Shown here: in pieces, positions 1 through 20,000 of the stretch
How the letters are laid out: the number at the start of each line of letters is the position of its first letter
How positions within the stretch are numbered: the stretch's first letter is position 1
Origin: an uncultured virus (IMG/VR IMGVR_UViG_3300045790_000889)
Lineage: Duplodnaviria > Heunggongvirae > Uroviricota > Caudoviricetes
Virus record (IMG/VR): IMGVR_UViG_3300045790_000889
DNA length: 20,000 bases
Strand: one strand, 5' to 3'
Position numbers and translations under genes: made by a program
Notes under the pieces: generated by a model
Databases searched by the model: none
Seen by the model: the letters and a program-made list of their open reading frames with translations, nothing else
Told to the model about the DNA's origin: nothing

Positions 1-1
1 G

Positions 2-310
2 TTCAAAAAGTATGGGATTGATTTTAAATTCACTCGTCATTTTGGTGATAGGATGGGAGACGATAGAAACAACCCTTGCATTTCCATGAAAGAGTTGGCA
101 GAATTTATAAAAAAGATTTACGCAAGGCAAGGCAAGTCGCTTAAAGGTGTGGCTGGCGCAGAAGCGGTAATTAAAGATATGCAAACTAATTTAAATATTC
201 CAGTAGCAGTTAAGTATGATCAAAGAAAAGATGAATTTGATGTTGTACTGAAAACGATTATGCGTAAAAAAGATTTTAAAACACCAGATAAGATAATAAG
301 ATATGCGTAA
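2..310 (+). CDS. Conserved phage protein, 5'-truncated by the window; possibly RelE/RegB-like RNase fold
   Basis: The frame of the 53..310 ORF is open from position 2 (FKKYGIDFKFTRHFGDRMGDDRNN...KTIMRKKDF), so the true start is upstream of the window. The F-T-x-H-x-x-D-R motif is only loosely reminiscent of RegB/RelE-type RNases. Confidence 0.6.
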   Translation, partial: FKKYGIDFKFTRHFGDRMGDDRNNPCISMKELAEFIKKIYARQGKSLKGVAGAEAVIKDMQTNLNIPVAVKYDQRKDEFDVVLKTIMRKKDFKTPDKIIRYA

Positions 311-345
311 GTATGGAATGGCGTAGAACATTTTCGGATTAAATT

Positions 346-1035
346 ATGAAATACTTTATATCAGCACCTTTTGGAAACTATTTAAAACTTCCTAACGCAA
401 TTAGCGTAACTGGAAGTTGGACCGTTGAAAAAAGAGAAGGACTTATTCCCCAAATTTTTAAAACTCTTAGATATAAAAATGGTGGATGGATTAATAAAAT
501 TGGATTACGAAATGCAGGAATATATGAGGGTTTAAAAAGAACAAACTCTACAGATGTGTTGAGCCTTGCCGCAATAGACGAATATGATTGGATAAATTTA
601 GACCGCATAGTAGGTAAAAATTTGTCTGTTGAAATTAATATAAGTTGTCCAAACCTTGATAAAGATGTAGGAGCGGTTGATCTGCGCGGCTTTGATTTAT
701 TTCCTAAAAATAATAGAGAATGGTGTATATGTAAAATACCGCCTACTGCGACAGAATGTCTCATAGACAAGATAGTAGATTTGGGGTATAATCAAATACA
801 TGCAAGCAACACTTTGTACTCTTTAAATGGGGGTCAAAGTGGAACAATTTTAAAACCATATACTACAAGGATTATAGAATATATAAAGAGAAAACATCCC
901 AGTGTCACTATAATCGCTGGTGGTGGGGTTACAAATAAGGATGATGCAGAATTTTATTTTGATAAGGGCGCAGACTATGTAAGTCTAGGAACAGTATGTT
1001 TTACACCTTGGAAAATAAAAAGCATAATTTCTTAA
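346..1035 (+). CDS. pyrD: Dihydroorotate dehydrogenase-like FMN TIM-barrel (class 1 type, compact, 229 aa)
   Basis: Motifs NKIGLRNAG (NxxGLxNxG), EINISCPN (class 1 catalytic Cys loop), HASNT, GGQSG, IIAGGGV and GADYVSLGT. Confidence 0.8.
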   Translation: MKYFISAPFGNYLKLPNAISVTGSWTVEKREGLIPQIFKTLRYKNGGWINKIGLRNAGIYEGLKRTNSTDVLSLAAIDEYDWINLDRIVGKNLSVEINISCPNLDKDVGAVDLRGFDLFPKNNREWCICKIPPTATECLIDKIVDLGYNQIHASNTLYSLNGGQSGTILKPYTTRIIEYIKRKHPSVTIIAGGGVTNKDDAEFYFDKGADYVSLGTVCFTPWKIKSIIS

Positions 1036-1053
1036 CTTTTTTTTACCTAACCT

Positions 1054-1084
1054 CTTGAAATCACAAAATAAAGACATATATACT
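1054..1084 (+). promoter_or_regulatory. Putative promoter of hsp20 (RpoH/sigma32-like; sigma70 reading also possible)
   Basis: CTTGAA (1054-1059), N15, CATATAT (1075-1081) resembles the alphaproteobacterial RpoH consensus CTTGAA-N15/16-CCTATAT. TTGAAA-N18-TATACT is an alternative sigma70 reading. Confidence 0.55.
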
Positions 1085-1090
1085 AATGAG

Positions 1091-1175
1091 TTAGCATCTT
1101 GATGCTAATCAAACCAAGGGGATGCGAACAATCGGTCCCATTACAATCTTGCTTGATCAAAAGGAGATAACAATG
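1091..1175 (+). promoter_or_regulatory. ROSE-like RNA thermometer in the hsp20 5' UTR
   Basis: Three hairpins: 1091-1108 (TTAGCATC/GATGCTAA), 1119-1139, and 1146-1168. In the last, ATCTT-G-CTT pairs with AAGGAGAT (the Shine-Dalgarno) with G1151 bulged, giving the U(U/C)GCU ROSE signature just upstream of ATG 1173. Confidence 0.75.
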
Positions 1176-1655
1176 ACAGGCTTACAAACACTTTTTCCAC
1201 GTTCATCTTTCGTGGGTTTTGACCATCTATTCAATGAACTAGAGTTCACTGCTAAACATGCTCAAGATCACTATCCACCACACAATATTATTAAAGCAGG
1301 AGAATCAGATTACTTGATTGAACTTGCTATTGCTGGATTTTCACAAGATGAAATCAATGTTGAAGTAAAAGATAGAACTTTGACAATAACTGGTGAACAC
1401 GTTTCTAAAGGTAGAGAATTTATCCATCGTGGCATTTCAACAAAGAAATTTAAACGAACTTTTAGGCTGTCTGAACACGTACAAGTAAACGGAGCAGATA
1501 TTCAAGATGGTATTCTGGCAATTGAGTTGCAGTATATTATCCCAGAAGAAATGCGTCCTCGTAAAATTTCAATTGGAAAAAACGAGGAAAACTCAAATGC
1601 AACACATACTAACAACACACAACTTCTTAACGAAAGGTCTAACAGGACTGTTTGA
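1173..1655 (+). CDS. hsp20: Small heat-shock protein Hsp20 (IbpA-like)
   Basis: GFDHLF, HYPPHNI, IELAIAGF, FIHRGIS, FKRTFRL, GADIQDGIL and IPEEMRPRKI are alpha-crystallin/IbpA motifs. Start reassigned to ATG 1173 after AAGGAGA (track start 1122 lies in the UTR). Confidence 0.95.
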   Translation: MTGLQTLFPRSSFVGFDHLFNELEFTAKHAQDHYPPHNIIKAGESDYLIELAIAGFSQDEINVEVKDRTLTITGEHVSKGREFIHRGISTKKFKRTFRLSEHVQVNGADIQDGILAIELQYIIPEEMRPRKISIGKNEENSNATHTNNTQLLNERSNRTV

Positions 1656-1809
1656 TCTTTTATTATCTTTAGGAAAAAGTATTCAATTCTCAAGACAATG
1701 TTCTGCAAATGTAGATTTGGTAAGATATTTTAGAATAGAATATCCAAATATGTCGGATGCAGAGATATTATCTGAATTAAATAGAAGAACTTTGGGGGAA
1801 TTTAAATGA
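1597..1809 (+). CDS. Hypothetical protein (70 aa) overlapping the hsp20 3' end
   Basis: ATG 1597 preceded by GAGG (1584-1587), MQHILTTHNF...RRTLGEFK. Its stop overlaps the next start (ATGA at 1806-1809). Confidence 0.65.
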   Translation: MQHILTTHNFLTKGLTGLFDLLLSLGKSIQFSRQCSANVDLVRYFRIEYPNMSDAEILSELNRRTLGEFK

Positions 1810-1970
1810 TTCATTGGATCAAAAATTTCTTTAAGGGTGCGACACCTAAAACTATGATAGAAGAAAGAGATGAATATTTTGCAAATGCAAAAGATTTATG
1901 TGACCTTGAAAGAAGAATGAAAGCGTGGGAAAAAACATCTATGAATGAAAATCTTCGTGGGTGGATTTGA
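1806..1970 (+). CDS. Small protein, DUF3563-like (54 aa; absent from the ORF track)
   Basis: MIHWIKNFFKGATPKTMIEERDEYFANAKDLCDLERRMKAWEKTSMNENLRGWI. The E-Y-x-A-x-A-x-D-x-x-DLE-x-RM pattern is typical of DUF3563. ATGA coupling with the upstream ORF. Confidence 0.7.
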   Translation: MIHWIKNFFKGATPKTMIEERDEYFANAKDLCDLERRMKAWEKTSMNENLRGWI

Positions 1971-2047
1971 TCTTATACCATATTATGATGAAATGGAAAC
2001 TTTATAGACAGATTGCAGAATATATCTGGATTAGAGTTTTACCTTAA
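1967..2047 (+). CDS. Possible micropeptide (26 aa from TTG, or 20 aa from ATG 1985)
   Basis: TTGA overlap with the upstream stop; MILYHIMMKWKLYRQIAEYIWIRVLP; ends just before a hairpin. Confidence 0.3.
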   Translation: MILYHIMMKWKLYRQIAEYIWIRVLP

Positions 2048-2051
2048 AATT

Positions 2052-2076
2052 AGGAAGGGCATCAATGCCCTTCTTT
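2052..2076 (+). terminator. Hairpin, probable intrinsic terminator or processing stem ending the hsp20 operon
   Basis: GAAGGGCA-tcaa-TGCCCTTC stem followed by only a short T run. Confidence 0.5.
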
Positions 2077-2102
2077 CACACACACAAATTATGGAGAATA
2101 TA

Positions 2103-2408
2103 ATGAAAGAATATATTAATGACACTTGGAATAGTGTTATGGATGCAAACGTCAATCCTTTAAAGAATATCCCAAATTTACAAGTACGCCATTTAATCAT
2201 GCAAATTCTTGCATGGATGTGGGTATCTGTATGTTCTATGTACATTGGTAGTATCACTTTTTGGGGGATCAACGCAATCGCACATACACTTTTACTCGCT
2301 GCAATTGTTATTACAGTTGGCACATTTGAGACTGTGAAGCGAAAGCCTAAAGTTTTTGATAGAATTGATGGATACAACGGGCGACAAAATAACGGCGAAC
2401 ATAATTAA
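2103..2408 (+). CDS. Hypothetical membrane protein (about 2 hydrophobic helices)
   Basis: ATG 2103 with GGAG at 2093-2096. WNSVMD..NPL..IP..QVRHLIMQILAWMW and AIAHTLLLAAIVITVGTF are hydrophobic segments. The track start at 2013 runs through the hairpin. Confidence 0.75.
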   Translation: MKEYINDTWNSVMDANVNPLKNIPNLQVRHLIMQILAWMWVSVCSMYIGSITFWGINAIAHTLLLAAIVITVGTFETVKRKPKVFDRIDGYNGRQNNGEHN

Positions 2409-2427
2409 AATTAGATAGGAACACACA

Positions 2428-2649
2428 ATGACACACAAAAATCCTTTTGAAATCCGCGCAGAAATGTTACAAATGGCAAAAGATTATATGGATCAGCAAT
2501 GGACCATGAATATCCAACTTGCGAATGATTTGTATGATCAAGGCCATAAATCAGCAGAAGAAGTTAAGGAAGCGTACAAAATTTATAGTACAGATGATTT
2601 GATGGCGAAGGCTAAAGAAATGTATTCTTTCGTATCAAAGAAAGATTAA
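2428..2649 (+). CDS. Hypothetical phage protein (73 aa)
   Basis: AGGA upstream; helical KNPFEIRAEMLQMAKDY...AKAKEMYSFVS pattern of the kind seen in T4-like phage hypotheticals. Confidence 0.75.
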   Translation: MTHKNPFEIRAEMLQMAKDYMDQQWTMNIQLANDLYDQGHKSAEEVKEAYKIYSTDDLMAKAKEMYSFVSKKD

Positions 2650-2655
2650 TGATCC

Positions 2656-2684
2656 ACAGATCATATTTTAAGTTTATGATCTGT
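2656..2684. repeat. Inverted repeat, 10 bp arms with 9 nt spacer
   Basis: ACAGATCATA (2656-2665) / TATGATCTGT (2675-2684), intergenic, upstream of the nuclease gene. Confidence 0.7.
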
Positions 2685-2722
2685 AAATCATATTATTATT
2701 AATTTTTTACAAAGGTATATTT

Positions 2723-3310
2723 ATGAATAGTTTGGCGCGAGACCTCGCGGAAAATGTTGATTGGAAAAATTTCTTTGAAATGAGACATTCTGTAGGTTCA
2801 CAATTAAACGACAGAACATTACGTTTTTTAAAATCAATTATACAAGATAAAGCAATTGAAAAAATGAGTGGTGGTAAAGTCCAATATGTAGATTTAATTG
2901 GACAAGATCATCAATTTAAAAAATATCGTATTGAAACTAAATGTGGTACAAATGTATTAACAACAGCAAAAGGTAAAGAAAAAAAGAAATCTGTAACTGG
3001 TTCTATCAAGTTGAACAATACACTAGGTTCAAGTCATGGTAGAACATTACCTAACACGTTTGATTATCTGATGATTGTTGATAATGATGCAGTGGCAATA
3101 GTAAAGCGAGAAAATCTATTGCCACACATTACAAGTGGTGGAGATGGACTTAGTGTTAAATTACCTTACTCAGAACTTGAGTGGGTTGTAAAACCAAAAG
3201 AGTTTGATCATGATAACTTTAAAAATATTCAGAGTGTGAATGTTTTAGAACAACTTTATGAAATGATAGAGAAAATAATAACAATGTCTACTGATAAAAA
3301 TAATAGATAA
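2723..3310 (+). CDS. Putative PD-(D/E)XK restriction-endonuclease-like protein
   Basis: GQD-x7-IETK fits the D...E-x-K catalytic motif, with an upstream helix (FLKSIIQDKAIE) and a downstream FDYLMIVD strand. Confidence 0.55.
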   Translation: MNSLARDLAENVDWKNFFEMRHSVGSQLNDRTLRFLKSIIQDKAIEKMSGGKVQYVDLIGQDHQFKKYRIETKCGTNVLTTAKGKEKKKSVTGSIKLNNTLGSSHGRTLPNTFDYLMIVDNDAVAIVKRENLLPHITSGGDGLSVKLPYSELEWVVKPKEFDHDNFKNIQSVNVLEQLYEMIEKIITMSTDKNNR

Positions 3311-3314
3311 TTTG

Positions 3315-3343
3315 TTGACTAAACCTTTATATTATGGTATAAT
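3315..3343 (+). promoter_or_regulatory. Sigma70-type (early) promoter of gp43
   Basis: TTGACT-N17-TATAAT with extended -10 TG (3335-3336); GGAG Shine-Dalgarno at 3354-3357. Confidence 0.85.
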
Positions 3344-3364
3344 AACTCCAAACGGAGAAGAATA

Positions 3365-5866
3365 TTGAAAGCATTTTATACAAACGTAGCAAGATATGGC
3401 AACTCACTCTTATACCGTGGTTATAATGACCACGGTGTTCGTATTGATAAGCGAGTCAAGTTTAAACCAAAACTCTTTGTTCGTAGCAAAGAAAAAAATA
3501 CAGTATGGAAAACCCTTGAAGGATTTTCTGTTGCACCAGTAGAATTTGAATCTATGAGAGCAGCAAAAGAATGGTTAGAGACTTACAAAGATATGGATAA
3601 TGTCAAAATCTATGGCATGACTAATTATATCCAACAGTTTATAACTAGCGCATTTCCAAATGAAATAGAGTTTAATCGTAAAACAGTCAATGTCGCTAAC
3701 TTAGATATTGAAGTTGCATCAGATGATGGATTCCCACATCCAGATGCTGCTGATTATCCTGTTATATCAATTTGCCATAAATCATCAACATCTAATGTTT
3801 ATCACGTTTGGGGTTTGGGTGAATATGATGTTGATAAACGTGAAAATCAAAATTTGATTGTCCAGTACCGTCATTGTAAAAACGAATTAGAATTACTAGC
3901 AAAGTACATGGAATTTTGGACTAAGAATCCACCAGATGTTATAACTGGTTGGTATATTAAAATGTTTGATATGCCTTATCTAATTAATCGTGTTACTAAA
4001 ATCGCTGGTAATGATGTGGCAAAAAAGTTTTCTCCATGGGGTTTGATTAGTGAACGCAACGTAAATGTCGCTGGTCAAAATCATAAACATTATGAAATAA
4101 CTGGTATTTCTCAATTAGATTATATGGACCTATTTAAAAAGTTTGGATATTCGTATGGAACTCAAGCATCATACAAATTAGATCACATTGCCAATACTGT
4201 ACTTGGTGAGAAAAAATTATCGTATGAGGAACATGGAACACTTCATACTCTATATAAAAATGACCATCAATTATTCATTGATTATAATATCAAGGATGTT
4301 TACTTAGTGGATAAGATTGATGAAAAAATGGATTTGATTACTCTTGCACTTACTATGGCATATCGTGGTGGTGTGAACTATGAGGCAACTCTTGGGACAA
4401 CTGCTATATGGGACTCAATCATATATCGTGAACTGAATAAACAACATGTTGCTATACCACCAAATGAAAATACAATCAAATCACCATATCCAGGAGGTTA
4501 CGTTAAAGAACCTAAAGTCGGCCTACATGATTGGGTGGTTTCGTTTGATTTGAATTCACTATATCCCAATTTGATTATTCAATATAATATGTCACCAGAA
4601 ACTTTGGTTGTAGATATTGAAAACACTTATCAATCAGGTGTTGAACATTATATGAATAATGCTCCAAATGTAAAAAACGATCTTTCTGTAGCGGCAAATG
4701 GCTCAACTTATACTAGACAAAGGCAAGGTATTGTACCACAAATTATTGCAGATTATATGTTGGAGCGTAAAGCGACTAAGAAGTTAATGCTTGAAGCAAT
4801 GCAAAAAAATCAAGATAATCCATCTACTGAACTTGAAAAGCAAATCAATCAACTTGAAAATCGGCAAATGGCGATTAAAATTCTATTGAATTCTCTTTAT
4901 GGTGCTTTGGGTAATGCTTACTTTCGGTATTTTGATATGCGTGTCGCAGAAGGTATTACTCTGTCTGGACAGTTAGCGATTCAATGGGCAGAACGCGCTA
5001 TGAATGATGAAATGAATAAAATACTCAAAACAGATAATTTTGATTATGTAATCGCTATTGATACTGACTCACTGTATATCAACTTTGGGCCTTTTGTAGA
5101 TAAATTGAAACCTAAAGACCCTGTTAAAGCATTGGACAAAATTTGCGCTGAACATTTTGAAAAGGTTTTAGAGAAAGCGTATGATAAACTATTTAATCAA
5201 ATGAACGCATATACAAATCGCATGGTTATGGAAAGGGAAGCGATTGCAGATCGTGGTATCTGGACAGCCAAAAAACGATATTTACTGAATGTTCATAATA
5301 ACGAAGGTGTTCAATACGCAGAACCAAAATTAAAGATCATGGGTATTGAGGCTATTAAATCAAGCACACCTCAAGTGGTGCGAGATAAGTTTATGCAGTC
5401 GTTTAAAATCATCATGTCTGGTTCTGAAGAAAAAACAAGAAAGTTTATTGCTGATTTTAAGAAAGAGTTTAAATCTCTACCACCAGAAGATATATCTTTT
5501 CCAAGAGGTGTTAGTGATATTGTGAAATGGAGCGACAGAAAAACTATTTACAAGAAAGGTACACCAATTCATGTGAGAGGTAGTTTACTCTATAATAATC
5601 AGATCAAAGATAAGGCATTAGGAAAAAAGTATGCGGTCATTCAAAATGGTGAAAAAATTAAGTTTTGCTATTTAAAGATGCCCAACCCTCTAAAGGAAAA
5701 TGTTATATCATTTCCAGATTACATTCCAAGTGAGTTTAATCTACATAGATATGTAAATTATGACGTTCAATTTGAAAAGACCTTTGTAGAACCAATTACA
5801 CCAATCTTAGATGCAATTGGGTGGAGTGTGGAAGAAAGATCATCATTAGAAGATTTTCTCTCCTAA
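3365..5866 (+). CDS. gp43: T4-like family B DNA polymerase
   Basis: Exo I DIEV, Exo II GWY..FDMPY, Exo III YNIKDV; polymerase motifs SFDLNSLYP, KILLNSLYGALGN, AIDTDS, KKRY, MGIEAIKSSTP. TTG start. Unsplit, with no intein-sized insertion. Confidence 0.98.
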   Translation: MKAFYTNVARYGNSLLYRGYNDHGVRIDKRVKFKPKLFVRSKEKNTVWKTLEGFSVAPVEFESMRAAKEWLETYKDMDNVKIYGMTNYIQQFITSAFPNEIEFNRKTVNVANLDIEVASDDGFPHPDAADYPVISICHKSSTSNVYHVWGLGEYDVDKRENQNLIVQYRHCKNELELLAKYMEFWTKNPPDVITGWYIKMFDMPYLINRVTKIAGNDVAKKFSPWGLISERNVNVAGQNHKHYEITGISQLDYMDLFKKFGYSYGTQASYKLDHIANTVLGEKKLSYEEHGTLHTLYKNDHQLFIDYNIKDVYLVDKIDEKMDLITLALTMAYRGGVNYEATLGTTAIWDSIIYRELNKQHVAIPPNENTIKSPYPGGYVKEPKVGLHDWVVSFDLNSLYPNLIIQYNMSPETLVVDIENTYQSGVEHYMNNAPNVKNDLSVAANGSTYTRQRQGIVPQIIADYMLERKATKKLMLEAMQKNQDNPSTELEKQINQLENRQMAIKILLNSLYGALGNAYFRYFDMRVAEGITLSGQLAIQWAERAMNDEMNKILKTDNFDYVIAIDTDSLYINFGPFVDKLKPKDPVKALDKICAEHFEKVLEKAYDKLFNQMNAYTNRMVMEREAIADRGIWTAKKRYLLNVHNNEGVQYAEPKLKIMGIEAIKSSTPQVVRDKFMQSFKIIMSGSEEKTRKFIADFKKEFKSLPPEDISFPRGVSDIVKWSDRKTIYKKGTPIHVRGSLLYNNQIKDKALGKKYAVIQNGEKIKFCYLKMPNPLKENVISFPDYIPSEFNLHRYVNYDVQFEKTFVEPITPILDAIGWSVEERSSLEDFLS

Positions 5867-5908
5867 GAATTATATTTAAGTTTATAAACAACAAGGAATA
5901 ATTATATT

Positions 5909-6469
5909 ATGAAACTAAAGCCAAGTGAAATGTATGATTTAGCAAAAAACGATGAAATACAGAATTATATACAAAACAATCTTTATGACCCATGGATAGG
6001 AAGCCCCTTTGAAGGATATAGATATATGGGTAATAAACAAAAGGGTGAACTAGGAGAGAGATTAGTAACTCTAATAATGGAAAAGGCAGGGTACATTGTT
6101 GAATTTGCTCACACATCAACTGCTGGATACGATAGAATTTTAAATGGAATTAAAACGGAAATTAAGTTTTCTGTTGCACATACAGACACTAAAAAAAGAT
6201 CAATCAAAAAAGATTGTTTTACAATGAACCATGTCGCAGTTGGTAAAGATTGGGACCGTCTTATTTTTATTGGAGTAAATGAAAATCCTAATGAATTTAA
6301 GGCTGTGTATATGACAAAAGAAATGTTTGAAAACTGTCTGAAAACAGATAATCATTTTAATCATCAACAAGGTGGTAAAAATTCAAAGAATGATGATTAT
6401 ATGGTTACGGAGAAAAAACTTAGAGAACTAATGCAATCAGAATATGTAAAAGAATTGAGTGCATGGTAA
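5909..6469 (+). CDS. Putative type II restriction-like PD-(D/E)XK endonuclease
   Basis: KGELGE helix, AGYD-x7-TEIK (D...EIK) and WDRLIFIG. Overlaps the start of a methyltransferase gene. Confidence 0.7.
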   Translation: MKLKPSEMYDLAKNDEIQNYIQNNLYDPWIGSPFEGYRYMGNKQKGELGERLVTLIMEKAGYIVEFAHTSTAGYDRILNGIKTEIKFSVAHTDTKKRSIKKDCFTMNHVAVGKDWDRLIFIGVNENPNEFKAVYMTKEMFENCLKTDNHFNHQQGGKNSKNDDYMVTEKKLRELMQSEYVKELSAW

Positions 6470-7191
6470 AAACTATACTTGGTGATTGCTTAGAGGTATT
6501 GCCTACAATTGAAGATAATTCAGTAGATATGCTTCTTGTTGATCTTCCTTATGGTACTACTGCATGTAAATGGGATTCTGTTATTCCATTAGATAAACTA
6601 TGGGAACAGTATGATAGGGTTTGTAAGAAAAATGCAGCAATGGTTTTTACCGCAATGCAACCATTCACAACAATTCTTGCTGCTTCTAATATAGAAAATT
6701 TAAGATATGAATGGATTTGGGAAAAACCTCAAGGCACAAACCCCATGAATGTGAAGATAATGCCGTTAAAATCCCATGAAAATATCTTAGTATTTTATAG
6801 GGAGAAACCAACTTATAATCCTCAAATGTGGTATAGTACACCTTATTCTGGATTTAGTAGCGATACTGCAAAAATTGGTGAAGTGTATGGCAATGCTGAA
6901 TCAAAACATAGGGATAACCCAGAAGGATCAAGATACCCAAAAACAGTGATAAAACATAAACAAGAAAAAGGTTATCATCCTACTCAAAAACCAGTAGGTT
7001 TGATGGAATATTTGATAAAGACTTACACTAATGAATGGGATGTTGTTCTTGATAATACAATGGGTTCTGGAACTACAGGAGTTGCTTGCGTCCATACAAA
7101 TAGAGAATTTATAGGAATAGAAAAAGAAGAAAAGTATTTTAAAATAGCAGAAAAAAGATTAGGTACAAATTTAAATGAATTTTTCTATTGA
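6463..7191 (+). CDS. DNA amino-methyltransferase (N6-A/N4-C, beta class)
   Basis: GDCLE, motif IV DLPY, HENILVF, HPTQKPVGLMEYLI, motif I variant VLDNTMGSGTTG, FIGIE. Confidence 0.93.
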   Translation: MVKTILGDCLEVLPTIEDNSVDMLLVDLPYGTTACKWDSVIPLDKLWEQYDRVCKKNAAMVFTAMQPFTTILAASNIENLRYEWIWEKPQGTNPMNVKIMPLKSHENILVFYREKPTYNPQMWYSTPYSGFSSDTAKIGEVYGNAESKHRDNPEGSRYPKTVIKHKQEKGYHPTQKPVGLMEYLIKTYTNEWDVVLDNTMGSGTTGVACVHTNREFIGIEKEEKYFKIAEKRLGTNLNEFFY

Positions 7192-7216
7192 CTCTCTGAT
7201 ACAAATCATGTATTCA
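7188..7216 (+). promoter_or_regulatory. Possible sigma70-type promoter
   Basis: TTGACT (7188-7193), N17, TATTCA (weak -10), upstream of two small ORFs. Confidence 0.4.
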
Positions 7217-7257
7217 TATAGTTGAAGTTAGTAAATAAAACAAAACGGAGCATACTG

Positions 7258-7365
7258 ATGTTAGCAACTAATCACTCAACATACCAAGCATATCAATTGG
7301 CAATGGTCGCTCAAGGTTATCAAGTTATACCTCAATCGCTTTGGAATGCACTACAGGCAGAATGA
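7258..7365 (+). CDS. Small hypothetical protein (35 aa; absent from the ORF track)
   Basis: GGAG (7247-7250) 7 nt before ATG; MLATNHSTYQAYQLAMVAQGYQVIPQSLWNALQAE; fills the gap between promoter and next gene. Confidence 0.6.
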   Translation: MLATNHSTYQAYQLAMVAQGYQVIPQSLWNALQAE

Positions 7366-7384
7366 ACCTTAATAGGAGAATATC

Positions 7385-7588
7385 ATGCACAGTAAAAAAG
7401 AATATAAATTTAATTCAGAGGCAGATGCTCAAAAGTTTGCTGATGCCGAAAATCAATCGTATGATCCTAGTTGTGATGTTTACATTACTGGACCTTTCTT
7501 TGTAGATGAGTCAAACACATTTAAAGATATGCCATGGGTTACTGATACTAAAACATACTGGCATGTTGGTGTAGAAGTTTACAGATAA
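7385..7588 (+). CDS. Hypothetical protein (67 aa)
   Basis: Strong AGGAG Shine-Dalgarno before ATG; no recognisable motif. Confidence 0.7.
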   Translation: MHSKKEYKFNSEADAQKFADAENQSYDPSCDVYITGPFFVDESNTFKDMPWVTDTKTYWHVGVEVYR

Positions 7589-7594
7589 AATCTG

Positions 7595-7629
7595 TTGACA
7601 AAATGTCCCATATATGTTAATATGGGACA
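7595..7629 (+). promoter_or_regulatory. Sigma70-type promoter overlapped by an inverted repeat
   Basis: TTGACA (7595-7600), N17, TAATAT (7618-7623) with TG extension; TGTCCCATAT (7604-7613) / ATATGGGACA (7620-7629). Confidence 0.7.
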
Positions 7630-7650
7630 AATTTAAATAAAGGATATATT

Positions 7651-7992
7651 ATGGAAACTAAAAAAATCAAAACGCACGAATTTCCTGTGATGGCATTAAT
7701 CAATAAAATTGGTGATTGGCATGAAAATCGTAATTTGATTGATGGATCAAGTGACAAAGACCAAGTTTTGAAATTGATGCAAGAATTGGGAGAGTTGTCC
7801 GACAGCGTTTGTAAGGGTAATGATATTCGTGATGATTTAGGTGATATGATGGTTGTAATGATCAATATCATGAAACGTAATAATATTACTATGAATGAAT
7901 GTTTAACAGTTGCTTACAATGATATTAAAGATCGTAAAGGTAAAATGATTGATGGTATCTTTGTAAAGGAATCCGATTTAAAGGATATGTAG
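7651..7992 (+). CDS. mazG: MazG-like nucleotide pyrophosphohydrolase
   Basis: KLMQELGEL...IRDDLGDMMVV (ExxE...D-x-x-D all-alpha NTP-PPase motif) and AYNDIKDRKG..IDG.FVKE tail. Confidence 0.85.
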   Translation: METKKIKTHEFPVMALINKIGDWHENRNLIDGSSDKDQVLKLMQELGELSDSVCKGNDIRDDLGDMMVVMINIMKRNNITMNECLTVAYNDIKDRKGKMIDGIFVKESDLKDM

Positions 7993-8927
7993 TGTACTCG
8001 CTTACGATATTCAAATCTATATATGACAACAAAACCCACCGTAGAATGAATTTTTCGCGGTGGGAAGCCTTTAATGATTTCCTATATAAATTATCAGAAC
8101 AAAAAATAGAAAGTAAAAAAGATGCTCAACTTATATCACCTGCTACTTACTTATCTAATACGACTAGGGCAAACGCGAATGTGGTTAATTGGGCAAATTG
8201 GACTGCTGTTGATGTTGATGATCATGTCTTTAAAGGAAACTTAAAGGATGAGTTATTTAATCGCTTTGGCGATTATACCTATATTTGTTATAGTACCGCT
8301 AGTAGTTCTATTGACCATCCGAAGTTTAGACTTGTATTCCCGCTCAGTAAAGAGGTTGAAAATTCTAAAATTCGTCACTTCTGGTTCTCGCTTAATAAAG
8401 AACTCAGTGAAATCGGAGATGGGCAAACAAAAGACTTATCAAGGATGTATTATATCCCTGCTAATTATTCTAATGCTAACAACTTTATATTCAATAATGT
8501 TGGCAGTGATATTGATCCTGACAAATTAATGAGTAAACATTCATATGAAGTGAAAAGTGGTAGTAGTTTCAAAGACCGTATGCCAAAACACATAGCAGAT
8601 AGAGCAATTGAATATGAAAAGAATAAATTAGACAATACTGATGTTAGGTGGACAGGATATAGAGATTGTCCATTTGTAAATAAACGTCAGATACATGATT
8701 GGTTTGATATTTCTGGTGTTGACAATTCTGGTAGATATGCTATGATATATAAAATTATGGTAAGTACTGCAATGAATGCAATAAGTAGAAAGTATCCAAT
8801 AACATCATTTGAGTTGGAGCAACTGATAAGAGAACTAGACAGTGAAACTTCTAGAAAATATGAAAAAAGACCTTTGGCTGTTGAAGCCGATAGAGCAATA
8901 GAATACGCATATAGAAACGTGTTGTAA
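7992..8927 (+). CDS. AEP-superfamily primase/primase-polymerase-like protein
   Basis: AVDVDD (DxD), YSTASS...KFRLVFPL, D.QTKDLSRMYYIP and a helical C-terminal domain. GTG start overlapping the mazG stop. Confidence 0.7.
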   Translation: MYSLTIFKSIYDNKTHRRMNFSRWEAFNDFLYKLSEQKIESKKDAQLISPATYLSNTTRANANVVNWANWTAVDVDDHVFKGNLKDELFNRFGDYTYICYSTASSSIDHPKFRLVFPLSKEVENSKIRHFWFSLNKELSEIGDGQTKDLSRMYYIPANYSNANNFIFNNVGSDIDPDKLMSKHSYEVKSGSSFKDRMPKHIADRAIEYEKNKLDNTDVRWTGYRDCPFVNKRQIHDWFDISGVDNSGRYAMIYKIMVSTAMNAISRKYPITSFELEQLIRELDSETSRKYEKRPLAVEADRAIEYAYRNVL

Positions 8928-8936
8928 GGAGTTTAT

Positions 8937-9200
8937 GTGATAATGGGAAATAGTTTATTTGATGACGATGATGATCAGTCAACATCTGAATGGACAGATA
9001 TGCCTGAGTTTGTCCAACCAAAGCAAGAAGAATTTGCTAAAGTTATTGTTAGATTTCGTAACGAAGAAGATTTGAATGAGTTTCAAAAATTGATTGATCA
9101 AATCGTAACAACAAGAACAAAGAGTATTTGGCATCCCAAATTGGTTAGAGGTGCTACACTGCAAGAAGTTTGGGTTGATGAGTTTTTTGATGAAGAATAA
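8937..9200 (+). CDS. Small acidic protein associated with a phage GREB1/TAGT-like glycosyltransferase
   Basis: EW..MPEF.Q...IVRF.NEED..EF..LI.Q..T..TKSIWHP. AAGGAG Shine-Dalgarno (start GTG 8937 or ATG 8943). Overlaps the glycosyltransferase start. Confidence 0.7.
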   Translation: MIMGNSLFDDDDDQSTSEWTDMPEFVQPKQEEFAKVIVRFRNEEDLNEFQKLIDQIVTTRTKSIWHPKLVRGATLQEVWVDEFFDEE

Positions 9201-10065
9201 TTACCCAATATATGTGGTATCCAAAAATAGGTGGGAGAGTCGTATGACTATGAAGCACCTTGATTGGATGGGGTGTGATTATTATATTGTAATTGAACAA
9301 TCACAATGGAATGAGTATGCTGCAACTTGTGGTAAAGAAAAACTGTTAGTTCTTCCACAGTCATATATTGATGATTATGATACATGGGATAACTTGGGTG
9401 ATAGTAAATCCAAAGGCCCAGGTGCTGCGCGAAACTTTGCTTGGGATCACTCAATAAGCAATGGTGACAAAAGACACTGGGTAATGGATGATAACTTTGA
9501 GGGGTTTTATCGCCTCAACAGAAACCGAATTTTATTCTCTAAAACTCCTAGAGTTTTCTTAGCGATGGAAGATTTTGCTGATAGGTATGTTAATGCCCCA
9601 ATAGTAGGTCCAAACTATGCTTGCTTTGTAAAATCAACTGATGCTGTACCACCTTACATATTAAATACCAGAATTTATAGTTGTCTGTTGATTGAAAACG
9701 CAGTCAAATATCGTTGGAGGGGGCGGTATAATGAGGATACCGACTTATCATTAAGGGTATTGAAGGATGGTTTATGTACTATTCAATTCAATGCATTTCT
9801 TGCTGGTAAACTTACTACTCAAAAAATTACTGGTGGTAATACTGATGAGTTCTATTCTACAGAAGGTACTTATCCAAAGTCTAAGATGTTAGAGGATATG
9901 CATCCAGATGTTGCAAAGGTTGTTTGGAAATTTAATCGCTGGCATCATCACGTAGATTACAAAAGATTTAGAAAAAATACCTTAATTCGTCATTCAGACT
10001 ATACTCCAATAAAAGGTATAAATGAGTATGGAATGAGGTTGGTTGATAGAAAAGGTTTAAGATAA
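9190..10065 (+). CDS. GREB1/TAGT-like GT-A glycosyltransferase (putative DNA base glycosyltransferase)
   Basis: YPIYVVSKNR, GPGAARNFAW, HWVMDDN (DD metal motif), NTRIYSCLLI, WRGRYNEDTDLSLRVLKDG, GGNT, RWHHHVDY. Start reassigned to ATG 9190. Confidence 0.8.
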   Translation: MKNNYPIYVVSKNRWESRMTMKHLDWMGCDYYIVIEQSQWNEYAATCGKEKLLVLPQSYIDDYDTWDNLGDSKSKGPGAARNFAWDHSISNGDKRHWVMDDNFEGFYRLNRNRILFSKTPRVFLAMEDFADRYVNAPIVGPNYACFVKSTDAVPPYILNTRIYSCLLIENAVKYRWRGRYNEDTDLSLRVLKDGLCTIQFNAFLAGKLTTQKITGGNTDEFYSTEGTYPKSKMLEDMHPDVAKVVWKFNRWHHHVDYKRFRKNTLIRHSDYTPIKGINEYGMRLVDRKGLR

Positions 10066-10071
10066 TTTAAA

Positions 10072-10094
10072 ATTGTAAACTCAGAGTTTACAAT
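10072..10094. repeat. Perfect 11 bp palindrome upstream of the metabolic block
   Basis: ATTGTAAACTC-A-GAGTTTACAAT. Confidence 0.75.
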
Positions 10095-10133
10095 AGATCA
10101 ATATAATAAAGATTTATAATATAGGAGAAATGC

Positions 10134-10937
10134 ATGACATTTATAGCAGCAATGGATCATTCTGGTGGTAGCACTGGCGGCGTATTAGAGCGATATGGTC
10201 AAGAATATACTGAAGATAATAAAATGGATTTAGTTCACCGTATGCGACTGCGTATGGTATTGAACGAAAACTTTACAAGTGATAAGATTAGTCATGCAAT
10301 CCTTTACAAAGATTCTGTTGAAAAGGATATGGTGGCTGTTCTTGCAAATAAAGGTATTCATGCTATTCTGAAGGTTGATAGTGGATGTGAAGCAAATGGT
10401 TTCTTGAAGGTATTTGATGTTGATTCAATGATACGTTTTGCTTTAGGGGCTGGTTGTGTAGGAACCAAAATGAGAAGTATTGTTAAAGATATGTATGATA
10501 TTCCAAAACTTCTTGATCAACAATTTGAGTTAGCGTGGAGAATTTCAAACGCTGGTCTTACGCCAATAGTAGAACCAGAAGTTCCTATTGATGCGTTTAA
10601 TAAATCAGTCATTGAAAAACATCTAAATGAAGAATTGATGAATCGTTGTAGAGATTTTCCTGGCCAACTTATTCTTAAACTTACCATACCTGATATTTCA
10701 GAAACGTACAATAATTTGTATGAATACAATTCAGTTGAAAAAATTGTTGGTCTAAGTGGGGGGTATTCAACTGAGGAAGCATGTACCAAATTGTCTCGCT
10801 CACCACATATGAGTGCAAGTTTCAGTAGAGGTTTAAGTGAAGGTCTATTCCATTCACAAACAGATGAAGAGTTTAATGAAAGAATTAAATCAAACATAGA
10901 TATGATATATAAAGCAAGCAAATGGAGTAAAGTATGA
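10134..10937 (+). CDS. fda: Fructose-1,6-bisphosphate aldolase, class I (bacterial Fda type)
   Basis: FIAAMDHSGGST (cf. FIAALDQSGGST), LKVDSG, GTKMRS, PIVEPEV, LKLTIP (Schiff-base Lys), GLSGGYS, ASFSRGL. Confidence 0.92.
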   Translation: MTFIAAMDHSGGSTGGVLERYGQEYTEDNKMDLVHRMRLRMVLNENFTSDKISHAILYKDSVEKDMVAVLANKGIHAILKVDSGCEANGFLKVFDVDSMIRFALGAGCVGTKMRSIVKDMYDIPKLLDQQFELAWRISNAGLTPIVEPEVPIDAFNKSVIEKHLNEELMNRCRDFPGQLILKLTIPDISETYNNLYEYNSVEKIVGLSGGYSTEEACTKLSRSPHMSASFSRGLSEGLFHSQTDEEFNERIKSNIDMIYKASKWSKV

Positions 10938-11284
10938 CAATCGCAGGAAAAGTATGGGGTCAAACAGAATTGATTGAGGCAAATGGTGCGTTAGAATTTC
11001 ATCGTATTGAAATGGAAGGCGGCGGCGTCTGTTCAAAACATCTACATGAGTATAAATGGAATGGCTTTTATATTGAGTCAGGAATTATGCTTGTTCGCGT
11101 CTGGCAGAATGATTATGATTTGATTGATGAGACTATTTTAAACGCTGGTGAATATACTAAAGTAAAACCCGGTGTGTATCATCAATTTGAGTGTATTGAG
11201 CCGGGAGTGGCATTTGAATTGTACTGGGCAGAATTTAACCATAGTGATATTGTGAGAGAAACTGTAGGTCATTCTGCTTTATAA
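10934..11284 (+). CDS. Cupin-fold protein (sugar isomerase/epimerase-like)
   Basis: KVWG, CSKHLHEYKWNGFYIESG (cupin motif 1, HxH) and VKPGVYHQF (cupin motif 2). Confidence 0.8.
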   Translation: MTIAGKVWGQTELIEANGALEFHRIEMEGGGVCSKHLHEYKWNGFYIESGIMLVRVWQNDYDLIDETILNAGEYTKVKPGVYHQFECIEPGVAFELYWAEFNHSDIVRETVGHSAL

Positions 11285-11295
11285 AGGACGTTAAA

Positions 11296-12171
11296 ATGAA
11301 CGCATATGCTGATGCTGGTGTTAATATTGAAAAGGGAAACGAGATAGCAAAATATCTTGGCTTCAAAGATTTTGGTGCCTCTTTAATGATTGGCGGTGAG
11401 GAAGTTGTTATATCTACTGATGGGGTAGGTACAAAGATTTTAGTTGCCGAAGCACAAAATAAATTTGATACCATTGGTATTGATCTTGTCGCAATGTGTG
11501 TAAATGATATTCTATGTAAGTTTGCTCAACCAATAGGATTTCTTGATTATTACGCGACAGGGGAAATATGCCTTGATAAATCAAAAGAAATTTTGAAAGG
11601 AATATTAAAAGGCTGCGAACTTGCTGGTTGTACTCTTATGGGCGGTGAGACCGCTGAGATGCCAGGAGTTTATGAGGGGTCTAAATTTGACCTTGCTGGT
11701 TTTGTTGTTGGTACTGTAATTGATCGTCATGTGCCTAGAATTGTGCAAGAAGGCGATATTCTTGTAGGCATTCATTCAAGTGGCCCACACTCAAATGGAT
11801 TTAGTATGCTAAGAGAAGTATTACCAATTGATGAAATACCACTTACACCCACAAGAATTTATACAGATGAAATACTGAATAACCATCATTTGATTAATGC
11901 AGTATCACATATTACTGGTGGTGGTCTTATAGAAAATATTCCTAGAATGTTGGGTGGTAGAGAACACTCTTTAGAAGTTTCAATTGTAGGTGATTTGGTG
12001 TATGGTAATGATTGGTGGAATGATTTATATTTAAAGTGTCAAAATAAAATGGATATGAGAGAATTTTTAACAATATTTAATGGTGGTTACGGTATGGTGT
12101 TAGCCGTTTCTCCACACAATGTGGATAAGTTAAATATAGAAAATGTTAAAGTAATCGGAAAAGTGTTATGA
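11296..12171 (+). CDS. purM: Phosphoribosylaminoimidazole (AIR) synthetase
   Basis: YADAGVNI, STDGVGTK, IGIDLVAMCVND, FLDYYA, GGETAEMPG, DLAGF, SSGPHSNGFS, LTPTRIY, HITGGG, FNGGYG. Confidence 0.96.
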   Translation: MNAYADAGVNIEKGNEIAKYLGFKDFGASLMIGGEEVVISTDGVGTKILVAEAQNKFDTIGIDLVAMCVNDILCKFAQPIGFLDYYATGEICLDKSKEILKGILKGCELAGCTLMGGETAEMPGVYEGSKFDLAGFVVGTVIDRHVPRIVQEGDILVGIHSSGPHSNGFSMLREVLPIDEIPLTPTRIYTDEILNNHHLINAVSHITGGGLIENIPRMLGGREHSLEVSIVGDLVYGNDWWNDLYLKCQNKMDMREFLTIFNGGYGMVLAVSPHNVDKLNIENVKVIGKVL

Positions 12172-12353
12172 TTGAAAAGCAGATTGCAGATTTACAAAGA
12201 CGTATAGAAAAGTTAGAAGCAAGACCTGTATTATATCAAAGAAAGGGCGTTCTAGGTAATCCGAATGGTTTCGTTTATACTCAAGGACAAAACGCATTAC
12301 ATGAGCCTGTTGAATTAGAACATATTAAAAATAAAGGACTAGAAAATGACTAA
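12168..12353 (+). CDS. Hypothetical protein (61 aa, N-terminal coiled coil)
   Basis: Overlaps both neighbours (ATGA with purM); IADLQRRIEKLE heptads. Confidence 0.65.
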   Translation: MIEKQIADLQRRIEKLEARPVLYQRKGVLGNPNGFVYTQGQNALHEPVELEHIKNKGLEND

Positions 12354-13581
12354 TATCAACATCACAACAAATCCAACAGGACGTAGCCCAGAAAATAAAT
12401 ACTTTTTTGGAGAAGCAACTTCAGAATTATGCACAGAGAGATCAAAATATTGCAAGATTGGTAATATGGATGATTATCTTTCATTTGCACATCAGATGCT
12501 TCCTAGCGTGATAACAGAATATATTTACAAAAAACCTTTACAATTTGAATCTGCAAATATTAGATTTCAAGTATACACCAATGATGAACGTCATGAACAA
12601 TTTGTAAGAAATATGTTTGACATATTACCTAATGGATTTGGGCATCATGTTCCCGATTGGACAATTTGGCACAACACTGAATTAGATGTGCCGCATCCTA
12701 AAATTTATGTAAACCTTGATACTAAAACTATGTTTATTGCTGGAACCACCTTTCTTGGTGAGATTAAGAAAGGTGTGTTTGGTATCATTGGATTTGAACT
12801 TCCTAAACGAGATTATCTTCCTATGCATTGTAGTGCCTTTAGGTTTCGGAAAATCGGAACATATGATGCAACTACTAATTTAATGTTTGGTCTGAGTGGA
12901 ACAGGTAAGACTACATTGAGCAGTGATCCAGACTATGCGCTAATTAGTGATGATGAGGTTTATTGGGATAATAACGGCATCAAAATGATTGAAACTGGAT
13001 GTTATGCTAAGAGTGAGGGTTTATCTCCAGAAACACATAAGACTATTTTTGATGCTATTGAAAAAGCGAAGGCAGAAGATTGCTTAGTTGTAGAAAATCC
13101 AGGTGTACCAAACGCAAGATTGAGTTACCCTATCACTTGTGTTGAAAACGCATATCATAAACCTCAGAAATTTAATCATCCAGATAATATATTTTTCTTA
13201 ACTATGGACGCAAAGGGAGTATTTCCACCATACAGCAAGATTAGTGGCGAGACAGTTCGTAGATTTTTTGAAACTGGATATACAAGTCAGATGCCAGGAA
13301 CTGAGAAGGGCGCAACTGAGATTAAGCCACTCTTTAGTCCATGTTATGGATCACCCTTTATGCCAAGGCCAGTGAAAGAATACAGTGACTTATTAATGCG
13401 AAAGATTCATGAGAATAATTGTAATGTATATTTGATTAACACTGGAATGGATAAGGATGGAAAGCGTTTTTCTCTTGACTTTACGCGAAAATGTGTTAAA
13501 ATGTGTATAGAAAATAACATGGAAGATAAGAGTAAAGAAGTGTTAAAAACTCTTGAGGATTTAATAGGCAATAAAATATGA
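12346..13581 (+). CDS. pckA: Phosphoenolpyruvate carboxykinase (ATP), compact form
   Basis: TGRSP, GEIKKG, MHCSA, P-loop FGLSGTGKTTLS, LISDDE, ETGCYAK, NARLSYP, FFLTMDAKGVFPP, FSPCYGSPF, YLINTG. Confidence 0.92.
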   Translation: MTNINITTNPTGRSPENKYFFGEATSELCTERSKYCKIGNMDDYLSFAHQMLPSVITEYIYKKPLQFESANIRFQVYTNDERHEQFVRNMFDILPNGFGHHVPDWTIWHNTELDVPHPKIYVNLDTKTMFIAGTTFLGEIKKGVFGIIGFELPKRDYLPMHCSAFRFRKIGTYDATTNLMFGLSGTGKTTLSSDPDYALISDDEVYWDNNGIKMIETGCYAKSEGLSPETHKTIFDAIEKAKAEDCLVVENPGVPNARLSYPITCVENAYHKPQKFNHPDNIFFLTMDAKGVFPPYSKISGETVRRFFETGYTSQMPGTEKGATEIKPLFSPCYGSPFMPRPVKEYSDLLMRKIHENNCNVYLINTGMDKDGKRFSLDFTRKCVKMCIENNMEDKSKEVLKTLEDLIGNKI

Positions 13582-14282
13582 TTCACTATATATTTGATGT
13601 TGATGGAACACTTACGCCAAGTAGGGCCAAGATGGATGAAAAATTTAGTTCATTCTTCTTTGACTTCTGCACATTAAATAATGTATATCTTGTCACTGGT
13701 AGTGATACGCAAAAGACCCAAGAACAAGTCGGAAATGTTATTTGGGGAATGACTAAGCGTAATTATCAATGTTCTGGTAATGACGTATGGGAACGTGGTG
13801 AGAATATCAAAAAGAACAGTCTAAAACTACCTGACACTATATGGGGATACTTGAACACCGAAATTAATAATAGTGAATTTCCAGTAAGAACTGGCGGTCA
13901 TATTGAGGAAAGGGCGGGACTTGTAAATTTATCTATTGTGGGTAGAAACGCTGGAAAACGTGCTAGAACTCAATATGTGGCTTGGGATAATCATACAAAC
14001 GAAAGAAGAACCATTGCGAAACGACTATCAAAAAAATTTACGGAATTTGATTTTAATGTCGCGGGTGAAACTGGAATAGATATTACAATAAAAGGTAATG
14101 ATAAATCTCAGATATTGACAGACTTCACTAAATCTGATATAATACATTTTTATGGAGATAAATGTGATTTCGGTGGTAATGATCATACTATAGCAATGGG
14201 AGTGTATGATCTTGGCGAACCAAACTCAGTATATCAAGTGCAAGATTGGAGAGAAACTTGGGAACTACTAAAGTCGGTATAA
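13578..14282 (+). CDS. HAD-superfamily IIB phosphomannomutase (eukaryotic PMM-like)
   Basis: FDVDGTLT, LVTGSD, IEERAGLVNLSIVGR, GETGIDI, DKSQIL, FYGDK...GGND. Confidence 0.88.
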   Translation: MIHYIFDVDGTLTPSRAKMDEKFSSFFFDFCTLNNVYLVTGSDTQKTQEQVGNVIWGMTKRNYQCSGNDVWERGENIKKNSLKLPDTIWGYLNTEINNSEFPVRTGGHIEERAGLVNLSIVGRNAGKRARTQYVAWDNHTNERRTIAKRLSKKFTEFDFNVAGETGIDITIKGNDKSQILTDFTKSDIIHFYGDKCDFGGNDHTIAMGVYDLGEPNSVYQVQDWRETWELLKSV

Positions 14283-14674
14283 CTGCATCAACTTTTGATT
14301 TTCTACATGCTGGTCATATCGCTATGTTGCGTGAAGCAAAATCACAATGCGATTATTTAATATGTGCATTGCAAGTTGATCCATCTTTGGATAGGCCAGA
14401 GAAGAATACACCAGTACAGACATTGGTTGAGCGACACACTCAACTTGCAGCCGTAAAATATGTTGATGAAATTATTCCATATCAAACAGAGCAAGACTTA
14501 GAGGATATATTATCCATGTTTCCTATAAACATAAGAATTATAGGTGAGGAATATAAAAACGGTAAGTTTACTGGTCGCGCTATTTGTTCAAAGCGTGGCA
14601 TAGAGATATATTATAACAAAAGAGACCACAGATTTTCATCTAGTGATTTAAGAAAGCGAGTGAAAAATATATGA
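14258..14674 (+). CDS. Cytidylyltransferase (TagD/glycerol-3-phosphate cytidylyltransferase-like, HIGH family)
   Basis: ASTFDFLHAGH (HxGH), ER...L.AVKYVDEI, RDHRFSSSDLR. The likely start is TTG 14258 after GGAG 14248-14251 (track start 14246). Confidence 0.88.
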   Translation: MGTTKVGITASTFDFLHAGHIAMLREAKSQCDYLICALQVDPSLDRPEKNTPVQTLVERHTQLAAVKYVDEIIPYQTEQDLEDILSMFPINIRIIGEEYKNGKFTGRAICSKRGIEIYYNKRDHRFSSSDLRKRVKNI

Positions 14675-15855
14675 TTATTAACGGTGACTGTATTGAAGAA
14701 ATGCAGAAATTAATTGACCAAGGCGTTCAAGTTGATGCGGTAGTTACAGACCCACCATATGAAATTGGATTTATGGGTAGAGAATGGGATTCCACAGGAA
14801 TTGCTTACCGAAAAGAAACTTGGAGACTTGCTTGGGAATTATTGAAGCCAGGTGGACACTTACTTGCTTTTAGTGCATCTCGTACCTACCATAGAATGAC
14901 AGTCGCTATTGAGGATGCTGGATTTGAAATTCGTGATCAAATGATGTGGTTGTATGGTTCTGGGTTTCCAAAGAGTCATAATATTAGTAAGTCTCTTGAT
15001 AAGATGGCTGGTGCAGAGCGTGAGGTTGTGGGGGTAGCAGGGAAATCTGGCTCACAAAGGTCGGCAATGGCTGGCGACTTCAAGGGTGGGGAATATAATA
15101 CAACCTCCCCCGCCACTGATGAAGCCCAACAATGGGATGGTTGGGGTACTGCACTCAAACCAGCGCACGAACCGATTGCGGTAGGTCGTAAACCATTGTC
15201 TGAAGGTACTGTTGCTAAGAATGTATTAAAACATGGAACTGGTGGTATTAATATTGATGCTAGTCGTATTCCTACTAATCCTGCTGTTGATGATGCCCGA
15301 CTTGGTGGTAAAGGCTCTTGGAAAACTGATAGGATGGGAAGAAATGTTTATATTGGTGGATATGTTGGTAAGGAAAATGGTTCAAGTGAACTAGGTAGAT
15401 TCCCAGCAAATATAATGCACGATGGTTCTGAGGAAGTGGTTAAGTTGTTTCCAGAAAGCAATAGTGCAAGAGTGGGAAATCCAAATAATCCTAAAAGAGG
15501 GACTAATCATACTGCCACTAGTTATGGACAAGGGGATGGTAAAATAACACATGATTTTAGAGACAAAGGCTCCGCATCAAGATATTTCTATTGCCCAAAA
15601 GTATCAAAAAAAGAACGTGGTGAGAACAACAAACATCCGACAGTTAAACCACAAGAGTTGATGAAATATTTAATTCGCATGGTAACACCTAAAGGTGGTA
15701 CTGTACTTGATCCATTCATGGGTTCTGGTTCTACTGGTATGGCAGCAAAGGATTTAGAATTTAATTTTATTGGTATTGAAATGGATGAAGAATACTTTAA
15801 GATATGTCAAGAACGAATTGAAGAAATCAATCCACTAGGAGAATTTTTAGAATGA
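14671..15855 (+). CDS. DNA amino-methyltransferase (beta class), paralog 1
   Basis: GDCIE, VTDPPY, LKPGGHLL, YGSGFPKS, GWGTALKPAHEPI, GRFPAN, HPTVKP, VLDPFMGSGSTG. Confidence 0.94.
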   Translation: MIINGDCIEEMQKLIDQGVQVDAVVTDPPYEIGFMGREWDSTGIAYRKETWRLAWELLKPGGHLLAFSASRTYHRMTVAIEDAGFEIRDQMMWLYGSGFPKSHNISKSLDKMAGAEREVVGVAGKSGSQRSAMAGDFKGGEYNTTSPATDEAQQWDGWGTALKPAHEPIAVGRKPLSEGTVAKNVLKHGTGGINIDASRIPTNPAVDDARLGGKGSWKTDRMGRNVYIGGYVGKENGSSELGRFPANIMHDGSEEVVKLFPESNSARVGNPNNPKRGTNHTATSYGQGDGKITHDFRDKGSASRYFYCPKVSKKERGENNKHPTVKPQELMKYLIRMVTPKGGTVLDPFMGSGSTGMAAKDLEFNFIGIEMDEEYFKICQERIEEINPLGEFLE

Positions 15856-17156
15856 TTATTAATGGCGATTGTATTGAAGAAATGCAAAAATTAATTGACC
15901 AAGGCGTTCAAGTTGATGCTGTAGTTACAGACCCGCCATATCACCTACAATCTATCGTGGACAGATTTGGAAAAACATCTCTGAGCGATGATACTAAGAC
16001 TTCAGAAAGAGCGAGAGGTCGTAGTGACGGTTATGCAAGAATGAGTGCTGGTGGTTTCATGGGTCAAGAGTGGGACGGTGGCGATATTGCATTTCGTGCC
16101 GAGACTTGGAGACTTGCTTGGGAATTATTGAAACCGGGTGGACACTTACTTGCATTTTCTGCTTCACGCAATTATCATAGAATGGCGGTTGCGATTGAGG
16201 ATGCTGGATTTGAAATTCGTGATCAAATGATGTGGTTATATGGCAGTGGATTCCCGAAAAGCCTGAATATTAGCAAGGCGATTGACAAGGCTGCAGGGGC
16301 TAAGCGTGAGGTTGTGGGTAGTAAGGTCACTGGAAGGGCTGGCACTAGGGCAGACAAGAGGAATGCAGACGATGGATTTGAGTCTGGAAACATGGTTATA
16401 CCAGTCACAGCCCCCGCAACCCCCGAAGCCAAGCAATGGGACGGATGGGGTACTGCATTAAAACCAGCGCACGAACCGATTGCAGTCGGGCGAAAACCAA
16501 TATCCGAAAGTACTGTTGCTAAGAATGTATTAAAACATGGAACTGGTGGTATCAATATTGATGAAAGTCGTATTCCAGCCTCGCATGAAGATATTGAAGC
16601 ACAAAGAAAAACAAGCGGCGTTGTGGGTGGCAAAAAACAAAGTATTGTGTATGGAAAAAATTTCGCAGAAAAAAAACAACTCGCTGGAAATGATTTAGGT
16701 AGATTCCCAGCAAATATAATGCACGATGGTTCTGAGGAAGTGGCTAAGTTGTTTCCTGACACTAGACAGGCTGGGAATAAAAAACCAAGTTCTATTACTT
16801 CTGGAAAAATGTTTCTTGGTATTGGAGACATTGGAAAGAGGAATCCTGAAATAGTAGGAGACAATGGAGGTTCAGCCTCACGTTTCTTCTATTGCCCAAA
16901 AGTATCAAAAAAAGAGCGTGGGGAAAATAACAAACATCCAACAGTCAAACCACAAGAGTTGATGAAATACTTAGTGAGACTTGTCACGCCTAAAGGTGGT
17001 ACTGTACTTGATCCATTTATGGGTTCTGGCTCTACTGGAATGGCAGCAAAAGATTTGGGTTTTGACTTTATTGGTATTGAGAAATCAGAAGAATATTTCA
17101 AAATCTGTCAAGAACGAATTGATGAAACAAACCCACTAAGCGAATTTTTTGACTAG
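15852..17156 (+). CDS. DNA amino-methyltransferase (beta class), paralog 2
   Basis: Same motifs as paralog 1, plus an insertion after DPPY (HLQSIVDRFGK...MSAG). ATGA coupling. Confidence 0.94.
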   Translation: MIINGDCIEEMQKLIDQGVQVDAVVTDPPYHLQSIVDRFGKTSLSDDTKTSERARGRSDGYARMSAGGFMGQEWDGGDIAFRAETWRLAWELLKPGGHLLAFSASRNYHRMAVAIEDAGFEIRDQMMWLYGSGFPKSLNISKAIDKAAGAKREVVGSKVTGRAGTRADKRNADDGFESGNMVIPVTAPATPEAKQWDGWGTALKPAHEPIAVGRKPISESTVAKNVLKHGTGGINIDESRIPASHEDIEAQRKTSGVVGGKKQSIVYGKNFAEKKQLAGNDLGRFPANIMHDGSEEVAKLFPDTRQAGNKKPSSITSGKMFLGIGDIGKRNPEIVGDNGGSASRFFYCPKVSKKERGENNKHPTVKPQELMKYLVRLVTPKGGTVLDPFMGSGSTGMAAKDLGFDFIGIEKSEEYFKICQERIDETNPLSEFFD

Positions 17157-17182
17157 ACAATCATTATAGAATATGCTATAAT
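17154..17182 (+). promoter_or_regulatory. Sigma70-type promoter of uvsX-gp40-gp41
   Basis: TAGACA-N17-TATAAT with extended TG (17174-17175); AGGAG Shine-Dalgarno before ATG 17208. Confidence 0.8.
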
Positions 17183-17207
17183 GATGTAATTAATATAGGA
17201 GAATTAT

Positions 17208-18263
17208 ATGTCAATAATGGACAAACTCAAAAAGAATTCAAAACTAAAGACCACAGAAGTTCTTTCAGAGTCTAAATTTTTTAATAATAAAGAACAGGTT
17301 TCAACACCAGTTCCAATGATCAATGTCGCTTTATCTGGATCAGTAGATGGTGGTCTTACTCCTGGCTTGACTGTATTGGCTGGGCCATCTAAACACTTTA
17401 AAACTTCATTTACGTTGTTGATTGCAGCGGCCTACTTGGAAAAATATGACGATGCTGTAATGTTATTTTATGACTCAGAATTTGGATCACCAGCATCATA
17501 CTTTGAACAGTTTGATATTGATACCGCGAGGGTTCTACACACACCAATTACAAACGTAGAAGAATTGAAATTTGATCTTATCGCTCAACTTGAGGGAATG
17601 GATAAGGCTGACCGTGTTATCGTGGTTATTGATTCAATTGGTAATCTTGCATCTAAGAAAGAAATGGAAGATGCAATCAACGAAAAGTCTGTAGCAGATA
17701 TGTCAAGAGCAAAGGCACTCAAAGGTCTATTCAGAATGTGTACGCCATATTTGGCAATGAAGAACATTCCCATGATTGCAGTCAATCATACATACAAAGA
17801 GATTGGGTTATTTCCAAAAGATATTGTGTCTGGTGGAACTGGAATCTATTACAGTGCAAACAACATTTGGATTCTTGGTCGCAGACAGAATAAAAAGGGA
17901 ACTGAAATTCAAGGATATGATTTTGTTATCAATGTTGAAAAATCTAGGTTCGTTAAGGAAAAGTCCAAAATTCCCATCACGGTTTCTTGGGAAGGTGGCG
18001 TTGCACCTTGGTCTGGATTACTAGAAGTTGCTATTGCTGGTGGGTATGTTGTCAAACCAAGTAACGGTTGGTATAGTTCAGTTGATATGAATACTGGTGA
18101 GGTGTCTGAAAAGAAAGTTCGTGAGGCTGGTACTCTTGAAGAAAGTTTTTGGAAGCCTATATTTGATAGTACAGATTTTGCTGAATTTATTAAAAAGCAG
18201 TATACTATTGGGTATCAGACAGAAATTGATATGGATGACGTTATAATGAATGGGGGTGAGTAA
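17208..18263 (+). CDS. uvsX: UvsX RecA-like recombinase
   Basis: INVALSG, Walker A AGPSKHFKT, FYDSEFG, IDSIGNLASKKE, DMSRAK, NHTY, GGTG, KSRFVKEK. Confidence 0.97.
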   Translation: MSIMDKLKKNSKLKTTEVLSESKFFNNKEQVSTPVPMINVALSGSVDGGLTPGLTVLAGPSKHFKTSFTLLIAAAYLEKYDDAVMLFYDSEFGSPASYFEQFDIDTARVLHTPITNVEELKFDLIAQLEGMDKADRVIVVIDSIGNLASKKEMEDAINEKSVADMSRAKALKGLFRMCTPYLAMKNIPMIAVNHTYKEIGLFPKDIVSGGTGIYYSANNIWILGRRQNKKGTEIQGYDFVINVEKSRFVKEKSKIPITVSWEGGVAPWSGLLEVAIAGGYVVKPSNGWYSSVDMNTGEVSEKKVREAGTLEESFWKPIFDSTDFAEFIKKQYTIGYQTEIDMDDVIMNGGE

Positions 18264-18565
18264 TGCCAGAATTTAAAGAAAGTGTGGATTATGAACATAT
18301 TCCACACCCAAAGGACGATAAAGCATGGTCTATTAGAGTTTTAGAGGGTGTATATTCTGAAACAATAATTTCTTTTGGAACAATCACACTTGATGGTGAG
18401 GATAATGAAGATAGTCAAATGACATTTGACTTCACATTAGAGAGTTCACCAATAGATGATCTTGATGAAAGCAGTTTAGAGTTCCAAGACTTTGCTGGTA
18501 ATCTATTGACTTCTATCATAGAAACTGCTATAATCAATAAAACGGGTGAAATGAAGGAACTGTAA
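18263..18565 (+). CDS. Acidic protein in the T4 gp40 position (putative head vertex assembly chaperone)
   Basis: Sits between uvsX and gp41 as gp40 does in T4, with similar size. The call rests mainly on synteny. Confidence 0.55.
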   Translation: MPEFKESVDYEHIPHPKDDKAWSIRVLEGVYSETIISFGTITLDGEDNEDSQMTFDFTLESSPIDDLDESSLEFQDFAGNLLTSIIETAIINKTGEMKEL

Positions 18566-19939
18566 TTGTCTAATATTGAACAAATAATTCTAAAAAACTT
18601 AATCTCTGATGAAAAGTATATGCGTAAGGTTTTACCTTTTATCAAACCAGAGTATTTTGAGGGTGTGTATCGGCAAATGTTTACCAATGTTGGCGTATAT
18701 GCTGGTAAATACAATAGATTACCCACTCAAGAAGCGTTTAGAATTGAGATTGATGAATCAGATCGTTATACTGATGAGCAATATAGACATGCTATGGAGA
18801 TTATTCCACAAATCTTTGATGGAACACCCTCAGATGAAGAACATCTTTTAGAGGTTACTGAGAAGTGGTGTCAAGACCGCGCATTATTCAATGCAGTGAT
18901 GGAATCAATTAGTATCATTGATGGAAAGCATGAAACACTTTCTAAAAATGCTTTACCTGATATTCTAAGCACTGCATTGGGTGTTTCATTTGATACGAAT
19001 GTTGGTCACGACTATCTTGGAAATTTTGAAGAACGCTATGAATTTTATCATCGCACTGAAGAACGATTACCTTTTGATCTTGAATATTTTAATATGATTA
19101 CTAAAGGTGGTTTGCCTAAGAAAACCTTAAATATCATCTTGGCTGGTACTGGTGTGGGTAAATCCCTTTTTATGTGTCACCAAGCAGCGGCAGCACTTTC
19201 AGACGGTAAGAATGTTTTGTATATCACAATGGAAATGGCAGAAGAAAGAATTGCTGAAAGAATTGATGCAAATCTTTTAAATATTCCTATTGATCAAATC
19301 ACTACTTTGAGTAGAGAAAACTTTTCTGAGAGAGTTGCCAATATTTCAAAGAGAACAAATGGTAAATTAATTATTAAAGAATATCCTACTGGTCAAGCAA
19401 ATGTTTCTCATTTTAGAAGTCTGCTAAGTGAACTTAAATTAAAAAAATCATTTGAACCAGATATTATTTTTATAGATTATCTAAATATTTGCGCTAGTAG
19501 TAGAATGAAGGCAATGGGTGGTTCAATCAATTCCTATACTTATATTAAGGCGATTGCAGAAGAAATGCGTGGCCTTGCTGTTGAATTTAATGTACCAATT
19601 GTATCTGCAACACAAACAACAAGATCAGGTTTTTCAAATTCTGATATTGGATTAGAGGATACTTCTGAATCATTCGGCCTTCCAGCGACAGCAGATTTAA
19701 TGTTCGCACTCATATCTAATGAAGAACTAGAAGCAATGGGGCAAATTGCAGTTAAACAGTTAAAGAATAGGTACAATGATCCTACATACAAAAAGAGGTT
19801 TGTTATAGGCGTTGACCGTTCTAAAATGAGGTTGTTTGATGTGAGTGATGATCAGCAAACTTTAATGGATGATGGTCCAGTATTTGATAAAACTCCTCAA
19901 GGACAAGATGCTGAAAAATATAAGGATTTTAAACTATGA
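18566..19939 (+). CDS. gp41: T4-like replicative DnaB-family helicase
   Basis: Walker A LAGTGVGKS, YITMEMAEERIAERIDAN, IKEYPT, IFIDYLNI, SATQTTR, SESFGLPATAD, KQLKNRY. TTG start. Confidence 0.97.
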   Translation: MSNIEQIILKNLISDEKYMRKVLPFIKPEYFEGVYRQMFTNVGVYAGKYNRLPTQEAFRIEIDESDRYTDEQYRHAMEIIPQIFDGTPSDEEHLLEVTEKWCQDRALFNAVMESISIIDGKHETLSKNALPDILSTALGVSFDTNVGHDYLGNFEERYEFYHRTEERLPFDLEYFNMITKGGLPKKTLNIILAGTGVGKSLFMCHQAAAALSDGKNVLYITMEMAEERIAERIDANLLNIPIDQITTLSRENFSERVANISKRTNGKLIIKEYPTGQANVSHFRSLLSELKLKKSFEPDIIFIDYLNICASSRMKAMGGSINSYTYIKAIAEEMRGLAVEFNVPIVSATQTTRSGFSNSDIGLEDTSESFGLPATADLMFALISNEELEAMGQIAVKQLKNRYNDPTYKKRFVIGVDRSKMRLFDVSDDQQTLMDDGPVFDKTPQGQDAEKYKDFKL

Positions 19940-20000
19940 ATAGAGCGCATTGGTTAGCAGATCAAATTAGATCAAATAATTATAAGATTGGTGTAGAACT
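19936..20000 (+). CDS. Start of the next gene (truncated by the window); possibly a class I SAM-dependent methyltransferase
   Basis: ATGA overlap with the gp41 stop; MNRAHWLADQIRSNNYKIGVE(L) resembles the lead-in to a GxExG SAM-binding motif I. Confidence 0.4.
   Translation, partial: MNRAHWLADQIRSNNYKIGVE

Follow-up and report, generated by a model that had tools for sequence, protein, structure and literature searches.

An uncultured T4-like marine phage carries the genes at positions 8937 to 14674 of the window (the whole 20,000-nucleotide stretch of DNA analysed here) between gp43 and uvsX, and we propose, with a probability of roughly 0.72, that this run belongs to a recombining island of at least three independent units with separate roles. 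The initial annotation had read it as one possible coupled module leading from gluconeogenesis through an NDP-sugar to DNA glycosylation; however, individual genes come and go separately from one another, even between phages that are nearly identical, and the sugar and metabolism genes form an interchangeable assortment and no single pathway. Both halves of that reading were retained, namely a supply of carbon to nucleotides, on the basis of co-occurrence, and a glycosyltransferase that probably acts on DNA, but the link between them was not.

In the proposed model, the first unit (slot 1) would be one of several interchangeable anti-restriction cassettes, in which an orphan TAGT, tethered to the sliding clamp by a small partner, would transfer the sugar of an NDP-sugar from the host to freshly synthesized phage DNA. 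The second unit, consisting of aldolase (FBA), PEP carboxykinase (PCK) and PurM (or MetK), would comprise auxiliary metabolic genes: PCK would convert oxaloacetate to PEP and FBA would lead to hexose bisphosphate, so that host carbon would be pushed to sugar phosphates and nucleotides. The third unit, a cupin, a PMM-like HAD protein and a cytidylyltransferase, may have been in the interval for longer and would act on sugar phosphates independently of TAGT.

Organization of the gene run

The features of the run and its flanks are as follows.

7992..8927, +, primase-polymerase-like gene (PHROG 9765, 7e-52), which stays constant and bounds variable slot 1 on the left
8719..8746, +, sigma70-like site (11/12, extended -10), a pattern match only, inside the primase gene and upstream of slot 1
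8937..9200, +, 87-aa TAGT partner (slot 1), accompanying TAGT, with a clamp-type motif at its C-terminus
9193..10065, +, TAGT-family GT-A glycosyltransferase, 290 aa (slot 1; PF20691, 1.4e-40; phrog_842, 4e-51)
10134..10937, +, bacterial-type class I fructose-bisphosphate aldolase (FBA), 267 aa (PDB 2iqt, 1.8e-42)
10934..11284, +, virus-type cupin, possible sugar-phosphate isomerase (PF07883, Cupin_2)
11296..12171, +, PurM (slot 2; TIGR00878, above cut-off)
12168..12353, +, conserved 61-aa ORF, 65-98% identical in relatives
12346..13581, +, compact, predicted ATP-dependent PEP carboxykinase (PCK), 411 aa (PF01293, PEPCK_ATP, 1e-91)
13578..14282, +, HAD-IIB phosphomannomutase-like protein (PMM; PF03332, 1.2e-23)
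14115..14143, +, perfect sigma70-like site (12/12, extended -10), inside the PMM gene
14246..14674, +, TagD/RfaE-II-like cytidylyltransferase-family protein (PF01467, CTP_transf_like, 1.2e-12)
14671..17156, +, two tandem N6/N4 DNA methyltransferases (PF01555) with C-terminal clamp-type motifs

The genes of the run are real and intact. All named genes were found on the + strand at the positions given in the initial annotation, and profile or structure matches bore out its family assignments; its list lacked the 61-aa ORF, which matched no family, and the start of TAGT was corrected, probably to the ATG at 9193. The tight, largely overlapping packing that it described was confirmed: of nine junctions, among which that with the following methyltransferase is counted, seven overlap, mostly by 4-8 nt and by up to 37 nt between the PMM and cytidylyltransferase genes, and the other two leave 68 and 11 nt between genes. 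The run had also been described as bracketed by methyltransferases. Downstream, the tandem pair (a single copy in L001 and L003) does adjoin it, but the upstream side is loose: a small ORF, MazG and the primase-polymerase intervene between the methyltransferase at 6463-7191 and the run. Since near-identical DNA was present in marine and ice metagenome runs and dN/dS values of 0-0.22 against three relatives show the genes to be under purifying selection, an assembly artefact is ruled out. RNA runs contained just 7-16% of the words, present as contigs, which says nothing on expression.

The total count of promoter patterns was not above that in shuffles (46 vs 42.6), and the promoter reading was limited to the best sites with conservation. 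The site at 8719..8746 was retained in 4 of 6 relatives, and that at 14115..14143, upstream of the cytidylyltransferase and methyltransferases, in all 5 relatives compared, among them lineages whose gp43 is 78-79% identical. The T4 late promoter motif gave no match.

Slot 1 and the target of the glycosyltransferase pair

TAGT is swapped with other DNA-modifying genes among near-identical phages. The primase-polymerase-like gene was 100% identical in L250 despite other slot-1 content; L250 matched the window at 98.9% identity over 3308-7236 and 98.2% over 7369-8939, and departed from it at 8939 into a pair of CmoA-like and C5-MTase genes. This pair replaced TAGT in relatives with 95-99% flank identity (L250, L003, L004 and L312), and L003 rejoined the window sequence at 10095; for the metagenome contigs L312 (138 kb) and L325 (142 kb), 6 kb on each side of the match was covered. 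In more distant relatives the slot carried Dam with ABC-ATPase/GNAT (L103) or was empty (L005 and L006), and in L116 it held an unassigned ORF set; TAGT genes were still found nearby in L006, L007 and L116, between a gp40-like gene and gp41. The CmoA-like and C5-MTase allele resembles the CmoA-CmoX cytosine carboxymethylation system of Synechococcus phage S-B43 (PMC12783734), which likewise pairs a CmoA with a C5-MTase homologue; unlike that system, it has no adjacent CmoY, shows the motif FPC against the paper's SPPC and lies outside the window. Its CmoA-like gene matched TIGR00740 at 1.9e-20, under the cut-off.

TAGT and its 87-aa partner make up a cassette of two genes. The partner stood beside TAGT in 28 of the 29 TAGT loci with 4 kb on both flanks, where FBA, PCK, PMM and PurM each occurred once, in the window's own lineage. 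The two genes were fused in the cultured Aeromonas phages 65 and Aeh1, in the complete phage GD1 and in record 1.076.O, and the recurrent neighbours of TAGT were replication and recombination genes.

TAGT scored 139.9 bits against a curated cut-off of 27.5 for PF20691, the family of the T2/T6 beta-glucosyl-HMC-alpha-glucosyltransferase, and carries an acidic DD at 99-100 behind a hydrophobic strand, presumably the GT-A metal-binding motif; no solved structure was found. It thus shares with T2/T6 TAGT the family, the GT-A type, the DD motif and a T4-like phage, and its identity to the proteins of Aeh1 and phage 65 is 55-62%. Unlike T2/T6 TAGT, it would need a small partner, which is a gene of its own here and part of a fusion in 65 and Aeh1, and the TAGT gene sits in a swappable slot; moreover, neither gp42 nor alpha-gt was found in the records searched, so the known acceptor probably cannot be made.

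Clamp-type motifs, by definitions that we assumed for the scan, terminated 6 of the 50 ORFs of record G000 (gp55, gp43, three methyltransferases and the partner) and none of its six metabolic genes, against a background of 3 in 957 windows; TAGT itself has no such C-terminal motif. Among 55 partner homologues, whose rows are related, an N-terminal LF was present in 37 (6.0 in shuffles) and a QxxLF-like motif in 19, and the T4-type motif in T4-like contigs was N-terminal in five and C-terminal in one. The predicted model of the partner was mostly unstructured (pTM 0.43), and a predicted complex with gp45 scored 0.00 with the partner fold uncertain, which is no evidence either way. These motifs suggest that the partner is a probable sliding-clamp adaptor. 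Together with the fusion to TAGT in cultured phages they favour DNA as the target, and because the TAGT pair also alternates with DNA-modifying cassettes, it probably acts on DNA.

The hydroxymethyl-base pathway invoked in the initial annotation, which had stated correctly that the window holds no hydroxymethylase or TET gene, was sought in relatives. Close-relative records tiled about 176 kb, or about 85% of the genome (overlapping records of mixed phages, 92-100% identical), and showed no hydroxymethylase, TET or KdsA. The dCMP hydroxymethylase family PF00303 was not found in G000 or 19 related records, and ThyX was present instead; TET/JBP (PF12851) was found in 0 of 14 close records in a search that matched no control. 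The C5-MTase was confined to the alternative slot-1 allele without TAGT, in one of nine records. An alpha-gt-like query from L009 matched neither the close loci nor the examined parts of G349-G352, and in G000 gp47 directly adjoins gp55. G352 has two small 2OG oxygenases, from other families, in the midst of radical-SAM genes. The complete phages with the fused pair (65, Aeh1, GD1 and record 1.076.O) had no gp42-type gene, and 65 and Aeh1 are not listed for gene 42 in Table 4 of PMC2993671.

The lack of an acceptor-forming enzyme in the records searched could also mean that TAGT modifies a protein, of the virion or of the host, or a glycan of the envelope, perhaps using a product of the cupin, PMM and cytidylyltransferase. 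The pair adjoins KdsA/KdsB and UDP-glucose dehydrogenase in the sister clades L031, L034 and L045, in record 1.076.O the fusion is flanked by portal and head genes, and some T4 relatives without gene 42 are reported to have restriction-sensitive DNA (PMC2993671). Against this stand the alternation of slot 1 with DNA-modifying genes, the clamp-type motifs of the partner and the replication genes around it, and we regard a non-DNA target as improbable. With DNA as the preferred target, a tentative extension is that partner-TAGT is a self-contained, clamp-tethered cassette that would take its sugar from an NDP-sugar of the host and place it on the backbone or on a base, canonical or methylated, with no hydroxymethyl handle, as one allele of a population-level switch with carboxymethylation- and acetylation-type alleles. 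A solitary TAGT with no first glucosyltransferase was reported in 288 of 753 genomes (PMC13216743). Handle-free glycosylation, if true, would be new DNA chemistry, and its acceptor is directly testable, given near-identical phages that differ in the slot-1 cassette alone and a minimal unit of two genes.

Metabolic and sugar-phosphate genes

Viral pckA and aldolase are described as auxiliary metabolic genes in PMC12448302. FBA aligned with 2iqt at the Schiff-base lysine and phosphate-binding motifs, which were present in 111-120 of 120 homologues, and scored under the NCBIfam equivalog cut-off (229 vs 392); its query had no match in any of five host-type genomes, in a search without a positive control. 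Matches of FBA and PCK in cultured-phage records were at 33-41%, several in bacterial or unannotated records. In slot 2, PurM was replaced by MetK in L005-L007 and deleted in L003, and an independent contig showed this very deletion (11325-12171; 9 letters shared). The reading of a relative's PurM as a broken gene was rejected because the comparison had run past the relative's stop codon. Partners at 80 PCK loci were FBA (29), GAPDH (15), Prs (12), KdsA (12), MetK (10) and TAGT (5), and 18 of the 29 loci with FBA also had GAPDH, Prs, PyrF, PurS, DHOD or PurM; the loci are redundant, and these counts are not independent. Co-occurrence with GAPDH, Prs, PyrF, PurS and DHOD supports a predicted role of PCK and FBA as a carbon-to-nucleotide supply set.

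The cupin, whose nearest Atlas clusters are viral and which had no cultured-phage match, appears to be a recombined allele: its dS was 0.82-0.86 against 0.06-0.36 in its neighbours, and it was 96-97% identical to the cupins of a lineage with 79% gp43 identity. PMM matched PMM structures at 8e-22, with the DxDGT nucleophile and cap residues aligned. The cytidylyltransferase scored alike for TagD (67 bits vs a cut-off of 165) and RfaE-II (69.5 vs 181.5) and had homologues in Vibrio phages at 71%. These three genes remained at dN/dS 0-0.18 in L003, a genotype without TAGT. The order FBA-cupin-PCK-PMM-cytidylyltransferase was constant across the clade of the window, even where gp43 identity falls to 78%, and these genes may therefore act together even without TAGT.

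The single module would have hexose phosphates from PCK and FBA converted by the cupin, PMM and cytidylyltransferase into a sugar or polyol that TAGT places on hydroxymethylated DNA. Besides the tight packing, it draws on the location: NDP-sugar genes for DNA lie in the gp43-uvsX interval of related T4-like phages (PMC8056088; C48C1), and the RB69-type arabinosylation cluster and the T4 gene 42/beta-gt region occupy the same DNA polymerase-UvsX interval (PMC8056088), with isomerase-, phosphatase/mutase-like and nucleotidyltransferase genes beside a glycosyltransferase. In a sister clade (L009, L095 and L101), PCK, PMM, cupin and cytidylyltransferase even have gp42 and alpha-gt next to them. 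However, unlike the RB69-type cluster as presented there, the run has no hydroxymethylase, its sugar genes and transferase are not co-inherited, and central-carbon enzymes are interleaved. Near-identical relatives keep all five enzymes without TAGT, the TAGT pair elsewhere is almost never found with them, and the absence of PF00303, the confinement of the C5-MTase and the fused pairs without gp42 described above also argue against the module, which we consider very unlikely. Of the refuting conditions named in the initial annotation, the two examined, independent gain and loss of genes and lack of a hydroxymethyl-base pathway (in the roughly 176 kb of close-relative records), both went against it. 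Packed phage auxiliary genes should not be taken as a single pathway.

Another doubtful reading is that PCK feeds PEP to a Kdo-type (KdsA) envelope-sugar pathway, with the cupin, HAD protein and cytidylyltransferase a remnant of that cassette. In sister clades these genes and PCK do accompany KdsA and KdsB, as in phage CMP-Kdo cassettes, with the cupin adjoining KdsA/KdsB; many loci have a cupin near KdsA, and PCK directly follows kdsA in L145, L159, L160, L161 and L163. Yet 68 of the 80 PCK loci showed no KdsA, with GAPDH and FBA commoner partners, PF00793 was found in none of nine records of the window's clade (controls matched), and the resident genes are still under selection.

The compact PEP carboxykinase in phages and bacteria

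The phage PCK family has a median length of 396 aa, short of the full length of about 530 aa, and is classed as ATP-dependent PCK, with predicted activity, by its retained catalytic motifs. The motif set R65, K212/K213, H232, kinase-1a, D268/D269, R333 and R449 (E. coli numbering, partly echoed by PDB titles) was retained, catalytic and nucleotide-binding motifs alike, in 118-120 of 120 homologues, whereas the Tyr207 position was Phe in all 120; the score of 264 bits was under the NCBIfam equivalog cut-off of 590. The predicted model shares with PckA of E. coli and Thermus thermophilus the fold (TM 0.82 for E. coli), the kinase-1a and metal motifs and the catalytic Arg/Lys/His positions. In contrast to long PckA (31-41% identity), it has about 130 residues less, the N-terminal arm, internal loops and C-terminal subdomain being gone, and would define a minimal core of a central enzyme.

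The compact form also occupies the place of the host gene. In all five streamlined marine alphaproteobacterial genomes (incomplete), it was the sole PCK match, at the native chromosomal pckA locus and with a dN/dS of 0.043. In the PCK tree, the host copies formed one shallow clade within viral diversity, behind several supported nodes, and an AU test rejected cellular monophyly (p=0.0085). A sole host PCK at the native locus, nested among phage copies, suggests phage-to-host replacement, and we consider it quite likely that a phage-evolved compact PCK displaced chromosomal pckA in this lineage. The converse, streamlining of PCK in marine bacteria followed by acquisition by phages, would fit the chromosomal location and the small, low-GC genomes, and with about 3.9 changes per site on the very long outgroup branch, the root is fragile. 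This origin is unlikely, given the nesting and the AU test; in addition, the compact PCK was only 31% identical to the long PckA that G017 has at this locus, against 44-60% for the neighbours, and was present in just 6 of 61 relatives and, across the family, 1 of 301 genomes. If the nesting holds, a metabolic gene of a lytic phage took over the native locus from the host copy, opposite to the course that such transfers usually take.

The C-terminal helix of PCK was considered as a clamp motif and rejected, as it has no aromatic residue and is also present in host copies. An 18-nt in-frame insertion in PCK at about 12841 was polymorphic, being present in the contig of one run and not in that of another.

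Exchange of probable DNA-modifying cassettes behind the primase-polymerase gene

The window differs at 20 of its 20,000 positions from G000, the 39,483-base virus record (~19% complete) that includes it, and near-identical DNA was present in seawater, marine and ice metagenomes. The genes of G000 follow a T4-like order, namely major capsid, gp55, gp47, gp46, gp45, gp44, gp62, regA, gp43 (3365-5866), uvsX (17208) and gp41; apart from uvsX, we presume these names from recognising the sequences. The nearest cultured gp43, that of phage C48C1, was 57% identical. The gene run described in the initial annotation, from the glycosyltransferase and its partner through the class I fructose-bisphosphate aldolase (FBA), cupin, PurM, PEP carboxykinase (PCK), phosphomannomutase-like HAD (PMM) and cytidylyltransferase genes, was borne out, with the correction of an additional 61-aa ORF, and every gene of it was intact (dN/dS 0-0.22 against relatives L002, L003 and L103). 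A short dihydroorotate dehydrogenase-like gene (346-1035) represents a further nucleotide-supply gene, with PurS downstream in L003. Nuclease-like ORFs without a Pfam family stand on either side of gp43 (2723-3310 and 5909-6469), and the former is absent in L250 and L002.

Slot 1, the variable site after the primase-polymerase gene, is a switch between alternative cassettes. In the window it holds an 87-aa partner gene (8937..9200) and the PF20691 glycosyltransferase gene (TAGT; 9193..10065), an allele also observed in the relatives' loci L001, L002, L309 and L310. The gp43 and primase-polymerase proteins of L250 were 100% identical to those of the window, and the DNA was 98-99% identical up to 8939, after which a CmoA-like gene and a C5-methyltransferase stood in place of the partner and TAGT; this second allele was also found in L003, L004 and L312. 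Slot 1 of L103 (gp43 91% identical) contained Dam and an ABC-ATPase/GNAT fusion, that of L116 contained ORFs without assignment, and those of L005 and L006 were empty. In the accessible text of PMC12783734, CmoA and a C5-MTase homologue form a DNA carboxymethylation system, and the alternative allele is similar to this CmoA-CmoX type in gene content, pairing a CmoA-like gene with a C5-MTase homologue. Moreover, the CmoA-like gene is preceded by a stub of 14 codons that match the beginning of the L103 ABC-GNAT gene (L003 6856-6900, L250 15426-15470), which suggests that slot 1 underwent replacements one after another.

Separation of the glycosyltransferase from the metabolic genes

The initial annotation had read the run as a single module leading from gluconeogenesis through a nucleotide-sugar to DNA glycosylation. 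This reading was not supported: the TAGT allele was absent in L003, L004 and L312, although these retain FBA, cupin, PCK, PMM and the cytidylyltransferase. Among TAGT loci (best 80 of 282 relatives; 79 counted, one lying outside the position filter), the partner was present in 71/79, and FBA, PCK, PMM or PurM in 2/79, both from the window's own lineage; among the 29 of these loci with 4 kb on either side, the corresponding numbers were 28 and one. The viral PCK loci (best 80 of 123) contained FBA in 29 cases, GAPDH in 15, Prs in 12, KdsA in 12, a gp42-like gene in 11, MetK in 10 and TAGT in 5; the families in all these co-occurrence counts were confirmed on examples, and many loci are near copies, so the counts are not independent. 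Two observations speak against regarding the genes as independent units, namely the constant FBA-cupin-PCK-PMM-cytidylyltransferase order within the window's clade and the TAGTs lying a few kb off in L006, L007 and L116. It is plausible that the metabolic half and the DNA-glycosylation half each stand separately. In their accessible parts, PMC12448302 includes viral pckA and aldolase among AMGs and PMC12485937 reports class I aldolase from lytic viromes. A separate large-phage lineage (L114, L151, L158 and L162) had PCK with FBA, GAPDH, Prs, PyrF, PurS or DHOD.

The interval between cupin and PCK (slot 2; PurM at 11296..12171 in the window) contained PurM, MetK or nothing in relatives. The PurM deletion joined two short shared stretches and was found independently in another run's contig. 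The cupin showed dS of 0.82-0.86 to relatives whose remaining genes have dS of 0.06-0.36, and cupins of a more distant lineage were 96-97% identical to it. A perfect sigma70-like site within the PMM gene was kept in 5/5 relatives (pattern match), which hints that the cytidylyltransferase may be expressed together with the methyltransferases. At 14671-17156 the window has tandem methyltransferase paralogues, two copies with common blocks, where relatives have a single copy; joints between the two paralogues were seen in contigs of one run.

Compact PCK in phage and host genomes

The compact PCK family (12346..13581 in the window) measures 361-454 aa (median 396; best 120 of 7,998 listed matches). 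It lacks the N-terminal arm and the C-terminal subdomain, and the predicted model has the PCK fold (pLDDT 84, TM 0.82). The catalytic motifs were present in 118-120 of 120 homologues, and the Tyr207 position was Phe in 120/120. An 18-nt in-frame insertion (12841-12858), at a hairpin where further homologues carry insertions, was present in the contig of one run and absent in another run's contig and in L001.

A scan of species genomes revealed nine short-PCK loci, the sorting of which covers eight, with L170 left out: six were low-GC alphaproteobacterial chromosomes, one of them labelled Paracoccaceae, and L164 and L171 were apparently phage contigs binned into bacterial genome assemblies. The short PCK was the sole PF01293 match in 5/5 host genomes tested, each <90% complete. 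PCK matches were found in 46/61 relatives, six of the short type and 40 of the long type, and the short type in 1/301 family genomes. The PckA of G017 is 523 aa long and lies in the gene context that also surrounds the host short PCK, with neighbours that we take from their sequences to be HprK-, RapZ- and acyl-CoA-dehydrogenase-like; between G017 and G011 the neighbouring genes were 44-60% identical and the PCKs 31%. A 46-row tree was built from 31 hand-picked viral representatives, five host short copies and 10 of 24 long copies. In it, the host short copies formed a single clade within the viral rows, with ~80% identity to the nearest viral row, and monophyly of the cellular rows was rejected (AU p=0.0085); given the long outgroup branch and the simple model, the root of this tree could mislead. 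The viral rows nearest the host copies had phage gene contexts, and the host copies had a dN/dS of 0.043. Unexpectedly, a host gene appears to have been replaced by the compact phage PCK. In the literature searched, largely at the level of listings and abstracts and mostly outside subscription journals, neither the short PCK family nor its location in host chromosomes was described.

The partner protein and the acceptor of the TAGT

The tails of T4 gp43 and gp55 are clamp-binding. A motif of this type stood at the C-terminal end of 6/50 G000 ORFs (gp55, gp43, three methyltransferases and the partner), with a background of 3/957. In the N-terminal part of the partner homologues, LF occurred in 37/55, against a mean of 6.0 and a maximum of 13 in shuffles, and a QxxLF-like motif in 19/55, against a mean of 0.7 and a maximum of 4; the T4-type motif was found in five homologues, all from T4-like contigs. 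Phages 65 and Aeh1, as well as L036 and L041, encode the partner and the TAGT as one fused protein, and the accessible text of PMC13216743 reports that gp45 is bound by T4 alpha-GT. We predict that the partner would be an adaptor taking the TAGT to the replication fork. The TAGT is an orphan, swappable glycosyltransferase that is probably tethered to the clamp, which was also unexpected. No description of the partner gene or of slot exchange was found in the literature, again mostly outside subscription journals.

G352, G067, G000, G350 and G349, joined by overlaps 92%, 100%, 97% and 99.9% identical, tile by arithmetical estimate ~176 kb of a ~205-kb genome; G350 is 99.9% identical to L001, which bears the TAGT. 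The initial annotation had associated the TAGT with hydroxymethyl-pyrimidines, and the hydroxymethylase that this would call for did not emerge: PF00303 was not found in G000 and 19 related records, with positive controls matching. KdsA was found in 0/9 records and a C5-MTase in 1/9, namely the alternative slot-1 allele; a TET profile that matched no control gave 0/14 among close records. A PHROGs scan of 65 of the 72 new ORFs of at least 100 aa from the record parts covered, and a Pfam scan of 26 ORFs, revealed no known base-modifying enzyme; many of the ORFs were without a family and two were small 2OG oxygenases.

In the five cultured-phage records with close TAGTs, ordinary thymidylate synthase was present in 65, Aeh1 (additionally a weak fragment) and GD1; 1.076.O lacked one, and PTm1 showed a single additional weak match. 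The sole match of a gp42 query to these records was weak, to the GD1 thymidylate synthase. As far as their accessible texts go, the gene-42 phages in PMC2993671 do not include 65 or Aeh1, PMC8056088 places the Aeh1 transferase under 'unknown base', and PMC13216743 gives solitary TAGTs in 288/753 genomes.

A sister clade (L009 15277-20611, L095 and L101) carries a gp42-like hydroxymethylase, dCMP deaminase, an alpha-gt-like gene, a HAD-kinase fusion, a second cytidylyltransferase and a C5-MTase-like gene. In L100 (16706-19575), L163, L271 and L283, gp42 and the deaminase are followed by a recurrent group of three ORFs that lack annotation; its final ORF has a clamp-type tail, and the group is a candidate set for hmC hypermodification. 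Amid its tail genes, G352 (L431 12079 to L432 2388) has a cluster of radical-SAM, 2OG-oxygenase and cupin genes, and G349 (L428 11089-14735) bears an SbmA/BacA-like transporter and a MotA/TolQ-like gene on a phage.
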